Sequence record: OR539219.1
Source: Escherichia phage vB-Eco-KMB39
DNA length: 64,000 nt
Reading direction: 5' to 3' (one strand)
Shown here: positions 1-64,000 of the stretch, piece after piece
Layout of the letters: every line of letters starts with the position of its first letter
Position numbering within the stretch: the first letter of the stretch is position 1
Made by a program: the position numbers and the translations under genes
Notes under the pieces: model-generated
The model's input: the letters and a program-made list of their open reading frames with translations, nothing else
Database searches by the model: none
Told to the model about the DNA's origin: nothing

Positions 1-99
1 AAGAGTTTTTTGAACCTTATCTAATTGAATGTCAATAGGATTTCCACCTACTGACATTATATTTTGATACCTAACTCGGTTTAGTTTAAAATTCTTCAC
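1..99 (-). CDS. 46: Recombination endonuclease subunit gp46 (Rad50/SbcC-like), N-terminal 33 codons only; gene continues beyond window start
   Basis: Reverse complement of 1-99 translates to (V/M)KNFKLNRVRYQNIMSVGGNPIDIQLDKVQKTL, matching the recalled T4 gp46 N-terminus; apparent GTG start at 97-99 preceded by AAGGAA; lies downstream of gene 47 as in T4. Confidence 0.8.
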   Translation of the reverse strand, partial: MKNFKLNRVRYQNIMSVGGNPIDIQLDKVQKTL

Positions 100-359
100 A
101 AAAGATTCCTTTTAATGTATCTTTTAGACCATTCTATCATATCATCATAATCTAAAAAGTATTCATCAAATTCAGCCATGCAAACAACACCCTGTGCTGC
201 TTTTGATGTGATATAAATTATTCCAACATATCTAGAATCTTCTTCGGTGTAATCAATATTTGCTATGAATTCATCGTTAATGTCAAATGTCGAAAACTTC
301 ACAGTATGCATCCTTAATACAAGATACAGCCATATCTTGTAATGATTTAGGTGTGTCAT
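96..359 (-). CDS. Small hypothetical protein (46.1-like position); start uncertain (alternative ATG at 309-311)
   Basis: ORF between genes 47 and 46 on the coding strand; overlaps neighbouring ORF, no motif. Confidence 0.4.
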   Translation of the reverse strand: MTHLNHYKIWLYLVLRMHTVKFSTFDINDEFIANIDYTEEDSRYVGIIYITSKAAQGVVCMAEFDEYFLDYDDMIEWSKRYIKRNLL

Positions 360-546
360 TATCTAAAATGTTGAAGTTAAAAGATACAGCCCAGTCAGTG
401 CAGACCGTAACCTTTTTAATACAATTATCTTCAACCTCTAGTGGTTCAAACCAGTATTCAATAATTTCTTTATGCCCAATATCATCTTTTACTTCGCATT
501 CAAAATGCTGACTCATCATAACATTTTTAAATTCATCAAAAGTCAT
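283..546 (-). CDS. Small hypothetical protein (46.2-like position)
   Basis: ATG at 544-546 overlaps gp47 stop in ATGA arrangement typical of T4 operons. Confidence 0.5.
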   Translation of the reverse strand: MTFDEFKNVMMSQHFECEVKDDIGHKEIIEYWFEPLEVEDNCIKKVTVCTDWAVSFNFNILDNDTPKSLQDMAVSCIKDAYCEVFDI

Positions 547-1562
547 TGTGTTGCCTCTACATATAACTGATTTGCATATTGAATAAGTGCTTCGCGATCA
601 GAATCAGTGATGTCTGGAATTGCATTAATGTATTCTTCCATCAACGTCTGAAGAGATTGAACTTCAACCTCTTCGCTATCATCTGACTCGACAGAGTTAT
701 CAATCTTTGACACAACTCGTAATGAATGCACAACTTTTTCTAGTTCAGATTCGAACTTCGTCAGATTTTTGTCTACCTCAGTTACTATAACACGTACTGA
801 CAGATTTGTAAAATCTTTATAGTCAATTTTTCCCTTAAATGGATATTGAATTCGACGATGCCAGGTAGTGTTGTTTGGAATAAATTCCATTCGTTCTGTT
901 TCTGTATCAAACATCCAGAACCCGCGAGGGTCATTCTCGTCACCTGCAGTTAGTGTCCATGGTGTCCCAATATATTTGACGTTAGCAGCCTCAGAGATAG
1001 TATGGAAGTGACCAGACCACACTTCTTTATAAGTCTTAAGGAAATCAGGTTCAAGACCGTGAGATTTCATTCCTTTATAAAAATAAAATCCATTCAGTTC
1101 CCAGTGACCAACACAAAAGGAAGCAGATGAAGTTTTAATATGTTCAAGAATTTCACCGGTATTTTCTTCACACATCCAAGGAATTAAATCAATCAAACAT
1201 CCGTCAAAATCTACTGTAGTAGGCTTATCATATACTTTAACATTAGGATATTTAGCCAAAAGCTCAGTAGAAGCATTTGGAGTTAAAGTATTTTTAAAGT
1301 GCATATCATGGTTTCCTACAACAGTATGTAGGGTAATACCAGCATCATCAAGCATTTGAACTATTTCACGTGCGAACTCCATAGTTTTATGCGTGATTGC
1401 TTTTCGCACATCAAAAATATCACCGTATTGAATCCATGTAGTAATTCCATTTTTCTTAGAATATTCTATCGCCTGCTTAATTCCATCCAGCTGGATTGAT
1501 TGAACCCACTCATCATCGGCTTTAACGCCTAAATGCCAATCACCTAAATTTAAAATTTTCAT
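543..1562 (-). CDS. 47: Recombination nuclease subunit gp47 (Mre11/SbcD-like phosphoesterase)
   Basis: 339 aa, N-terminus MKILNLGDWHLG with metallophosphoesterase motifs (GDxHD, GNHD); same length as T4 gp47. Confidence 0.94.
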   Translation of the reverse strand: MKILNLGDWHLGVKADDEWVQSIQLDGIKQAIEYSKKNGITTWIQYGDIFDVRKAITHKTMEFAREIVQMLDDAGITLHTVVGNHDMHFKNTLTPNASTELLAKYPNVKVYDKPTTVDFDGCLIDLIPWMCEENTGEILEHIKTSSASFCVGHWELNGFYFYKGMKSHGLEPDFLKTYKEVWSGHFHTISEAANVKYIGTPWTLTAGDENDPRGFWMFDTETERMEFIPNNTTWHRRIQYPFKGKIDYKDFTNLSVRVIVTEVDKNLTKFESELEKVVHSLRVVSKIDNSVESDDSEEVEVQSLQTLMEEYINAIPDITDSDREALIQYANQLYVEATQ

Positions 1563-1738
1563 ATATCAAGAACCGTCATTGAAATGCAAAATAAAATTAT
1601 TGAAATAAATCCATCTGGAGTGCTAAAGAACCCAATCCAACATGCTCTAGTGAATAGATAAAATGCGAGAAAAAGTATCACATATCCAAGAAATATCATT
1701 ATATCAAACTCCGTATAAAGCTAAAGGGCCGAAGCCCT

Positions 1739-2941
1739 TTATTTTGTAATAATGTCAAACTGCTCTTTAAAGCAGAAGCTTGAATCTTGATGCTGATACA
1801 AAAATTCATAAGCTTTTTCGCGTTCACGGTCATAAAGAGCTCGGTCAGATGACAGTTCTTTAATATGTTCAAATGTTGATTCCATGTCATTTTCATCAAA
1901 CCAAACGATACCGCTATCGTGCGAAATTAATGGAGTATTATCAACACGGAATTTTAAATTTTCGCCAGTAGATTTCCAAAATACTGGAATTGTTCCACAT
2001 GCACCAAGCTCGAGATGAGTATATTCTAAAGAACGCTGTAGATATTTTTTATCTAATTTACTCAGCTGATAACCAAATCCGGATTTACTCATGCGTTCAA
2101 GCATTTCGCTATTTACATAACGGTCGAGAATTTGCGTCGGCAAATTAGGAGCAATTTTAATTTGGTCTACTTGATGAAGACGATAATACTCGTATGGAAT
2201 TCCTTTTTCTTTAATAGGAATGAACGCTGGAGAACGTTCCAGACCTTCCATAATAGTACTTAGTCCTGCAGGTTTAAGATGTTTTTCGTGAAAATCAAAC
2301 ATCTGATAAAAGCCTTTCCATGTAGTAGTACGACCAATCCAACGGTTGATATTCATGTTAATTTCAGAAACATCTTTCCAGTAAGTTGATCGAACCTTCG
2401 CAATATCCATAGGAGGCTGAAAGTTATATACAGTCGGTGCTTCTTCAATATCATCAAACAGTGAAACAGTTTCTGGATACCATTCTTTCATTAAAACTTT
2501 ATTAAAATCGCCATTATCAGAATGGCTAAAAATAACATCAGCTCGACGAACAGTTTCTTCTAATCCCAAATTTCGACGCAAAGAAAGAGAAGAATGGTCA
2601 TGCTGATAAACTACAACACGAACCGAAGGTTTAATGTTATCAATAATTTTTTTATAGTTATTAATCGTGTCTTCTTCAACTGAAGTAGCAGGAACTGAAT
2701 TGATAACTAGAATATCACAATCATTTACCAACTTAAGTGTTTTATCGTATTCTTTTGCCAATAAAACCGGAATTGAAAATGATTTATAATCATGCGCGCA
2801 ATTACGAGTAAATGATTTATCTTTAGCATAAACCAAAGTTACTTCATGACCATTTTTAATAAACCAATCACGCTGCTCAAGAGAAAATTTAGTTACACCG
2901 CAACCTTCAAGACCTCGAGCCATAAAAATGCATACTTTCAT
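1739..2941 (-). CDS. a-gt: DNA alpha-glucosyltransferase
   Basis: 400 aa; near-colinear with recalled T4 AGT sequence (CIFMARGLEGCGVTKFSLEQRDWFIKNGHEVTLVYAKDKSF). Confidence 0.92.
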   Translation of the reverse strand: MKVCIFMARGLEGCGVTKFSLEQRDWFIKNGHEVTLVYAKDKSFTRNCAHDYKSFSIPVLLAKEYDKTLKLVNDCDILVINSVPATSVEEDTINNYKKIIDNIKPSVRVVVYQHDHSSLSLRRNLGLEETVRRADVIFSHSDNGDFNKVLMKEWYPETVSLFDDIEEAPTVYNFQPPMDIAKVRSTYWKDVSEINMNINRWIGRTTTWKGFYQMFDFHEKHLKPAGLSTIMEGLERSPAFIPIKEKGIPYEYYRLHQVDQIKIAPNLPTQILDRYVNSEMLERMSKSGFGYQLSKLDKKYLQRSLEYTHLELGACGTIPVFWKSTGENLKFRVDNTPLISHDSGIVWFDENDMESTFEHIKELSSDRALYDREREKAYEFLYQHQDSSFCFKEQFDIITK

Positions 2942-3184
2942 TTAATATCCTCATTGTTTTGGTTTATTTTACCAAAAATTTATAAAGCAATATAAGAGCC
3001 GAGGCTCCTATCCGCATAATACGCCATACAGAGGCTCATTAGAGCTTCTAAATTTTATGCGCTTATATGTTATAGTTCCTTCTGCTTTAGCTTTATCATG
3101 AGACTCTTTAAAGCGTCTCATCATTTCTACTTTAGAGGAACGAATTTTATTATAATCTATTTCAGAAGTCTGGGTGTTCATCTT

Positions 3185-3391
3185 TCACAGTTGCCACCAT
3201 TTTTTGACTTGATAAGAATCAACCCACACTTTCATATTAGGGTCTGCTCTTACAATAGGAGGATTAACTTCTTTAATTGAACTATCATGGTATTCTTTTT
3301 CAGAAATTTTCACACAAAGATGACCGTTCAAAGATTCAGTAAATCCTGCATTAATTTTAAGACGCTTGAATTTTACGTGTGTAAGCATCAA
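3185..3391 (-). CDS. Small hypothetical protein
   Basis: ORF on coding strand between gp55 and a-gt; no motif. Confidence 0.35.
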   Translation of the reverse strand: MMLTHVKFKRLKINAGFTESLNGHLCVKISEKEYHDSSIKEVNPPIVRADPNMKVWVDSYQVKKWWQL

Positions 3392-3674
3392 TCATATCCT
3401 CAATCTGCGATCTAGTAGTCTTCCAAAGAATACTAATGAGTTCATCATTATATGGCTGTTTTAGAATATCCCGACTTTTCTTGATAGCATATTCGTATTG
3501 AGCAAAATTATTGTTTTCAGCTGCAATTTGAGCGTGTTTATAAAGACGGTTCAGTTCGCATTTGTTTTTAGACAATAACTTATTTGCTTTTCTTTCTGCT
3601 TCAAGACGGTTCTTTTCTTCAATAGAAGAAATAAGCTTTTCCACTTCATCATTAATTTCGGGTTTATCAGTCAT
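3357..3674 (-). CDS. Hypothetical protein
   Basis: 105-aa ORF, compact arrangement with neighbours. Confidence 0.45.
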   Translation of the reverse strand: MTDKPEINDEVEKLISSIEEKNRLEAERKANKLLSKNKCELNRLYKHAQIAAENNNFAQYEYAIKKSRDILKQPYNDELISILWKTTRSQIEDMIDAYTRKIQAS

Positions 3675-3675
3675 A

Positions 3676-3894
3676 TTATTTCTCTAATATAAAATAAAAA
3701 TCATCATCTGTTAAATGATACCGATAGTTTAATTCTACACCATTAGATTTAAAAGCGGTATCATACGGATTTTCTGGATCAATATCAATGTCAAGAGCTA
3801 AAACTTCCCTGAGATACATTTTAAGTAAATAGGGAATAGCTTCAACTTCAGGTATTTCTTCCAAGAATCCGGAGAGGTTAATCGTTAGCCTCAT
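3676..3894 (-). CDS. Small hypothetical protein
   Basis: 72-aa ORF immediately downstream of gp55. Confidence 0.4.
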
Positions 3895-4435
3895 ATAAAA
3901 AATCCAAACTAGGAGAATCGTCTACAACACTTTTCTTTTCAGCCCCCGGTGTTCTATAGGTTGATTCTTCGTAATGCGTCATTTTATCGTAGATGTCTTG
4001 AATAAAAGTTTCATCTACTAACGCAACCATATCGTCGTCACGACTGTCATAGACATTGTGAACGAAGTAACTATATTTCTTTGCAACTTCCTTACGTTCT
4101 TTTTTAATACGTTGGACGAATGCATTAAAACAAGCTTGAGTTATATATGCATGTGGGTTTTTATATTTCGTTTCATCAAAATTATGAAGTCCCTTAATAG
4201 AAGCTTCTATACCATCTGCAATCATTTCTTGTTTCCAAGACTGGGTGTATCCTGAAAAGTTGAAACGTTTAGATAAGCCTTCTGCAATAAGCATAATGGC
4301 TAATCCGATAGTATCATTCTGACGAACTACTTTATTTGGGTCTTTATTATTTGCTAATTCTGTTTTCCAATCAATAATAGCTTGTAAAAGCTCTTTATTG
4401 TTTACGTAATTATATTTAGGCTTAGTTTCTGACAT
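3878..4435 (-). CDS. 55: Late-transcription sigma factor gp55
   Basis: From ATG at 4433-4435 gives 185 aa starting [27 protein letters not shown] as in T4 gp55; SD GAGGTG upstream. Confidence 0.93.
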
Positions 4436-4513
4436 TTTCACCTCTTAGCTCAATTCATAGATCTATTATATCATAATATTTGAAGATCTATCTTAAAGCA
4501 TAGAGGATATCAG

Positions 4514-4783
4514 TTATCTAAGTAAGCAGTATGCTTGGAATACTTTCTCCATCATCTTTTTAAATTCATGAATATCTATATAATGACTAGTTAAATCAGC
4601 ATGATATAAAAAGTCTAAAAACTTTTCATGTGTGCTAACATATTCGCTTTCATTTAATTCAGAAACATGGCTTTCCCAATATCCAACACCAGTCTTATTT
4701 GGGAAAAATGAAATTTTCATATATTGGTCAACATAGAAAATTCCATAATTTTCAATAGTAATAGAAATATTAATAAATTTCAT
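4514..4783 (-). CDS. Small hypothetical protein
   Basis: ORF on coding strand. Confidence 0.4.
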   Translation of the reverse strand: MKFINISITIENYGIFYVDQYMKISFFPNKTGVGYWESHVSELNESEYVSTHEKFLDFLYHADLTSHYIDIHEFKKMMEKVFQAYCLLR

Positions 4784-4995
4784 GCATTCATCAACTTAGC
4801 CGCTTCAAGAGCTGCATCTAGTGAATCAAATTGATCGACATATTCAATCAATTCGCCGTAATTAGCATATAACCACCATTGGCTAAATTCATACTCAAGG
4901 ATAAATCCATTTCCTTCAATTTGAGTTAAACCAATGCCATTTGTATTTACTTCATATCCGGCAAGACGCAAATCATTGATAAGAGATTCATTCAT
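4780..4995 (-). CDS. Small hypothetical protein
   Basis: ORF with 4-nt overlap to neighbour. Confidence 0.4.
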   Translation of the reverse strand: MNESLINDLRLAGYEVNTNGIGLTQIEGNGFILEYEFSQWWLYANYGELIEYVDQFDSLDAALEAAKLMNA

Positions 4996-4997
4996 AA

Positions 4998-5324
4998 TTA
5001 TACCTTAGTAATTTTCAGATCAGCAAATTTTTTCTTGCGTTGATTTTTCATACGACGAATAGTTTTATCAGAAATTTCATGCTTTTGATAAGCTTTAGAT
5101 TCTACACCAAAAGCTTTAACATCAAATTCTGACAAGATATATTGAACCAACAATTCACGAATAGTATTTCGTCCAATTTTCTGATCATTCTGTTTCATCA
5201 TCTGATGAAGCTCTTTTTCCCATTTATCCAAAATTTGAGGAGTTACAATATCGCCTTTTTCTAGCAGAGAAACTACTTTATCATATGCATAAGAATTGAT
5301 GGCGTTTTTAATTTGAATAGTCAT
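4998..5324 (-). CDS. Hypothetical protein
   Basis: 108-aa ORF. Confidence 0.45.
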   Translation of the reverse strand: MTIQIKNAINSYAYDKVVSLLEKGDIVTPQILDKWEKELHQMMKQNDQKIGRNTIRELLVQYILSEFDVKAFGVESKAYQKHEISDKTIRRMKNQRKKKFADLKITKV

Positions 5325-5376
5325 ACATTATCCTCAATTGCGTTAAAATTTTATTATCCAAAAAGGGCCGAAGCCC

Positions 5377-5577
5377 TTAGCTAAACTGTTTGGCGCCCTT
5401 CCAGCCTTCGTACATCATTGCGGCTGATATTAATATTGCTCCTGCGCATTTTGAATATTTGTGATTCCAAAACCAGTTCAGAAAAACTTCGTCATCAATA
5501 CCTTGGGCTATCATATTTTCAAAGAACTGACGACGAGCTTCGGCAATTCGTTGCGATAATTTAGATTCAGGATTCAT
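5377..5577 (-). CDS. Small hypothetical protein
   Basis: 66-aa ORF ending inside a UUCG-loop terminator hairpin. Confidence 0.4.
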   Translation of the reverse strand: MNPESKLSQRIAEARRQFFENMIAQGIDDEVFLNWFWNHKYSKCAGAILISAAMMYEGWKGAKQFS

Positions 5578-5709
5578 TTAAATTTTCCAGTTACCATTTT
5601 CATCAATGAATTTAATCCAGTCATTTACTGACCACTTGGTCGTATCGCCTTTTGGAGCAACATTTAAAGTGTATAATCCTTGTTTAAAAAGCATTCGTTT
5701 GATATTCAT
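5578..5709 (-). CDS. Very small hypothetical protein (43 aa from ATG 5707-5709)
   Basis: ATG preceded by GAGGAAA; longer track ORF 5578-5793 overlaps upstream gene. Confidence 0.3.
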   Translation of the reverse strand: MNIKRMLFKQGLYTLNVAPKGDTTKWSVNDWIKFIDENGNWKI

Positions 5710-5716
5710 ATTTTCC

Positions 5717-6010
5717 TCAGCTGTAACGATAGCACTCGTTTGATTTGCGCTTAGCAACTCGTTGAGAAGTATTGTAATCAAAATCATCGTCAATGTAAAC
5801 TGATTTTTTCAACTTTCTTACTTCACTACGTAATTGACGATTTAGCTCATCTTTAACTTCTGAATCAATGCCTTTCATTCTACGCCATTTATCAGAGCGA
5901 AAAATGTTTTCAACCATATCTTTATGACTTACACCATCAGGAGCTTTACGCTTTCCGAAATAGTCATAATCACGCACTTTTAAATCTTTACGACGATACG
6001 TTTTACCCAT
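5717..6010 (-). CDS. Small basic hypothetical protein
   Basis: ATG 6008-6010 preceded by AGGAA; Lys/Arg-rich. Confidence 0.45.
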   Translation of the reverse strand: MGKTYRRKDLKVRDYDYFGKRKAPDGVSHKDMVENIFRSDKWRRMKGIDSEVKDELNRQLRSEVRKLKKSVYIDDDFDYNTSQRVAKRKSNECYRYS

Positions 6011-6185
6011 GGAGTTTAATTTCCTTAGCAACTGAACTAAATACAGCACGATCACAAATCATCTGTTTATGTAACTTAAGTATAAGATAATAAACTTCAA
6101 AACCGTTTACATAAGTAACACGAACAACATTACCATTAATAAAATAATATTGTCCCTTTTTAATTTCTTTATCAACCACAACCAT
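6003..6185 (-). CDS. Small hypothetical protein
   Basis: 60-aa ORF. Confidence 0.35.
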   Translation of the reverse strand: MVVVDKEIKKGQYYFINGNVVRVTYVNGFEVYYLILKLHKQMICDRAVFSSVAKEIKLHG

Positions 6186-6342
6186 ATCAAATCCTCAAAG
6201 GCAATTCATATGTTAATAATACCACAGTTTGAACTTCTTGTAAACAACTTTGTGAAAATTATTTTAGGGAATGATAAGAAGTGAATGATAGTTAGAATGG
6301 TAATATACAGAATGTGAGAAAGAAAGGCCCAGAGGGCCCGTC

Positions 6343-6666
6343 TTAGTCTTCTATGATATCTCTATCATATCCAAGTGAAATGAGAGTTTCTTTGAAGTGT
6401 TTAATGTTCTTTTGTCTAGAATCATTAATGAAAATGACTGGATAACGAATGTTAAGAGATGTGAATCCAGCGCGTTTAGCAAGAGATACAATCAGTGGAC
6501 GATCATACTCAATCTTGCCATTATTTGTAAGAACTTTATAGAAAGTAAAAGGAGCATTGAGCTCCTTTAGAAGTTTTGTAACTGATTGACATCCAGGACA
6601 ACGACCTACTTCTTCGGGGATGCCATAGATTTCAATCTTATTCTTTAAGTTCGAGTTTTGTTCCAC
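6343..6666 (-). CDS. Glutaredoxin/NrdH-like redoxin (CPGC motif); start uncertain, possibly GTG at 6664-6666
   Basis: C-terminal region contains EEVGRCPGCQ redox-active motif; track ORF 6343-6795 overlaps upstream ORF so a later start is likely. Confidence 0.5.
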   Translation of the reverse strand: MEQNSNLKNKIEIYGIPEEVGRCPGCQSVTKLLKELNAPFTFYKVLTNNGKIEYDRPLIVSLAKRAGFTSLNIRYPVIFINDSRQKNIKHFKETLISLGYDRDIIED

Positions 6667-6949
6667 GAGAAATAATTCCTTGATAAGCCCAGTATGGCGG
6701 GTTAACAGAATCATCGCCAGAATTTTCTTCAGGAAAATAAACCTGGATAACAAATCCAGATGCATCAAAGGTAAAATAAACCGTAGGTAATTCACCTAAC
6801 AATTCAGCGCGGTTATTAATTTCTTCAAGTTCTCGTTCACGCCCAGCCCAAAAACTAGGATTTAGACTGCATTCATAAAAATAATAGTCATTACCGAACA
6901 TATCAAAACCCTTCCAACTCTCTACCACATACCGCTCAAAACTAATCAT
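6638..6949 (-). CDS. Hypothetical protein
   Basis: 103-aa ORF. Confidence 0.45.
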   Translation of the reverse strand: MISFERYVVESWKGFDMFGNDYYFYECSLNPSFWAGRERELEEINNRAELLGELPTVYFTFDASGFVIQVYFPEENSGDDSVNPPYWAYQGIISRGTKLELKE

Positions 6950-6951
6950 AA

Positions 6952-7167
6952 TTAAGCCTTTTTATCAAGAACCGCATTCAGTTTGTTAGTAATTTTATCC
7001 AGACGCTCATTGAACTCACTAGAAGATAAGCCTTTTTCTGGAGAAATCAAACTAATCACGAAAAATATAGCAATAAAAGGAATAAGAAAAATAGCTCCAA
7101 CTGCCATAAACAAAAAGAACGTTACAGTTGTAAGAAAATCAGCTAAACCTTTACGAAATTTATACAT
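6952..7167 (-). CDS. Small membrane protein
   Basis: 71 aa with long hydrophobic segment FLFMAVGAIFLIPFIAIFFVISLI. Confidence 0.45.
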   Translation of the reverse strand: MYKFRKGLADFLTTVTFFLFMAVGAIFLIPFIAIFFVISLISPEKGLSSSEFNERLDKITNKLNAVLDKKA

Positions 7168-7282
7168 ATTTTACCCTTAATTGATTAACCAAGCATTGAT
7201 AAGTACTAAACTATACTGCGAATAAAATTCTGGACCAAAATGAAAAATCATATCATTTATAGTATCAATAATATAATTCAGT

Positions 7283-7753
7283 TTAATCATGTTTCCACAC
7301 CCCATCGGTATTTGACCAAAGTCGCTGATTATCTGAACCTCGCCACAGCTTTTTGGTCGGAAGATTTTTCTCATACTTCCCATCAATAATAACATCAACA
7401 TATTTAAGCATTTCTAGTTGTTTAATATCTTCAAATTTATATCCTGTCCACAACCAAATGCTTTTATTCGGATAAAGATTTTTTACTGTTTGAACCACAG
7501 AGTGAATCACGTCTCTGTTATCAGGATAAAGAGGGTCACCTCCGGTTATAGTTAATCCTTCTATATAATCATTATTCAAACATTCAATTAATTGTTCTAG
7601 TGTTTCATCAGTGAATGGAATACCATTTCTAGCATTCCATGTTGATTTATTATAACACCCTTCGCATTTATGCAAACAACCTGTAACGAAAAGAACGACC
7701 CTGCATCCAGGGCCATTCACAAAATCGCAAGGATAAAATCTATCATAATTCAT
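7283..7753 (-). CDS. nrdG: Anaerobic ribonucleotide reductase activating protein (radical SAM)
   Basis: 156 aa with CxxxCxxC cluster (GCLHKCEGCYN) and position directly downstream of nrdD. Confidence 0.92.
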   Translation of the reverse strand: MNYDRFYPCDFVNGPGCRVVLFVTGCLHKCEGCYNKSTWNARNGIPFTDETLEQLIECLNNDYIEGLTITGGDPLYPDNRDVIHSVVQTVKNLYPNKSIWLWTGYKFEDIKQLEMLKYVDVIIDGKYEKNLPTKKLWRGSDNQRLWSNTDGVWKHD

Positions 7754-9567
7754 TGGTGTTTAACCCTATGCATGATTTCTTTATTTTTACCGAGATTAAA
7801 TCCGCGTTCGTTCGGATTTCCCAAATAACCACATGTTCTTCTTATTGTGTTCATCTTTTTAGGATCAGTTTCTCCACAAATAGAACAAACAAATCCGTTT
7901 TCAGTAGGAGTCATTTCATGGGTACTTCCACATGTAAAACATTTATCTACTGGCATATTAACACCAAAATAATCTAAATGTTGTGCAGCATAATCCCATA
8001 CGGCCTCAAGGCCTTTCAAGTTATTTTTCATATCAGGAAGTTCAACATAAGAAATGTGACCACCTGTCGCAATGAAATGATATGGCGCTTCACGAGAAAT
8101 CTTTTCAAACGGAGTAATATTTTCTTCTACTGAAACGTGGAAACTGTTAGTGTACCAGCCTTTATCGGTAACATCTTTTACACTTCCATATTTTTCTGTA
8201 TCAAGTTTACAGAAGCGATAACAAAGGTTTTCAGCAGGAGTAGAATACAAACTAAAAGCAAACCCAGTTCTTTCAGTCCACTGTTTAAGACGAGCATTCA
8301 TTTTAGTTAAAATTTCTCGTCCAATATCACGACCGACAAGAATATTCAATTCGTGAATACCAATGTATCCTAGAGACACTGAACTTCTACCATTTTTAAA
8401 TAACTCAATTATATCGTCATCAGGTTTAAGACGAACCCCGAATGCACCTTCTTGGTAAAGAATAGGAGCAACAGTCGCTTTAACTCCTTTTAAGGAACTA
8501 ATTCTACACATCAATGCTTCAAAACATAAATCCATTCGTTCATTGAACAATTCAACAAATTTCTGTTCATTGAACTGTGTTCCAATATAAGAATCTAACG
8601 CGATGCGAGGAAGATTCAGTGTTACAACGCCAAGATTATTACGTCCATCAAGAATTTCATTACCAGTCGAATCTTTCCATACACTCAAGAAACTACGGCA
8701 GCCCATTGGAGAAACTGGAACTGAAGAACCAGTAATAGCTTTATTATTCTTAACCGAAATAATGTCAGGATACATTCTTTTGCTTGCACATTCTAACGCA
8801 AGTTGTTTAATATCATAGTTCGGATCATCTTTATAAAGATTAACACCTTCTTCAACAAACATAACAAGCTTAGGGAAAATAGGAGTTATCCCATCACGAC
8901 CAAGACCTTTAATACGATTTTTCAGAATTGCTTTCTGAATCATTCGTTCAGTCCAGTCAGTTCCTGTACCAAATGTAATTGTTACAAAAGGTGTTTGTCC
9001 GTTTGAACTAAAGAGAGTATTTACTTCATATTCATAAGCTTGGAATGCATCGTATACATCTTTTTCTGTTTTAGATTGAGCATAATTCAACGCATCAGCG
9101 ATTTGCCATTTTTCTGCATCCTCAATATGTTTTGCATAGGTGCGTTTAACATAAGGAGAAAGTACTTTATCTACATTAGCAAAAGTCGTTCCGCCGTATT
9201 GATGGGAAGCAACCTGTGCAGTAATTTGTGCCATAATTGCAGTAGCAACACCGATTGATTTAGGAGTTTCAATCTGTGCATTACCAAGCTTAAATCCATT
9301 CTCAAGCATTCCTTTTAAATCTACTAAACAACAATTAGTAAATGGAAGAGCAGGGGAATAATCAATATCGTGGAAATGAATAATTCCGCTTTCATGCGCT
9401 TTCATAATAAAAGACGGGACCATATTTTTGGCAATGTGTTTAGACACAATACCAGCCATAAGGTCCCGTTGAGTTGGAAAAACACGAGAATCTTTATTAG
9501 CATTCTCGTTTAAAAGGTCTTTATTAGTTTTATGAATCAATCCTTCAATTTCTTTTTCAATTGTCAT
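7750..9567 (-). CDS. nrdD: Anaerobic ribonucleoside-triphosphate reductase, uninterrupted (no intron)
   Basis: 605-aa continuous ORF ending with Cys cluster and glycyl-radical region; same length as the T4 NrdD protein. Confidence 0.95.
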   Translation of the reverse strand: MTIEKEIEGLIHKTNKDLLNENANKDSRVFPTQRDLMAGIVSKHIAKNMVPSFIMKAHESGIIHFHDIDYSPALPFTNCCLVDLKGMLENGFKLGNAQIETPKSIGVATAIMAQITAQVASHQYGGTTFANVDKVLSPYVKRTYAKHIEDAEKWQIADALNYAQSKTEKDVYDAFQAYEYEVNTLFSSNGQTPFVTITFGTGTDWTERMIQKAILKNRIKGLGRDGITPIFPKLVMFVEEGVNLYKDDPNYDIKQLALECASKRMYPDIISVKNNKAITGSSVPVSPMGCRSFLSVWKDSTGNEILDGRNNLGVVTLNLPRIALDSYIGTQFNEQKFVELFNERMDLCFEALMCRISSLKGVKATVAPILYQEGAFGVRLKPDDDIIELFKNGRSSVSLGYIGIHELNILVGRDIGREILTKMNARLKQWTERTGFAFSLYSTPAENLCYRFCKLDTEKYGSVKDVTDKGWYTNSFHVSVEENITPFEKISREAPYHFIATGGHISYVELPDMKNNLKGLEAVWDYAAQHLDYFGVNMPVDKCFTCGSTHEMTPTENGFVCSICGETDPKKMNTIRRTCGYLGNPNERGFNLGKNKEIMHRVKHQ

Positions 9568-10037
9568 TTTAAACTCTTTCTAAGCTGCTTCTTAAATGAA
9601 GCTATTAATTGTGTTTTGGTGTCAGATTCATTATATTCAAATCCTCTTTGAAGCATCTCGGCCATCATTTCCTCTTTTCCTAAACGAGAAAATTCCTTTG
9701 ATTTATCTCCAACGAAGTTAGGGTGAATATTATTTTGGGTGTAATCGGATTTTAAATAAGTAAGTAAATTTTCTAACCATTCAAGATAATCAACGCCTTG
9801 TCCCTTTAAACCAGAGCGATTAAATTTATGTTTCATTTGACCTTCTGCAGCATTGCAGAGATTACAAAGCAATCCACGTACCTTTCCTGCTTTTGGTCCA
9901 TTTAATTCATGGTCATGATCGAGGTGATTAGCTTGAACATCAGGATTTAGTTCTCGTTGGCAAATTAAGCATTTACCGTTTTGTGCATCATAAAATTTCT
10001 GTTTTTCTTCTTTATATAATTTGCCAGTCAATAACAT
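9564..10037 (-). CDS. 49: Endonuclease VII (Holliday junction resolvase)
   Basis: 157 aa, MLLTGKLYKEEKQKFYDAQNGKCLICQ Zn-binding N-terminus as in T4 gp49. Confidence 0.94.
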   Translation of the reverse strand: MLLTGKLYKEEKQKFYDAQNGKCLICQRELNPDVQANHLDHDHELNGPKAGKVRGLLCNLCNAAEGQMKHKFNRSGLKGQGVDYLEWLENLLTYLKSDYTQNNIHPNFVGDKSKEFSRLGKEEMMAEMLQRGFEYNESDTKTQLIASFKKQLRKSLK

Positions 10038-10079
10038 AATAAAACCCTTACCTTAAATAGATAAGGGTATTTATTATTT

Positions 10080-10565
10080 TCAAGTATTGTAAAACATTTG
10101 ATGCAATCGCTTATATTGCCGAATCATTTGGTCAGAAAAAGAAATTTGAGTTTCAAGCCATTCAATGTATTCTGCCGCAGCTTGCATCAAATTTCCTTCA
10201 TAACCATCGTTATTTTCTTGCGCAGCCAATTTAGCTAATGCATATGAAATGCGTTCACCTTGAAAAGCGGCTTTAGGTTTATGAATAGCTTGATCAACTC
10301 GTTCTACAACTTCTTCAATTTCGCCATTTTCTACTGATTCAGTATTCCACAAGCACCAATACGTAATTGGCTTATCATAGATGTTAATAATCTTTCCGTC
10401 AGAAAGTTCAATTTCAATAATTCCAGTATCAGGTTCTATATCATCTTCGCATTCTTTTGCAAGTTCACGAACTTTAAAGACAGTACCTGCACTAAGTTCC
10501 GGCCAGTAATTACACAGCCCTTTATCAGCACGATTAATTCTAAACCACTTATCTACTGTAATCAT
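10080..10565 (-). CDS. pin: Probable pin (inhibitor of host Lon protease)
   Basis: First ATG 10563-10565 with GGAG SD gives 161 aa; position between gene 49 and nrdC as in T4. Confidence 0.65.
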   Translation of the reverse strand: MITVDKWFRINRADKGLCNYWPELSAGTVFKVRELAKECEDDIEPDTGIIEIELSDGKIINIYDKPITYWCLWNTESVENGEIEEVVERVDQAIHKPKAAFQGERISYALAKLAAQENNDGYEGNLMQAAAEYIEWLETQISFSDQMIRQYKRLHQMFYNT

Positions 10566-10688
10566 GTCCCATCTCCATATCAATTATGTCATTTATTGTA
10601 GGTTCATTATATACTGTTTCTTCATCAGTGTAAACCGGTTCTTCCGGCTCTGGCTCTACTGTTTCCCATCTAGCCGCCCACCAAGGTT

Positions 10689-11009
10689 TTATAGCGTAAT
10701 CCATTCTCGTATTGTCTGAGTTACTACACGTTCACGGGGCTCGACTAATTCAACAGTCGGAACTGCATAATACCAGTCAGAATGGTAAGAACCTGAACGG
10801 CATTCATTTACGGAAACATGTACATTATGTTTTTGGCTAAAATAAACACACTGCCGATATTGACATTTGCCATCTTGTACCCAGTCTTCTATTTCGATAG
10901 GTTTAAGATAATCCGAAAAATCGAAATCATAGTTTTCTGAAAATGCATCATGGTCTTCAATGATTTCACTCAGAACTGCATCAACATCTAATTTATTTTC
11001 AATAGTCAT
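10689..11009 (-). CDS. Hypothetical protein
   Basis: 106-aa ORF. Confidence 0.45.
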   Translation of the reverse strand: MTIENKLDVDAVLSEIIEDHDAFSENYDFDFSDYLKPIEIEDWVQDGKCQYRQCVYFSQKHNVHVSVNECRSGSYHSDWYYAVPTVELVEPRERVVTQTIREWITL

Positions 11010-11019
11010 TTTTCACCAA

Positions 11020-11229
11020 TTAATTTCGCAATTTATTAAGTTCTTCATAATCAATCCAGGATTCTAATCCTGATGGCAAATCAGATTCAATTTCCCAAAG
11101 AAGTTCTTCAATTTTATGAAGACGATCTAGTTCTTCAGCAGGAATAGTAACCATTGACGGAGCTCTTGCTACATTAATATCGTAAATCATATTTACCCCA
11201 GTTTGACCATACAATCGCCGTATTTCCAC
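11020..11229 (-). CDS. Small hypothetical protein
   Basis: 69-aa ORF. Confidence 0.4.
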   Translation of the reverse strand: MEIRRLYGQTGVNMIYDINVARAPSMVTIPAEELDRLHKIEELLWEIESDLPSGLESWIDYEELNKLRN

Positions 11230-11408
11230 TTAGAAATAGACTTTTCACCGTTAGAATAATAAACTTCAAGTTTAGCACGATTATTTTTAATTTGAATAAC
11301 CTTTGCTGTCATCAAAGTTCCATACCCATAATAAACTGCAACTTCATCACCTACATATACCGCGCTTCCGCGGTAATCGTGAATATAGTCAGTTCCTTCG
11401 AGCATCAT
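11193..11408 (-). CDS. Small hypothetical protein
   Basis: 71-aa ORF. Confidence 0.4.
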   Translation of the reverse strand: MMLEGTDYIHDYRGSAVYVGDEVAVYYGYGTLMTAKVIQIKNNRAKLEVYYSNGEKSISKWKYGDCMVKLG

Positions 11409-11668
11409 TTAAAATATTCTCGCAGTTGGTCAAATCCACCAATATGACTTCCATCAGGAGCAAATACTTGTGGCATTGTCAAACCAATTTGAGTATCACG
11501 ACCTAGTTTAGCCAGAAGCTCAGCGATTTTCTCATCATCAAAAACACCTTTTTCCGGCATAATGTTGATAAATTCAAACGGCTGTTTCTTCACGGTCAAA
11601 AGACGTTTTGCATTATCGCAATACACACATTTATGAATGTTGCTATCATAACCATATACTTTAAACAT
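11405..11668 (-). CDS. nrdC: Thioredoxin/glutaredoxin
   Basis: 87 aa with CVYC active site (KCVYCDNAKRLL), as T4 NrdC. Confidence 0.9.
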   Translation of the reverse strand: MFKVYGYDSNIHKCVYCDNAKRLLTVKKQPFEFINIMPEKGVFDDEKIAELLAKLGRDTQIGLTMPQVFAPDGSHIGGFDQLREYFK

Positions 11669-11669
11669 A

Positions 11670-11912
11670 TTATTCCTTAATTCCTAGTACTCGTTTAAAA
11701 GTCTCGTCGTAATCAAGACTTTGGCCCGTTTGTTCTTTATGTTTGTATATAATATCACTTACTTCTGATAGCATATTTTTATATGAACGAGTTAAAGCAG
11801 ATTTAAGCACGCTGTATCTATCAGGAAATTTACCATGTTCATTATAATACGCTATTGCTAATTCACGGACTGCCTTTTCAGCAGTCTCCATATATTCTTT
11901 ACGCTTTGTCAT
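11670..11912 (-). CDS. Small hypothetical protein
   Basis: 80-aa ORF abutting nrdC. Confidence 0.45.
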
Positions 11913-11914
11913 TT

Positions 11915-12304
11915 TTAATCCAAAATATTATTAGGCATTGGTTGAACACTCACAAGTTCTTTAAAGAACTCAGTAGAATCAGGCAATTTAACCATTTCCG
12001 GAGCATGCTTACTGAATTTATGTTTACATTGACGGCATTTATATTCAAGCTCTGGTTTACGCCAGTTAATCAATTGAACTTGTTCAGTACCGCATTCAGG
12101 GCAATTAGGAACGTTTTTAGAAGCTCTTTCACGTCGTTCAACCATAGCCATAATAGCATCCCATGCTGGAGGTTTAAAATCTAAATCGTCGCAGCCGTGA
12201 ATCTTTCCACGCATTTCCATATCATCTTCCTCACCAGCCATAATAATTTTAATTAAACTGGAATTACTTGAAGCTGCAATGTCTTCTAATAAACGCTTTT
12301 TCAT
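11915..12304 (-). CDS. Hypothetical Zn-ribbon protein
   Basis: CPECG...CRQCKHKF four-Cys motif. Confidence 0.5.
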
Positions 12305-13230
12305 TTCAATACCTCAATAGCATTACGTAAACCATTTGCTTTTGCATTAAGAGCTTTTAACAATTTGGTGTGTTCTGCAATTTGGGCTTCAACTCCAATC
12401 AAACGGGCATTGAGATATTCACGTTCTTCACTCAGATTATCAACCTTTTCTACTTTAGGCTCTTTTACAACTGTCTTATATGTATTAGGGTTCTTCAGTT
12501 TAATTAGAATGCGTGAACTGTATAACATTGAACCATTATCTTCGGTTTCGTCATACATTTCCACTACGTCCATAATTTTTAACATCATGCGGAGTTTATA
12601 AGACAACGAACGAATAGTTTTGTTGTGCTTATTAATTTCTTTAGCTGTCATGGTGCCAAGATTACGTGAGTAATAATAAGGAACCTGGATATTAATTAAT
12701 ACTGATGAACCACCTGGCTTGTGTGTTACTTCATCAGCAATAACCCAGTCCTTAACATGAACTGTATTTGTACGGTCATCGCCCGCGGTAAATAGTTTGC
12801 GAGCATGCTTAAAAAGCATATTCACTTGGTCATTGAATTGACAAGCAAATTTATCAGCAAATTTAGTTTCAGGAATGGTAGAAAACCAATCAGCCAAATG
12901 AGTCTTTTTAACATCATTAACAATAGTAAATTCAACCAAATCGGTTATAGATGTCTCAGATTTAATGAAGCTCGGCTTCATAAAGTTTTTAATGTTCTCA
13001 TGAGCTACAGTAGAAGATAACATACGAGAACGTTTAAACCATTCAAGCAAATTGCCTAACGAATGAGAATAAGCGTTTTGAGTATCTTTACAGATATGAT
13101 TTTCCTGGCTAACATATTGAAGGAAATCACGAAGAATATTATTGATTACTGCTCTGTGTCCGATCTGATAATTACGATGTTTAGTAATAAGACTGTCAAA
13201 ATAATCAATATAATGTTTACGAGTTTTCAT
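12301..13230 (-). CDS. Hypothetical protein with C-terminal coiled coil (array member 1)
   Basis: 309 aa; heptad-like C-terminal ~45 aa; ATG at 13228-13230. Confidence 0.55.
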   Translation of the reverse strand: MKTRKHYIDYFDSLITKHRNYQIGHRAVINNILRDFLQYVSQENHICKDTQNAYSHSLGNLLEWFKRSRMLSSTVAHENIKNFMKPSFIKSETSITDLVEFTIVNDVKKTHLADWFSTIPETKFADKFACQFNDQVNMLFKHARKLFTAGDDRTNTVHVKDWVIADEVTHKPGGSSVLINIQVPYYYSRNLGTMTAKEINKHNKTIRSLSYKLRMMLKIMDVVEMYDETEDNGSMLYSSRILIKLKNPNTYKTVVKEPKVEKVDNLSEEREYLNARLIGVEAQIAEHTKLLKALNAKANGLRNAIEVLK

Positions 13231-13284
13231 GTTCTTCTCACTTGGTTAATGATTTATACTCCGAGCCATCCTTGGCTTTAAATT

Positions 13285-14286
13285 TTACTTAATTAACTGT
13301 AAAGCCTGTTCTAAACGATCAAGACGATTAACAGATTCTTCCCAAATCCTTTTAGCCTGCTCATATTCTTTCTGCGCTTTATTAGAAATTTCTAGAACTT
13401 CTTTATAAGCTTTTTCTAATGCAATAACTTCTGGACGAATTTCTACCTGTTCAGGTGAATCATCAAGACATTCCATTAGTTCCTCAAGGGTAGTTTCTTC
13501 TTTAGGAGTATTCACAATTTCATCACATTTTTGTTGGTAAATTTCTTTATTAGTCGGTGAGTACGCACACTTTACTTCACGAAGACTAATTATAATTTTA
13601 TATCCTTCCCATCCACACATATTTTTGAAAGGATATGTATGAATACTTTTTACAGTTTCCATACAGCCCAAAGCCGTCTCTAATTGATGAGTTATAGTGC
13701 TAGCAATTGAGAAAAATTTATTAATGTTCTTTTGATTAGCTGCTGGTGTAAAAAATCCATAATTCACAAAAATAGCTACTTTATTTTTATCAAGCTCATA
13801 TTCTTTTACGATAATCATATCAGAAGCCAAAGGATGAATTTGACGATAATCGCCATAACATAATTTAGAAGCTGATTTTAGAATTTGTCCTTTGAAAAGT
13901 CTGAAATTACTAATCCAACGACGAGTAAAAATATTCTCAGGGTCTTCTTTGATATTAAGATGATAAGAATTAACATCACCGAACCAATTATATCCTACTA
14001 CATCTTTGGTTCGTTTAATTTCTTTCCCAAAATTACCAAGAATATCCCGATTAACCAAATATGAAAGAAGACGAGATCCTTTAAAGGTTTTCTTAATGGC
14101 ATCTTTATTTGTACGACTAGAAATTTCATGAACTTCATGAATAAATTTGCCGGAAGAAACAATACTTGCATCAATATTATTGAGCCATTGATTGATAATA
14201 GAAAGAACACTATTTTGGCCAAACAGCGGTATAACTTTATCATCAATAACGCTATTGAATGATTTGATATATTCGTTACGAGTCAT
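13285..14286 (-). CDS. Hypothetical protein with C-terminal coiled coil (array member 2)
   Basis: ATG 14284-14286 preceded by GAGGAG; ~333 aa; C-terminal EKAYKEVLEISNKAQKEYEQAKRIWEESVNRLDRLEQALQLIK. Confidence 0.55.
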   Translation of the reverse strand: MTRNEYIKSFNSVIDDKVIPLFGQNSVLSIINQWLNNIDASIVSSGKFIHEVHEISSRTNKDAIKKTFKGSRLLSYLVNRDILGNFGKEIKRTKDVVGYNWFGDVNSYHLNIKEDPENIFTRRWISNFRLFKGQILKSASKLCYGDYRQIHPLASDMIIVKEYELDKNKVAIFVNYGFFTPAANQKNINKFFSIASTITHQLETALGCMETVKSIHTYPFKNMCGWEGYKIIISLREVKCAYSPTNKEIYQQKCDEIVNTPKEETTLEELMECLDDSPEQVEIRPEVIALEKAYKEVLEISNKAQKEYEQAKRIWEESVNRLDRLEQALQLIK

Positions 14287-14343
14287 ATTAATCTCCTCAG
14301 TAGAAAGTAAGAACATTATACCACATCCTTGTGGCGAAGTAAA

Positions 14344-15363
14344 CTAGTTCAGTGCATTTAGTGCGTTGTTCAGTTTAGAACGTTGCTTCGTGAGATTTTT
14401 GACTTTTTCTTGAGCTTTTTCTAGCATCTTTTCAGCTTCTAGCACTTCATTGGTCGCTTTAACGAGTTCATCATCTACTGCCTTGATAGACTTCTCAATC
14501 GCATCCGCGTGCCATTTTTCAACAGGTTTAAGACTCGGATTTTCAATAGGAAGAAAATTCACTTTATTGAATTTCCATGCATCTTTATTGCCTGAACTAT
14601 ACATCCAAAATTTAGGATCGTTTGATGAGTAATTAGATAAATTTAAGTTATCTTGCACTTCTTGCTTTTTCTCTTGCGGGACTTCATCCTTTCTCAAAAA
14701 ATCGTATTTAAATGAAACGATCATATCAAGTTCATATGTTGTTGTATGTTCCCAATTTCGCTCAAAACGAGGTAAAATCTTAGAATGAACAGCGGCAACA
14801 ACATCCATATACTTAAATGCTTCTGTCAACTGCGATTTAAGGCATTCGCAAATTGAAAGAGAATTTTTTGTATTAGGTTTAAAGCTAATTCGTGCAGTTC
14901 TATTATTTTCTTTTAATGGTCTTACTTCCATCTGAAGAGTATAACCATCAAATTTCAGGTTCTTTAAGTTAATGTCAGAACCTTTTAATCGACTAGCCGT
15001 CGACAAAATTTGCTTTAATTGTTTACGGAATAGAGCAATAAATCTCCATTCAATACGATAATGATTTGGATTGAAAAATCCAGATGATAAATCGACCTTA
15101 CTCTGACCAACACCTTGAACAAACAGAGGATTTTTATAATCAATAGTTTTACAGAAATCGGTGAGCTGCTCACGAGCAGTCATTTGTGTAATATACCCCG
15201 CTTTACTAAAATGACGTAACCATTCACTGCTATTCATATATTTAAAGTGAATATCACGATTAACTTTATCAGGGTCTAAATTATTTTGGCACAAAAATGT
15301 CATAACATCACGAGTATAGCTGGCATTACGAACCATATCTTCAATTTGAGAACGAGTTTTCAT
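14344..15363 (-). CDS. Hypothetical protein with C-terminal coiled coil (array member 3)
   Basis: 339 aa; N-terminus MKTR like member 1; coiled-coil tail. Confidence 0.55.
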   Translation of the reverse strand: MKTRSQIEDMVRNASYTRDVMTFLCQNNLDPDKVNRDIHFKYMNSSEWLRHFSKAGYITQMTAREQLTDFCKTIDYKNPLFVQGVGQSKVDLSSGFFNPNHYRIEWRFIALFRKQLKQILSTASRLKGSDINLKNLKFDGYTLQMEVRPLKENNRTARISFKPNTKNSLSICECLKSQLTEAFKYMDVVAAVHSKILPRFERNWEHTTTYELDMIVSFKYDFLRKDEVPQEKKQEVQDNLNLSNYSSNDPKFWMYSSGNKDAWKFNKVNFLPIENPSLKPVEKWHADAIEKSIKAVDDELVKATNEVLEAEKMLEKAQEKVKNLTKQRSKLNNALNALN

Positions 15364-15371
15364 GGTGTTCC

Positions 15372-16274
15372 TTAAGATTTAAGTAAATCAACAATTTTAA
15401 TTAACTTTTCACGCTCAGATTTAGCTTTACTACTCAATCCAGATAGTCTAAAGATTTCATCGTCATATTGTTGAATAGAAATATTCAGCTCTTCAATCTG
15501 CTTATTAAAATAATCAATTTGTTCAGAATGTTTTTCGTTACTACGAACTGGTATAGGTTTTGTAGGCAATTTAGTTGAACTGGATTCATCCGGGCGATAA
15601 ATTAAAATACAACTTGAACCAATCGGGCATTTTGCTCCAGATGAATATTCTAATGTTCCGGCTTCTTTTAAAACTTCAAAAGCTAAACAGAGATGATGCC
15701 CCATATTAACATAATCTGTAGAGCGAGCTCTGATATAATAATCATCGCCACGAGTACTAAATTTAAAGCATTTAAGGTCTTCTGTATTATTGGTCTTAAA
15801 AATCATTTGTTTATCTAGACCTTTAGCTAATCGAGCGCCTAATGCTAATAATCGTCGTTGATTTTCCCACAAATCCGCAATCATTTGATCGAATGACAAT
15901 TTCGGCATTAGTCGACCATAAAGGTCATATCCTTTATTATAATTGCGAAGGATTTCACTCGCGTTAATACGAGACAATGCTCCAATTTTATTAAGGGCTT
16001 TCATGATGCGATTAGATAAACCCATTCCAGACCCGTTTGTTCGTTGTAAATGTTTTTCTAATCCAAATCCAATATCAACTTTAAATTTATCTAAAATTTC
16101 AGCATGAACATCTCTGTCAATAACATTCAAATCCAAAGTTGGGTTAAATCTATGAAAAAATTTATCTGGCTCTCCACGACGAAGTACAGTCCATTCATTT
16201 AATTTTTTATTAACTAAAGATTTAATTACTGCATTGACATTATTAATTACTACTGACATATTTTTCTCACTCAA
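15372..16274 (-). CDS. Hypothetical protein with C-terminal coiled coil (array member 4)
   Basis: 300 aa; coiled-coil tail. Confidence 0.55.
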   Translation of the reverse strand: MSEKNMSVVINNVNAVIKSLVNKKLNEWTVLRRGEPDKFFHRFNPTLDLNVIDRDVHAEILDKFKVDIGFGLEKHLQRTNGSGMGLSNRIMKALNKIGALSRINASEILRNYNKGYDLYGRLMPKLSFDQMIADLWENQRRLLALGARLAKGLDKQMIFKTNNTEDLKCFKFSTRGDDYYIRARSTDYVNMGHHLCLAFEVLKEAGTLEYSSGAKCPIGSSCILIYRPDESSSTKLPTKPIPVRSNEKHSEQIDYFNKQIEELNISIQQYDDEIFRLSGLSSKAKSEREKLIKIVDLLKS

Positions 16275-16675
16275 TTTTCAATTTTACTAAATACACAGAA
16301 TATGATGGAAAAGACTATATAAGCACCGCATACAGATTGAACTAATACCATTCCAAAGAACCAAACAATATTATCAAACACTGTCTGTTTTACGTCGAAA
16401 GGACGTAAACTTACAGTAATATTATCGCCTTTTTCTATTGATGAATACATCTCTGGTGAAATATATTCACTAAATCTATAACCGTCTTTGAGTTCATATA
16501 CGGCAATAAACGATAAACTAGACCCCTTTCCTTGAGTTCCTGTAAGGGTATTAACTACAGTAACATCATAATCTTTATAATGCATATAATCATTAATTGC
16601 ATAATAACCATATGCAACTACTACACATAAACAACATATCAATAAATTCAATCTTTTAATTATCAACTGTTTCAT
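16271..16675 (-). CDS. Membrane protein (N- and C-terminal hydrophobic helices)
   Basis: 134 aa; LLICCLCVVVAYGYYAI and FFGMVLVQSVCGAYIVFSIIFCVF segments. Confidence 0.5.
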   Translation of the reverse strand: MKQLIIKRLNLLICCLCVVVAYGYYAINDYMHYKDYDVTVVNTLTGTQGKGSSLSFIAVYELKDGYRFSEYISPEMYSSIEKGDNITVSLRPFDVKQTVFDNIVWFFGMVLVQSVCGAYIVFSIIFCVFSKIEN

Positions 16676-16730
16676 AATAATCTCAATTAAAAGGGCTTAG
16701 AACCATTATACCATCCTTGGTATAAAGCGG

Positions 16731-17258
16731 TTATGCGAGTACCGTCTTTAACCGTTCTTCAAACTTCCGAAGAGTATTTTGGCGTTCAGCTCTTTGCTTT
16801 TTGTAAGTTTCAATACGCTCTGAAATGAGATTGTATCGTTCATTTACTGATTCTTTCATAAAATCAGGAATTTCACGAGAAGCTTTAATCTCGTCAAATT
16901 TATCAATAACAGCTTGCTCTTCAGCAATTAAGTTATCATACATCAAAATATCTTTCTTGATGAACTCAATATCTTCTTGAGTTACACGAGATAATTTAGA
17001 TGCTTTATCCTTTTTGTACTGTTCGTTAGTATCACGAGACCAGTGTAATGTACGATTTTTATTCGTATTCTTGTAAATTTCTACAATACCAATCTCATCG
17101 ATAATAACGATCCAATTCCAACGAGATTTGTAAATTTGTCCTCCATCAACCGTGATTTCACCTCCAATTGAGATGTCATTAAAGAACTTGCTTTGTGCTT
17201 CTGATTTAAATTTACCATCATTGTAATTTACCAGGTTGAAAATATCTTTAGCGTTCAT
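16731..17258 (-). CDS. Hypothetical protein
   Basis: ATG 17256-17258 with GGAGGAA SD just downstream of an early promoter; longer track ORF is read-through of promoter leader. Confidence 0.55.
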   Translation of the reverse strand: MNAKDIFNLVNYNDGKFKSEAQSKFFNDISIGGEITVDGGQIYKSRWNWIVIIDEIGIVEIYKNTNKNRTLHWSRDTNEQYKKDKASKLSRVTQEDIEFIKKDILMYDNLIAEEQAVIDKFDEIKASREIPDFMKESVNERYNLISERIETYKKQRAERQNTLRKFEERLKTVLA

Positions 17259-17286
17259 TTTGTGTTCCTCCGTAGTTGATAGTTGT

Positions 17287-17316
17287 ATAGTACCACAGAG
17301 GAACGGTCTTGTAAAC
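17287..17316 (-). promoter_or_regulatory. T4-type early promoter (-35 GTTTAC, -10 TACTAT); approximate
   Basis: Minus-strand GTTTAC-N18-TACTAT followed by conserved leader CAACTATCA, a module repeated at least four times in this window. Confidence 0.55.
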
Positions 17317-17318
17317 AA

Positions 17319-17633
17319 CTAAAAGAAACTTCTTTCACAATTTTTTCCACTGAACCAAGCGCTCACTGCTTTCTTAGTCTCAGGAGCAGTGTTATCCATA
17401 AACCATTCAAAGGCAGCCTTTTTATGATTCTGGAGGGCTTCTCGGGCTTTAATCTGCTCACGGTCTATTAACACTAACATATGAGCCTTTCTTGTCACCA
17501 AGGGCTTCTTATGATTTTTTGAATACTCCCAATCATTTGTCCATCGCATCGTTGTTGCGAACTGAAATACTGCTTCTTTAATTTTAGTTTCGTAAATTTC
17601 ACGAGCCTTTGAGTATAACATTACTACCTCCAT
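17319..17633 (-). CDS. Hypothetical protein
   Basis: 104-aa ORF. Confidence 0.45.
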   Translation of the reverse strand: MEVVMLYSKAREIYETKIKEAVFQFATTMRWTNDWEYSKNHKKPLVTRKAHMLVLIDREQIKAREALQNHKKAAFEWFMDNTAPETKKAVSAWFSGKNCERSFF

Positions 17634-17722
17634 TTACCAGTTTAATTCTAGTCATCTTTTTGATGGCAGTCCATATAATCTATTTCTGAACTGCCTTTTT
17701 ATCTTAGAAGGCCTCTTATGAA

Positions 17723-18691
17723 TTATTTCAGAAGAGTAACCTCAGCGATTTCTTCCCAACCGTCTTTATCGGTCATAATAAAGTCAGCAAGATAAAGAGC
17801 AGTACGCAGTGAAACATTGCGTAAACGATTAACATTGACTTTCATCCATGATAATGCTTTATAAGTTTCTTCATCAGAAAGACCACGCTTTTGCATCATG
17901 TCAGTTGAAAGAATAACATCTTCAACCCTGACCATAATTTCTTCATTAGTGTGAACACCCAAATCCAAATAAACTGAGCGGGACACTAATGCTTGTAAAT
18001 GTGGAGCAAGTTTAGTACCACGGTCTAATTCGCGGTCAATATCAACGTTTGTGATAAAAACAATCGTTCCTTTAAATTCAAACTCACGCTCAATGCCTTT
18101 TTCTTCTAAGTAAGAAGATGCGGTGCTCCAGCAGACTTTACGGGTCTCTCCAGTATCCAGAGCGGCTTTTAGAAGATTAAGAATGTCCATATCAGAGAAA
18201 ACATCCACATCATCAATCAAAAGGACAGAATTCTCTTCACGATTATTCCAAAGCTGTTCATAAAGACCGATACCGGAGATTTTACCATTAATGCTTTTAT
18301 ATTCAATGTATCCAATATCATTTGCTTTATTTAAAGCTTTATCTAAAGAATACGTTTTACCAATACCTGCTGCACCAGAGATAATTAATGAACGAATGTT
18401 TCCGTTAATAATACCATTCGTCATCATTCCCATAACATTAAATCTTTTATTAATGCGGGTTTTCATATCTTCATATGATTCTTTAACTTCTTCAACTTTT
18501 ACACCATCATATGAAATGTCTGATTTGTAAACCCAAACACCGCGACGTTTACCGTCAATTTCAACAAAAACTTTACCATCTCCTTGTGCATCTACCGGAG
18601 CATTATCTGGGAACCATTCGCCTAAGAGCTCAAAAGTTCCAGAGATTTCTTTACCGAAGTAGATACCCTTATTGATAGTTACAGTTTTCAT
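17723..18691 (-). CDS. P-loop NTPase (AAA-like ATPase) of unknown function
   Basis: Walker A GAAGIGKT and Walker B VLLIDDVD; ATG 18689-18691 with GGAGAA SD; ~322 aa. Confidence 0.6.
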   Translation of the reverse strand: MKTVTINKGIYFGKEISGTFELLGEWFPDNAPVDAQGDGKVFVEIDGKRRGVWVYKSDISYDGVKVEEVKESYEDMKTRINKRFNVMGMMTNGIINGNIRSLIISGAAGIGKTYSLDKALNKANDIGYIEYKSINGKISGIGLYEQLWNNREENSVLLIDDVDVFSDMDILNLLKAALDTGETRKVCWSTASSYLEEKGIEREFEFKGTIVFITNVDIDRELDRGTKLAPHLQALVSRSVYLDLGVHTNEEIMVRVEDVILSTDMMQKRGLSDEETYKALSWMKVNVNRLRNVSLRTALYLADFIMTDKDGWEEIAEVTLLK

Positions 18692-18725
18692 TTTATTCTC
18701 CAAATCCGTATCAGTTGATAGTTGT

Positions 18726-18755
18726 ATAGTACCATAAAGCTTTATGCTTGTAAAC
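18726..18755 (-). promoter_or_regulatory. T4-type early promoter (GTTTAC ... TACTAT); approximate
   Basis: Same conserved module as at 17287-17316. Confidence 0.55.
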
Positions 18756-18784
18756 CGTTTTGTGAAAAATTTTTGAAATAAAAA

Positions 18785-18802
18785 GGGAGCCCGAAGGCTC
18801 CC
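18785..18802 (-). terminator. Intrinsic terminator hairpin (GGGAGCC-UUCG-GGCUCCC then U-run on minus strand)
   Basis: Perfect inverted repeat with A-run on plus side, immediately after stop of 18805-19818. Confidence 0.6.
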
Positions 18803-18804
18803 TA

Positions 18805-19818
18805 TCATTTATAATAACTTCGGTGGTTTTCAAGATAGACCTTCTCAAGGAAGTCATCCCAGAAACCCATGTCTACTTTTTGCTGCATACCGTTCTTAGA
18901 AGCTTCAGTAGATGCTGCTTCTACTTGATCGACCACATCTTCCAAAAACTCTTGAACTGTTTTAAATGGATGTTTACCCAACTTCACGTCGAGAATAAAT
19001 GGAGCGTCTTGAAGTGGATAAACTAAGTCACCAGTTTTGTAAATTTCCAATAGTTGAAGTCCACCACGACAGGCATGGCTCAGAGCTTTCCAGTCAATGC
19101 CTTCATTGGCTTCGGCCTTACGAGCACGTTCACCATATTCAGCATCTAATTTGTTCAGTGACTGCTTAAGCTCAATAAGAGAAAGCGTTGTCTGATATTT
19201 ACGACCCAATACAGTGTAGAACGTTTGTGGACCTGTTTTCTCATGATTATGGAATACCCATTCACAGAACTCGTTTTCTGGAAGACGATGCTTAATATCT
19301 TCAATTTTAGTGCGACGTTGTCCTTGTGTTCCATCTTCTCGGTAGACATTCCGTTGATCAGGAATTTGATTAACTACTTTCAATACATCACGTAATGCAG
19401 CCAAACGAGAACCCTTGACACCGTATTTAGAAGCTTGCTTGCGGACATATCCTAAATAGGATTTCATGTTAGTCGTATAAAAACGAGAACGGTTGTCTTG
19501 AATAAACTTCCACACATCAGGCAAATCAGATTTAACCACTAATTCAGGTGGAGTGTGAAGCATATCCAATGCTACAGTTTCACCATCTGCTGCTAATTTA
19601 AAGAAATATTTAAGACTGTATAGTTCATGGTCAATATCATCTTTAGTGTTTTTAGATGATGTGTTGTTAGTGTTTTTACTCATGTGCTCTTTGACATTTC
19701 CGATAAGAATATCGCGAGCAGGAGGAACAAAGATTTCTTTAAAATCTACATCAGATTCTGGGGTAGAAGTTCCATAAAGATGACTACCAAAATAGCTTTT
19801 CATTACTGTTTTCATCAT
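18805..19818 (-). CDS. Nucleotidyltransferase-fold protein (Pol-beta-like NTase superfamily)
   Basis: N-terminal motif FGSHLYGTSTPESDVDF (GS...DxD) typical of Pol-beta-type nucleotidyltransferases; 337 aa. Confidence 0.55.
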   Translation of the reverse strand: MMKTVMKSYFGSHLYGTSTPESDVDFKEIFVPPARDILIGNVKEHMSKNTNNTSSKNTKDDIDHELYSLKYFFKLAADGETVALDMLHTPPELVVKSDLPDVWKFIQDNRSRFYTTNMKSYLGYVRKQASKYGVKGSRLAALRDVLKVVNQIPDQRNVYREDGTQGQRRTKIEDIKHRLPENEFCEWVFHNHEKTGPQTFYTVLGRKYQTTLSLIELKQSLNKLDAEYGERARKAEANEGIDWKALSHACRGGLQLLEIYKTGDLVYPLQDAPFILDVKLGKHPFKTVQEFLEDVVDQVEAASTEASKNGMQQKVDMGFWDDFLEKVYLENHRSYYK

Positions 19819-20276
19819 TCAGCCTTATATTCAATAACAGGACATACTTTAGCTTTACGAGCTTTTAAAAATTCGACGATAATCGATTTCTTGGGTTGAA
19901 TAGGAGGTAAACCTTTATACGCTCTATCAATATTTTCTACGTGTAAAGCATAATCCTTTTTCCATTTATAATCTTTATATTTTTCACGCAAATGTGCAGG
20001 AATAACAAATGAACCGATAATAAGTAAAACAACCAAAAGCGCAAGTATAAATGCTGATGGAAGCAAAGTCCATAAACTGCCAAAAATAAACCAACGCTGT
20101 AGGCTTTCTGCACAAATAATTGTTAGCCCTACGAGTATAGCACATCCAAAAATAGAAACGAAAAATGTAGGAATGACAATAGACCAAAAATATGCGCATA
20201 ATGTCTTAGGTCGTTGCCATTCATCGTTAAACAATTTGAATAATTTATAGTGCCAAGAGTTTTCATTAATAATCAT
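19815..20276 (-). CDS. Membrane protein (multi-pass)
   Basis: Hydrophobic segments FWSIVIPTFFVSIFGCAILVGLTIICA and LLPSAFILALLVVLLIIGSFVI. Confidence 0.5.
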   Translation of the reverse strand: MIINENSWHYKLFKLFNDEWQRPKTLCAYFWSIVIPTFFVSIFGCAILVGLTIICAESLQRWFIFGSLWTLLPSAFILALLVVLLIIGSFVIPAHLREKYKDYKWKKDYALHVENIDRAYKGLPPIQPKKSIIVEFLKARKAKVCPVIEYKAE

Positions 20277-20278
20277 AA

Positions 20279-20800
20279 TTATCCTTTCATTGAAGGCGTA
20301 ACGGTTGTTAAATACTTAATCATAGCTTCAGCTTCTGATTTTGATAATGAAATTTCTCCATTGTTTTGACGAATAGAAATAAAATCCGGATGACGGTCAC
20401 CACCAGCTTTTAAAACACACATATAAGTATCAACTTCGCCTTCAATATTTGAAATGATTGAAGCAGTTCCGCATGAATGCGGTTTTTGATAAATCAATAC
20501 AGCTTTTCTTCCACCATTTGACTGTTCATAGGCTTTTAATACATCAAACAAATCAGTTCTTTTATCAATAGCTAAAATGTTATTTTCATCTTCAATGTTA
20601 AATCCTTCGGATACTTCATAAAGTGTTACCCATAAATCACCGATGTCAATAACAGCATTTACGTTTCCACGGCTTTCAAGAGTATGACAAATTTTCTTGA
20701 TTTCATCATAACTCATTTTAATAATATCATCTCCTTGACTAAGAAAGATGTCATTTTTAAATTCAACGCGAATTAAACCACTTCCACTTGAAATAAACAT
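20279..20800 (-). CDS. Hypothetical protein (paralog pair member)
   Basis: 173 aa; C-terminal motif shared with the next ORF. Confidence 0.5.
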   Translation of the reverse strand: MFISSGSGLIRVEFKNDIFLSQGDDIIKMSYDEIKKICHTLESRGNVNAVIDIGDLWVTLYEVSEGFNIEDENNILAIDKRTDLFDVLKAYEQSNGGRKAVLIYQKPHSCGTASIISNIEGEVDTYMCVLKAGGDRHPDFISIRQNNGEISLSKSEAEAMIKYLTTVTPSMKG

Positions 20801-20806
20801 ATTTCC

Positions 20807-21361
20807 TCACTTTGAAATCATAGTTGGAATAACAGAATCAAGATAAGTCTTTAGTGCAATAGCTTCGTCTTTGTTTAATGTAATGATATGTGATCGAAAA
20901 TCGTCAATTTGACGAATAGATACTACATCTCCCTCTTCATAGCATTTTGAAACATTTAAAATAGTTTCATCATTCTGATTACAGGAGTTAGTAATAATAG
21001 CATTACATTTTTTAAACCATTTTAAATTATGTTTTCTTTTAGTAGAATCATAAAAATATTTAATGTTAGTTATAAAATTATCCCAATTATTAATTGATAA
21101 GCACATTGACTCGCTTTTAATATTAAATCCTGGGCATGAAGAATAAAAATGAATTTTATGCTCATCATTAATGCTTACAATTTTATCAGTGTAAGCATAT
21201 TCAATTTGGGTTAAACGAACAATTTCACTAGACGTAAAATATAACATATCATCTTCTTGCGTCAAACGATACATGTTATTTACTTTTTCTATAGCCAATT
21301 CACCAAAAAGCACACTATCTTCTAATACTAATCGTTTCATATTAATCCTTTTTATTGGCAT
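20807..21361 (-). CDS. Hypothetical protein (paralog pair member)
   Basis: 184 aa; C-terminus ITLNKDEAIALKTYLDSVIPTM resembles ISLSKSEAEAMIKYLTTVTPSM of the neighbour. Confidence 0.5.
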   Translation of the reverse strand: MPIKRINMKRLVLEDSVLFGELAIEKVNNMYRLTQEDDMLYFTSSEIVRLTQIEYAYTDKIVSINDEHKIHFYSSCPGFNIKSESMCLSINNWDNFITNIKYFYDSTKRKHNLKWFKKCNAIITNSCNQNDETILNVSKCYEEGDVVSIRQIDDFRSHIITLNKDEAIALKTYLDSVIPTMISK

Positions 21362-21620
21362 GAATTTGTTCTAAAATTTTAGAGTATTCCTTTGTATCAG
21401 ATTTACGTACAATCGATACACTATACGGCATACTATCGGTGTCTTTTATAAAGCGTTCCAAATGACATTCTAATAAAATTTCTGGATTATAAATCGTGTA
21501 CATCAAATTACCTGTTGCTCCACGATATTGACAGATTTCTACTGATTGAACACCATTCCATAATTTTGTTAAGACCAAATCACCTACTTCTAATTTAGGA
21601 AAGCCCATGTTATTCACCAA
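21342..21620 (-). CDS. Small hypothetical protein
   Basis: 92-aa ORF. Confidence 0.4.
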   Translation of the reverse strand: MVNNMGFPKLEVGDLVLTKLWNGVQSVEICQYRGATGNLMYTIYNPEILLECHLERFIKDTDSMPYSVSIVRKSDTKEYSKILEQIHANKKD

Positions 21621-21795
21621 TTAAAGTTTCAATATAAGAATCAAGATTTACTTTAGCTTCTTCCATAAGAGTTTTGTATTTAATCTTGTTGGCATGTCCG
21701 GAGAAAGCTGATTCATCAATAATTGTTGATGTATGAACAGCTTTACTATACGTCTCAATTAATTCTCTTAATTTAAAAGCCTGCTCACTTGTCAT
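21610..21795 (-). CDS. Small hypothetical protein
   Basis: 61-aa ORF. Confidence 0.4.
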   Translation of the reverse strand: MTSEQAFKLRELIETYSKAVHTSTIIDESAFSGHANKIKYKTLMEEAKVNLDSYIETLIGE

Positions 21796-21959
21796 TACAT
21801 ACTCCTTTGAATAATATCAATAATGTTGTTCACCAAATTATAAGTAAACATTGGGTAATTATATTGAATCATCACATACACAACAAACAAAACTTTCATT
21901 CTCTTCTCCTTGACAGTTGACAAGATTACTATACCATAATCTTGCCAACTTGTAAACCA

Positions 21960-22133
21960 TTAAATGACGTTTTCGATAAAATTCTGAAGCTTTGTATGAG
22001 CATCAACCATGATTTTCAATTCTTCTTTAGCGAAAGCTGTGCCTCTTTCACGAGAAGAGCATTCATAGTCAGAAACTGCATTAGCATATTCTTCAATTAG
22101 TTTCATTAAAAACATCTGCTTTTCAGTTTTCAT
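21960..22133 (-). CDS. Small hypothetical protein (57 aa; below ORF-track cutoff)
   Basis: Manually translated MKTEKQMFLMKLIEEYANAV...; ATG 22131-22133 five nt after upstream stop. Confidence 0.3.
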   Translation of the reverse strand: MKTEKQMFLMKLIEEYANAVSDYECSSRERGTAFAKEELKIMVDAHTKLQNFIENVI

Positions 22134-22317
22134 TATTCCACCTAATCATTTCAAGATATTGAACTAACTTAGCTTTAGATTTATCCAAATCCTTTTTAGC
22201 TGTTTCTATACCGTCGTATGAATATCCTTCACAATGCTCAACTGCTAATTGATATGAATCTATTTCAATATCACGTGCTAATTTAATGATTTTTTCAAAC
22301 TGTTCATGTGTTAGCAT
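22123..22317 (-). CDS. Small hypothetical protein
   Basis: 64-aa ORF. Confidence 0.4.
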   Translation of the reverse strand: MLTHEQFEKIIKLARDIEIDSYQLAVEHCEGYSYDGIETAKKDLDKSKAKLVQYLEMIRWNNEN

Positions 22318-22319
22318 AC

Positions 22320-22523
22320 TTAAACTCTCGTATTATGATCGATAATTTCATCAAGAAACATATCTAACGCTTCTAAAGCATTATCAACTTTAGTTTCAAA
22401 GTCTTTAATGCCTTTATTCGAAATACCCGATGAATACCAAGCAAAGTCAATCAGCTCTTCATCTGCTTTACGAATTGAAGCCACTAATTCCTTGATTTTA
22501 TCTGCTTGCTCTATACTAATCAT
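22320..22523 (-). CDS. Small hypothetical protein
   Basis: ATG 22521-22523 overlapping upstream stop. Confidence 0.4.
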   Translation of the reverse strand: MISIEQADKIKELVASIRKADEELIDFAWYSSGISNKGIKDFETKVDNALEALDMFLDEIIDHNTRV

Positions 22524-22711
22524 TATTCCACCACATATGAAAGAGAGAATATTGCACACGCCATGTGAGTTGCAACTTCATCACACATATTATAACGTTT
22601 CTTAAGAAATTCTACAAGTTCTTCACTAGTAACTTCATCCATGTCGACGAAAAAATCACCGTTAATGATGACGTAGATATTTCCTTCTTGATTGAGTGCT
22701 TCAATTTTCAT
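22523..22711 (-). CDS. Small hypothetical protein
   Basis: ATG 22709-22711 downstream of early promoter leader. Confidence 0.4.
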
Positions 22712-22739
22712 GATGTTCTCCTCTTTATCTGATAGTTGT

Positions 22740-22769
22740 ATAGTACCACAGCTCAAACGGAAAGTAAAC
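22740..22769 (-). promoter_or_regulatory. T4-type early promoter (GTTTAC ... TACTAT); approximate
   Basis: Conserved module GTTTAC-N18-GTACTATACAACTATCA. Confidence 0.55.
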
Positions 22770-22807
22770 CGGTAAAATGAAAAAAGTCTCCCGAAGGAGA
22801 CCTAATG

Positions 22808-23194
22808 TTATTCGAGGGAAAGAAGATACTTACTTTGGTAAAACATTCCAGTAATATCATCTATCGTGCTTTGGATGGCTGGAGGCATTTCTTTATAAAT
22901 GCTGTTAGATTGGTCTAGTATACGATCAATCATTTTAATTGTGTCGGTAGGAAGTTTACTGGCATCTGGAATAGAAGGCGTGTATTTTCTACCAGAATAC
23001 CCCAAATATTGCTCACCAAATTTATCAATCAAATCTGGCAATTCGGAGAAAATAAAATCGTATGCTTTGTGTCTAGCATAACTTTTAGTTTCAAAATGCG
23101 CAGAATGAAAATAAGCTTGTGCAGCCATTAATAAACCTAAGTATTCATCTGCCTTTGAAGGTTTTCCACTTTGTGAAAAGTCGCTGAATTTCAT
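22808..23194 (-). CDS. Hypothetical protein
   Basis: 128-aa ORF downstream of rI. Confidence 0.45.
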   Translation of the reverse strand: MKFSDFSQSGKPSKADEYLGLLMAAQAYFHSAHFETKSYARHKAYDFIFSELPDLIDKFGEQYLGYSGRKYTPSIPDASKLPTDTIKMIDRILDQSNSIYKEMPPAIQSTIDDITGMFYQSKYLLSLE

Positions 23195-23484
23195 TCAGTC
23201 TCCAATTTAATGTTCATAATTCTAGCGTATGATTGTGCCATCTCCGCGCCTCGTTCTATACATTCAAAATCAGAAGAGCACGGGTCATTTTTATAGGTCG
23301 TTCTCATAAAACTATAGAACTGTTCAGATGATTCTACGCTTTTATTTTCAAAAAGCATATAAACATGTCTAATACCAGATTCCATAAATTTATCAAAATG
23401 AGGATCGACATTCGCTTCAATCGATGGTGATAAAGCAAATGACAATCCTAGCATGGCAAATAGTGCCGTTGCTTTTAAGGCCAT
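23191..23484 (-). CDS. rI: Lysis-inhibition antiholin RI (periplasmic)
   Basis: 97 aa with N-terminal signal/anchor MALKATALFAMLGLSFALSPSIEA; matches recalled T4 RI length and sequence; adjacent to tk. Confidence 0.85.
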   Translation of the reverse strand: MALKATALFAMLGLSFALSPSIEANVDPHFDKFMESGIRHVYMLFENKSVESSEQFYSFMRTTYKNDPCSSDFECIERGAEMAQSYARIMNIKLETE

Positions 23485-23496
23485 AAAGGCCTCCTA

Positions 23497-23709
23497 TCAT
23501 TTTTGTCCTGTATTTACTTTATGCCGATGCACGGCCTTAACTTTATCAAGGTATTTTTCAAAATTTCGCAATCTAGTATAGTCTGCCGGAGATTGGTTGA
23601 GTGATACTTCTCGACGCAAAGCTGAAATGATATTTCCAACTTCCCTACGAATTTCATCTAATTGAAGCACAGTAAGATTGCGAAGTTGCTTTTCAGTTAA
23701 TTGTAGCAT
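23497..23709 (-). CDS. Small hypothetical protein
   Basis: 70-aa ORF. Confidence 0.45.
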
Positions 23710-23751
23710 ATATACCCCTTTAGTTAGATAAACCTATTTATAACTTTTGCA

Positions 23752-24333
23752 CTAACCGAGCTTTTTAGTTAATTCGTTCCAGTGTTTTCTACACAAAGAA
23801 ACATAAATTTCATCACCAATACAGATTTGATTACCTTCTTTAACTGGTGTTCCATCTTCCATTAATCGAGCTGTCATAATCGCTTTTTTGCCGCAATGAC
23901 AAACTGCCTTTAGTTCAATAAGTTTATCTGCAATCGCCAAAAGTTCTTTAGAACCTTCAAACAATTTTCCAGCGAAATCAGTCCTTAATCCATAAGCCAT
24001 AACAGGAACATTATATGTATCAACAATTCGGCTTAATTGGTGCACCTGTTCAGTTTTTAAAAACTGAGCTTCATCTACAAATACGCAATGAATATCTTTT
24101 TGTGCTTCAGCCCATTTATAGAACTCGAAAATATCCATATCATCTGTAATAATATTCGCTTCCTGCTTAATTCCAATGCGAGAAACAACTTCACAGACAG
24201 AATCGCGAGTATCAATAGCAGGCTTAAGAACTAATACACCCATTCCACGTTCTTTATAATTATGTGCAGCAGTCAAAAGAGAAGCAGATTTTCCAGCATT
24301 CATTGCTGCATAAGTAAAAATTAAACTCGCCAT
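23752..24333 (-). CDS. tk: Thymidine kinase
   Basis: 193 aa, P-loop AAMNAGKS, matches T4 Tk. Confidence 0.95.
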   Translation of the reverse strand: MASLIFTYAAMNAGKSASLLTAAHNYKERGMGVLVLKPAIDTRDSVCEVVSRIGIKQEANIITDDMDIFEFYKWAEAQKDIHCVFVDEAQFLKTEQVHQLSRIVDTYNVPVMAYGLRTDFAGKLFEGSKELLAIADKLIELKAVCHCGKKAIMTARLMEDGTPVKEGNQICIGDEIYVSLCRKHWNELTKKLG

Positions 24334-24342
24334 ATCACCTTC

Positions 24343-24528
24343 TTAAAGCGTATTCACATAAGCTATTAATTCATTTTCTTTCTTATCAAACCGATCAGCA
24401 AATTCTTCCTGCTGTTCGGGAGATAGCGGGCCGTATTCATCATAAAAGGTGTTTGCTTCTGTATGCTCATCTAGAAGTTCATGGATAAGCTCAAACAATT
24501 TATCTTTTTGTTCTTTACTCAGACTCAT
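24343..24528 (-). CDS. Small acidic hypothetical protein
   Basis: 61-aa ORF. Confidence 0.4.
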   Translation of the reverse strand: MSLSKEQKDKLFELIHELLDEHTEANTFYDEYGPLSPEQQEEFADRFDKKENELIAYVNTL

Positions 24529-24698
24529 ATATTAATTTCCAGGAGTTTTAAAATAATTCGCTTTTGCTTAAATATTTCCATAGTTAAATGATCAGTATCT
24601 TTTTGACCAATTCCAATGGCAAAACCTTTATTAGCAGCGAGTTCAATTAAATTATCAAGCTCACGTAACACTTCGTATTGTAACTCAAAACTATTCAT
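24525..24698 (-). CDS. Small hypothetical protein (57 aa; below ORF-track cutoff)
   Basis: Manually translated MNSFELQYEVLRELDNLIELAANKGF...; ATGA overlaps at both ends. Confidence 0.3.
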   Translation of the reverse strand: MNSFELQYEVLRELDNLIELAANKGFAIGIGQKDTDHLTMEIFKQKRIILKLLEINI

Positions 24699-24922
24699 TT
24701 TGGTTTACCTTCTTTAACGAAATCTGGATAAGGATAAAATCCCGAATAAAATCCTTCACCTTTATGATTGATACATCCTTTATTAGAACAATAGCACCAA
24801 TAATCGAAATCACAAGTCATTTCATCGTTGCATAAAGCAAAAACAACCGGCCACTTACACTTTTCACAGTGGGCATTTTTAAGAATACTAGTTTGGCTCA
24901 TAACCATGTAACCTTTAAGCAA
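24695..24922 (-). CDS. Small Cys-rich hypothetical protein
   Basis: Multiple CxxC-like pairs. Confidence 0.4.
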   Translation of the reverse strand: MLKGYMVMSQTSILKNAHCEKCKWPVVFALCNDEMTCDFDYWCYCSNKGCINHKGEGFYSGFYPYPDFVKEGKPK

Positions 24923-25110
24923 TATTCTTCTACATGTTGTTTACGACCTTTCTTATCAATAAAGGTATATTCAACGAATGTTCCAATGTAGTCTTTATCT
25001 ACATCATGTGGACTATTAATTGGGCATTTAGTACGGCAAATGCGTTCCCATTGACGAATAATTACTGCTTTGTTTTTAGGATCAAACGGATGCGGGTAAT
25101 GCACTTTCAT
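24898..25110 (-). CDS. Small hypothetical protein
   Basis: 70-aa ORF. Confidence 0.4.
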   Translation of the reverse strand: MKVHYPHPFDPKNKAVIIRQWERICRTKCPINSPHDVDKDYIGTFVEYTFIDKKGRKQHVEEYCLKVTWL

Positions 25111-25561
25111 AATCCACCACTATTAAATCAATATCAGGAGTAAACATGTCGATTAATTTAGAAACCTTATCCCAATCGCCGCCAGCAATACCACAACCTA
25201 TGCGTGGAATGTAAATTACCGGTTTAAACAAAAGGGTTTCTGCCTGTAGATTTAATTCTATCATGCAGTTTACTAAAGCACCATAATCAAGATTAGGACC
25301 TGGTTCGTATTGCGTATACAGGTTATAGCATATACCAAATCCCGTAGGACTATGTTTAAAAACAATAGACATATCGCCTAATTTATCACGAGAACCGTAC
25401 TCAGTAGTGGTTTTATCTATTTCTAAAATTTTGGGATAGGCTCTTGCTAATTGACCCGCTACGCCTGAACCCATAGTATGAAAACAATTGCACCCGTGCG
25501 CAATAATATTACCTTGAAGAAATAGGGCGACAATATCGCCCTTGATATATTTTACAATCAT
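25082..25561 (-). CDS. Macro-domain protein (ADP-ribose binding/processing fold)
   Basis: Motif GNIIAHGCNCFHTMGSGVAGQLARAYP resembles macro-domain nucleotide-binding loop. Confidence 0.55.
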   Translation of the reverse strand: MIVKYIKGDIVALFLQGNIIAHGCNCFHTMGSGVAGQLARAYPKILEIDKTTTEYGSRDKLGDMSIVFKHSPTGFGICYNLYTQYEPGPNLDYGALVNCMIELNLQAETLLFKPVIYIPRIGCGIAGGDWDKVSKLIDMFTPDIDLIVVDYESALPASV

Positions 25562-25905
25562 CTAGTACTCAATCCTCGATTATAAGAATCTACTAAACGG
25601 TCAACCATTGAATGACAAGCGGCTTTATCTTTTTCCTCCGCAACTGAACATTCTAGGGTATTCCACTTTTTAGCATATCGTTTTAATAATGTATCGTTTT
25701 TGTATCTGCTTGATTTATCTCTTTCTCCGTCTTTATATGCATATATTAATTTCTGCGCAAATTCAGCTTGGCATGCTTTATTTTTCCCACAATAATCTGC
25801 CGCAGTGCGGTTCACATACTCCCTAATTTCAGTATATGATGTATCTGCTGACGCATAAGCAGAAAATGAAATTAATCCTATACATAAAACCAAAATTTTA
25901 GTCAT
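25558..25905 (-). CDS. Secreted hypothetical protein (at the position of T4 vs)
   Basis: 115 aa with signal peptide MTKILVLCIGLISFSAYASA. Confidence 0.5.
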   Translation of the reverse strand: MTKILVLCIGLISFSAYASADTSYTEIREYVNRTAADYCGKNKACQAEFAQKLIYAYKDGERDKSSRYKNDTLLKRYAKKWNTLECSVAEEKDKAACHSMVDRLVDSYNRGLSTR

Positions 25906-26443
25906 TTACTATTTCCAAAAGTTTATTATTTTTAAGGTAATTAGCCTTTTCTAGGACTTCAGAAGCATATTTAGAACCTGCTTTAACATTCCATCCCGAA
26001 TTATAAGAGGATATTGCTTTTCTTATATCGCCCTTATGTATATTTAACCAATAAGAAAGTTCAATGTACGCCCAGGAAGCTGAATTGGATCGTTTATTCA
26101 ACATTCTTTTTATTTCAGCATCGGTCATATTATAACCAAGTTCCTTAACTCTCGCTCGCATAGTAGGCAAATAATTTTGGAACATTCCGTAAGCATGATG
26201 TTTTGGTTTAGATTTTAAATTAACTCCGCCAGAGCTTTCTTGCCATAAAATAGCAGCCATTATATGACCTAATCCGCTCTTGTGGATATTTTTGTGTGTT
26301 TTATATTTTCCATCCTTAGAAAATTGTTCCCCGAATTGATACGCGTAACGCATGTTATCGAGTTGGACATTACTGAAAGTATGCTCGGAGCTATGTGCCA
26401 TCATTGAAATGGCCAATAGACCAGCGAGTAGTGCTTTTCTCAT
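25898..26443 (-). CDS. Secreted lytic-transglycosylase-like protein
   Basis: Signal peptide plus SLT-like catalytic motif AAILWQESSGG. Confidence 0.55.
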   Translation of the reverse strand: MRKALLAGLLAISMMAHSSEHTFSNVQLDNMRYAYQFGEQFSKDGKYKTHKNIHKSGLGHIMAAILWQESSGGVNLKSKPKHHAYGMFQNYLPTMRARVKELGYNMTDAEIKRMLNKRSNSASWAYIELSYWLNIHKGDIRKAISSYNSGWNVKAGSKYASEVLEKANYLKNNKLLEIVND

Positions 26444-26450
26444 GTTTACC

Positions 26451-26912
26451 TCATTGAGTTTTAATTACTGCTTTAGAAGCCTTTCCTGGTAAACGACGAC
26501 TGTTGATAATTGCCATCCTACATTGAAGTGACGGGTCTTTGAACTTCTCATTAGGTTTACAAACTGTAAATCCAAGCCAAAGATTTCCATCTGTAATTTC
26601 TAAACGTCCAGGACGATATTCAACTCCATCAATAAAATCCTCATCAATGTCAGGACGCGGAGGCATACTCAGGAATTCATTAACTTCTAAAACATGGTCT
26701 TTTATTTTATGGAATAATTCAAAAACATATGTCTCATCAATCTCCCGTTGAATTGCACGATCAAGAAGATGTTGAGAATATTTTAGATGAAACGATGAGA
26801 CCCCTGCTGCTTTTGATGCCTCACGAATCTCATTGTTAATTTGACGAAACTCCGACTCAAAGTGACGACGAAGCTTATTTCGACGGATAAAAACTTCTGT
26901 ATTGATAGTCAT
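26451..26912 (-). CDS. regB: Sequence-specific endoribonuclease RegB
   Basis: 153 aa; MTINTEVFIRRNKLRRHFESEFRQINNEIREASKAAG matches recalled T4 RegB. Confidence 0.88.
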   Translation of the reverse strand: MTINTEVFIRRNKLRRHFESEFRQINNEIREASKAAGVSSFHLKYSQHLLDRAIQREIDETYVFELFHKIKDHVLEVNEFLSMPPRPDIDEDFIDGVEYRPGRLEITDGNLWLGFTVCKPNEKFKDPSLQCRMAIINSRRLPGKASKAVIKTQ

Positions 26913-26939
26913 GTTATTCTCCTCTTAACTGATAGAAAA

Positions 26940-26969
26940 ATTATACCACAGTCAAGAGGAAAAGTAAAC
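26940..26969 (-). promoter_or_regulatory. Early promoter with extended -10 (GTTTAC-N18-TGTGGTATAAT); approximate
   Basis: Near-consensus sigma70/T4 early promoter 30-60 nt upstream of regB ATG. Confidence 0.6.
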
Positions 26970-26971
26970 AG

Positions 26972-27292
26972 TTATTCTTTAAATCTAATCAATTTATTCA
27001 TAGACTTTGAAACTTCTGCACGAACCTCATGTAGATTTTTGAGCTGTTCAAGACGCTGCTCATAGTAAGCAATTTCATCTTCTTCGAGACAGTCCTGTGA
27101 ATCTTCTTTAAGATAACGTGCATAGTCCTGAAAAGCTTTACGGACTACTTCCTGGAAGTCATCAAGACTTTGAATTTTCTTAGGAGCGACAGATACACGA
27201 CGAGGTGCAGTATAATACTCATAACCAAACCCTGCACTTAATTGAGCCATTAGTATTTTTCCTCTGGTTGGAACACTGCACGACAAGCCCAC
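26972..27292 (-). CDS. Small hypothetical protein
   Basis: ORF; likely internal start. Confidence 0.4.
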
Positions 27293-27552
27293 ATACTGGC
27301 TTCTTTGAGTTTCGTTTTAGCAATAGTTAACTGATCGAGGCTTTCAGCATAATTCTTCGCGAGTTCATCATCTTCACAGCTATCAAATGCTTCCCAAAAT
27401 TCATCGTATAAAGCATCAAAGATAAGTCCTAAACGAACTTCAGCGTCTTTGATAGCATTCACTTTACCGATTTTCTCTTCGGTATGCGGCTTATAACCCT
27501 TAATATCTTCAATCATATTTGACTTCCTCACCAGTACATAAATCATATTCAA
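27250..27552 (-). CDS. Small hypothetical protein (in the T4 vs.3-vs.5 region)
   Basis: ORF; likely internal start [11 protein letters not shown]. Confidence 0.4.
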
Positions 27553-27730
27553 CTAAACGAATAGGTTCATGAATGCCATATCCCTGAACAGAAATTTCTG
27601 TCGTAGGATAAATTCCATCAATATCACCCATATTCCAGGCTTCATTAAATTGCTGTTCGCCTGAATTACTAAACCACTCGGCGAAAGCATTTAGCACATC
27701 TTCAGAACCTTCAATAATTATCTTTGCCAT
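27509..27730 (-). CDS. Small hypothetical protein
   Basis: 73-aa ORF. Confidence 0.4.
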   Translation of the reverse strand: MAKIIIEGSEDVLNAFAEWFSNSGEQQFNEAWNMGDIDGIYPTTEISVQGYGIHEPIRLVEYDLCTGEEVKYD

Positions 27731-28147
27731 TACAAACTCTCGGTGAAGGTACGAGCGATAACGTCGCGCTGCTGTTCCGGAGTCAGAGAGTTAAAGCGAA
27801 CTGCATAACCAGATACACGGATGGTCAGCTGCGGATATTTTTCCGGATGCTTAACTGCATCTTCCAGAGTTTCACGACGCAGAACGTTAACGTTCAGGTG
27901 TTGACCACCTTCAATTTTAACTAGTTTCACGACGCAGAACGTTAACGTTCAGGTGTTGACCACCTTCAATTTTAACTGTAGGTTGTGTTTCAATTTCAAT
28001 TTCACGGGCATGCAAACCGTAGAAAATTTCCGGGTCTACAAAAGAGTCCTCTTTAAAGGTTTTAGAGACAATAATTCGTGCTTGAATACCATCTTCAAAA
28101 TAAATAGTACCTTTATGTGTGCCTTCAAGAATTTGATATGCTTTCAT
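27730..28147 (-). pseudogene. GrcA/YfiD-like autonomous glycyl-radical cofactor gene, reading frame broken by a 55-bp tandem duplication
   Basis: N-terminal ORF 27917-28147 ends ...[18 protein letters not shown]; second piece 27730-27930 (GTG start only) encodes [62 protein letters not shown] with the RVSGY glycyl-radical motif; removing one repeat copy restores one ~120-aa ORF. Confidence 0.8.
27868..27977. repeat. Perfect tandem direct duplication, 2 x 55 bp
   Basis: Copy 1 at 27868-27922 and copy 2 at 27923-27977 are identical (AGTTTCACGACGCAGAACGTTAACGTTCAGGTGTTGACCACCTTCAATTTTAACT). Confidence 0.9.
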
Positions 28148-28154
28148 ATAAACC

Positions 28155-28484
28155 TCAATTAGAAAATAAATTTATCCAAGATTGTTCTTTAATTAAAAAC
28201 GGCTCAGAATCATATGCCATTAAACTTTGCGTAATTAATCCTTTAAAAGGTCCATCAATAAATTCCATGGTAAAATATGGAATTTTATTCATTAGCCGTG
28301 CATTAGGAGCAGTACATAAAACTCTGCATCCTTTGAATACACCTTTTTGTAATTTGTATTGCTTGGGATAAAATTCGCTCAAAATGTTATTATTTGCTAA
28401 AATTTCAAAATGATTCACCAATTTATTTTTAATAGTTTTTGGCGAAAAATAAAGATATTCGAAAAGTTGCGTATCTGTCATCAT
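28155..28484 (-). CDS. Hypothetical protein
   Basis: ATG 28482-28484 in ATGA overlap with upstream stop; 109 aa. Confidence 0.45.
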
Positions 28485-29074
28485 TGCATTCCAATTACGA
28501 AAAACTGCGGACGAGTAATACCACCAATACAGCATTTACTATTGCAGCAATATTGCACAGTTTCAATATGAATATCGTAAATTTTATCCATATCAGGAGA
28601 TTTAACAGGCTCATCGATTATATACAAAATTCGAGAAAGCGATAAACCTCTGAACTTGCTACCTCTATTACCAACAAAACTACGGACAGAATCAGTAAAT
28701 AAACGGAATCGAATATCATCGCTAGAATAACGAGAAAATTCTTTTTTAATGCGGCCCACAGAAATTTTAGCGTAAGCTGAAGTATTAGAAAGAACAATAA
28801 CTGTTCCACCATCATACAACCAATTAGCGGCAAAATTAGTTACTGCAGTTGATTTACCGGATTGTCTGCCACCATCTAAACGAAGTGTACAATATTCTTT
28901 AAATAAATACGACGAATCAGGTACATAAAATCCACTATTACAAATTTCTTCTACTCTAGCGTCAGAATGGTGTGTAAAAGCATTCATCAGGGATAGATAA
29001 GGACCAGTTAAAAATGTTCTCATGTTATTTCTCTTAAGGTTTTTGGGCCATTCCGTGGCGCATGAATTGTCCAT
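28481..29074 (-). CDS. Small P-loop NTPase-like protein; start uncertain
   Basis: Walker A GGRQSGKST and Walker-B-like ILYIIDEP. Confidence 0.5.
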   Translation of the reverse strand: MDNSCATEWPKNLKRNNMRTFLTGPYLSLMNAFTHHSDARVEEICNSGFYVPDSSYLFKEYCTLRLDGGRQSGKSTAVTNFAANWLYDGGTVIVLSNTSAYAKISVGRIKKEFSRYSSDDIRFRLFTDSVRSFVGNRGSKFRGLSLSRILYIIDEPVKSPDMDKIYDIHIETVQYCCNSKCCIGGITRPQFFVIGMQ

Positions 29075-29167
29075 TTCTGTATTTACCCATTACCGCACTT
29101 GGGCTCGACCTTATTACAGGTTGGCGGGAATCCCTCATAGAATCATGAGGTCCAGGTTGTTCCCATA

Positions 29168-29641
29168 TTATTTGAACGATTTAACGTACTGAATAGAACC
29201 TTTACTATTTACAAAGGCAATTTTACCATTTTTATTATACATGGTAGCAGTACGCTGATAGCCATAAGTTTGCTTACCAGATTGATAACCAACTAATGCA
29301 AAATTATCTTCACCCATTTTATTCTGTTTAGCGCGAATGCGTTCATGACCATGTGCCATAAGAACCTTAGCATCACCAGTTACAATGGATCGACGAGTTT
29401 TTTCATCTTCAACTGTATTAACAAAGTCGTCAAATGAATCAAATTTAGCATGAGATTTATTATACAGTTTTCCATCTACTGCATAATTATATCCCTGTAC
29501 ATCCATCTCAACTTCTGTACCATCATCCAATACAGCAGTAATTTTCTGTCCTTTTTTAAATTTCAAAAGATCAGTAAAAGATTCAGCAATAATTTGAGAA
29601 TTAATAGCTGCTTCAGTGATAAATTCTTGATATGTTTTCAT
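29168..29641 (-). CDS. Internal head protein (capsid-targeting-sequence family)
   Basis: N-terminus MKTYQEFITEA matches the T4 internal-protein targeting sequence with an ITE/A prohead-protease site; adjacent to e as ipIII is in T4. Confidence 0.6.
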   Translation of the reverse strand: MKTYQEFITEAAINSQIIAESFTDLLKFKKGQKITAVLDDGTEVEMDVQGYNYAVDGKLYNKSHAKFDSFDDFVNTVEDEKTRRSIVTGDAKVLMAHGHERIRAKQNKMGEDNFALVGYQSGKQTYGYQRTATMYNKNGKIAFVNSKGSIQYVKSFK

Positions 29642-29729
29642 GTGTTTCCTTTAAATATTTTAATTAGTAATTTGTCTCTTCAAGCAACTGTGAATATACT
29701 ATCACAATTCTAGGAGAAAGTAAACAACT

Positions 29730-30260
<531 letters not shown>

Positions 30261-30716
30261 TTAAAAGAGGCTGTTCATTATTCGGTAAAGTGAAGGACCC
30301 ATCACATATTGCCACTGAGTACGAGGAATAAGAGCAAAAGCATCCATCTCTGGAATCATAACGCCATCTTTATTTTCAAAATAAGACTCGCAATGGCAAT
30401 TTCTGAACATCTCATGCTCTACTGGAATCGTATAATAAAATAACTGTAAGTCTTTATTACTAGAATATTTAAATACACCTAGGTCTTCTAGAAGGTCTGG
30501 ATTATAATTGCTAAAACCGGTCTCTTCTAAGCATTCTCTTTTTGCAGCTTCCAGTGCATTCAAATCAGAACTTTCTACACGGCCCTTTGGAATATCCCAA
30601 CGATGTGCCATCATTCCAGGCTTACGAGAACCAGTAACCCGACCCATAAATAAATCTTTATCTTCTGTCATAAAGATAATACCAGCTGATAGTGTTTTCA
30701 TTTTAATTTCCTGCAT
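30261..30716 (-). CDS. nudE: Nudix hydrolase
   Basis: 151 aa; Nudix box GRVESSDLNALEAAKRECLEETGF. Confidence 0.85.
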   Translation of the reverse strand: MQEIKMKTLSAGIIFMTEDKDLFMGRVTGSRKPGMMAHRWDIPKGRVESSDLNALEAAKRECLEETGFSNYNPDLLEDLGVFKYSSNKDLQLFYYTIPVEHEMFRNCHCESYFENKDGVMIPEMDAFALIPRTQWQYVMGPSLYRIMNSLF

Positions 30717-31186
30717 TCAGTGATAAAGTTATTTAAATTTTGAGTATATTTCTTTTCATCAAAAATCTTTTGTTGTCTGCGTAGCCGCCATGGCATTTCA
30801 ATGAACGTGTACCATATCCCAGATAATATTGCTGCTGTAAAAATATTAACAAGTATGGTTAAAAGAATCCAATCTCCTATTCTGTCCATTGGATTTTTTA
30901 TAAAAAAGTAAAATACGAATGATGTCACAGGAAGACTAATAATATACCACAGAATCATAATCTTATCTGTGAACCAATCAGCGTTCGTTAACTTAGCGCG
31001 ACCATTATAAATACACACGAATTTATCATCTGTTGCAGTAGATGGCTTAACTGGTTGATATCCCATTCTAAACTCCCTAATTAACAAATTTTTCATATCT
31101 TCGGAACAGCCATTCCAGTCAACTCTATCAACTGGAATGCCATCATCCCCATCATCTAAATCATACCAGCGAGTTTTTAAAATCAT
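30698..31186 (-). CDS. Membrane protein (paralog family, C-terminal FITECRKLK)
   Basis: Hydrophobic helices; C-terminal motif shared with next two ORFs. Confidence 0.5.
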   Translation of the reverse strand: MILKTRWYDLDDGDDGIPVDRVDWNGCSEDMKNLLIREFRMGYQPVKPSTATDDKFVCIYNGRAKLTNADWFTDKIMILWYIISLPVTSFVFYFFIKNPMDRIGDWILLTILVNIFTAAILSGIWYTFIEMPWRLRRQQKIFDEKKYTQNLNNFITECRKLK

Positions 31187-31545
31187 TTAATTTTCCTGCA
31201 ATCGCTCACAAACTCTTTCATTGATTCATTTTCAATATAAGACATATAGTTATTATATTCTTTTAATTGTATTTTGTAATCCTTTTTTCTTTGCCAATTT
31301 ATTTTAAAATTATCATAATGAAAATATAGCATGGTGCCAAAGAATGAAAATAATGAAATCGCTATAGTAAAACGAAGTTCACTCCAAACCTCTGTTATAA
31401 TTGCTGAACCATCGATGTTTAAAATAATACAGTCAATCATTAATCCAATAAGACTACCAGCAAGAGCTGCAAATACTGACACGGCAAGAATTAATAGTGC
31501 CTCGGGAAACGAATATTTGACTTTATTTAGTTTTGGCTTTTGCAT
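31183..31545 (-). CDS. Membrane protein (paralog family, C-terminal FVSDCRKIK)
   Basis: Two hydrophobic helices; shared C-terminal motif. Confidence 0.5.
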   Translation of the reverse strand: MQKPKLNKVKYSFPEALLILAVSVFAALAGSLIGLMIDCIILNIDGSAIITEVWSELRFTIAISLFSFFGTMLYFHYDNFKINWQRKKDYKIQLKEYNNYMSYIENESMKEFVSDCRKIK

Positions 31546-31940
31546 CGTGATTCCTTAACAAATTTCATAATTTCATCAAATTCATGCATATCAAGTTTAA
31601 GCTGGTGTTCATTTTTAATCTTTTTACACTGAGCTTTCCATTCGCGTACACGTTTACGATAATGTCTTCCTTGATACCAGTATCCTACCCAATTTACAGG
31701 TACTAATAAAAATGGAACTACTAATGGAAGAATTAATACTGACAGAAATATTACACCAGATTCAATATCAGTCATAACGTCTATAACCATTCCAATAATC
31801 AATAGAATTACAAATGATATAGCTGTCACAGGACCTATTAATACATCGGTAGAAATTATCTGGTGCTTTGGTTCATACTTCAAAGGTTTACTTGGAAGGT
31901 ATAGTGATGGCTTTGACATATTCTCTACATTCCTTAACAA
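31527..31940 (-). CDS. Membrane protein (paralog family)
   Basis: Hydrophobic helices; C-terminal FVKESRCK related motif. Confidence 0.45.
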   Translation of the reverse strand: MLRNVENMSKPSLYLPSKPLKYEPKHQIISTDVLIGPVTAISFVILLIIGMVIDVMTDIESGVIFLSVLILPLVVPFLLVPVNWVGYWYQGRHYRKRVREWKAQCKKIKNEHQLKLDMHEFDEIMKFVKESRCKSQN

Positions 31941-32502
31941 ATTTTTCTAGTAATAAATCGCTTTCAAAATTGGGATTTTCCACGAATTTATCAAAAAGAT
32001 CATCAATAATAGTCAAGATATTCCTTTTATTAAGAATACGCTTATTTTCATATTCTGTTTCAGAGTCAACTATAAGAGTAAAGAAATATTTCTTTCCCTG
32101 AAATTTTACCGTAGTATCAATATAGAACAAATTTGACTTTTGTAAATTACGTTTAAACCATGCGTCACTTAAACTATAAACGCCAAGATAATCATAATCG
32201 TCATTTAAATAACAAACTGTCCATTCAGGAGAAATGAAATCAGTAAATTCAACATCAAAATCACACGTCAATGAATGAATTGATTCAATACTGTTAATGA
32301 GTATTCCAGGACGTATTAAAGACTTTTTACCTCTAGAAAATCTTCCAGAAAGACTTTCATCAGTTTCATATGAAGACCCCCAATAGTAATTACGTCCTTC
32401 TGCCATACGTTTAAGAGCATTTAATAATTGGTCTGGAACATCAACTCGTCTTTGGAACTCTTCAAACATTGAATTGAAATCACTTTGCATTTTCATTTTC
32501 AT
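31888..32502 (-). CDS. Hypothetical protein
   Basis: 204-aa ORF. Confidence 0.5.
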   Translation of the reverse strand: MKMKMQSDFNSMFEEFQRRVDVPDQLLNALKRMAEGRNYYWGSSYETDESLSGRFSRGKKSLIRPGILINSIESIHSLTCDFDVEFTDFISPEWTVCYLNDDYDYLGVYSLSDAWFKRNLQKSNLFYIDTTVKFQGKKYFFTLIVDSETEYENKRILNKRNILTIIDDLFDKFVENPNFESDLLLEKFVKECREYVKAITIPSK

Positions 32503-32543
32503 TCCTATTTACTCCAAATATAAGGGGCCGAAGCCCCTTATCA

Positions 32544-33137
32544 TTATTTCAGAGAATTAATGTATTCCTGAACATCGGCAGAGGTAGTTTCAACCCCGGA
32601 AATATTACCGTTAAAGGTTTCAACTCGAGCAAGAGTATCTTCAATATCAACCTTAGTTAGCGCTGCGATTTCAACTACATCATCAGCAGTACTAATTCCA
32701 AGGGCATTTGCCGCACGAGTTTCACGGATATATTCCAATTTAACTGCAAGTTCTTGGCGAGCATCATCTAACTCAACTACTTTCTTGGCGATTTCAATTC
32801 GCATTTCAGCATAACCGTCAGCCTTAGTAGTCAGCTGCTCAGCTGTTCGACGATATAGCAAACCGAGTTTAGCGTGCATTGTTACATCTTGACCTTCGGA
32901 AAGAAGTTTACGAATTTCACGCTCTTTTGATTCGGCTTGTCGATTCTTTTCGATAACAAGTTCACGAATACGTTTTTCTTCATTAATAGATTTAACAGAA
33001 GCAGTTTTTAGATCTTTAATTTTATCAAGTAGTTTTGCTGCTGCAGCAGTATACTGTTCTTCAACAGATAAATTTTTAGCCATAGCAGAACCAAGTTTAG
33101 TGCGAATAAACTCAACAATTTTCTTCAGTGTGTTCAT
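32544..33137 (-). CDS. Coiled-coil hypothetical protein
   Basis: 197 aa, largely heptad-like charged repeats. Confidence 0.5.
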
Positions 33138-33180
33138 AGTATTTCCTTAGGTTGATTAAAAATTAAAATCTGTGAAAGAA

Positions 33181-33711
33181 TTATATCATGCTATTTAAGA
33201 GATGTAAACTATTTTTAATTTTACAAATTCGTTCAGCTTCTTCAACAGCGGCGGCGATAATGCTTTTAGCTATAGGAGTACTAATACTAGTAGCTTTTAC
33301 ACTTAACACGATTTCTTTATCTTTACCAGGCCAACCCCACGATTTTTCACTGTGAGTGCCTTTAATTACAGCAGACACCTCAAGTGAGCATCCATTATCA
33401 TATGTTTTTACATTGACAACCCAAGGTTCACTTTTCTCAATCGGTTTCTCAATCGGTTTATCCCAGTAAATATTAAGAATACGTGGGACATCAAATTTGG
33501 CAGGACAAATCTTAACCGTAAGACCTTCGCTTTCTAGCCAATTAATAAGAGGGCGTTCATACAGGCGACGATGTGGGCTTGGGATTCGACAAGCCTTATG
33601 TCCGTTGCTTGCGGCTTCACTAAGCTGTTCTAATACCTGCTTTTGCATTATTGATAAGATACCATCAAAAGATTTTTCGGAAGTTTCATTCAGTTCGGTA
33701 TAAAGAGACAT
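33181..33711 (-). CDS. Hypothetical protein
   Basis: 176-aa ORF. Confidence 0.5.
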   Translation of the reverse strand: MSLYTELNETSEKSFDGILSIMQKQVLEQLSEAASNGHKACRIPSPHRRLYERPLINWLESEGLTVKICPAKFDVPRILNIYWDKPIEKPIEKSEPWVVNVKTYDNGCSLEVSAVIKGTHSEKSWGWPGKDKEIVLSVKATSISTPIAKSIIAAAVEEAERICKIKNSLHLLNSMI

Positions 33712-33766
33712 AACAGTTTCCTCAAATTATAGGCTCATAATATCTCAATCATGAGCCTATGTAAAC

Positions 33767-34030
33767 TTATTTCATATTATTAAAATATTCTTCTGCGATT
33801 TCGTCGTTATCATGGTAAACTTTAGAAGACAGTTTAACATAACCTTCAGCAATGAACATGTTAATCACAACCTTTACAGTATACCACTGACCATCTTCAT
33901 TACCCATTACTGCGTAAGTTTCAAACATCGGATGATCAGGACCGATAACTTTAATATCATTCACTGTACGACCGAAATCTTCTGAAACGCATTTCATAAA
34001 GAAGTTGAACAGTTCGCCGTAATTATCCAT
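33767..34030 (-). CDS. Small hypothetical protein
   Basis: ATG 34028-34030 with GGAG SD downstream of early promoter. Confidence 0.5.
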   Translation of the reverse strand: MDNYGELFNFFMKCVSEDFGRTVNDIKVIGPDHPMFETYAVMGNEDGQWYTVKVVINMFIAEGYVKLSSKVYHDNDEIAEEYFNNMK

Positions 34031-34074
34031 TTCATTCTCCAAGTTGTTTTTCTGTATCAGTAGTTGATAGTTGT

Positions 34075-34104
34075 ATAGTACCATGGAAGAACGGGGATGT
34101 AAAC
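34075..34104 (-). promoter_or_regulatory. T4-type early promoter (GTTTAC ... TACTAT); approximate
   Basis: Conserved module as at 17287, 18726, 22740. Confidence 0.55.
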
Positions 34105-34241
34105 CGTTTTGTGAAAAAATTTTTAAAAAGTTTTAGGGAATTCTAGGGCAGGGATGGGCAATTAAAGGATAGGATAATATATTATAAAGGGTATAAACTA
34201 AATGATGCCTAGAGAGGTCCAGAAAGGCCTAGATATCAAAA

Positions 34242-34265
34242 AGCCCCAACCTTTCGGTCGGGGCT
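34242..34265 (-). terminator. Intrinsic terminator hairpin (copy A of a repeated hairpin); approximate
   Basis: AGCCCCGACC-GAAA-GGTTGGGGCT followed by U-run on minus strand, directly after stop of 34272-34745. Confidence 0.55.
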
Positions 34266-34271
34266 AAAATG

Positions 34272-34745
34272 TTATTTGATTTGTTTAGCAGACCAAATGC
34301 GGTCTTTGATGATTTTTTGGATGTCTTCAACATACTCAAGAGAGTGAGCATGTGGGTTATCTTTGAAACTATAAGCACGAGCTAGCTTTTGGCCTTCGGT
34401 TTTGATTACTAAAAGCTCTTTAAGGATAGCTTCATATTTGGAGATAATTCCTTTAACAATATTTTTCTCTTGTGCGACTTTAGGATCTGCTTTAGGAGCA
34501 GGTTTACCCGAAGCCTTTGCAAAAGCAGCGCCAGTAGCAACTAAACTTTTCCAGGCCATACTAACCGCATTTCCTGTAAATCCTTCTGCTTTCATGTCGC
34601 GAGCAAATTGGAATCGCGATTCGTCAGAAGCATCTTTATAAGAATATTTACCCGCTGCAATGGCTGCTTTTGCGACAGCTTGAATTTCGGTGCTAGATGC
34701 TTCATTTAACACCGCTTCATTTAAAAATTGAGTATATGATTTCAT
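34272..34745 (-). CDS. Internal-protein-like protein with capsid-targeting-type N-terminus
   Basis: From ATG 34743-34745 (SD AGGAAAT): MKSYTQFLNEA... resembles the CTS; Ala/Lys-rich; 157 aa. Confidence 0.55.
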   Translation of the reverse strand: MKSYTQFLNEAVLNEASSTEIQAVAKAAIAAGKYSYKDASDESRFQFARDMKAEGFTGNAVSMAWKSLVATGAAFAKASGKPAPKADPKVAQEKNIVKGIISKYEAILKELLVIKTEGQKLARAYSFKDNPHAHSLEYVEDIQKIIKDRIWSAKQIK

Positions 34746-34798
34746 CTTATTTCCTGTTTTAATTCGTGGATTTAATATACTAATATTTATACTAAAAA

Positions 34799-34822
34799 GC
34801 CCCAACCTTTCGGTCGGGGCTA
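34799..34822 (-). terminator. Intrinsic terminator hairpin (copy B, identical to 34242-34265); approximate
   Basis: Same 24-nt hairpin plus A-run on plus side; ends the tRNA/small RNA transcript. Confidence 0.55.
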
Positions 34823-34864
34823 AGCCTTGCGGCAACCTTGTCGGGGTTCCACCTGCTAAGGCAA

Positions 34865-35135
34865 GTGTTTGTACGAAACGCCGGGATTCGAACCCGGTTA
34901 TTAAGTAGTTGACGCTACTCAATATTTTTAAAAGGCCATATCTCGACCATATCCGAACGTTCCGTCAAAAACGCTACTCGGCTTATGGCAAAGATATTTC
35001 CTCGAATCGATAATTCGGTGCGCCGTTTCTGCTGTGATATAAGGGGACATTAACAAAACATAAAGATTTATTAATGCCAGTCCTTAAACAGGGAACATCA
35101 GTCCGACGACTTGCCGGTAGCGACCCGGCTTCTTG
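34865..35135 (-). ncRNA. Possible small stable RNA / tRNA-like region downstream of tRNA-Arg
   Basis: Non-coding, between tRNA-Arg and terminator; contains tRNA-like T-arm CCGGGTTCGAATCCCGG near 34884-34900 but no full cloverleaf was resolved. Confidence 0.25.
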
Positions 35136-35137
35136 TC

Positions 35138-35213
35138 TGGTCGAGGCAGTAGGGATCGAACCTACGACCCAGGACTTAGAAGGTCCTTGCTCTTCCTTCT
35201 GAGCTATGCCTCG
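35138..35213 (-). tRNA. tRNA-Arg (anticodon UCU)
   Basis: Manual cloverleaf: 7-bp acceptor CGAGGCA/TGCCTCG, anticodon loop CUUCUAA, T-arm GTAGG-TTCGATC-CCTAC, 3' CCA encoded. Confidence 0.8.
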
Positions 35214-35217
35214 TATT

Positions 35218-35292
35218 TGGCGGACGTGATAGGATTCGAACCTATAACCAATCGCTTAACAGGCGATCGCTCTGCCATTGAGCTACACATCC
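35218..35292 (-). tRNA. tRNA-Asn (anticodon GUU)
   Basis: Manual cloverleaf: anticodon stem ATCGC/GCGAT, loop CUGUUAA, T-loop TTCGAAT, CCA encoded. Confidence 0.7.
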
Positions 35293-35296
35293 AAAT

Positions 35297-35383
35297 TGGT
35301 GGGGAGTGGTGGAGTCGAACCACCCGAGTCGCAATGACAATGAATTTACAGTCCACACCGCTACCCCTACGGGATAACTCCCC
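35297..35383 (-). tRNA. tRNA-Tyr (anticodon GUA), long variable arm
   Basis: Acceptor GGGGAGT/ACTCCCC, anticodon loop CUGUAAA identical to bacterial tRNA-Tyr, long extra arm, T-arm GGTGG-TTCGACT-CCACC, CCA. Confidence 0.65.
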
Positions 35384-35392
35384 AAATTAATT

Positions 35393-35467
35393 TGGTGGCC
35401 CTGGGTGGAATTGAACCACCATCTGGCGATTATGAGTCGCTTGCTTGAACCTTCCAGCTACAGGGCC
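35393..35467 (-). tRNA. tRNA-Ile (anticodon CAU, presumably lysidine-modified; Met not excluded)
   Basis: Anticodon loop CUCAUAA; acceptor GGCCCTG/CAGGGCC; CCA encoded. Confidence 0.7.
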
Positions 35468-35468
35468 T

Positions 35469-35544
35469 TGGTGCTGATTGACGGAATCGAACCGCCGACA
35501 TCCTCATTACAAGTGAGGTGCTCTACCTACTGAGCTAAATCAGC
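35469..35544 (-). tRNA. tRNA-Thr (anticodon UGU)
   Basis: GCTGATTTAGCTCAGTAGGTAGAGCACCTCACTTGTAATGAGG...; anticodon loop CUUGUAA. Confidence 0.8.
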
Positions 35545-35549
35545 AAAAC

Positions 35550-35639
35550 TGGCGGAGGCGATAGGATTTGAACCTATGAGTCGCCGGAGCGACTGCCGGT
35601 TTTCAAGACCGGTGCATTCAACCACTCTGCCACGCCTCC
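35550..35639 (-). tRNA. tRNA-Ser (anticodon UGA), long variable arm
   Basis: Acceptor GGAGGCG/CGCCTCC, anticodon loop CUUGAAA, long extra arm, CCA. Confidence 0.8.
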
Positions 35640-35653
35640 AAATATTTATATAT

Positions 35654-36262
35654 TTATATATTGTTAATTTGATTTAGAATTCTTTTTGCTTGAGTATGAC
35701 TTACGCCAATATGCTTAGCATATTTAGATAATTCGCCGCGTTTAGAAAAATCATATAATTTAGAAATTTCTATTCTTCTTTTTCTTTCATCCGCAGAAAC
35801 TTTTGCTTCGTTTGCTTTTGCTATTTTACGTTTAGCTTCTTGAGAATGAGTTTTACCAGCAAAGCCATTCTTCATTAATCCATTTGAAGACCATCCTTTT
35901 AATTTTCCGTTAGAATGTGCCTTTTTAACACCCAATGAAATTAATTCGCGTTGCTGATCTGTCATAGGATAATTATTTATATGATCCCATCCACCTTCAC
36001 CTCCAAGTTTTAAATTATACACATCTGGTCTATTTAAAAACTCTTCTGTGACAATATTTTTCTCGGCTTCAAGCATAGATTCTTTATCATCAAAATACTC
36101 TAATATTTCTTTAGAAAAATTTTCTATACCATATTTATCTTGGGCTCTTTTTAATAATTTACCAGAACCCATATATCCATCATCTAAATTTTCGGTAGAA
36201 TGCACACCAATATAAATTTTATTATTAATTTTATTTGTTATTTTATAAAGATAAAAATGCAT
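35654..36262 (-). mobile_element. segB: GIY-YIG homing endonuclease SegB-like, within the tRNA cluster
   Basis: N-terminal GIY-YIG motif (FYLYKITNKINNKIYIGVHS); sits between two tRNA sub-clusters as T4 segB does; start taken at ATG 36260-36262 (SD AGGGA), track ORF extends to 36304. Confidence 0.8.
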
Positions 36263-36308
36263 ATCAGTCCCTAATAAAGAACTGAGCGTCTCACGACGAG
36301 TCATAAAT

Positions 36309-36382
<74 letters not shown>

Positions 36383-36387
36383 AAATT

Positions 36388-36474
36388 TGGTGCGAGAAGT
36401 GGGACTCGAACCCACAAGGAAATAATTCCGCAGCATTTTAAGTGCTGTGCCTTTACCAATTTGACCATTCTCGC
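36388..36474 (-). tRNA. tRNA-Leu (anticodon UAA)
   Basis: GCGAGAATGGTCAAATTGGTAAAGGCACAGCACTTAAAATGCTGCGG...GGGTTCGAGTCCCACTTCTCGCACCA; long variable arm. Confidence 0.9.
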
Positions 36475-36476
36475 GC

Positions 36477-36548
36477 TGGGAATAAAGGACTCGAACCTTT
36501 GCATCCTGGAATCAAAATCCAGTGCCTTACCAACTTGGCTAATTCCCA
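36477..36548 (-). tRNA. tRNA-Gln (anticodon UUG)
   Basis: TGGGAATTAGCCAAGTTGGTAAGGCACTGGATTTTGATTCCAG...GGTTCGAGTCCTTTATTCCCAGCCA. Confidence 0.85.
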
Positions 36549-36634
36549 ATTATTAACAAAGGCTCTTTAGCAAGAACCCTTGATGATAGAGGGTATTAAT
36601 CAGTGCGGTATGAGTTAATAATAACAAATAATTC

Positions 36635-37150
36635 TTAAAGCAAATTAATCATTTTAACGGTCGGCAAAACAATTTCTTCTTCAATATAAGCGAATTCGAC
36701 GCTTTCAACTACACGTAGGAAATCATAGTCATAGTATTCAGAAGCATGACCAAGAATATCAATGAGGCCTTCAGATATCTTATTACCATTCACAAAGAAT
36801 AAGTCAAATACACGTTCTTCGTCTTCTTCGGATTTATTACCAAGGTCAACTTCTATATCAAAGACCTTTTTAATGAATTCTGGATAAAGCTGGTCTGAGA
36901 ACAGTCCTTCAACCAAGTATTCATAAATAAAAAGCGATTGCTCGCTGAACAAGCCATTACCACAATAACGTTCAGCTTTAGTACTAGAATGTCTACTTTT
37001 AAACTTCTTTAAAAGATATTGAAATTGTAAGATTTCATGCTCTTCTACGCCAAACAGTGTTTTAGTTTTATAGTTGTCACCATCATTTTCCCATGTAGTT
37101 ACATCAATCACATAACCCTGCGGAATTGTAGTACCTAAACAAACATTCAT
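36635..37150 (-). CDS. Hypothetical protein
   Basis: 171-aa ORF. Confidence 0.5.
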   Translation of the reverse strand: MNVCLGTTIPQGYVIDVTTWENDGDNYKTKTLFGVEEHEILQFQYLLKKFKSRHSSTKAERYCGNGLFSEQSLFIYEYLVEGLFSDQLYPEFIKKVFDIEVDLGNKSEEDEERVFDLFFVNGNKISEGLIDILGHASEYYDYDFLRVVESVEFAYIEEEIVLPTVKMINLL

Positions 37151-37440
37151 TTGCTCACCATATTAATGTAAGTATATTCAATACATTCAAGACCCAAAGG
37201 ATTCTTGAAAATATCATATTCAAGAGGACCTTTTTCCGTTTCAATAAAGAAATCAAAATTTACTGTATTAAATTTACGGTCTTCCTTCACTAATTTAACC
37301 TGAGAAGATGAACGGTCAATGTAAACCTTTTCAACTTCAAAACACGTTAAAATGCCATAATCATCAATCAAGGCTTTAGCTGCTTCTTGATCATATTTAT
37401 ATCCATTTTCAACGGACGATACTTTAGCATAAAGAATCAT
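37147..37440 (-). CDS. Hypothetical protein
   Basis: 97-aa ORF, ATGA overlap. Confidence 0.45.
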   Translation of the reverse strand: MILYAKVSSVENGYKYDQEAAKALIDDYGILTCFEVEKVYIDRSSSQVKLVKEDRKFNTVNFDFFIETEKGPLEYDIFKNPLGLECIEYTYINMVSK

Positions 37441-37442
37441 TA

Positions 37443-37832
37443 TCAGCCTTCATCAACAATAGTATGAGTGTGAGCATTTACAATTTGCCACCAATCAAAG
37501 CGATTAGAACCATACATCGGTTTGTTTTCATTTTCTTTGATAATATCACGGAGTTCATCTTCGGTAGCGGCTTTCGCGATTAAATCAGCATATCCACCAC
37601 GAGGATAATAATTATCACCTGCAAAAAGTAAAAAGTTTGGTTTAATGTTATTGAACTCTTCAAGAGTAATAACTTTTCCTGACGGTTGAACAATCTCTAC
37701 ATATTTATATCCCAATTTTTGAGCAGCATCTACTGCTTCAAGCAAAGTATCATGAGCCCATCCAATTTGACAACCTGGCTTTTCAGATGGATTAGCCTGA
37801 TAATCCGCATACACTTTATACATTCTATTCAC
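37443..37832 (-). CDS. Hypothetical protein
   Basis: 129-aa ORF. Confidence 0.5.
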   Translation of the reverse strand: MNRMYKVYADYQANPSEKPGCQIGWAHDTLLEAVDAAQKLGYKYVEIVQPSGKVITLEEFNNIKPNFLLFAGDNYYPRGGYADLIAKAATEDELRDIIKENENKPMYGSNRFDWWQIVNAHTHTIVDEG

Positions 37833-38010
37833 CTTTAGAAATTTTATCCATAACGATAGCGATTAAACCAATTAAAAATGCTACTACAAGTGAAAAAACG
37901 TTTTCTGCTGTAGTCAATAATCCGCATATAAATCCAACAAACATTGAAAAACTAAAAGCAGAAGCAGAAATTGCAATAGCAACATTTCGAATTAATTCAC
38001 AACGTTTCAT
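37825..38010 (-). CDS. Small membrane protein
   Basis: 61 aa, mostly hydrophobic. Confidence 0.4.
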   Translation of the reverse strand: MKRCELIRNVAIAISASAFSFSMFVGFICGLLTTAENVFSLVVAFLIGLIAIVMDKISKGE

Positions 38011-38038
38011 TTTATTCTCCTCAGTAGTTGATAGGGTA

Positions 38039-38068
38039 ATAGTATCACAACTAAAACCCTATGTAAAC
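38039..38068 (-). promoter_or_regulatory. T4-type early promoter (GTTTAC ... TACTAT) with A/T-rich upstream element; approximate
   Basis: Module near-identical to the one at 38369-38398, including downstream ATGTAAACAACTTTGTGAAATTATTTTAAATC. Confidence 0.55.
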
Positions 38069-38080
38069 AACTTTGTGAAA

Positions 38081-38338
38081 TTATTTTAAATCTTCTAATC
38101 GTTTCTTCATCTTAGAACCATTTTTAGCAATTTCTCCTGCATCGGAGCATAACGCTAAAAGTGCTTTAACTTTAGTTTGGTCTCCTTTAAAAGACGAAGG
38201 ATCGACCGCAGCAGCAAGTTCTTTAATACGAGAGAAAAGACGCTCAGCTTCAGCTAAAGCCATTCCAAGCTTTACTTCCATACCGTGGGAAGATTCGGTG
38301 ATAGTAGTTTTTGTAGCAAACTCTTTGAAAGTTTTCAT
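38081..38338 (-). CDS. Internal head protein-like (CTS-bearing) at the T4 ipI locus position
   Basis: 85 aa, N-terminus MKTFKEFATKTTITE/S resembles the internal-protein targeting sequence; located just upstream of 57B. Confidence 0.55.
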   Translation of the reverse strand: MKTFKEFATKTTITESSHGMEVKLGMALAEAERLFSRIKELAAAVDPSSFKGDQTKVKALLALCSDAGEIAKNGSKMKKRLEDLK

Positions 38339-38368
38339 TTTATTTTCCTAATTAATTTTGATGAGGTA

Positions 38369-38398
38369 ATAGTATCACTACCTCATCAGCATGTAAAC
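38369..38398 (-). promoter_or_regulatory. T4-type early promoter; approximate
   Basis: GTTTAC-N18-TACTAT; -10 embedded in inverted repeat GATGAGGTA...TACCTCATC. Confidence 0.55.
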
Positions 38399-38410
38399 AA
38401 CTTTGTGAAA

Positions 38411-39095
<685 letters not shown>

Positions 39096-39096
<1 letters not shown>

Positions 39097-39821
39097 TATA
39101 GTACCTTTAGTGTATTTTTAATTTTAGAAAAAAGTTCTTCAAGAGAACCATCGTTTGTAATTACTAAATCGCCATCACGAATTGGCAATCCAGCTTCTGT
39201 AATATGTGTATCATTGGATTTTTGACCAGGACGAACTACATGAATTACTGTAGCACCCATCGCCCTAGCCGCATCCATTTCATGATCTTGACGGGTATCA
39301 GGAACGATATAATAATCATAACCTGAGTTAAATTTATCAAGATAATCTAAAGCAAATAATTTTACCCAATACATGCGGTCGAAGTTATTAACAATCAAAT
39401 CCGTACCTAGGGCTTGCATCAGACGACGGACTGACCATTGATCTTCAATATTATTTATAACGTCAATAATCTTGTTAAATGCTACGGAATTAACTGATTC
39501 TTGTCCTTCGTCATCAAAAACAAACACACCTTTAATTGGGCTTTTACCGTTAAGATAGCAAAATGCTTGTTCCATAATCGTGATTACTTCTAATTTAGTC
39601 AGATTTAAATTAGTCTCACGATCATAGTCAATTCCTTCAAACTCTTTACGAGTTAAGCAAGGATAGTCAGTGTTTGCTGCAAATACTCCCCATGCATAAG
39701 CCAATGCATCCTTAATAGGACCAGCAAGTTGGTATTTAACTGCAGAATAATTGCTCATGATAAAATCAGCAGTAGTATCTTTTCCACTACGCTTTACACC
39801 GCTTAAAAAGATTAGTTTCAT
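39096..39821 (-). CDS. 1: Deoxynucleoside monophosphate kinase gp1
   Basis: From ATG 39819-39821 (SD GAGGAG) gives 241 aa starting MKLIFLSGVKRSGKDTTADFI (P-loop) as T4 gp1. Confidence 0.93.
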
Positions 39822-39870
39822 GTGTTTCTCCTCAAATTTAATTAAGATTATAACACACAAAACTGAAGCA

Positions 39871-40401
39871 TTAAACTTCTGCTATAATTTTTCCATCTTT
39901 TTCTACTTGAAAATAGGTGTAAGGAATCGTAGCTGTACATACTAAAGCCGGGTCTGAATCTTCTGTGTAGCTAAATTCTACTTCAGACAGGTCAGAAACC
40001 CAAGGCTTATAAAAATTTATTGACATCACGATTTCAGTTTTACTATTATCTAAAATGTAAAGCGTAATGTATTCAGGACCTGTTTTTTGGGCAGTATTTT
40101 CGCCTGTAAGATAGTTACTAGTTCCTAGCATCCATTCATACATTCCTATCCATGACTTAAGCTCTTCATCAACTATAAATCTCACGATGAGTGGGTCGTA
40201 CTCAAATGTAACACCTGGACGTTGTGCTCGGCCTAGTCCAAACGGCCCAGTCACGGTATCAGTAACAGGTATCCTAATTCCCGGAATAGGAACTGACTGA
40301 GCATTTAAAGTAAAAGCAGATGTAGTATTACTATGCGGTATTGATACTACAAAGTTAGTTGTATTTGCTTGGTTAAAAATTTGTTGTAGTGCTTGCGACA
40401 T
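39871..40401 (-). CDS. 3: Tail completion / sheath stabiliser gp3
   Basis: From ATG 40399-40401 (SD GAGGAA) gives 176 aa starting MSQALQQIFNQANTTNFVV as T4 gp3. Confidence 0.93.
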   Translation of the reverse strand: MSQALQQIFNQANTTNFVVSIPHSNTTSAFTLNAQSVPIPGIRIPVTDTVTGPFGLGRAQRPGVTFEYDPLIVRFIVDEELKSWIGMYEWMLGTSNYLTGENTAQKTGPEYITLYILDNSKTEIVMSINFYKPWVSDLSEVEFSYTEDSDPALVCTATIPYTYFQVEKDGKIIAEV

Positions 40402-40507
40402 ATATTCCTCATAATGCTTCATAAATGTTGGTGGTATAATGGGTCTAAGTCCCTTCCATTCAATTCCAATTAGAACAAACAACAGAAAAGAATGGAAGAT
40501 AATAGAA

Positions 40508-41167
40508 TTAATTTATTAGACTTCTTAAACGAGCAGAAGTCATAAATGGAAATTTTTCTAAAGTTGGCTTTCGCCAATATCTTGGATGACAAGTTGATTT
40601 AAAATCAAGAACAATTTTCTTTGCTTCATCAATAGTGTTAACTCCAAAGTTATCTAACATTATTTTCTTTTCTTTTTCCCACCGTTTATTAGCTAAAGCA
40701 GATTGAAGCTTTTTGTTTTTAAATGTGTCATTTTTTCTAGAATGAGTTGTGCCTTGTGTCGGACTCCATCCTCTTCCTAAAATAAATCCCTCAGGAATTA
40801 TATCTCCATCATGTAATTTTATACATCTTTTACCATTATTATAATATTTTCGTCCAGTTTGTGTATTTGAAATATTATTTACATGTTTTCTTTTTAACCA
40901 ACCATAAACTTTATTATTTCTCCTAACATATTTAGTTGAAACCGTCATTTTTATGGCTGCATAAGATAATTTTAAAGAATTTGGGTGTATTTTTACTAAT
41001 AGCTGATGTGCAACATAATGCTCTTCTGGAGTTAAATCAACCAAGTTAGAAGCATCATTACTACCGCCTAAACATTTCGGAATAATATGATGTCTTTCTT
41101 TATATCCAGTAAGGGCTCTATTGCGAGCCCTATCAATTAGTGAATTATAAATTTTTTCATAATTCAT
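40508..41167 (-). mobile_element. Free-standing HNH homing endonuclease inserted between genes 2 and 3
   Basis: HNH motif ...YKERHHIIPKCLGGSNDASNLVDLTPEEHYVAHQ...; ATG 41165-41167 overlaps gene 2 stop (ATGA); 219 aa. Confidence 0.8.
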
Positions 41168-41991
41168 CGTACATTGCTCCAAACTTTGTTTGCAGAGAAA
41201 CGTTTTCCTTTGGAGTAGAAGCTTTGGAGTGGCATCAACACAACGTTCGCCCAGTCTTTCGGGGCGATTTCAACAAGGCTACCCATAATATTACCGGGTA
41301 TATATGCCTTAATCATTTGGTCTGCACCCCTAAATCCTTTCACTTGACTCCAATCAATTTTTAATTTCGTTTTATTAGTAATAGTAGGTGTATTTGAATA
41401 TTGCTTTAAAAGCTCTTCTAGAAATTGCTGACGAGCTTTAGGTGGAATATAGTGCAAGTTTAATCCGTACATTAAATTGTGCTTACCTAAACCAAGGTAA
41501 ATTATCAAAGGAAATTTATCCCAGTAAGGAAGAGTTTCCTTGTGTTTAGCATCATAAGCAAAAGCATATATTCGTCCCGGTTGCGGGCGAACAACTTTAT
41601 GTCCTTTTACTTGCTTAATAGTTTCAGCAAACCACTTTCTGGTTTTATTATTAATTGCTGCACCTTCATTACGAATTTTATCACGCAATGTTTGTCTGAA
41701 TGAATTTATCATAAGCAGTTGTCTTTCTTGCTTATTGAGTTTATTCATTGGTTTTGATTCAAGCTTTTGAATCTTTTCAGCCGTTTTAATTCCTGAAGCA
41801 TATTTTGACATTGCTGAAGTAAACGTAGAGTATTTGATTCCTCTTTCTTCAGCAAATTGCTTTCCTGTCATTCCTTTTGCTTTGGCCTTTTTATATTCAA
41901 GACCTATCTGAATCCATTTCTTTTCGTTTAATGATTGCTTAACCTTTGGAACTTGGGGAGTGCTTTCATTAATTATTTGAAAAATAGCCAT
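41164..41991 (-). CDS. 2: DNA end protector protein gp2
   Basis: 275 aa at the T4 gene 2 position between genes 4 and 3. Confidence 0.88.
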
Positions 41992-42443
41992 TATGCCCCC
42001 TTAAAGCCAAGAGCTCGTAATCCATCTTCTGTTAGAATTCTAAATTTTATTCCACGCTTTTCAGCTAAAGATTGTGCTGCTTTCCATTTGTCAGTGTTCA
42101 CAGACCAGGTATAAATTTCATTCATAAATCTTTTCTTCGCTGCGGTTGTTAGATGTGCTGGTTTAACTGGTGGTTGTGTTTCTTTTTTAGGTTTTATTTC
42201 AATAAAAAATTCTTGTCCAGAAGAATCTTTCATCCAAATATCCATGAAGTATCTACGTTTTTTCCCTTCGGCATTACAAAAATAAGGAATTACTGCTGTT
42301 TCACTACCCCATGCAATAATTTCTGGATTTTTATCTAACCATTCAAAAAAGAATTTTTCCCAATTTGATCTATACGTAATTTTTTTAGGGTCACCTCTAT
42401 ATTTTGATATATTTTTAGGAACCCATTTTCCAGAATATGCCAT
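41991..42443 (-). CDS. 4: Head completion protein gp4
   Basis: 150 aa, [36 protein letters not shown] matches T4 gp4. Confidence 0.93.
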
Positions 42444-42454
42444 TGGATTCTCCT

Positions 42455-42462
42455 TATAAATA
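42455..42462 (+). promoter_or_regulatory. Late promoter box TATAAATA for gene 53
   Basis: Exact TATAAATA about 29 nt upstream of gp53 ATG, followed by AGGAGGG SD. Confidence 0.6.
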
Positions 42463-42469
42463 GATAATA

Positions 42470-42477
42470 TATTTATA
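42470..42477 (-). promoter_or_regulatory. Late promoter box TATAAATA (minus strand) for gene 4
   Basis: Plus-strand TATTTATA, about 27 nt upstream of gene 4 ATG; divergent from the gene 53 promoter. Confidence 0.5.
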
Positions 42478-42490
42478 AACAGGAGGGCCC

Positions 42491-43081
42491 ATGCTCTTTA
42501 CATTTTTTGATCCGATTGAATATGCGGCCAAAACGGTGAATAAAAACGCGCCGACTATTCCTATGACAGATATTTTTAGAAACTATAAAGACTATTTTAA
42601 ACGCGCTCTTGCGGGATACCGCTTACGTACTTATTATATCAAAGGTTCACCACGCCCGGAAGAATTAGCAAATACTATATATGGAAATCCACAGCTGTAT
42701 TGGGTTTTATTGATGTGTAATGATAATTATGATCCATATTATGGATGGATTACTTCACAAGAAGCAGCTTATCAAGCATCTATACAAAAATACAAAAATG
42801 TAGGTGGAGACCAAATAGTATATCACGTGAATGAGAACGGTGAAAAATTTTATAATTTAATATCATACGATGATAATCCATATGTTTGGTATGATAAAGG
42901 CGATAAAGCTAGAAAATATCCTCAATATGAAGGAGCGCTTGCTGCGGTCGATACGTATGAAGCGGCTGTTCTTGAAAATGAAAAACTTCGTCAAATAAAA
43001 ATAATAGCAAAATCAGACATCAATTCATTTATGAACGACCTTATACGTATAATGGAGAAATCTTATGGAAATGATAAGTAA
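42491..43081 (+). CDS. 53: Baseplate wedge protein gp53
   Basis: 196 aa as T4 gp53; first gene of the plus-strand baseplate cluster. Confidence 0.92.
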   Translation: MLFTFFDPIEYAAKTVNKNAPTIPMTDIFRNYKDYFKRALAGYRLRTYYIKGSPRPEELANTIYGNPQLYWVLLMCNDNYDPYYGWITSQEAAYQASIQKYKNVGGDQIVYHVNENGEKFYNLISYDDNPYVWYDKGDKARKYPQYEGALAAVDTYEAAVLENEKLRQIKIIAKSDINSFMNDLIRIMEKSYGNDK

Positions 43082-44792
43082 TAACCTTAATTGGTTTGTT
43101 GGTGTTGTTGAAGATAGAATGGACCCATTAAAATTAGGTCGTGTTCGTGTTCGTGTGGTTGGTCTGCATCCACCTCAAAGAGCACAAGGTGATGTAATGG
43201 GTATTCCAACTGAAAAATTACCATGGATGTCAGTTATTCAACCTATAACTTCTGCAGCAATGTCAGGAATTGGAGGTTCTGTTACTGGACCGGTAGAAGG
43301 AACTAGAGTTTATGGTCATTTTTTAGACAAATGGAAAACTAACGGAATTGTCCTTGGCACGTATGGTGGAATAGTTCGCGAAAAACCGAATAGACTTGAA
43401 GGATTTTCTGACCCAACTGGGCAATATCCTAGACGTTTAGGAAATGATACTAACGTATTAAACCAAGGCGGAGAAGTAGGATATGATTCGTCTTCTAATA
43501 TTATCCAAGATAGTAATCTAGACACTGCAATAAATCCCGATGATAGACCACTATCAGAAATTCCAACTGATGATAATCCAAATATGTCAATGGCTGAAAT
43601 GCTTCGCCGTGATGAAGGATTAAGACTAAAAGTTTATTGGGATACCGAAGGATATCCGACAATTGGTATTGGTCATCTTATCATGAAGCAGCCAGTTCGT
43701 GATATGGCTCAAATTAATAAAGTTTTATCAAAACAAGTTGGTCGTGAAATTACAGGAAATCCAGGTTCTATTACAATGGAAGAAGCGACAGCTTTATTTG
43801 AGCGTGATTTGGCTGATATGCAACGTGACATTAAATCACATTCTAAAGTAGGACCAGTCTGGCAAGCTGTCAACCGTTCTCGTCAAATGGCATTAGAAAA
43901 TATGGCATTTCAGATGGGTGTTGGCGGTGTAGCTAAATTTAACACAATGTTAACTGCTATGTTAGCCGGAGATTGGGAAAAAGCATATAAAGCTGGTCGT
44001 GATTCATTGTGGTATCAACAAACAAAAGGCCGTGCATCCCGTGTTACCATGATTATTCTTACAGGTAATTTGGAATCATACGGTATTGAAGTGAAAACAC
44101 CGGCTAGGTCTTTGTCAGCAATGGCTGCTGCTGTAACAAAGTCTTCTGATCCAGCTGACCCTCCTATTCCGAATGATTCGAGAATTTTATTTAAAGAACC
44201 TGTTTCTTCATATAAAGGTGAATATCCGTATGTTCACACAATGGAAACTGAAAGCGGTCATATTCAGGAATTTGACGATACCCCGGGACAAGAACGATAC
44301 AGATTAGTTCATCCGACTGGAACATATGAGGAAGTATCACCGTCAGGAAGAAGAACAAGAAAAACTGTTGATAATTTGTATGATATAACAAATGCTGATG
44401 GTAATTTTTTGGTAGCTGGCGATAAAAAGACTAACGTCGGTGGATCAGAAATTTATTACAACATGGATAATCGTCTTCACCAAATAGATGGAAGCAATAC
44501 GATATTTGTGCGTGGCGATGAAACTAAGACGGTTGAAGGTAATGGAACTCTCCTAGTCAAAGGTAATGTTACTATTGTAGTTGAAGGTAATGCTGACATT
44601 ACAGTTAAAGGAGATGCTACCACTTTAGTTGAAGGAAATCAGACTAATACAGTAAATGGAAATCTTTCTTGGAAAGTTGCTGGGACAGTTGATTGGGACG
44701 TTGGTGGTGATTGGACAGAAAAAATGGCATCTATGAGTTCTATTTCATCTGGTCAATACACAATTGATGGATCGAGGATTGACATTGGCTAA
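43065..44792 (+). CDS. 5: Baseplate hub / cell-puncturing protein with lysozyme domain gp5
   Basis: 575 aa; MEMISNNLNWFVGVVEDRMDP N-terminus; lysozyme domain (MAEMLRRDEGLRLKVYWDTEGYPTIGIGHL); C-terminal VEGN beta-helix repeats. Confidence 0.96.
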   Translation: MEMISNNLNWFVGVVEDRMDPLKLGRVRVRVVGLHPPQRAQGDVMGIPTEKLPWMSVIQPITSAAMSGIGGSVTGPVEGTRVYGHFLDKWKTNGIVLGTYGGIVREKPNRLEGFSDPTGQYPRRLGNDTNVLNQGGEVGYDSSSNIIQDSNLDTAINPDDRPLSEIPTDDNPNMSMAEMLRRDEGLRLKVYWDTEGYPTIGIGHLIMKQPVRDMAQINKVLSKQVGREITGNPGSITMEEATALFERDLADMQRDIKSHSKVGPVWQAVNRSRQMALENMAFQMGVGGVAKFNTMLTAMLAGDWEKAYKAGRDSLWYQQTKGRASRVTMIILTGNLESYGIEVKTPARSLSAMAAAVTKSSDPADPPIPNDSRILFKEPVSSYKGEYPYVHTMETESGHIQEFDDTPGQERYRLVHPTGTYEEVSPSGRRTRKTVDNLYDITNADGNFLVAGDKKTNVGGSEIYYNMDNRLHQIDGSNTIFVRGDETKTVEGNGTLLVKGNVTIVVEGNADITVKGDATTLVEGNQTNTVNGNLSWKVAGTVDWDVGGDWTEKMASMSSISSGQYTIDGSRIDIG

Positions 44793-44826
44793 TATACTTC
44801 CAATGAGCGCTGATTTAGGAGAATCC

Positions 44827-45321
44827 ATGGAAGGTTCTTCTATCGACGTCACCTTTACTGCTCAATTAGAAACAGGTGAAACGTTAGTATCTATAAATAT
44901 AACTAGTTACGAAGAAACTCCTGGGGTTTTAGTAGAAGAAAATCGTTTATATGGAACGTATGAATCTGTATTTGGATTTGGAAATGATGCGTTGAAATAT
45001 CGTTTAGATAATGAATTTAAAACTGCTGCTTCATGGGAAGACCTTCCAACTGATTCTAATACTCAGTTATATTTATGGAAAGCTCCTCAAAACCTCCAGA
45101 AGACATTCACTTACGAAGTAACATTAATATATGACTACCAAGAACAAGGTGAATCTGGAGGTTCTGGCAGTAATTCTAGGTCATCTTCTGATACTACTGA
45201 ACCAACGAATCCTCCAGCTCCAATAAGAAAAACTCTTGTTAAAAATTACACAAAAACTATAGTTGGAAATTGGAGTCGTTGGGCTAATAAATTGAGAAGC
45301 TATGTGTATGAGAGGCAATAA
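44827..45321 (+). CDS. Hypothetical protein gp5.1-like
   Basis: ATG 44827 preceded by AGGAG; between genes 5 and 5.4. Confidence 0.55.
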
Positions 45322-45614
45322 TGTCAGGATTAAGTTATGATAAGTGTGTTACTGCCGGCCATGAAGCATGGCCTCCAACAGTTGTGAATGCTACACAAAG
45401 TAAAGTATTCACTGGAGGAATTGCTGTTCTCGTAGCAGGTGATCCAATTACAGAACATACAGAAATTAAAAAGCCATATGAAACACATGGCGGAGTGACA
45501 CAACCTAGAACTTCTAAGGTATATGTCACTGGAAAGAAAGCTGTTCAAATGGCTGATCCAATATCATGCGGTGATACTGTGGCTCAGGCATCATCTAAAG
45601 TATTCATTAAATAG
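45321..45614 (+). CDS. 5.4: PAAR-repeat spike tip protein gp5.4
   Basis: 97 aa, as T4 gp5.4; position immediately upstream of gene 6. Confidence 0.85.
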
Positions 45615-45622
45615 GATTTAAA

Positions 45623-47605
45623 ATGGCAAATACCCCTGTAAATTATCAATTAACAAGAACAGCAAATGCTATTCCCGAGATATTCGTCGGGGGTACATTT
45701 GCTGAAATAAAACAAAACCTCATTGAATGGCTTAATGGCCAAAATGAATTTTTGGATTATGATTTTGAAGGCTCAAGATTAAACGTTCTGTGTGACCTTT
45801 TAGCTTATAATACATTATACATTCAGCAGTTTGGTAATGCTGCCGTATATGAAAGCTTTATGCGTACTGCTAACTTACGTAGTTCAGTAGTTCAAGCGGC
45901 GCAAGATAATGGATATTTACCTACTTCAAAATCAGCTGCTCAAACTGAAATTATGCTAACTTGTACAGACGCATTGAATAGAAATTACATTACTATTCCT
46001 CGTGGTACTCGCTTTTTAGCATATGCAAAAGATACTTCTGTTAATCCTTATAACTTTGTCTCTACCGAAGATGTTATTGCTATTCGTGATAAAAATAACC
46101 AGTATTTTCCACGTTTAAAATTAGCCCAGGGACGTATAGTAAGAACTGAAATCATTTATGATAAATTAACACCTATTATCATTTATGACAAAAATATAGA
46201 TAGAAACCAAGTTAAACTATACGTTGATGGAGCAGAATGGATTAACTGGACAAGAAAGTCAATGGTTCATGCTGGTTCTACATCAACAATTTACTACATG
46301 CGTGAAACTATTGATGGAAATACTGAATTTTATTTTGGTGAAGGTGAGATTTCCGTTAATGCGGCAGAAGGAGCATTGACTGCTAATTATATTGGAGGTC
46401 TTAAACCTACCCAGAACTCTACGATTGTTATTGAGTACATCAGTACTAACGGTGCAGATGCGAATGGTGCAGTCGGATTTTCATACGCAGATACATTAAC
46501 AAATATAACTGTCATCAATATTAACGAAAATCCAAATGATGACCCAGATTTTGTTGGGGCAGATGGCGGCGGCGATCCAGAAGATATTGAGCGTATTCGC
46601 GAATTGGGTACTATTAAACGCGAAACCCAGCAACGCTGCGTAACTGCAACCGACTATGATACATTCGTCTCAGAAAGATTCGGTTCTATTATTCAAGCGG
46701 TTCAGACTTTCACTGATTCTACCAAACCTGGTTATGCATTTATTGCTGCTAAACCTAAATCAGGTCTGTATTTAACTACCGTACAGCGCGAAGATATTAA
46801 AAATTATCTCAAAGATTATAATTTAGCGCCTATTACACCGTCAATTATTTCTCCTAATTATCTTTTTATTAAGACTAATTTAAAAGTCACATATGCTTTA
46901 AATAAACTACAAGAATCCGAACAGTGGCTTGAAGGTCAAATAATTGATAAAATTGATCGCTATTATACCGAAGATGTAGAAATTTTTAACTCATCTTTTG
47001 CCAAGTCTAAGATGTTAACTTACGTAGATGATGCAGATCATTCTATCATTGGTTCATCAGCGACTATTCAAATTGTTCGTGAAGTACAAAACTTCTATAA
47101 AACGCCTGAAGCAGGTATTAAATACAATAATCAAATAAAAGATCGTTCTATGGAATCTAATACGTTTTCATTTAATTCTGGACGAAAGGTTGTAAATCCT
47201 GATACCGGTTTAGAAGAAGATGTATTATATGACGTTCGTATAGTATCAACAGACCGAGATTCTAAAGGAATTGGTAAAGTTATTATTGGTCCATTTGCTT
47301 CTGGCGATGTTACAGAAAATGAAAACATTCAGCCGTATACAGGCAACGATTTTAACAAATTAGCAAATTCTGATGGACGCGACAAATACTATGTTATCGG
47401 TGAAATAAATTATCCAGCTGACATGATTTATTGGAATATCGCTAAAATTAATTTAACATCTGAAAAATTTGAAGTTCAGACTATTGAATTATATTCTGAC
47501 CCAACCGATGATGTTATCTTTACTCGCGATGGTTCACTGATTGTATTTGAAAATGACTTACGTCCACAATACTTAACTATCGATTTGGAGCCTATATCAC
47601 AATGA
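45623..47605 (+). CDS. 6: Baseplate wedge protein gp6
   Basis: 660 aa as T4 gp6; order 5-6-7. Confidence 0.93.
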   Translation: MANTPVNYQLTRTANAIPEIFVGGTFAEIKQNLIEWLNGQNEFLDYDFEGSRLNVLCDLLAYNTLYIQQFGNAAVYESFMRTANLRSSVVQAAQDNGYLPTSKSAAQTEIMLTCTDALNRNYITIPRGTRFLAYAKDTSVNPYNFVSTEDVIAIRDKNNQYFPRLKLAQGRIVRTEIIYDKLTPIIIYDKNIDRNQVKLYVDGAEWINWTRKSMVHAGSTSTIYYMRETIDGNTEFYFGEGEISVNAAEGALTANYIGGLKPTQNSTIVIEYISTNGADANGAVGFSYADTLTNITVININENPNDDPDFVGADGGGDPEDIERIRELGTIKRETQQRCVTATDYDTFVSERFGSIIQAVQTFTDSTKPGYAFIAAKPKSGLYLTTVQREDIKNYLKDYNLAPITPSIISPNYLFIKTNLKVTYALNKLQESEQWLEGQIIDKIDRYYTEDVEIFNSSFAKSKMLTYVDDADHSIIGSSATIQIVREVQNFYKTPEAGIKYNNQIKDRSMESNTFSFNSGRKVVNPDTGLEEDVLYDVRIVSTDRDSKGIGKVIIGPFASGDVTENENIQPYTGNDFNKLANSDGRDKYYVIGEINYPADMIYWNIAKINLTSEKFEVQTIELYSDPTDDVIFTRDGSLIVFENDLRPQYLTIDLEPISQ

Positions 47606-50600
47606 CAGTAAAAGCACCTTCAGTCACTAGTCTCAGAATTTCCAAGTTATCCGCTAATCAGGTGCAAGTACGCTGGGATGACGTTGGTGCTAATTTCTAC
47701 TATTTTGTAGAAATCGCTGAGACAAAATCAAACTCGGGAAAAAATCTCCCGAGTAATCAATATCGTTGGATTAATTTAGGATATACAGCAAATAATAGTT
47801 TCTTTTTTGATGATGCTGATCCATTGACATCATATGTTATTAGAGTAGCTACAGCTGCGCAAGATTTTGAGCAGTCTGATTGGATTTATACCGAAGAGTT
47901 TGAAACTTTTGCTACAAATGCTTATACATTTCAAAACATGATTGAAATGCAATTAGCCAATAAATTCATTCAGGAAAAATTTACTCTTAATAATTCTGAT
48001 TATGTTAATTTCAATAATGACACAATAATGGCTGCGTTGATGAATGAATCATTTCAGTTCAGCCCATCGTATGCTGATGTCTCATCAATCAGTAATTTTA
48101 TTATTGGTGAAAACGAGTATCATGAAATACAAGGTTCTATCCAGCAAGTATGTAAGGATATTAACCGAGTTTATTTGATGGAATCAGAAGGGATTCTATA
48201 TCTTTTTGAGCGTTATCAACCCGTAGTTAAAGTATCAAATGATAAAGGACAAACTTGGAAAGCTGTAAAGCTCTTCAATGACCGTGTAGGATATCCTTTA
48301 TCTAAGACTGTATATTACCAATCTGCAAACACAACATACGTTCTAGGATACGATAAGATTTTCTATGGCCGTAAATCGACTGACGTTAGATGGTCAGCAG
48401 ATGATGTCAGATTCAGTTCACAGGATATAACATTTGCTAAATTAGGAGACCAACTTCATTTAGGATTCGATGTTGAAATCTTCGCTACTTATGCGACTTT
48501 ACCAGCGAATGTATATCGTATAGCTGAAGCCATTACTTGTACGGATGATTATATCTATGTTGTTGCCAGAGATAAAGTTAGATATATAAAAACGAGTAAT
48601 GCACCTATAGATTCTGACCCGTTATCACCAACATACTCGGAAAGACTTTTTGAACCTGATACAATGACTATAACTGGAAATCCTAAAGCTGTATGCTATA
48701 AAATGGATTCTATTGGTGATAAAGTTTTTGCTCTTATTATTGGTGAAGTTGAAACATTAAATGCTAATCCTAGAACATCAAAAATAATTGATTCCGCTGA
48801 TAAAGGAATATATGTTTTAAATCATGACGAAAAAACATGGAAAAGAGTTTTTGGTAATACCGAAGAAGAAAGAAGACGTATTCAACCCGGATATGCGAAT
48901 ATGTCAACTGATGGTAAATTAGTTTCTCTGTCTTCGAGTAATTTTAAATTTTTAAGTGATAACGTTGTTAATGACCCTGAAACTGCTGTAAAATACCAGT
49001 TAATCGGTGCTGTCAAATATGAATTTCCTCGCGAATGGTTAGCTGATAAACATTATCATATGATGGCGTTTATAGCGGATGAAAAATCTGATTGGGAGAC
49101 TTTTACTCCTCAGCCGATGAAATACTATGCAGAACCATTCTTTAACTGGTCTAAAAAATCTAACACACGCTGTTGGATAAACAACTCTGATAGAGCTGTA
49201 GTAGTTTATGCTGATTTAAAATACACCAAAGTTATAGAAAATATTCCGGAAACATCACCAGATAGATTAGTTCATGAATACTGGGATGATGGTGATTGTA
49301 CGATAGTAATGCCAAATGTTAAATTCACTGGATTTAAAAAATACGCATCAGGAATGCTTTTTTATAAGTCTTCTGGTGAAATAATTTCTTACTATGATTT
49401 TAACTATCGAGTGAGAGACACGGTTGAAATAATTTGGAAGCCAACTGAAGTATTTTTAAAAGCATTTTTACAAAACCAAGAGCGTGAAACTCCTTGGTCC
49501 CCGGAAGAAGAGCATGGATTAGCTGATCCTGATTTAAGACCATTAATTGGCACAATGATGCCTGATTCTTATTTGCTACAGGATTCTAATTTTGAGGCAT
49601 TCTGCGAAGCATATATTCAGTATCTTTCTGATGGATATGGAACTCAGTATAATAATTTACGAAATTTAATTCGTAACCAATATCCGCGAGAAGAGCACGC
49701 GTGGGAATATTTGTGGTCAGAGATATATAAAAGAAACATTTATTTAAATGCTGATAAACGTGATGCTGTTGCAAGATTTTTTGAATCACGTAGCTATGAT
49801 TTTTATTCTACTAAAGGAATTGAAGCATCATACAAGTTTCTTTTTAAAGTTCTTTATAATGAAGAAGTTGAAATTGAAATTGAATCTGGAGCTGGTACTG
49901 AATATGATATAATCGTTCAATCTGATTCTTTGACCGAAGACTTAGTAGGACAAACGATTTATACAGCTACAGGAAGATGTAATGTTACTTATATAGAAAG
50001 AAGCTATTCTAATGGTAAATTGCAATGGACCGTAACTATTCATAATCTTTTAGGAAGATTAATTGCCGGTCAAGAAGTTAAAGCAGAAAGACTCCCTAGT
50101 TTCGAAGGCGAAATTATTCGCGGGGTTAAAGGAAAGGATTTGCTTCAAAATAATATAGACTATATTAATAGAAGTAGATCATATTATGTAATGAAAATTA
50201 AATCCAATTTACCTTCTTCCCGCTGGAAATCTGACGTTATTCGTTTTGTTCATCCAGTAGGATTTGGATTTATAGCAATTACTCTTTTAACAATGTTTAT
50301 TAATGTTGGTTTAACTCTTAAACATACAGAGACTATAATTAATAAATACAAAAACTATAAATGGGATTCTGGATTGCCTACTGAATACGCTGATAGAGTA
50401 GCTAAATTGACTCCAACCGGTGAAATTGAGCATGATTCAGTAACAGGCGAAGCAATTTATGAACCTGGCCCAATGGCTGGCGTAGAATATCCTCTTCCTG
50501 ATGACTATAATGCTGAAAATAATAATTCAATATTTCAAGGTCAATTGCCTTCTGAACGACGTAAATTAATGAGTCCTCTATTTGATGCATCTGGAACAAC

Positions 50601-50700
50601 ATTTGCACAATTTAGGGATTTAGTTAATAAACGTCTAAAAGATAATATAGGAAATCCAAGAGACCCTGAAAATCCAACACAGGTTAAAATAGATGAATGA
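47602..50700 (+). CDS. 7: Baseplate wedge protein gp7
   Basis: 1032 aa as T4 gp7. Confidence 0.93.
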   Translation: MTVKAPSVTSLRISKLSANQVQVRWDDVGANFYYFVEIAETKSNSGKNLPSNQYRWINLGYTANNSFFFDDADPLTSYVIRVATAAQDFEQSDWIYTEEFETFATNAYTFQNMIEMQLANKFIQEKFTLNNSDYVNFNNDTIMAALMNESFQFSPSYADVSSISNFIIGENEYHEIQGSIQQVCKDINRVYLMESEGILYLFERYQPVVKVSNDKGQTWKAVKLFNDRVGYPLSKTVYYQSANTTYVLGYDKIFYGRKSTDVRWSADDVRFSSQDITFAKLGDQLHLGFDVEIFATYATLPANVYRIAEAITCTDDYIYVVARDKVRYIKTSNAPIDSDPLSPTYSERLFEPDTMTITGNPKAVCYKMDSIGDKVFALIIGEVETLNANPRTSKIIDSADKGIYVLNHDEKTWKRVFGNTEEERRRIQPGYANMSTDGKLVSLSSSNFKFLSDNVVNDPETAVKYQLIGAVKYEFPREWLADKHYHMMAFIADEKSDWETFTPQPMKYYAEPFFNWSKKSNTRCWINNSDRAVVVYADLKYTKVIENIPETSPDRLVHEYWDDGDCTIVMPNVKFTGFKKYASGMLFYKSSGEIISYYDFNYRVRDTVEIIWKPTEVFLKAFLQNQERETPWSPEEEHGLADPDLRPLIGTMMPDSYLLQDSNFEAFCEAYIQYLSDGYGTQYNNLRNLIRNQYPREEHAWEYLWSEIYKRNIYLNADKRDAVARFFESRSYDFYSTKGIEASYKFLFKVLYNEEVEIEIESGAGTEYDIIVQSDSLTEDLVGQTIYTATGRCNVTYIERSYSNGKLQWTVTIHNLLGRLIAGQEVKAERLPSFEGEIIRGVKGKDLLQNNIDYINRSRSYYVMKIKSNLPSSRWKSDVIRFVHPVGFGFIAITLLTMFINVGLTLKHTETIINKYKNYKWDSGLPTEYADRVAKLTPTGEIEHDSVTGEAIYEPGPMAGVEYPLPDDYNAENNNSIFQGQLPSERRKLMSPLFDASGTTFAQFRDLVNKRLKDNIGNPRDPENPTQVKIDE

Positions 50701-51697
50701 TTCAAGTGTTATCTATCGTGCGATAGTTACTTCAAAATTTAGAACAGAAAAAATGTTGAATTTTTATAATTCAATTGGAAGTGGTCCGGATAAAAACACT
50801 ATCTTTATTACATTTGGAAGATCAGAACCGTGGTCATCAAACGAAAATGAGGTGGGATTTGCCCCACCTTATCCCACTGATTCTGTGTTAGGTGTAACTG
50901 ACATGTGGACTCATATGATGGGAACCGTGAAGGTTCTTCCATCTATGCTTGATGCAGTTATTCCTCGTCGTGATTGGGGAGATACTAGATATCCGGATCC
51001 ATACACATTTAGAATTAACGATATTGTAGTGTGTAACTCAGCTCCTTACAACGCTACCGAATCAGGCGCAGGCTGGTTAGTATATCGTTGTTTAGATGTT
51101 CCTGATACCGGAATGTGTTCAATTGAGTCTTTAACTAATAAGGATGAATGCCTTAAGTTAGGTGGAAAATGGACTCCTTCTGTTAGGTCAATGACTCCTC
51201 CTGAAGGTCGAGGAGACGCGGAAGGAACAATCGAACCTGGAGACGGGTATGTATGGGAATATCTTTTTGAGATTCCGCCTGATGTATCTATAAACAGATG
51301 CACGAATGAATATATCGTGGTTCCTTGGCCTGAGGAATTAAAAGAAGATCCGACTAGATGGGGGTATGAAGATAACCTCACTTGGCAGCAAGATGATTTT
51401 GGATTAATTTACCGGGTTAAGGCAAATACTATTCGTTTTAAAGCATACTTAGATTCAGTTTATTTTCCTGAAGCTGCATTGCCAGGAAATAAAGGATTTA
51501 GACAAATATCGATAATCACGAATCCTCTTGAAGCTAAAGTTCATCCAAATGACCCAAACGTTAAAGCTGAAAAGGATTACTATGATCCGGAAGATTTAAT
51601 GAGGCATTCGGGCGAAATGATTTATATGGAAAATAGGCCACCTATTATTATGGCAATGGATCAAACGGAAGAAATCAATATTCTGTTTACATTTTAA
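50693..51697 (+). CDS. 8: Baseplate wedge protein gp8
   Basis: 334 aa as T4 gp8. Confidence 0.93.
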   Translation: MNDSSVIYRAIVTSKFRTEKMLNFYNSIGSGPDKNTIFITFGRSEPWSSNENEVGFAPPYPTDSVLGVTDMWTHMMGTVKVLPSMLDAVIPRRDWGDTRYPDPYTFRINDIVVCNSAPYNATESGAGWLVYRCLDVPDTGMCSIESLTNKDECLKLGGKWTPSVRSMTPPEGRGDAEGTIEPGDGYVWEYLFEIPPDVSINRCTNEYIVVPWPEELKEDPTRWGYEDNLTWQQDDFGLIYRVKANTIRFKAYLDSVYFPEAALPGNKGFRQISIITNPLEAKVHPNDPNVKAEKDYYDPEDLMRHSGEMIYMENRPPIIMAMDQTEEINILFTF

Positions 51698-51700
51698 ATT

Positions 51701-51720
51701 AAGGGAGCCCATGGGCTCCC
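51701..51720 (+). terminator. Intrinsic terminator hairpin after gene 8 (GGGAGCCC-AUGGGCUCCC then U-run); approximate
   Basis: Perfect inverted repeat followed by TTTTT on plus strand. Confidence 0.6.
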
Positions 51721-51728
51721 TTTTTCTT

Positions 51729-51736
51729 TATAAATA
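51729..51736 (+). promoter_or_regulatory. Late promoter box TATAAATA for gene 9
   Basis: Exact TATAAATA about 25 nt upstream of gp9 ATG. Confidence 0.6.
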
Positions 51737-51760
51737 CTATAAACTCATAAGGAAACCGCT

Positions 51761-52627
51761 ATGTTCATTCAAGAACCAAAGAAATTGATTGATACCGGCG
51801 AAATTGGTAACGCTTCTACTGGTGATATCTTATTCGACGGTGGTAATAAAATTAATAGTGATTTTAATGCAATTTATAACGCGTTTGGCGATCAGCGTAA
51901 AATGGCAGTAGCAAATGGTACTGGTGCTGACGGCCAAATTATCCATGCTACTGGATATTATCAAAAGCATTCTATCACAGAGTACGCAACTCCGGTGAAA
52001 GTTGGTACTAGACATGATATTGATACCTCTGCTGTAGGTGTTAAAGTTATCATTGAAAGAGGCGAACTTGGTGATTGCGTTGAATTTATTAACTCAAATG
52101 GATCTATATCAGTTACCAATCCTTTAACGATTCAAGCGATTGATTCAATTAAAGGTGTTTCAGGTAATTTGGTAGTAACTAGCCCATATAGTAAAGTTAC
52201 TTTACGTTGTATTTCATCTGATAATTCTACGTCAGTTTGGAATTATTCTATTGAAAGTATGTTTGGCCAAAAGGAATCACCGGCTGAAGGTACATGGAAT
52301 ATTTCTACATCCGGATCAGTTGACATTCCATTATTTCATCGTACTGAATATAACATGGCTAAATTGTTAGTTACTTGCCAATCGGTAGATGGAAGAAAAA
52401 TTAAAACAGCAGAAATAAATATTCTTGTAGATACTGTTAATTCAACGGTCATTTCTTCTGAATATGCTGTCATGCGGGTTGGGAATGAAACCGAAGAAGA
52501 CGAAATCGCTAATATTGCATTTAGTATTAAAGAAAATTATGTAACGGCGACTATAAGTTCTTCAACTGTCGGTATGAGAGCAGCAGTTAAAGTTATCGCT
52601 ACGCAGAAAATCGGGGTGGCTCAATAA
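51761..52627 (+). CDS. 9: Baseplate protein gp9 (long tail fibre socket)
   Basis: 288 aa as T4 gp9. Confidence 0.93.
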   Translation: MFIQEPKKLIDTGEIGNASTGDILFDGGNKINSDFNAIYNAFGDQRKMAVANGTGADGQIIHATGYYQKHSITEYATPVKVGTRHDIDTSAVGVKVIIERGELGDCVEFINSNGSISVTNPLTIQAIDSIKGVSGNLVVTSPYSKVTLRCISSDNSTSVWNYSIESMFGQKESPAEGTWNISTSGSVDIPLFHRTEYNMAKLLVTCQSVDGRKIKTAEINILVDTVNSTVISSEYAVMRVGNETEEDEIANIAFSIKENYVTATISSSTVGMRAAVKVIATQKIGVAQ

Positions 52628-54432
52628 TGAAACAAAATATTAATATCGGTAATGTTGTAGATGATGGTACCGGTGACTACCTGCGTAAAGGTGGTATAAA
52701 AATAAATGAAAACTTTGATGAGCTTTATTATGAACTCGGTGATGGTAATGTTCCATATTCAGCCGGTGCCTGGAAAACTTATAATGCTTCATCTGGGCAA
52801 ACATTAAAAGCTGAATGGGGAAAATCATACGCTATTAATACTTCGTCTGGAAGAGTAACACTGCAACTTCCTAAAGGAACTGTTAATGATTATAATAAAG
52901 TAATTAGAGCTAGGGATGTATTTGCAACATGGAATGTTAATCCAGTTACTTTAGTAGCCGCTTCTGGTGATACTATCAAAGGATCATCGTCATCGGTTGA
53001 AATTAACGTTCAATTTAGTGATTTAGAGCTAGTTTATTGCGCTCCGGGTCGTTGGGAATATGTCAAAAATAAACAAATTGACAAAATTATTAGTTCAGAC
53101 ATTAGCAATGTAGCTCGTAAAGAATTTTTAGTCGAAGTTCAAGGACAAACAGACTTTTTAGATATTTTCCGTGGAACTAGTTATAATGTTAATAACATCA
53201 GAGTAAAACACCGCGGTAACGAATTGTATTACGGCGATGTTTTTAGCGAAAACAGTGACTTTGGCTCTCCAGGGGAAAATGAAGGAGAATTGGTTCCTCT
53301 TGATGGATTTAATATTAGATTAAGACAGCCTTGTAATATTGGTGACACTGTTCAAATTGAAACATTTATGGATGGTGTATCGCAGTGGAGAAGTTCATAC
53401 ACAAGACGTCAAATAAAAGTATTAGATTCAAAATTAACATCAAAAACTTCTTTGGAAGGAAGTATTTACGTTACTGATTTATCGACAATGAAATCAATTC
53501 CATTCTCCGCATTTGGATTAATTCCAGGAGAACCTATTAATCCTAATTCTCTTGAAGTTCGTTTTAATGGAATTTTACAACAACAAGCTGGAACAGCAGG
53601 ATATCCTCTGTTTTTATGTGAAGGCGCTAATTCAGATACACAAGAAGGATGTATATCTCTTGGTGGTGAATGGAAAGAATCAAACACAGATTATTCTATA
53701 GAATATGAAGATGGAAAACCGATCAGTCTTTTATTTGATAGAAAATTTGAATCAGGTGATATAATCGTTATAACATGGTTCAATAATGATTTAGGAACTC
53801 TTTTGGAAAAAGATGACATTATTGAATTAACTGATGAACGCTATGTTAGCAAAGGATCATCTACTGAAGTTACTGGTGATGTAGCCTTAACTGATTTTGA
53901 TAAAATCGGTTGGCCAAATGTTGAAAAAGTTGATTCTTATACTAGAACATATAATTCAATATCATCTATTTTCGATAGCATTTATCCCATTGGTTCAATT
54001 TATGAAAATGCTATAAACCCAAATAATCCGGTGACTTATATGGGATTTGGTTCATGGAAATTATTTGGTAAAGGACAAGTTTTAGTAGGATGGAATGATG
54101 ATGTTACGGATCCAAACTTTGCATTAAATAACAATGATTTAGATTCTAGCGGAAATCCTTCGCATACTGCCGGTGGAACAGTTGGAACAACATCAGTGAC
54201 ACTTGAGAACGCAAATCTTCCTGCAACTAAAACTGATGAAAAAGTTTTAATTGAAGATGAAAACGGATCAGTTATTATTGGAGGTTGCCAATATGACCCA
54301 GATGAAACTGGTCCTATATATACAAAATACCGTGAAGACTACGCAACAACAAACTCTTCACATACTCCTCCTGCTAATATTAGTAATATTCAACCGTCTA
54401 TTACTGTATACCGTTGGATAAGGATTGCATAA
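52627..54432 (+). CDS. 10: Baseplate wedge protein gp10
   Basis: 601 aa (T4 gp10 about 602). Confidence 0.92.
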
Positions 54433-55091
54433 TGAGTTTACTTAATAATAAAGCGGGAGTTATTTCCCGCTTAGCAGATTTTCTTGGTTTTAGAACTAAG
54501 AAAAATGATATTTCGGTTATGAATAATCAGCCAGTAGGTGCTGTAACAATTTCACAAATAGCAAAAGGTTTTTATGACCCAAATGTAGAATCTGCTATCA
54601 ATGATGTTAGAAATATGGCAGAGCAACAGGTTGGAGCTGTATTAGTTAATATAAGTGGCGTATCTCCTACTGGCGTGCAGCAAACAGACTATTGGTCATT
54701 TGAAGGAACTGTTACTGATACTTCAGCCAAACCAGGTGACCCAGTTATTGTTAATATGTTTGGCATTCCTGTTAAAGCTACTAATGGAATGACTTCAATC
54801 GAATTTACCAGTGCCGTTAGAACAGCTCTACAGGAAATGGTTGCAAAATTTATTGCAATTGATTCATTTGAAGACCATCCTACCATAGGAAATAAAATAC
54901 AAGTTAAGTATTTAGATAACCAAGAACATATCTTAGAACAATACTCTGATAAAGGAATTACTTTCAAACAGGAAATAATTTCTCCTTCTAAACCTGGGTA
55001 TGGAACTTGGCAATTATTAGGTGCGCAAACTGTTACGCTAGATAGTCACACCCAACCTACAGTATTTTATTATTTTGAGAGAATAGCATGA
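54432..55091 (+). CDS. 11: Baseplate wedge protein gp11 (short tail fibre attachment)
   Basis: ATG 54432 overlapping gp10 stop (TAATG) gives 219 aa starting [21 protein letters not shown] as T4 gp11. Confidence 0.93.
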
Positions 55092-56638
55092 GTAACAATA
55101 CATATCAGCACGTATCAAATGAATCGAAATACGTTAAATTCGATCCTGCAGGATCGAATTTTCCTGACACTGTCACGACAGTGCAGTCAGCATTATCAAA
55201 AATAAGTAATATCGGCGTAAATGGTATTCCTGATGCAACTATGGAAGTTAAAGGAATAGCAATGATTGCATCGGAGCAAGAGGTTTTAGATGGAACTAAT
55301 AATTCTAAAATCGTTACACCAGCTACATTAGCAACAAGATTATTGTATCCAAATGCTACTGAAACTAAATATGGGTTAACGCGCTATTCAACAAATGAAG
55401 AAACTTTAGAAGGCTCAGATAATAATTCATCAATAACGCCGCAAAAACTGAAATACCATACTGACGATGTATTCCAAAATAGGTATTCATCTGAATCATC
55501 AAATGGAGTTATTAAAATATCATCTACTCCTGCGGCTTTGGCTGGTATAGATGATACTACGGCGATGACTCCGTTGAAAACCCAAAAACTCGCAATAAAA
55601 TTAATTTCGCAAATAGCTCCTTCAGAAGACACAGCATCAGAATCTGTTAGAGGTGTAGTTCAGTTATCAACTGTCGCTCAAACTCGTCAAGGAACTCTCC
55701 GCGAAGGATATGCAATTTCTCCGTATACCTTTATGAATTCTGTTGCAACACAAGAATATAAGGGTGTTATACGTTTAGGAACACAATCAGAAATTAACAG
55801 TAATTTGGGAGATGTTGCAGTAACAGGTGAAACACTAAATGGTCGAGGAGCTACCGGTTCTATGCGTGGGGTAGTAAAATTAACGACGCAAGCCGGTATT
55901 GCCCCTGAAGGTGATAGCTCTGGGGCATTAGCCTGGAACGCAGATGTAATTAATACTCGTGGTGGACAAACTATTAATGGTTCTTTAAATTTAGACCATC
56001 TCACGGCAAATGGAATTTGGTCGCGCGGCGGAATGTGGAAAAATGGCGATCAGCCTGTTGCCACTGAAAGATATGCGTCCGAACGGGTTCCGGTTGGAAC
56101 TATTATGATGTTTGCGGGTGATTCAGCACCTCCAGGTTGGATTATGTGTCATGGTGGAACTGTGTCAGGAGATCAATATCCTGATTATAGAAACACAGTT
56201 GGAACAAGATTTGGTGGGGATTGGAATAATCCAGGGATTCCTGATATGCGAGGTCTTTTCGTCAGAGGAGCGGGCACAGGTGGTCATATTTTAAATCAAC
56301 GAGGACAAGATGGTTATGGGAAGGATAGACTTGGTGTAGGATGTGATGGAATGCATGTTGGTGGTGTTCAAGCGCAACAAATGTCATACCATAAACACGC
56401 TGGTGGTTGGGGAGAATATAACAGAAGTGAAGGTCCATTTGGCGCGTCTGTTTATCAAGGATATCTTGGAACTAGAAAATATGCCGACTGGGATAACGCT
56501 TCATACTTCACCAATGATGGATTTGAATTAGGTGGACCGAGAGATGCCCTTGGTACACTTAATCGTGAAGGATTAATTGGTTATGAAACTAGACCATGGA
56601 ATATATCATTAAACTATATTATTAAAATTCATTACTAA
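55088..56638 (+). CDS. 12: Short tail fibre protein gp12
   Basis: 516 aa; position after gene 11; Gly/Ser-rich repeat-containing fibre protein. Confidence 0.9.
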
Positions 56639-56647
56639 GGATTACAA

Positions 56648-58105
56648 ATGATTGAATTAAAAGAGTTACCTTTTGTTGATAGCGTTCCTGGCGAAGGTCA
56701 GGAGCGTATTTCATGGATTAAAAATGGTGAAGAAATATTAGGAGCTAGTACTAAGTATGGAAACGATGGATCAATGAATAGACCAACTGTTTCCGTGTTT
56801 AAAAATGTTGAGGTTCTTGACGAAAATATAGGAATTCTTAAAACAGCATTAGAAACATCCCAGGAAGATATTAAAACCATTCAGGGTATCTTAGATGTAT
56901 CTGGTGATATAGAAGCTTTATCGCAAATAAGTATCAATAAAAAGGATATCACTGATCTTAAAACGCTTACGAGTGAACATACCGAAATATTAAATGGAAC
57001 TAATAATACTGTCGATAGCATTCTTGCTGACATTGGTCCATTTAATTCGCAAGCAAATTCAGTTTATAGAACGATTAGAAATGATTTGTTATGGATTAAA
57101 AGGGAATTAGGACAATATGCTGGGCAAGACATTAACGGTCTTCCTGTTGTAGGAAATAGCAGCACGGGTATGAAGCACCGTATCATTAATAATACAGATG
57201 CTATAACTTCCCAAGGAATACGTCTAAGTGATTTGGAAGAAAAATTTATTGAATCTGATGTAGGTTCACTGACAATTGAAGTCGGAAATCTTAGACAAGA
57301 ACTTGGACAAAGACCATCTTCATTTAGTGAAAGCATATATTCACGTGTGCATAATTTAGATCAATCTCAAATTAATCTTAGTTCCGAAATTAAATCTATC
57401 AAAACTTCTATTGGATATCCAGGAAATACTTCAATAATCACAGATGTTAACACTAATACCCAAGAAATTTCAGCTTTAAATGATGAACTAAATAAAAGCG
57501 GAGGTATTAAACAGCGATTGACTGTCATTGAAACATCAATTGGCTCAGATGATATTCCTTCTAGTATTAAAGGTCGAATTAAAGATAATACAACATCTAT
57601 TGAGTTTTTAAATGGAATTGTTGGTGAAAACACTTCATCTGGACTACGAGCAAATGTTTCATGGCTAAACCAAATCGTTGGAACTGATTCTAGTGGAGGT
57701 CAGCCTTCTCCTCCTGGGTCTCTTTTAAATAGGGTTTCAACTATTGAAACTTCCGTTAATAGATTGAACAATGATGTTCAAAACTTACAAGTTGAAATTG
57801 GTAATAACAATTCCGGAATTAAAGGACAAGTTGTAGCATTAAATAAATTAGTAAATGGAACAAATCCAAATGGTTCAACTGTCGAAGAACGCGGATTGAC
57901 TAATTCAATAAAAGCTAATGAGACTAACATTGCTTCAATTAATCAAGAAATGCGTAGTATTAAAAGTAATGTATCTTCGTTACAGGGGGATGTTCAGACT
58001 TTGCAGGAAGCAGGTTATATTCCTGAAGCTCCAAAAGATGGTCAAGCTTACGTTCGTAAAGACGGCGAATGGGTATTACTTTCTACCTTTTTATCACCAG
58101 CATAA
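56648..58105 (+). CDS. wac: Fibritin (whisker antigen control)
   Basis: 485 aa coiled-coil protein with C-terminal foldon [27 protein letters not shown]. Confidence 0.95.
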
Positions 58106-58108
58106 CAT

Positions 58109-58124
58109 GGGGCCGCAAGGCCCC
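58109..58124 (+). terminator. Stem-loop after wac (GGGGCC-GCAA-GGCCCC); approximate
   Basis: Perfect hairpin 3 nt after the wac stop; no strong U-run. Confidence 0.4.
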
Positions 58125-58136
58125 AAAGGATTTTAA

Positions 58137-59839
<1,703 letters not shown>

Positions 59840-59881
59840 TAAATATTAATAAACTAATTAAAGCCCAGATTAGGAGAAATC

Positions 59882-63022
<3,141 letters not shown>

Positions 63023-63050
63023 TATTAAAGCATATTAAAGAGGATTAAAA

Positions 63051-64000
63051 ATGACTTTATTATCTCCGGGCATTGAGCTCAAAGAAACTACGGTTCAAAG
63101 CACCGTTGTTAATAACTCTACTGGTACAGCAGCTTTGGCCGGTAAATTCCAGTGGGGTCCTGCTTTTCAGATTAAACAGGTTACAAATGAAGTAGATTTA
63201 GTTAATACTTTTGGTCAACCTACAGCTGAAACTGCTGATTATTTTATGTCTGCAATGAATTTCTTACAATATGGAAATGATTTGCGAGTTGTGCGTGCTG
63301 TCGATAGAGATACCGCTAAAAACTCATCTCCGATTGCTGGTAATATTGAATACACTATTTCAGCCCCAGGTAGTAACTACGCGGTTGGAGATAAAATCAC
63401 GGTTAAGTATGTTTCAGAAAATGTTGAAACAGAGGGTAAAATTACTGAAGTAGACGCAGATGGAAAAATTAAGAAAATTAATATTCCTACTGCAAAAATT
63501 ATTGCTAAAGCGAAAGAAGTCGGTGAATATCCAGCATTAGGTTCTAACTGGACTGCAGAAATTTCTTCATCTTCTTCCGGTTTAGCTGCAGTAATAACTC
63601 TTGGAAAAATTATTACTGATTCCGGTATTTTATTAGCTGAAATCGAGAGCGCTGAAACTGCTATGACAGCAGTTGATTTTCAGGCAAATCTTGAAAAATA
63701 TGGAATTCCAGGAGTAGTAGCTCTCTATCCAGGCGAATTAGGCGATAAAATTGAAATTGAAATCGTATCTAAAGCTGACTACGCAAAAGGTGCTTCTGCA
63801 TTACTCCCAATTTATCCAGGTGGTGGAACACGCGCATCTACTGCCAAGGCAGTGTTTGGATATGGACCACAAACTGATTCACAATACGCTATTATAGTTC
63901 GTCGTAATGATGCTATTGTTCAAAGCGTTGTTCTTTCAACAAAGCGTGGTGAAAAAGATATTTACGATAGTAACATCTATATTGATGACTTTTTCGCAAA
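63051..64000 (+). CDS. 18: Tail sheath protein gp18, N-terminal part (runs off window end)
   Basis: Translation from ATG 63051: MTLLSPGIELKETTVQSTVVNNSTGTAALAGKFQWGPAFQIKQVTNEVDL... matches T4 gp18 N-terminus; no stop before 64000. Confidence 0.95.
   Translation, partial: MTLLSPGIELKETTVQSTVVNNSTGTAALAGKFQWGPAFQIKQVTNEVDLVNTFGQPTAETADYFMSAMNFLQYGNDLRVVRAVDRDTAKNSSPIAGNIEYTISAPGSNYAVGDKITVKYVSENVETEGKITEVDADGKIKKINIPTAKIIAKAKEVGEYPALGSNWTAEISSSSSGLAAVITLGKIITDSGILLAEIESAETAMTAVDFQANLEKYGIPGVVALYPGELGDKIEIEIVSKADYAKGASALLPIYPGGGTRASTAKAVFGYGPQTDSQYAIIVRRNDAIVQSVVLSTKRGEKDIYDSNIYIDDFFA

Follow-up and report, generated by a model that had tools for sequence, protein, structure and literature searches.

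A candidate internal-protein cassette between duplicated terminator-like hairpins at the end of a T4-like tRNA operon

In the T4-like Escherichia phage vB-Eco-KMB39 the interval between e.8 and rnaC holds a single 157-aa gene, which is bracketed by two identical copies of a hairpin-forming repeat. We consider it probable (roughly 0.6) that this arrangement is a self-contained late cassette for a head-packaged internal protein (IP), inserted precisely where the tRNA/rnaD/rnaC operon has its terminator. In our best reading of the sequence the e.8-rnaC interval would be a third IP-type locus, situated at the tRNA-operon terminator.

The gene, its hairpins and its expression signals

The window (the whole stretch of DNA analysed, 64 kb of record OR539219.1) is of Tequatrovirus type, and the region studied here is 96-97% identical to hundreds of such phages. 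The order on the minus strand is: tRNA cluster with a GIY-YIG endonuclease gene inside, tRNA-Arg, rnaD, rnaC, hairpin, 157-aa gene, hairpin, e.8. After e.8 follow a gene that replaces e.7, and then e.6. The rnaC and rnaD homologues were located by transferring the T4 annotation with BLAST and alignment. The relevant features are the following:

29168-29641: Ip4 homologue, a recognised IP gene at a classical site
33767-34030, minus strand: e.8 homologue, left-hand conserved flank, with an early promoter at 34075-34103
34238-34267, minus strand: downstream repeat copy, predicted intrinsic terminator of the ip-like gene (exact match; -20.6 kcal/mol, z = -5.3; terminator scan)
34242-34265, minus strand: stem-loop core of the downstream copy, followed by T5; the repeat begins 4 nt past the stop codon
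34272-34745, minus strand: ip-like gene (phrog_2280), 157 aa, starting MKSYTQFLNEA, the only gene between the repeats
34750-34755, minus strand: Shine-Dalgarno sequence AGGAAA, 4 nt upstream of the ATG, read from the sequence and conserved in relatives
34784-34791, minus strand: putative T4-type late promoter box TATAAATA, 38 nt before the ATG; 2 nt separate it from the T-run of the upstream hairpin
34794-34823, minus strand: upstream repeat copy, predicted terminator of the tRNA/rnaD/rnaC operon and the sole copy present in T4 (match, fold and scan)
~34872-35010, minus strand: rnaC homologue, right-hand conserved flank
~35017-35135, minus strand: rnaD homologue, right-hand conserved flank
35654-36304: seg-like GIY-YIG endonuclease gene within the tRNA cluster, ~830 bp from the cassette
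38081-38338: Ip5 homologue, a recognised IP gene at a classical site

The ORF and its translation confirmed the first-pass annotation in that a single gene, 34272-34745 with the start MKSYTQFLNEA, is bracketed by the repeats. A longer, TTG-initiated ORF of 216 aa (34272-34922) was rejected: it passes through the hairpin into rnaC, and the homologues are all annotated at 474 nt. The 157-aa ORF is a real coding gene and is under purifying selection. Between alleles dN/dS was ~0.16 for residues 12-78, which correspond to the N-terminal domain, and ~0.06 for residues 79-157. The respective dN values were 0.22-0.28 and 0.03-0.04, i.e. amino acid change was ~6-fold faster in the N-terminal domain.

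In T4 the hairpin occurs once, between rnaC and e.8, and ipI is found 2.7 kb further on, between trna.4 and 57B. The site of the ip-like gene, at the end of the tRNA operon, is neither the ipI locus (trna.4-57B) nor the ipII/ipIII locus (e-vs.8), and the window carries recognised IP genes at both of these classical sites. The gene had been described as internal-protein-like when the sequence was first inspected. The leader and the variability of the site, described below, support this description. The position between e.8 and rnaC lies outside the two classical IP loci.

An exact match search of the whole 64-kb window found the 30-mer AAAAAGCCCCAACCTTTCGGTCGGGGCTAA in exactly two copies, 34238-34267 and 34794-34823, and no further copy was detected in the window when up to 3 mismatches were allowed. 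The number of matches expected by chance was 0 (100 dinucleotide-preserving shuffles). The identical flanking repeats of ~30 bp reported previously are thus real, with the first copy moved by 1 nt to the right (34238-34267, not 34237-34266). A direct-repeat search widened the pair to 35 nt with 94% identity and 556 bp spacing. The sole other long direct repeats in the surrounding 11 kb were the promoter-type repeats around the Ip5 gene.

The minus-strand RNA of each copy has the form AGCCCCGACC-GAAA-GGUUGGGGCU-UUUUU: a G+C-rich stem of 10 bp, capped by a GAAA loop and followed by T5. The hairpin was assigned to the coding (minus) strand because one stem pair is G-U there and a C-A mismatch on the plus strand. 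The fold energy of the two copies was between -20.3 and -20.6 kcal/mol (z = -3.6 to -5.3), and a terminator consensus scan detected both. Hairpin variants of relatives differ by one compensatory G-C/C-G swap (GCCCC...GGGGC vs GGCCC...GGGCC) or by wobble-compatible changes, and occasionally in the loop. The stem followed by T5, the fold energy, the terminator scan and the stem-keeping variants bear out the earlier description of the repeats as terminator hairpins, and both copies are predicted to be strong intrinsic (rho-independent) terminators on the coding strand. Two terminators are marked at the locus also by independent genome annotations (records H117 and H121). The Rfam scan of positions 33500-37000 returned tRNAs only, with no match for the hairpins or for rnaC/rnaD.

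Among full-length T4-like contigs of IMG/VR the exact 30-mer is confined to the e.8-rnaC locus, with 1-2 copies per genome. The reading of the hairpin as a ubiquitous terminator without a tie to variable cargo, which had been named at the outset as the finding that would speak against a cassette, was ruled out, since the 30-mer is specific to the e.8-rnaC locus both in the window and in IMG/VR.

The box TATAAATA at 34784-34791 is a putative T4 late promoter of the ip-like gene. The call rests on position and conservation because the box is not enriched window-wide (15 found vs 10.8 expected). A composite of hairpin, T5, 2 or 3 nt, TATAAATA, leader, Shine-Dalgarno sequence and ATG recurs before the homologues in Tequatrovirus and in Dhakavirus/Mosigvirus-type loci, between which the hairpin and leader sequences of the composite have diverged. 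The lysozyme gene e of the window also has a TATAAATA box, 26 nt before its ATG. A promoter scan detected no sigma70-like site in 34746-34793.

The leader and the protein family

Capsid targeting of T4 internal proteins depends mainly on residues 4 and 7 of the leader, and processing on residues 8 and 10 (review of Black's work, PMC9026906). The leader of the 157-aa protein, MKSYTQFLNE/A (the slash marks the cleavage position), holds Y4, F7, L8 and E10 when compared with the capsid-targeting sequence of IPIII. The predicted targeting residues, Tyr or Phe at position 4 and Phe at position 7, are thus in place, as is a predicted site for the prohead protease gp21 (Leu or Ile at 8, Glu at 10, cut after Glu), namely L8-N9-E10/A11. 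A second LNE/A motif, L13-N14-E15/A16, is also a predicted gp21 cleavage site. Leaders of related proteins are:

IPIII: MKTYQEFIAE/A
Ip4: MKTYQEFITE/A
Ip9: MKTYQEFISE/A
Ip7: MKTFKEFINE/A
187-aa paralogue: MKTYAEFLTE/A
205-aa paralogue: MKTYNEFLNE/S

The window was scanned for the strict leader motif in ATG-initiated frames of at least 50 aa. Only 2 of the 499 frames had it, the ip-like gene and the Ip4 homologue. The suggestion that the N-terminus resembles a capsid-targeting sequence is supported by the four retained residues and by this near-absence of the motif elsewhere in the window.

The predicted mature protein is basic and has a size of ~16 kDa and a pI of 9.5 (Ip4: pI 9.1). The AlphaFold2 model (pLDDT 72) is all-helical. 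In the model an N-terminal helical domain (~residues 16-78) appears to be joined by a PAPKADPK linker to a C-terminal helical hairpin. The N-terminal domain occurs in three allele types, two of which are found in both Tequatrovirus-like and Dhakavirus/Mosigvirus-type backgrounds.

The family was found in 511 phage records, all of them T4-like: mostly Tequatrovirus, plus Mosigvirus and Dhakavirus. There were partial matches in Klebsiella and Yersinia phages. It is a narrow family, which comprises 13 clusters at the 90% identity level and, at 50%, 11 representatives. When 1.84 billion representatives were searched exhaustively there were 11 matches, which comprised the family itself and three large repetitive proteins; the latter had no coherent Pfam content and were treated as spurious. 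No Pfam family was found for the 157-aa protein. A profile search of solved-structure sequences returned only designer helical repeats and nothing meaningful, Foldseek gave no match against PDB (best E = 1), and against BFVD it retrieved the protein's own family only. As there was no Pfam family, no solved-structure match and no fold match outside the family, function is proposed here by analogy alone.

In PHROGs phrog_2280 has unknown function, and the Ip4 and Ip5 families (phrog_3155 and phrog_3499) are labelled internal virion/head protein. The PHROG comparison revealed no sequence kinship between the 157-aa protein and named IPs beyond the leader. Every sampled annotation of the family reads hypothetical protein, including that of the orthologue RB32ORF133c (GenBank DQ904452, protein ABI94957), which is 98% identical and occupies the same position. 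The RB32 record of 2006 describes RB32ORF133c as 'flanked by 34 bp imperfect direct repeat' and Ip7/Ip9 as 'flanked by 43 bp direct repeat'. The flanking repeat was therefore already noted in that record, and the arrangement is of a known kind. In the annotations examined, neither the phrog_2280 family nor the e.8-rnaC locus has so far been recognised as internal protein. In the literature on RB32ORF133c and on Tequatrovirus virion proteomes we found no mention of the protein and no proteomic or genetic report of its packaging or injection.

Allelic states of the locus and how they may arise

Alignment with T4 showed that only one hairpin stands between the left flank and rnaC there. Because the single T4 hairpin is joined directly to rnaC, the window differs by exactly the gene and one hairpin, 556 bp. 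Comparison of further T4-like genomes, which had been proposed as a check, revealed four states of the locus, with the variation bounded by the hairpins:

State 1: empty, hairpin A only (T4, PST)
State 2: hairpin A, ip157, hairpin A (window, RB32, slur07, EPIMRB01)
State 3: hairpin B, ip187, hairpin A (Killian)
State 4: hairpin B, ip187, hairpin A', ip157, hairpin A (pSs-1, VIPECOOM01, three IMG/VR contigs)

At the sequence level the junctions of all four states lie at hairpins, the empty-site junction of T4 to within a few nucleotides. The frequencies of the states were estimated by searching 50,697 phage records with a synthetic 400-bp empty-site query and taking rows at even steps down the ranking; 37 records matched both flanks and formed the sample. 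Nine of the 37 sites were empty and kept one hairpin (among them T2, T4, RB10 and PST). An insert of ~556 bp, corresponding to the 157-aa gene cassette, was present in 23/37, an insert of 687 bp with only the 187-aa paralogue in 2/37, and one of ~1240 bp with both genes in 3/37. The 157-aa gene was thus present in 26 of the 37 sampled Tequatrovirus-type records (~70%), in 3 together with the 187-aa paralogue, and absent from T4, T2, PST and RB10. It is dispensable, and close relatives differ in whether they carry it. Additional BLAST places in a genome in this survey were due to a repeated early-promoter element in the left flank, not to the hairpin.

Dhakavirus/Mosigvirus-type relatives have the same layout, with the hairpin variant GGCCCUUCC-GAAA-GGUUGGGCC at both ends in most cases; APCEc01 was among the relatives checked. 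As cargo they carry an ip154/157 allele, a 205-aa paralogue that bears a capsid-targeting sequence, and/or a 184-aa DUF7338 membrane protein. Since the membrane protein lacks a capsid-targeting sequence, the site is not reserved for internal proteins. When two hairpin copies are present in one genome they usually carry the same lineage-specific variant.

Over both flanks the Tequatrovirus contig L008 matches the window with 97-100% identity, but identity falls to 65-73% across the first two-thirds (5′) of the gene. One boundary of this mosaic allele is close to the upstream hairpin and promoter, the other within the conserved linker and C-terminal part. Exchange thus sometimes covers no more than these 5′ two-thirds. 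The notion of an exchangeable cassette gains support from the sequences of the empty sites, which keep exactly one hairpin, and of the other states, which join at hairpins. The hairpin indels show where the joints are, not which mechanism made them.

In the reading that we prefer, the cassette would consist, along the minus strand, of the operon terminator (34823-34794), TATAAATA, the Shine-Dalgarno sequence, the gene and a second identical terminator (34267-34238). The gene would be expressed late in infection from its own late promoter. The N-terminal MKSYTQFLNE would serve as capsid-targeting sequence by which the protein enters the prohead core, gp21 would cut after Glu10 and/or Glu15, and the basic mature protein of ~16 kDa would stay in the head to be injected with the DNA. 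The injected protein would most likely neutralise a DNA-targeting defence of the host, the leading guess by analogy being a type IV restriction enzyme. An anti-defence role is proposed because every T-even internal protein tested so far has one: Ip1, Ip2, Ip3 and Bas37_0260 are all specific inhibitors of type IV restriction (PMC12373910, bioRxiv 10.1101/2025.11.20.689424). The duplicated hairpin would insulate both transcription units and would also constitute a 30-bp homology patch. T4-type recombination between the two copies could delete the cassette and leave one hairpin, as in T4, and the same homology could let co-infecting phages insert or exchange cassettes.

The gene might instead encode an ordinary late accessory protein that is not packaged, its leader resembling those of IPs owing to a shared 5′ segment that was retained for recombination or for the initiation of translation. 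Such a protein would be compatible with the lack of a virion-presence report in the literature on Tequatrovirus virion proteomes, with a family that is unannotated and unrelated to named IPs beyond the leader, and with the relatives that hold a gene without capsid-targeting sequence at the site. The pattern of conservation in the leader points the other way: among homologues the four critical positions 4, 7, 8 and 10 are kept and positions 3, 5, 6 and 9 vary, which suggests that selection acts on the peptide and not on the DNA. The peptide motif is likewise kept in the 187-aa and 205-aa paralogues, whose nucleotide sequences differ, and the gene has a basic product and what looks like a late promoter. 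We regard a non-packaged protein as unlikely.

The remaining alternatives concern the hairpins. The pair may serve for insulation only, with gains and losses of the gene arising by homing-endonuclease co-conversion or by general recombination in the flanks. A seg-like GIY-YIG endonuclease gene is ~830 bp away, the e.8 and rnaC flanks are 95-100% identical among Tequatroviruses and could support whole-allele exchange, and one exchange breakpoint is inside the gene, not at a hairpin. Against this, the empty sites keep exactly one hairpin, all four states join at hairpins, and the copies within a genome are usually of the same variant, which is what recombination between them, or their regeneration by recombination, would predict. 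There is also a precedent in the PeSLs, stem-loop and early-promoter cassettes that flank variable ORFs (Arbiol et al. 2010, PMC2839356; Comeau et al. 2014, PMC4122927), as recombination between flanking PeSLs yields deletions and mini-circles (PMC2839356). Insulation without a role in exchange seems to us unlikely, although it deserves some weight. Finally, the hairpins could act mainly by stabilising RNA 3′ ends or by directing the processing of the tRNA/rnaC precursor and of the ip mRNA. In T4 the mature 3′ end of rnaC precedes the hairpin by ~50 nt, which means that processing of the primary transcript takes place upstream of the hairpin. However, a 10-bp G+C-rich stem followed by T5 is the canonical form of an intrinsic terminator, and such a function would leave the indel pattern unexplained; we consider it very improbable.

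If the late-cassette reading is extended to the whole family, phrog_2280 would be a widespread, so far unrecognised family of injected T-even IPs (>500 records) that occupies a third IP locus. The N-terminal domain, which evolves fast and has at least three cross-genus alleles, would determine which host defences are countered, for instance which type IV restriction variants. The hairpin, with its terminator and late promoter, would be a late-gene counterpart of PeSLs and a portable linker for recombination that moves cargo between co-infecting phages. To this broader picture we give somewhat less than an even chance. Internal proteins of this type help to set host range, and a further leader-bearing family with at least three divergent N-domain alleles would provide ready candidates for anti-defence screens. 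The known IP loci would, if the interpretation is true, grow from two to three. The series of locus states (empty, one gene, the other gene, both), all joined at one hairpin, is a natural test case and could help to decide if regulatory stem-loops serve as recombination linkers, in this instance joined to a late promoter instead of an early one.

Comparison with known systems

IP genes of T-even phages have a common leader, are variable and are bounded by repeats, as Repoila et al. 1994 is quoted in later work (PMC4122927, PMC12373910, PMC9026906). T4's IPs are stated to occupy two loci (PMC12373910). The GmrSD type IV enzymes that Ip1, Ip2 and Ip3 inhibit differ from one IP to the next (Silas et al. 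2025, PMC12373910). Bas37_0260, a leader-bearing protein at the ipI locus of Bas37, inhibits McrBC (bioRxiv 10.1101/2025.11.20.689424), and IPIII is needed on strain ECOR17 (PMC9391042). The protein described here resembles the T-even IPs (T4 IPI/IPII/IPIII, and Ip4-Ip9 and others of T2, T6, RB and K3 phages; Mullaney & Black 1996) in being small, basic, non-essential, variably present and flanked by direct repeats, and in its N-terminal leader of ~10 residues of the type MK(T/S)(Y/F)xxF(I/L)xE/A. It differs from them in its e.8-rnaC locus and in sharing no sequence family with any named IP. The RB32ORF133c annotation recorded the repeat and connects the gene neither with IPs nor with terminators or a late promoter.

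The cassette is also similar to PeSLs. A conserved stem-loop terminator precedes promoter, Shine-Dalgarno sequence and ATG. The stem-loops flank variable ORFs of a plastic region in a transcriptionally insulated arrangement, and it is to these hairpin elements that indels between close relatives map. T4 recombination needs <50 bp of homology (PMC2839356, PMC4122927), and a PeSL-like deletion product, the T4-type empty site with one hairpin, is seen in nature. Unlike in PeSLs, the stem-loop is joined to a putative late TATAAATA box and not to a sigma70-like early promoter, and little more than the terminator (30-35 bp) is repeated. A true PeSL-type repeat flanks the Ip5 gene of the same window: an exact 32-mer (38061-38092 and 38391-38422) is part of a longer repeat, 69 nt with 84% identity, which carries a TTTACA-N17-TACTAT promoter and a stem-loop.

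Leader and hairpins of the cassette gene

In the leader of the 157-aa cassette protein (residues 1-16; window 34698-34745) the motif LNEA occurs twice in tandem, as FLNEAVLNEA, and so provides two candidate cleavage sites for the prohead protease gp21, after E10 and after E15. The second LNEA copy is missing from other alleles of the protein.

The hairpin loops occur in 'flipped' orientation from phage to phage. For hairpin B, the e.8-side hairpin at the 187-aa paralogue, L003:2037-2066 was compared with the homologous downstream (e.8-side) copy in L009, both being loci of relatives; the loop reads CUAAAUG in pSs-1, whereas it is CAUUUAG in L009. A second flipped-loop locus is L004:2726-2755, also in a relative. 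In VIPECOOM01 the middle copy of hairpin A, the terminator around the 157-aa gene, has GACC-UUUC-GGUC in place of GACC-GAAA-GGUU. The flipped loops suggest that template switching within the hairpin, or recombination, acts at these elements.

The hairpin-bounded site (e.8-to-tRNA-end interval; loci L011, L012, L013 and L014) may, in relatives of Dhakavirus/Mosigvirus type, also carry the gene for a predicted membrane protein of 184 aa (DUF7338, phrog_2143). This protein is without a capsid-targeting leader, thus the site takes cargo besides internal proteins.

Other internal-protein loci and the early-promoter element

Two further loci of the window are concerned:
29168-29641, minus strand, Ip4 homologue of 157 aa (phrog_3155 'internal virion protein', Pfam DUF7412)
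38081-38338, minus strand, gene of Ip5 type occupying the classical ipI locus

The Ip4 homologue is a second gene in the window with a capsid-targeting sequence (MKTYQEFITE|A). It is flanked by vs.8 and e, which is the ipII/ipIII position in T4, and vB-Eco-KMB39 therefore appears to lack both ipII and ipIII.

The Ip5-type gene is bracketed by a direct repeat (38028-38096 and 38358-38426) with an exact internal 32-mer (38061-38092 and 38391-38422). The repeat contains a stem-loop and a sigma70-like early promoter, TTTACA-N17-TACTAT, and is thus a PeSL-type (promoter-early stem-loop) element; it extends over the ends of the 57B and Ip5 reading frames, taking in the final codons (DLK*) of each. 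Weaker copies lie 5′ of e.8 (34064-34132) and 5′ of the gene replacing e.7 (33726-33794). More copies of the e.8-upstream element, with 79-85% identity, were seen at 17269-17316, 18713-18778 and 22730-22771; these are probably PeSL-type or early-promoter repeats dispersed in the early region.

Neighbours in the tRNA cluster

about 34872-35135, minus strand, homologues of rnaC (species 1) and rnaD (species 2), the T4 stable RNAs
35654-36304, minus strand, seg-like homing endonuclease gene (GIY-YIG/NUMOD3) within the tRNA cluster

The rnaC and rnaD homologues show 98-100% conservation across relatives and matched no Rfam family. The seg-like GIY-YIG endonuclease could drive co-conversion of the adjoining e.8-rnaC variable site. 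In T4, segB is located between tRNA-Arg and tRNA-Ile, whereas the seg-like gene of the window is inserted elsewhere, in the tRNA-Ser/tRNA-Gly interval.

What the first reader, a model, noticed from the sequence alone, without database searches (positions are those of the whole stretch)
40508..41167. HNH homing endonuclease inserted between baseplate/head genes 3 and 2
A 219-aa ORF with a clear HNH motif sits between gp2 and gp3, its ATG overlapping the gene 2 stop. As far as I recall, T4 has genes 3 and 2 adjacent with no endonuclease here, so this looks like a mobile insertion specific to this phage lineage, capable of gene conversion in mixed infections.
Basis: partly seen in the sequence, partly recalled or inferred. 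Interest (0 to 1): 0.55.

Follow-up and report, generated by a model that had tools for sequence, protein, structure and literature searches.

The report
Mob-type HNH homing endonuclease gene
A real, intact selfish "homing endonuclease" gene sits directly behind gene 2 of this T4-like phage, but the same gene is already annotated in phage RB32 and about 35 other sequenced relatives, so it is an ordinary example of a well-known kind.

Summary
A 219-aa ORF lies at 40508-41167 on the minus strand. Its ATG overlaps the gene 2 stop (ATGA, 41164-41167). It sits between gene 2 (DNA end protector) and gene 3 (tail completion). T4 has only a 106-bp spacer there.

The protein is a Mob-type free-standing HNH endonuclease. 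PHROG 655 "homing endonuclease" scores E=1.4e-58. H26/H27, N41 and H50 are invariant in 31 homologues. The AlphaFold model has a beta-beta-alpha core and matches T4 MobB (E=4e-11). The first 75 residues are 53% identical to T4 MobD.

It is not new. It is 99.5% identical to RB32 ORF146c, annotated "similar to mobB; not conserved from T4 position". 36 of 517 Tequatrovirus records carry it. Orthologues at 44-65% identity lie directly downstream of gene 2 in at least three other annotated genera and in metagenomic contigs.

Signs of mobility:
- The insert is ORF-exact.
- The last 93 nt of gene 2 are heavily recoded (12 differences from T4, against 0-1 per 40 nt elsewhere).
- Among six carriers the gene diverges 0.47%, against 1.7-3.3% for its neighbours.
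- Decayed copies exist (CT01, FL23).

Cleavage, target site and homing were not tested. My RBS-hairpin idea failed a shuffle test. Interest is low.

The parts
40508..41167 (-). Free-standing Mob-type HNH homing endonuclease gene (219 aa plus a TAA stop at 40508-40510)
   Evidence: ORF. PHROG 655 E=1.4e-58. 99.5% identical to RB32 ORF146c. Absent from T4.
41006..41104 (-). HNH (beta-beta-alpha-metal) catalytic core, residues 22-54. H26/H27 are at 41087-41092, N41 at 41045-41047, H50 at 41018-41020, H54 at 41006-41008.
   Evidence: These residues are invariant in 31 homologues. The AF2 model has strands 24-27 and 42-45 followed by helix 47-60, with pLDDT about 94-97. The family profile aligns to the HNH motifs of 6GHC, 6ME0 and 8YDB.
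40508..40916 (-). Lineage-specific C-terminal part (residues about 84-219): helix, beta-hairpin (106-119), low-confidence linker (about 131-160), then a four-helix domain. It is the presumed DNA-binding/specificity module.
   Evidence: AF2 secondary structure. It is conserved only among the orthologues found downstream of gene 2. It shows no similarity to the T4 MobD C-terminus. The DNA-binding role is inferred by analogy with other Mob and I-HmuI-type enzymes (PMC2988022).
41164..41167 (-). ATGA overlap: the endonuclease ATG (41167-41165) overlaps the gene 2 TGA (41166-41164)
   Evidence: Sequence. Orthologues show the same kind of junction (TAATG, TGATG, TTGA, ATGA). This suggests translational coupling, which is an inference.
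41177..41180 (-). GGAG, a likely Shine-Dalgarno sequence 9 nt upstream of the endonuclease ATG. It is created inside gene 2 by a synonymous Ser codon swap (T4 TCA becomes AGC).
   Evidence: Alignments. The same GGAG-N9-start arrangement is seen in P479 and L090. Its function is inferred.
41168..41260 (-). Recoded 3' tail of gene 2, linked to the endonuclease. It has 12 differences from T4 in two clusters: A around 41218-41235 and B around 41168-41185. It is the candidate self-immunity/target region.
   Evidence: Divergence profile: 5+5+2 differences here, against 0-1 per 40 nt across the rest of genes 2 and 4. Alignments. 52 records carry this allele and 451 carry the T4 type.
40402..40507 (-). 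106-bp gene 2-gene 3 spacer, retained intact downstream of the insert. The TAA that ends gene 2 in T4 now ends the endonuclease ORF.
   Evidence: Alignment with T4, CT01 and RB32. The spacer is the same 106 bp in T4 and RB32.
41164..41991 (-). Gene 2 (DNA end protector), 275 aa here against 274 in T4. The C-terminus is changed from ...KVWSNI* to ...KVWSNVR*.
39871..40401 (-). Gene 3 (tail completion/sheath stabiliser), 176 aa. The TTG-started 203-aa ORF in the listing is an over-extension.
42470..42477 (-). TATAAATA late-promoter consensus upstream of gene 4. It is the only such motif upstream of the endonuclease in this gene block, so it is the presumed source of its transcript.
   Evidence: There is no TATAAATA between here and the ORF, and no terminator-like site between gene 4 and gene 3. 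The transcription unit is inferred.

Best explanation
The ORF is an intact member of the T4 'mob' group. These are free-standing homing endonuclease genes whose product has an N-terminal HNH (beta-beta-alpha-metal) nuclease domain and a lineage-specific C-terminal domain that presumably binds DNA.

Shown here:
- It is an ORF-exact insertion between the end of gene 2 and the unchanged gene 2/3 spacer.
- It is absent from T4 and from about 90% of close relatives.
- It carries the invariant catalytic residues.
- It is tightly linked to a recoded 93-nt tail of gene 2.
- It is 4-7 times less diverged among carriers than the genes around it.
- It occurs as decayed copies in a few genomes.

Inferred mechanism:
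- The gene is transcribed late with genes 4 and 2.
- It is translated by coupling to gene 2 (ATGA overlap, with a GGAG built into the recoded gene 2 tail).
- In a mixed infection the enzyme nicks or cuts the endonuclease-free allele at or near the 3' end of gene 2.
- Recombinational repair from the carrier genome copies in the endonuclease gene plus the adjacent recoded tail.
- The carrier's own allele is protected by the recoding and/or by the insertion itself.
For: Family assignment:
- PHROG 655 'homing endonuclease', E=1.4e-58.
- Invariant H26, H27, N41, H50 and H54.
- Beta-beta-alpha topology at high confidence.
- The family profile matches solved HNH motifs.
- 22 of 31 family members hit Pfam HNH PF01844.
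- Foldseek matches to T4 MobB (E=4e-11, 212 columns), T4 MobC and many phage 'homing endonucleases'.
- 53% identity to T4 MobD over residues 1-75 only.

Insertion:
- T4 has a 106-bp spacer and the insert boundaries are exact.
- 36 of 517 Tequatrovirus records carry it.
- The carriers belong to several ICTV species: RB32, hy03, fps2 and e112.

Site fidelity:
- Orthologues at 44-65% identity sit directly after gene 2 in Moonvirus, Gaprivervirus, Muldoonvirus and metagenomic contigs.
- One contig has the order 2-HEG-4, so gene 3 is not the constant neighbour.

Recent spread:
- Mean pairwise divergence among six carriers is 0.47% for the endonuclease gene, against 1.7-3.3% for genes 1, 3, 2, 4 and 53.

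Linked recoded flank:
- 12 differences in 93 nt, against 0-1 per 40 nt elsewhere in genes 2 and 4 when compared with T4.

Life-cycle relics:
- CT01 has a 57-aa internal-deletion remnant.
- FL23 has a frameshift.
- 15 endonuclease-free records have a chimeric tail.

Literature:
- MobA and MobE nick their targets and are over-inherited in crosses (PMC2988022).
Against: - There is no biochemical or genetic test of this protein, here or in the searchable literature.
- The Pfam HNH_5 score (17.8 bits) is below the curated cut-off of 27.5.
- The target site is not located. Cluster A of the recoded tail also occurs in 15 endonuclease-free genomes, and both 'QSF' and 'QQF' tails occur in carriers of other genera. 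Cluster A therefore cannot be the sole immunity determinant.
- Lower divergence could partly reflect something other than horizontal spread.
- The proposed late transcription and translational coupling rest on sequence motifs only.
Confidence: 0.8

Rival explanations
1. The gene is a vertically inherited relic. It was once a homing endonuclease gene but is now inactive or immobile, and is simply carried along in one sub-lineage of T4-like phages.
For: No activity data exist. Some copies are visibly decaying: the CT01 remnant, the FL23 frameshift and the Manna stop loss. The Pfam score is below threshold. Only about 7% of genomes carry it.
Against: The ORF here is intact and all catalytic residues are invariant across orthologues down to 44% identity. 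Carriers span several species, yet their endonuclease genes differ by only 0.47% while flanking genes differ by 1.7-3.3%. That pattern is hard to get by vertical descent alone.
Confidence: 0.1
2. It is an active homing endonuclease, but its recognition or cut site is not in the gene 2 tail. The site lies in gene 3 or the spacer, at a distance from the insertion point, as for SegG or SegF.
For: Free-standing T4 endonucleases often cut hundreds of bases from their own gene (PMC2988022). Relative to T4, the window is also diverged across gene 3 (1-4 differences per 40 nt) but nearly identical again in gene 1. That could be a long co-conversion tract on that side.
Against: Gene 3 alleles are not shared among carriers: they differ by 3.3% on average, and window against RB32 by 3.8%. 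The gene 2 tail is shared. Orthologues stay attached to the end of gene 2 even where gene 3 is not the neighbour (L111).
Confidence: 0.15
3. It is a domesticated nuclease kept because it benefits the phage. It might exclude endonuclease-free competitor phages by damaging their gene 2, or act in DNA-end or packaging biology together with gp2 and gp4. In this view it is not a purely selfish element.
For: One endonuclease lineage has stayed associated with gene 2 across several genera. It appears to be expressed together with gene 2 (ATGA overlap).
Against: About 90% of close relatives, T4 included, do without it. Decayed copies are tolerated. Nothing links it functionally to gp2 beyond adjacency, which is the normal signature of a homing site.
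Confidence: 0.05

Closest known systems
RB32 ORF146c (YP_803088.1) and its copies in RB33, HY03, vB_EcoM_112, fPS-2 and others
   Same: It is the same gene at the same place. It is 99.5% identical in protein and 97.9-98.9% identical in DNA over the 1.7-kb locus. The ATGA overlap and the 106-bp spacer are also the same.
   Different: There are only a few point differences, for example V96 here against A96 in most copies. None of these copies has been characterised experimentally, as far as I could find.
T4 MobB, MobC, MobD and MobE (free-standing HNH 'mob' endonucleases)
   Same: The N-terminal HNH domain and its motif (HHIIP...GG...NLV.LT.EEH...H) are shared. Identity to MobD is 53% over 75 residues. 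The predicted fold matches MobB (E=4e-11) and MobC (E=9e-7). It is likewise a free-standing ORF wedged between conserved genes.
   Different: It occupies a different genomic site (gene 2/3, against alpha-gt, nrdG/nrdD, nrdC.11 and nrdA/nrdB). It has a different C-terminal domain, with no sequence similarity to MobD beyond residue 75. Only MobA and MobE have shown nicking and homing (PMC2988022).
Orthologues downstream of gene 2 in Citrobacter phage NM4.3 (Moonvirus), Escherichia phage P479 (Gaprivervirus), Serratia phage SP1 (Muldoonvirus) and metagenomic T4-like contigs
   Same: The similarity is full-length, including the C-terminal domain (44-65% identity). The position, immediately after gene 2, is the same. 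The start codon overlaps or abuts the gene 2 stop.
   Different: The sequences are much more diverged. Some use TTG starts. The gene 2 tail sequence differs in each. In one contig the downstream neighbour is gene 4, not gene 3.
I-HmuI (intron-encoded HNH nicking endonuclease of Bacillus phage SPO1)
   Same: It has the same general design: an HNH nuclease plus an extended modular DNA-binding part. Some relatives of this protein carry Pfam NUMOD3 (PF07460) and PF22083, which I recall (not checked here) as the I-HmuI NUMOD-like domain.
   Different: No direct sequence or structure match to I-HmuI was obtained here. I-HmuI is intron-encoded, whereas this gene is free-standing.

Membership tests
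HNH / His-Me finger (beta-beta-alpha-metal) nucleases | Catalytic histidine (general base) at the end of the first beta-strand | tested here: met
   H26-H27 in EsHHIIP are invariant in 31 homologues. They align with the HH of McrA, the group II maturase and Cas8f-HNH.
HNH / His-Me finger (beta-beta-alpha-metal) nucleases | Conserved Asn between the strands, and a metal-ligand His/Asn on the following helix | tested here: met
   N41 (NLV), H50 (EEH) and H54 are invariant. N41 and H50 align with the N and the final H of the McrA motif.
HNH / His-Me finger (beta-beta-alpha-metal) nucleases | Beta-beta-alpha fold of the core | tested here: met
HNH / His-Me finger (beta-beta-alpha-metal) nucleases | Score above the curated Pfam threshold for an HNH model | tested here: not met
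   HNH_5 scores 17.8 bits against a cut-off of 27.5. 22 of 31 relatives hit PF01844 at E<=0.01, with the best at 1.7e-4. The motif is short and this subfamily is poorly covered by Pfam. PHROG 655 matches at E=1.4e-58.
T4 'mob' free-standing HNH homing endonucleases | Mob-type N-terminal HNH domain joined to a distinct C-terminal region | tested here: met
   53% identity to T4 MobD over residues 1-75 and none beyond. Fold match to MobB and MobC. The C-terminal region is conserved only among the orthologues next to gene 2.
T4 'mob' free-standing HNH homing endonucleases | Free-standing ORF between conserved genes, present in some close relatives and precisely absent in others | tested here: met
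   36 of 517 records carry it. T4 and about 465 others have the empty site with exact boundaries.
T4 'mob' free-standing HNH homing endonucleases | Site-specific nicking or cleavage of the endonuclease-free allele | not testable with these tools
   This needs an in vitro assay on T4-type gene 2/3 DNA. The only indirect support is the recoded, tightly linked gene 2 tail.
T4 'mob' free-standing HNH homing endonucleases | Over-inheritance (homing) with co-conversion of flanking markers in mixed infections | not testable with these tools
   Indirect support only. The distribution across species is patchy. Endonuclease-gene divergence is 0.47% against 1.7-3.3% in the flanks. A local foreign patch sits in an otherwise T4-identical gene 2.
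Homing endonuclease gene life cycle (invasion, decay, loss) | Intact, degenerate and empty alleles coexist at one site in a population | tested here: met
   Intact copies: 36 records minus the decayed ones. Degenerate copies: CT01 (57-aa remnant), FL23/FL44 (split ORF) and Manna (stop lost). Empty sites of the T4 type: about 450. Empty sites with a chimeric tail: 15.

The most novel reading that the evidence does not exclude
The mobile unit may be more than the ORF. It may be the ORF plus a recoded tail of the essential gene 2. That tail would supply the endonuclease's ribosome-binding site (GGAG made by a synonymous Ser codon swap). It would also protect the carrier from self-cleavage. Together these would have let one endonuclease lineage stay faithful to the 3' end of gene 2 across at least four genera of T4-like phages. 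If so, this would be a clean new model for how nicking HNH enzymes home and how they rewrite the end of a host gene without breaking it.
Probability: 0.35. Interest if true: 0.35.

Novelty: already known. Interest (0 to 1): 0.18.

Why it matters
It matters little on its own. Free-standing HNH (mob) endonuclease genes are a textbook feature of T-even phages, and this exact gene has been in GenBank since the RB32 genome. Two things give it modest value. First, no mob enzyme at the gene 2/3 site has been characterised. The natural series of alleles found here could therefore serve as an experimental system for the open question of how a single-strand nick by an HNH enzyme triggers gene conversion. 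That series comprises intact, remnant, frameshifted, chimeric-empty and T4-type empty alleles. Second, for genome annotation, many of the 36 carrier records still call the gene 'hypothetical protein'.

Tried and rejected
1. RBS-sequestering hairpin. RNAfold paired the two substitution clusters of the gene 2 tail (CUCCAAAGCUU with AAGUUUGGAG) and so buried the GGAG. By eye, three orthologous loci seemed to have analogous stems. A duplex-energy test against dinucleotide shuffles showed nothing special: in the window 41% of shuffles did as well, and none of 13 loci was significant. The whole-region z-score was -1.36. I dropped the idea.

3. IMG/VR scan with the full-length alignment. It was swamped by the common N-terminal domain and returned no true orthologue among 80 loci. 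A scan with the C-terminal domain alone found two. Look-ups by exact protein found the rest.

4. Cluster A of the tail as the immunity determinant. I rejected this as a sole explanation, because 15 endonuclease-free genomes carry it and carriers in other genera have either variant.

5. Gene 3 as part of the co-converted unit. This is not supported, because carriers do not share gene 3 alleles.

6. NCBIfam gave only a sub-threshold IscB HNH hit.

7. No second Mob-like copy exists in the 64-kb window.

Full report
**Observation.** The minus strand of the window carries an open frame from 41182 to 40508. All 30 aligned homologues begin MNY or MDY, one with a 5-residue N-terminal extension. The start is therefore the ATG at 41167, which gives 219 aa and a TAA stop at 40508-40510. 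The + strand reads tcat at 41164-41167.

The neighbours, all on the minus strand, are:
- gene 1, dNMP kinase (Pfam DNMK, E=4e-106);
- gene 3 at 39871-40401 (gp19-like tail tube family);
- a 106-bp spacer;
- the ORF;
- gene 2 at 41164-41991;
- gene 4 at 41991-42443.

Genes 53 and 5 follow on the + strand. The window is a mosaic Tequatrovirus, at best 96.8% identical to any deposited genome over 25-kb stretches.

**What the protein is.**
- PHROGs places it in family 655, "homing endonuclease", at E=1.4e-58.
- Pfam gives only a sub-threshold HNH_5 hit, 17.8 bits against a cut-off of 27.5.
- NCBIfam gives only a sub-threshold IscB HNH hit.
- A database search found 2881 relatives at E<=1e-10.
- In an alignment of 31 relatives, Y22, E24, H26, H27, P30, C32, G35, N41, L45, E49, H50 and H54 are invariant. 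This is the HH...N...H pattern of HNH nucleases.
- A profile of that alignment hits the HNH motifs of McrA (6GHC, E=0.0017), a group II intron maturase (6ME0) and Cas8f-HNH. The alignments place H27, N41 and H50 on the catalytic positions.
- 22 of the 31 members hit Pfam HNH PF01844.

The AlphaFold2 model has mean pLDDT 88.8 and shows strand 24-27, strand 42-45 and helix 47-60, which is the beta-beta-alpha-metal topology. After the core come a helix, a beta-hairpin (106-119), a low-confidence linker and a four-helix C-terminal domain. Whole-model searches of solved structures were weak or uninformative. Against predicted viral structures the model matches T4 MobB (E=4e-11 over 212 columns), T4 MobC and dozens of phage "homing endonucleases". 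BLASTP against T4 MobD gives 53% identity over residues 1-75 and nothing beyond.

The protein is therefore a Mob-type enzyme. It has the shared N-terminal HNH domain and its own C-terminal domain, which is presumably the DNA-binding and specificity module. That last point is inferred by analogy (PMC2988022).

**Is it an insertion?** Yes.
- In T4, genes 3 and 2 are separated by 106 bp with no ORF.
- T4 reads ...AAAGTCTGGTCAAATATC|TAATTCTATT.
- The window reads ...AAAGTTTGGAGCAATGTACG-ATGAAT...(ORF)...ATAAAT|TAATTCTATT.
- The insert is ORF-exact. The TAA that ends gene 2 in T4 now ends the endonuclease ORF, and the 106-bp spacer before gene 3 is untouched.
- Gene 2 gains one codon: ...KVWSNI* becomes ...KVWSNVR*.

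**Is it new?** No.
- Megablast of the 1.7-kb locus finds 517 related phage records. Of these, 36 contain the whole insert at 97.8-98.9% identity, including RB32, RB33, HY03, vB_EcoM_112 and Yersinia phage fPS-2.
- RB32 annotates it as ORF146c, "similar to mobB; not conserved from T4 position".
- Petrov et al. count two mob-like genes in RB32 (PMC2993671).
- RB32 is among the phages whose homing endonucleases were included in a 2012 phylogeny (PMC3468402).
- I found no paper that tests its activity.

**Wider distribution.** tblastn finds full-length orthologues at 52-65% identity in Citrobacter phage NM4.3 (Moonvirus), Escherichia phage P479 (Gaprivervirus) and Serratia phage SP1 (Muldoonvirus). 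All lie immediately after gene 2. Two IMG/VR genomes and seven metagenomic contigs show the same arrangement. An eighth contig, L113, starts too close to the gene to show what lies upstream. In contig L111 the order is 2-HEG-4, so the constant partner is the end of gene 2, not gene 3. In every case the start codon overlaps or abuts the gene 2 stop, as ATGA, TAATG, TGATG or TTGA. By contrast, the N-terminal domain alone is shared with more than a thousand Mob-like genes at many other sites.

**Signs of mobility.**

1. *A recoded flank.* Relative to T4, the window has 0-1 differences per 40 nt through genes 4 and 2. It then has 12 differences in the last 93 nt of gene 2, immediately next to the insert.
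   - The differences fall in two clusters. Cluster A is CTTCAGCAGTTCGTTTCA in T4 and CTCCAAAGCTTCTACTCC here. Cluster B is GTCTGGTCAAATATC in T4 and GTTTGGAGCAATGTACGA here.
   - Cluster B includes a synonymous three-base Ser swap (TCA to AGC). This creates GGAG 9 nt before the endonuclease ATG.
   - Across the collection, 52 records carry this tail and 451 carry the T4 type.

2. *Low divergence.* Among six carriers from several species, mean pairwise divergence is 0.47% in the endonuclease gene. It is 1.3% in the tail, 1.7% in the rest of gene 2, 1.9% in gene 4, 3.3% in gene 3, 2.0% in genes 57A+1 and 2.4% in gene 53. A non-essential gene that is 4-7 times less diverged than its essential neighbours is what recent horizontal spread predicts.

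3. *Decayed and empty alleles.*
   - CT01 keeps only a 57-aa remnant that lacks the HNH core.
   - FL23 has a 1-nt deletion in an A-run that truncates the protein after residue 60. FL44 shows the same split annotation.
   - CE1 has an in-frame 3-nt deletion.
   - Manna has lost the stop codon, so the ORF runs in frame into gene 3.
   - Fifteen endonuclease-free records have a chimeric tail, with cluster A of the carrier type and cluster B of the T4 type. This is as expected from recombination or loss within the 30-bp identical stretch between the clusters.

**Likely mechanism.** This part is inferred.
- The only late-promoter consensus upstream is TATAAATA at 42470-42477, before gene 4. There is none between it and the ORF, and no terminator-like site in between.
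- With the ATGA overlap and the embedded GGAG, the simplest model is late co-transcription with genes 4 and 2 and translation coupled to gene 2.
[quoted passage not shown] By analogy, the enzyme would nick the T4-type allele near the 3' end of gene 2.
- Repair from the carrier would then copy in the ORF and the adjacent tail.
- The target site itself is not established. Cluster A cannot be the sole immunity determinant. A distant site in gene 3 is a live alternative. However, carriers do not share gene 3 alleles, and the lineage follows gene 2 rather than gene 3.

**An idea that failed.** RNAfold paired cluster A with cluster B and buried the GGAG. This recalled the mobE RBS hairpin. A duplex-energy test against dinucleotide shuffles showed no excess stability in the window (41% of shuffles did as well) or in any of 12 orthologous loci. 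No consistent stem appeared in the folds. I do not claim this structure.

**Verdict.** The element is a known, already annotated Mob-type HNH homing endonuclease gene, present in about 7% of sequenced T4-type genomes and as orthologues in other genera. It is ordinary for this group of phages. What remains unknown is experimental: its cut site, whether it nicks or makes a double-strand break, and whether it still homes.

Noticed in passing
L116 (Salmonella phage Manna, PP987310.1 72558-74457), equivalent to window 40508-40520: The endonuclease stop codon is lost through a 1-nt deletion plus substitutions. The ORF reads in frame through the 106-bp spacer into gene 3, and the record annotates a single 1296-nt CDS. 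This is either a real HEG-gp3 fusion or read-through, or an assembly error.
   Followed up: partly
window 40402-40482 (-): The gene 2/3 spacer is open in the gene 3 reading frame. The ORF finder therefore extends gene 3 to a TTG at 40482 (203 aa, against the accepted 176 aa). This open frame is what allows the Manna read-through.
   Followed up: partly
L005 533-1180 (Escherichia phage P479) and L007 2001-2660 (Aeromonas phage 65): A second, different homing endonuclease gene sits between genes 4 and 2 in these phages. In P479 both ends of gene 2 are occupied. Gene 2 looks like a recurrent landing place for homing endonucleases.
   Followed up: no
window 41991-42443 (-): gp4 (head completion protein) matches the Pfam Tn7 TnsA-like endonuclease N-terminal domain at E=2e-21. 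The same family is recorded for gp4 in all related contigs.
   Followed up: no
whole window 1-64000: No second Mob-like HNH copy is detectable by tblastn with this protein. The first 25 kb nevertheless matches the DNA polymerase, alpha-glucosyltransferase and nrdD region, where T4 carries mobB and mobC. I did not check those sites individually.
   Followed up: partly
L115 (Escherichia phage FL23) at window-equivalent 40988; also FL44: A single A is missing from an A-run, which splits the endonuclease gene into 64-aa and 146-aa ORFs. This could be genuine pseudogenisation or a homopolymer sequencing error.
   Followed up: partly
window 39096-39860 (-): The ORF finder starts gene 1 at a TTG (254 aa). 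By comparison with the 726-nt gene 1 of T4 and RB32, the real start is the ATG at 39821 (241 aa, MKLIFLSG...).
   Followed up: partly
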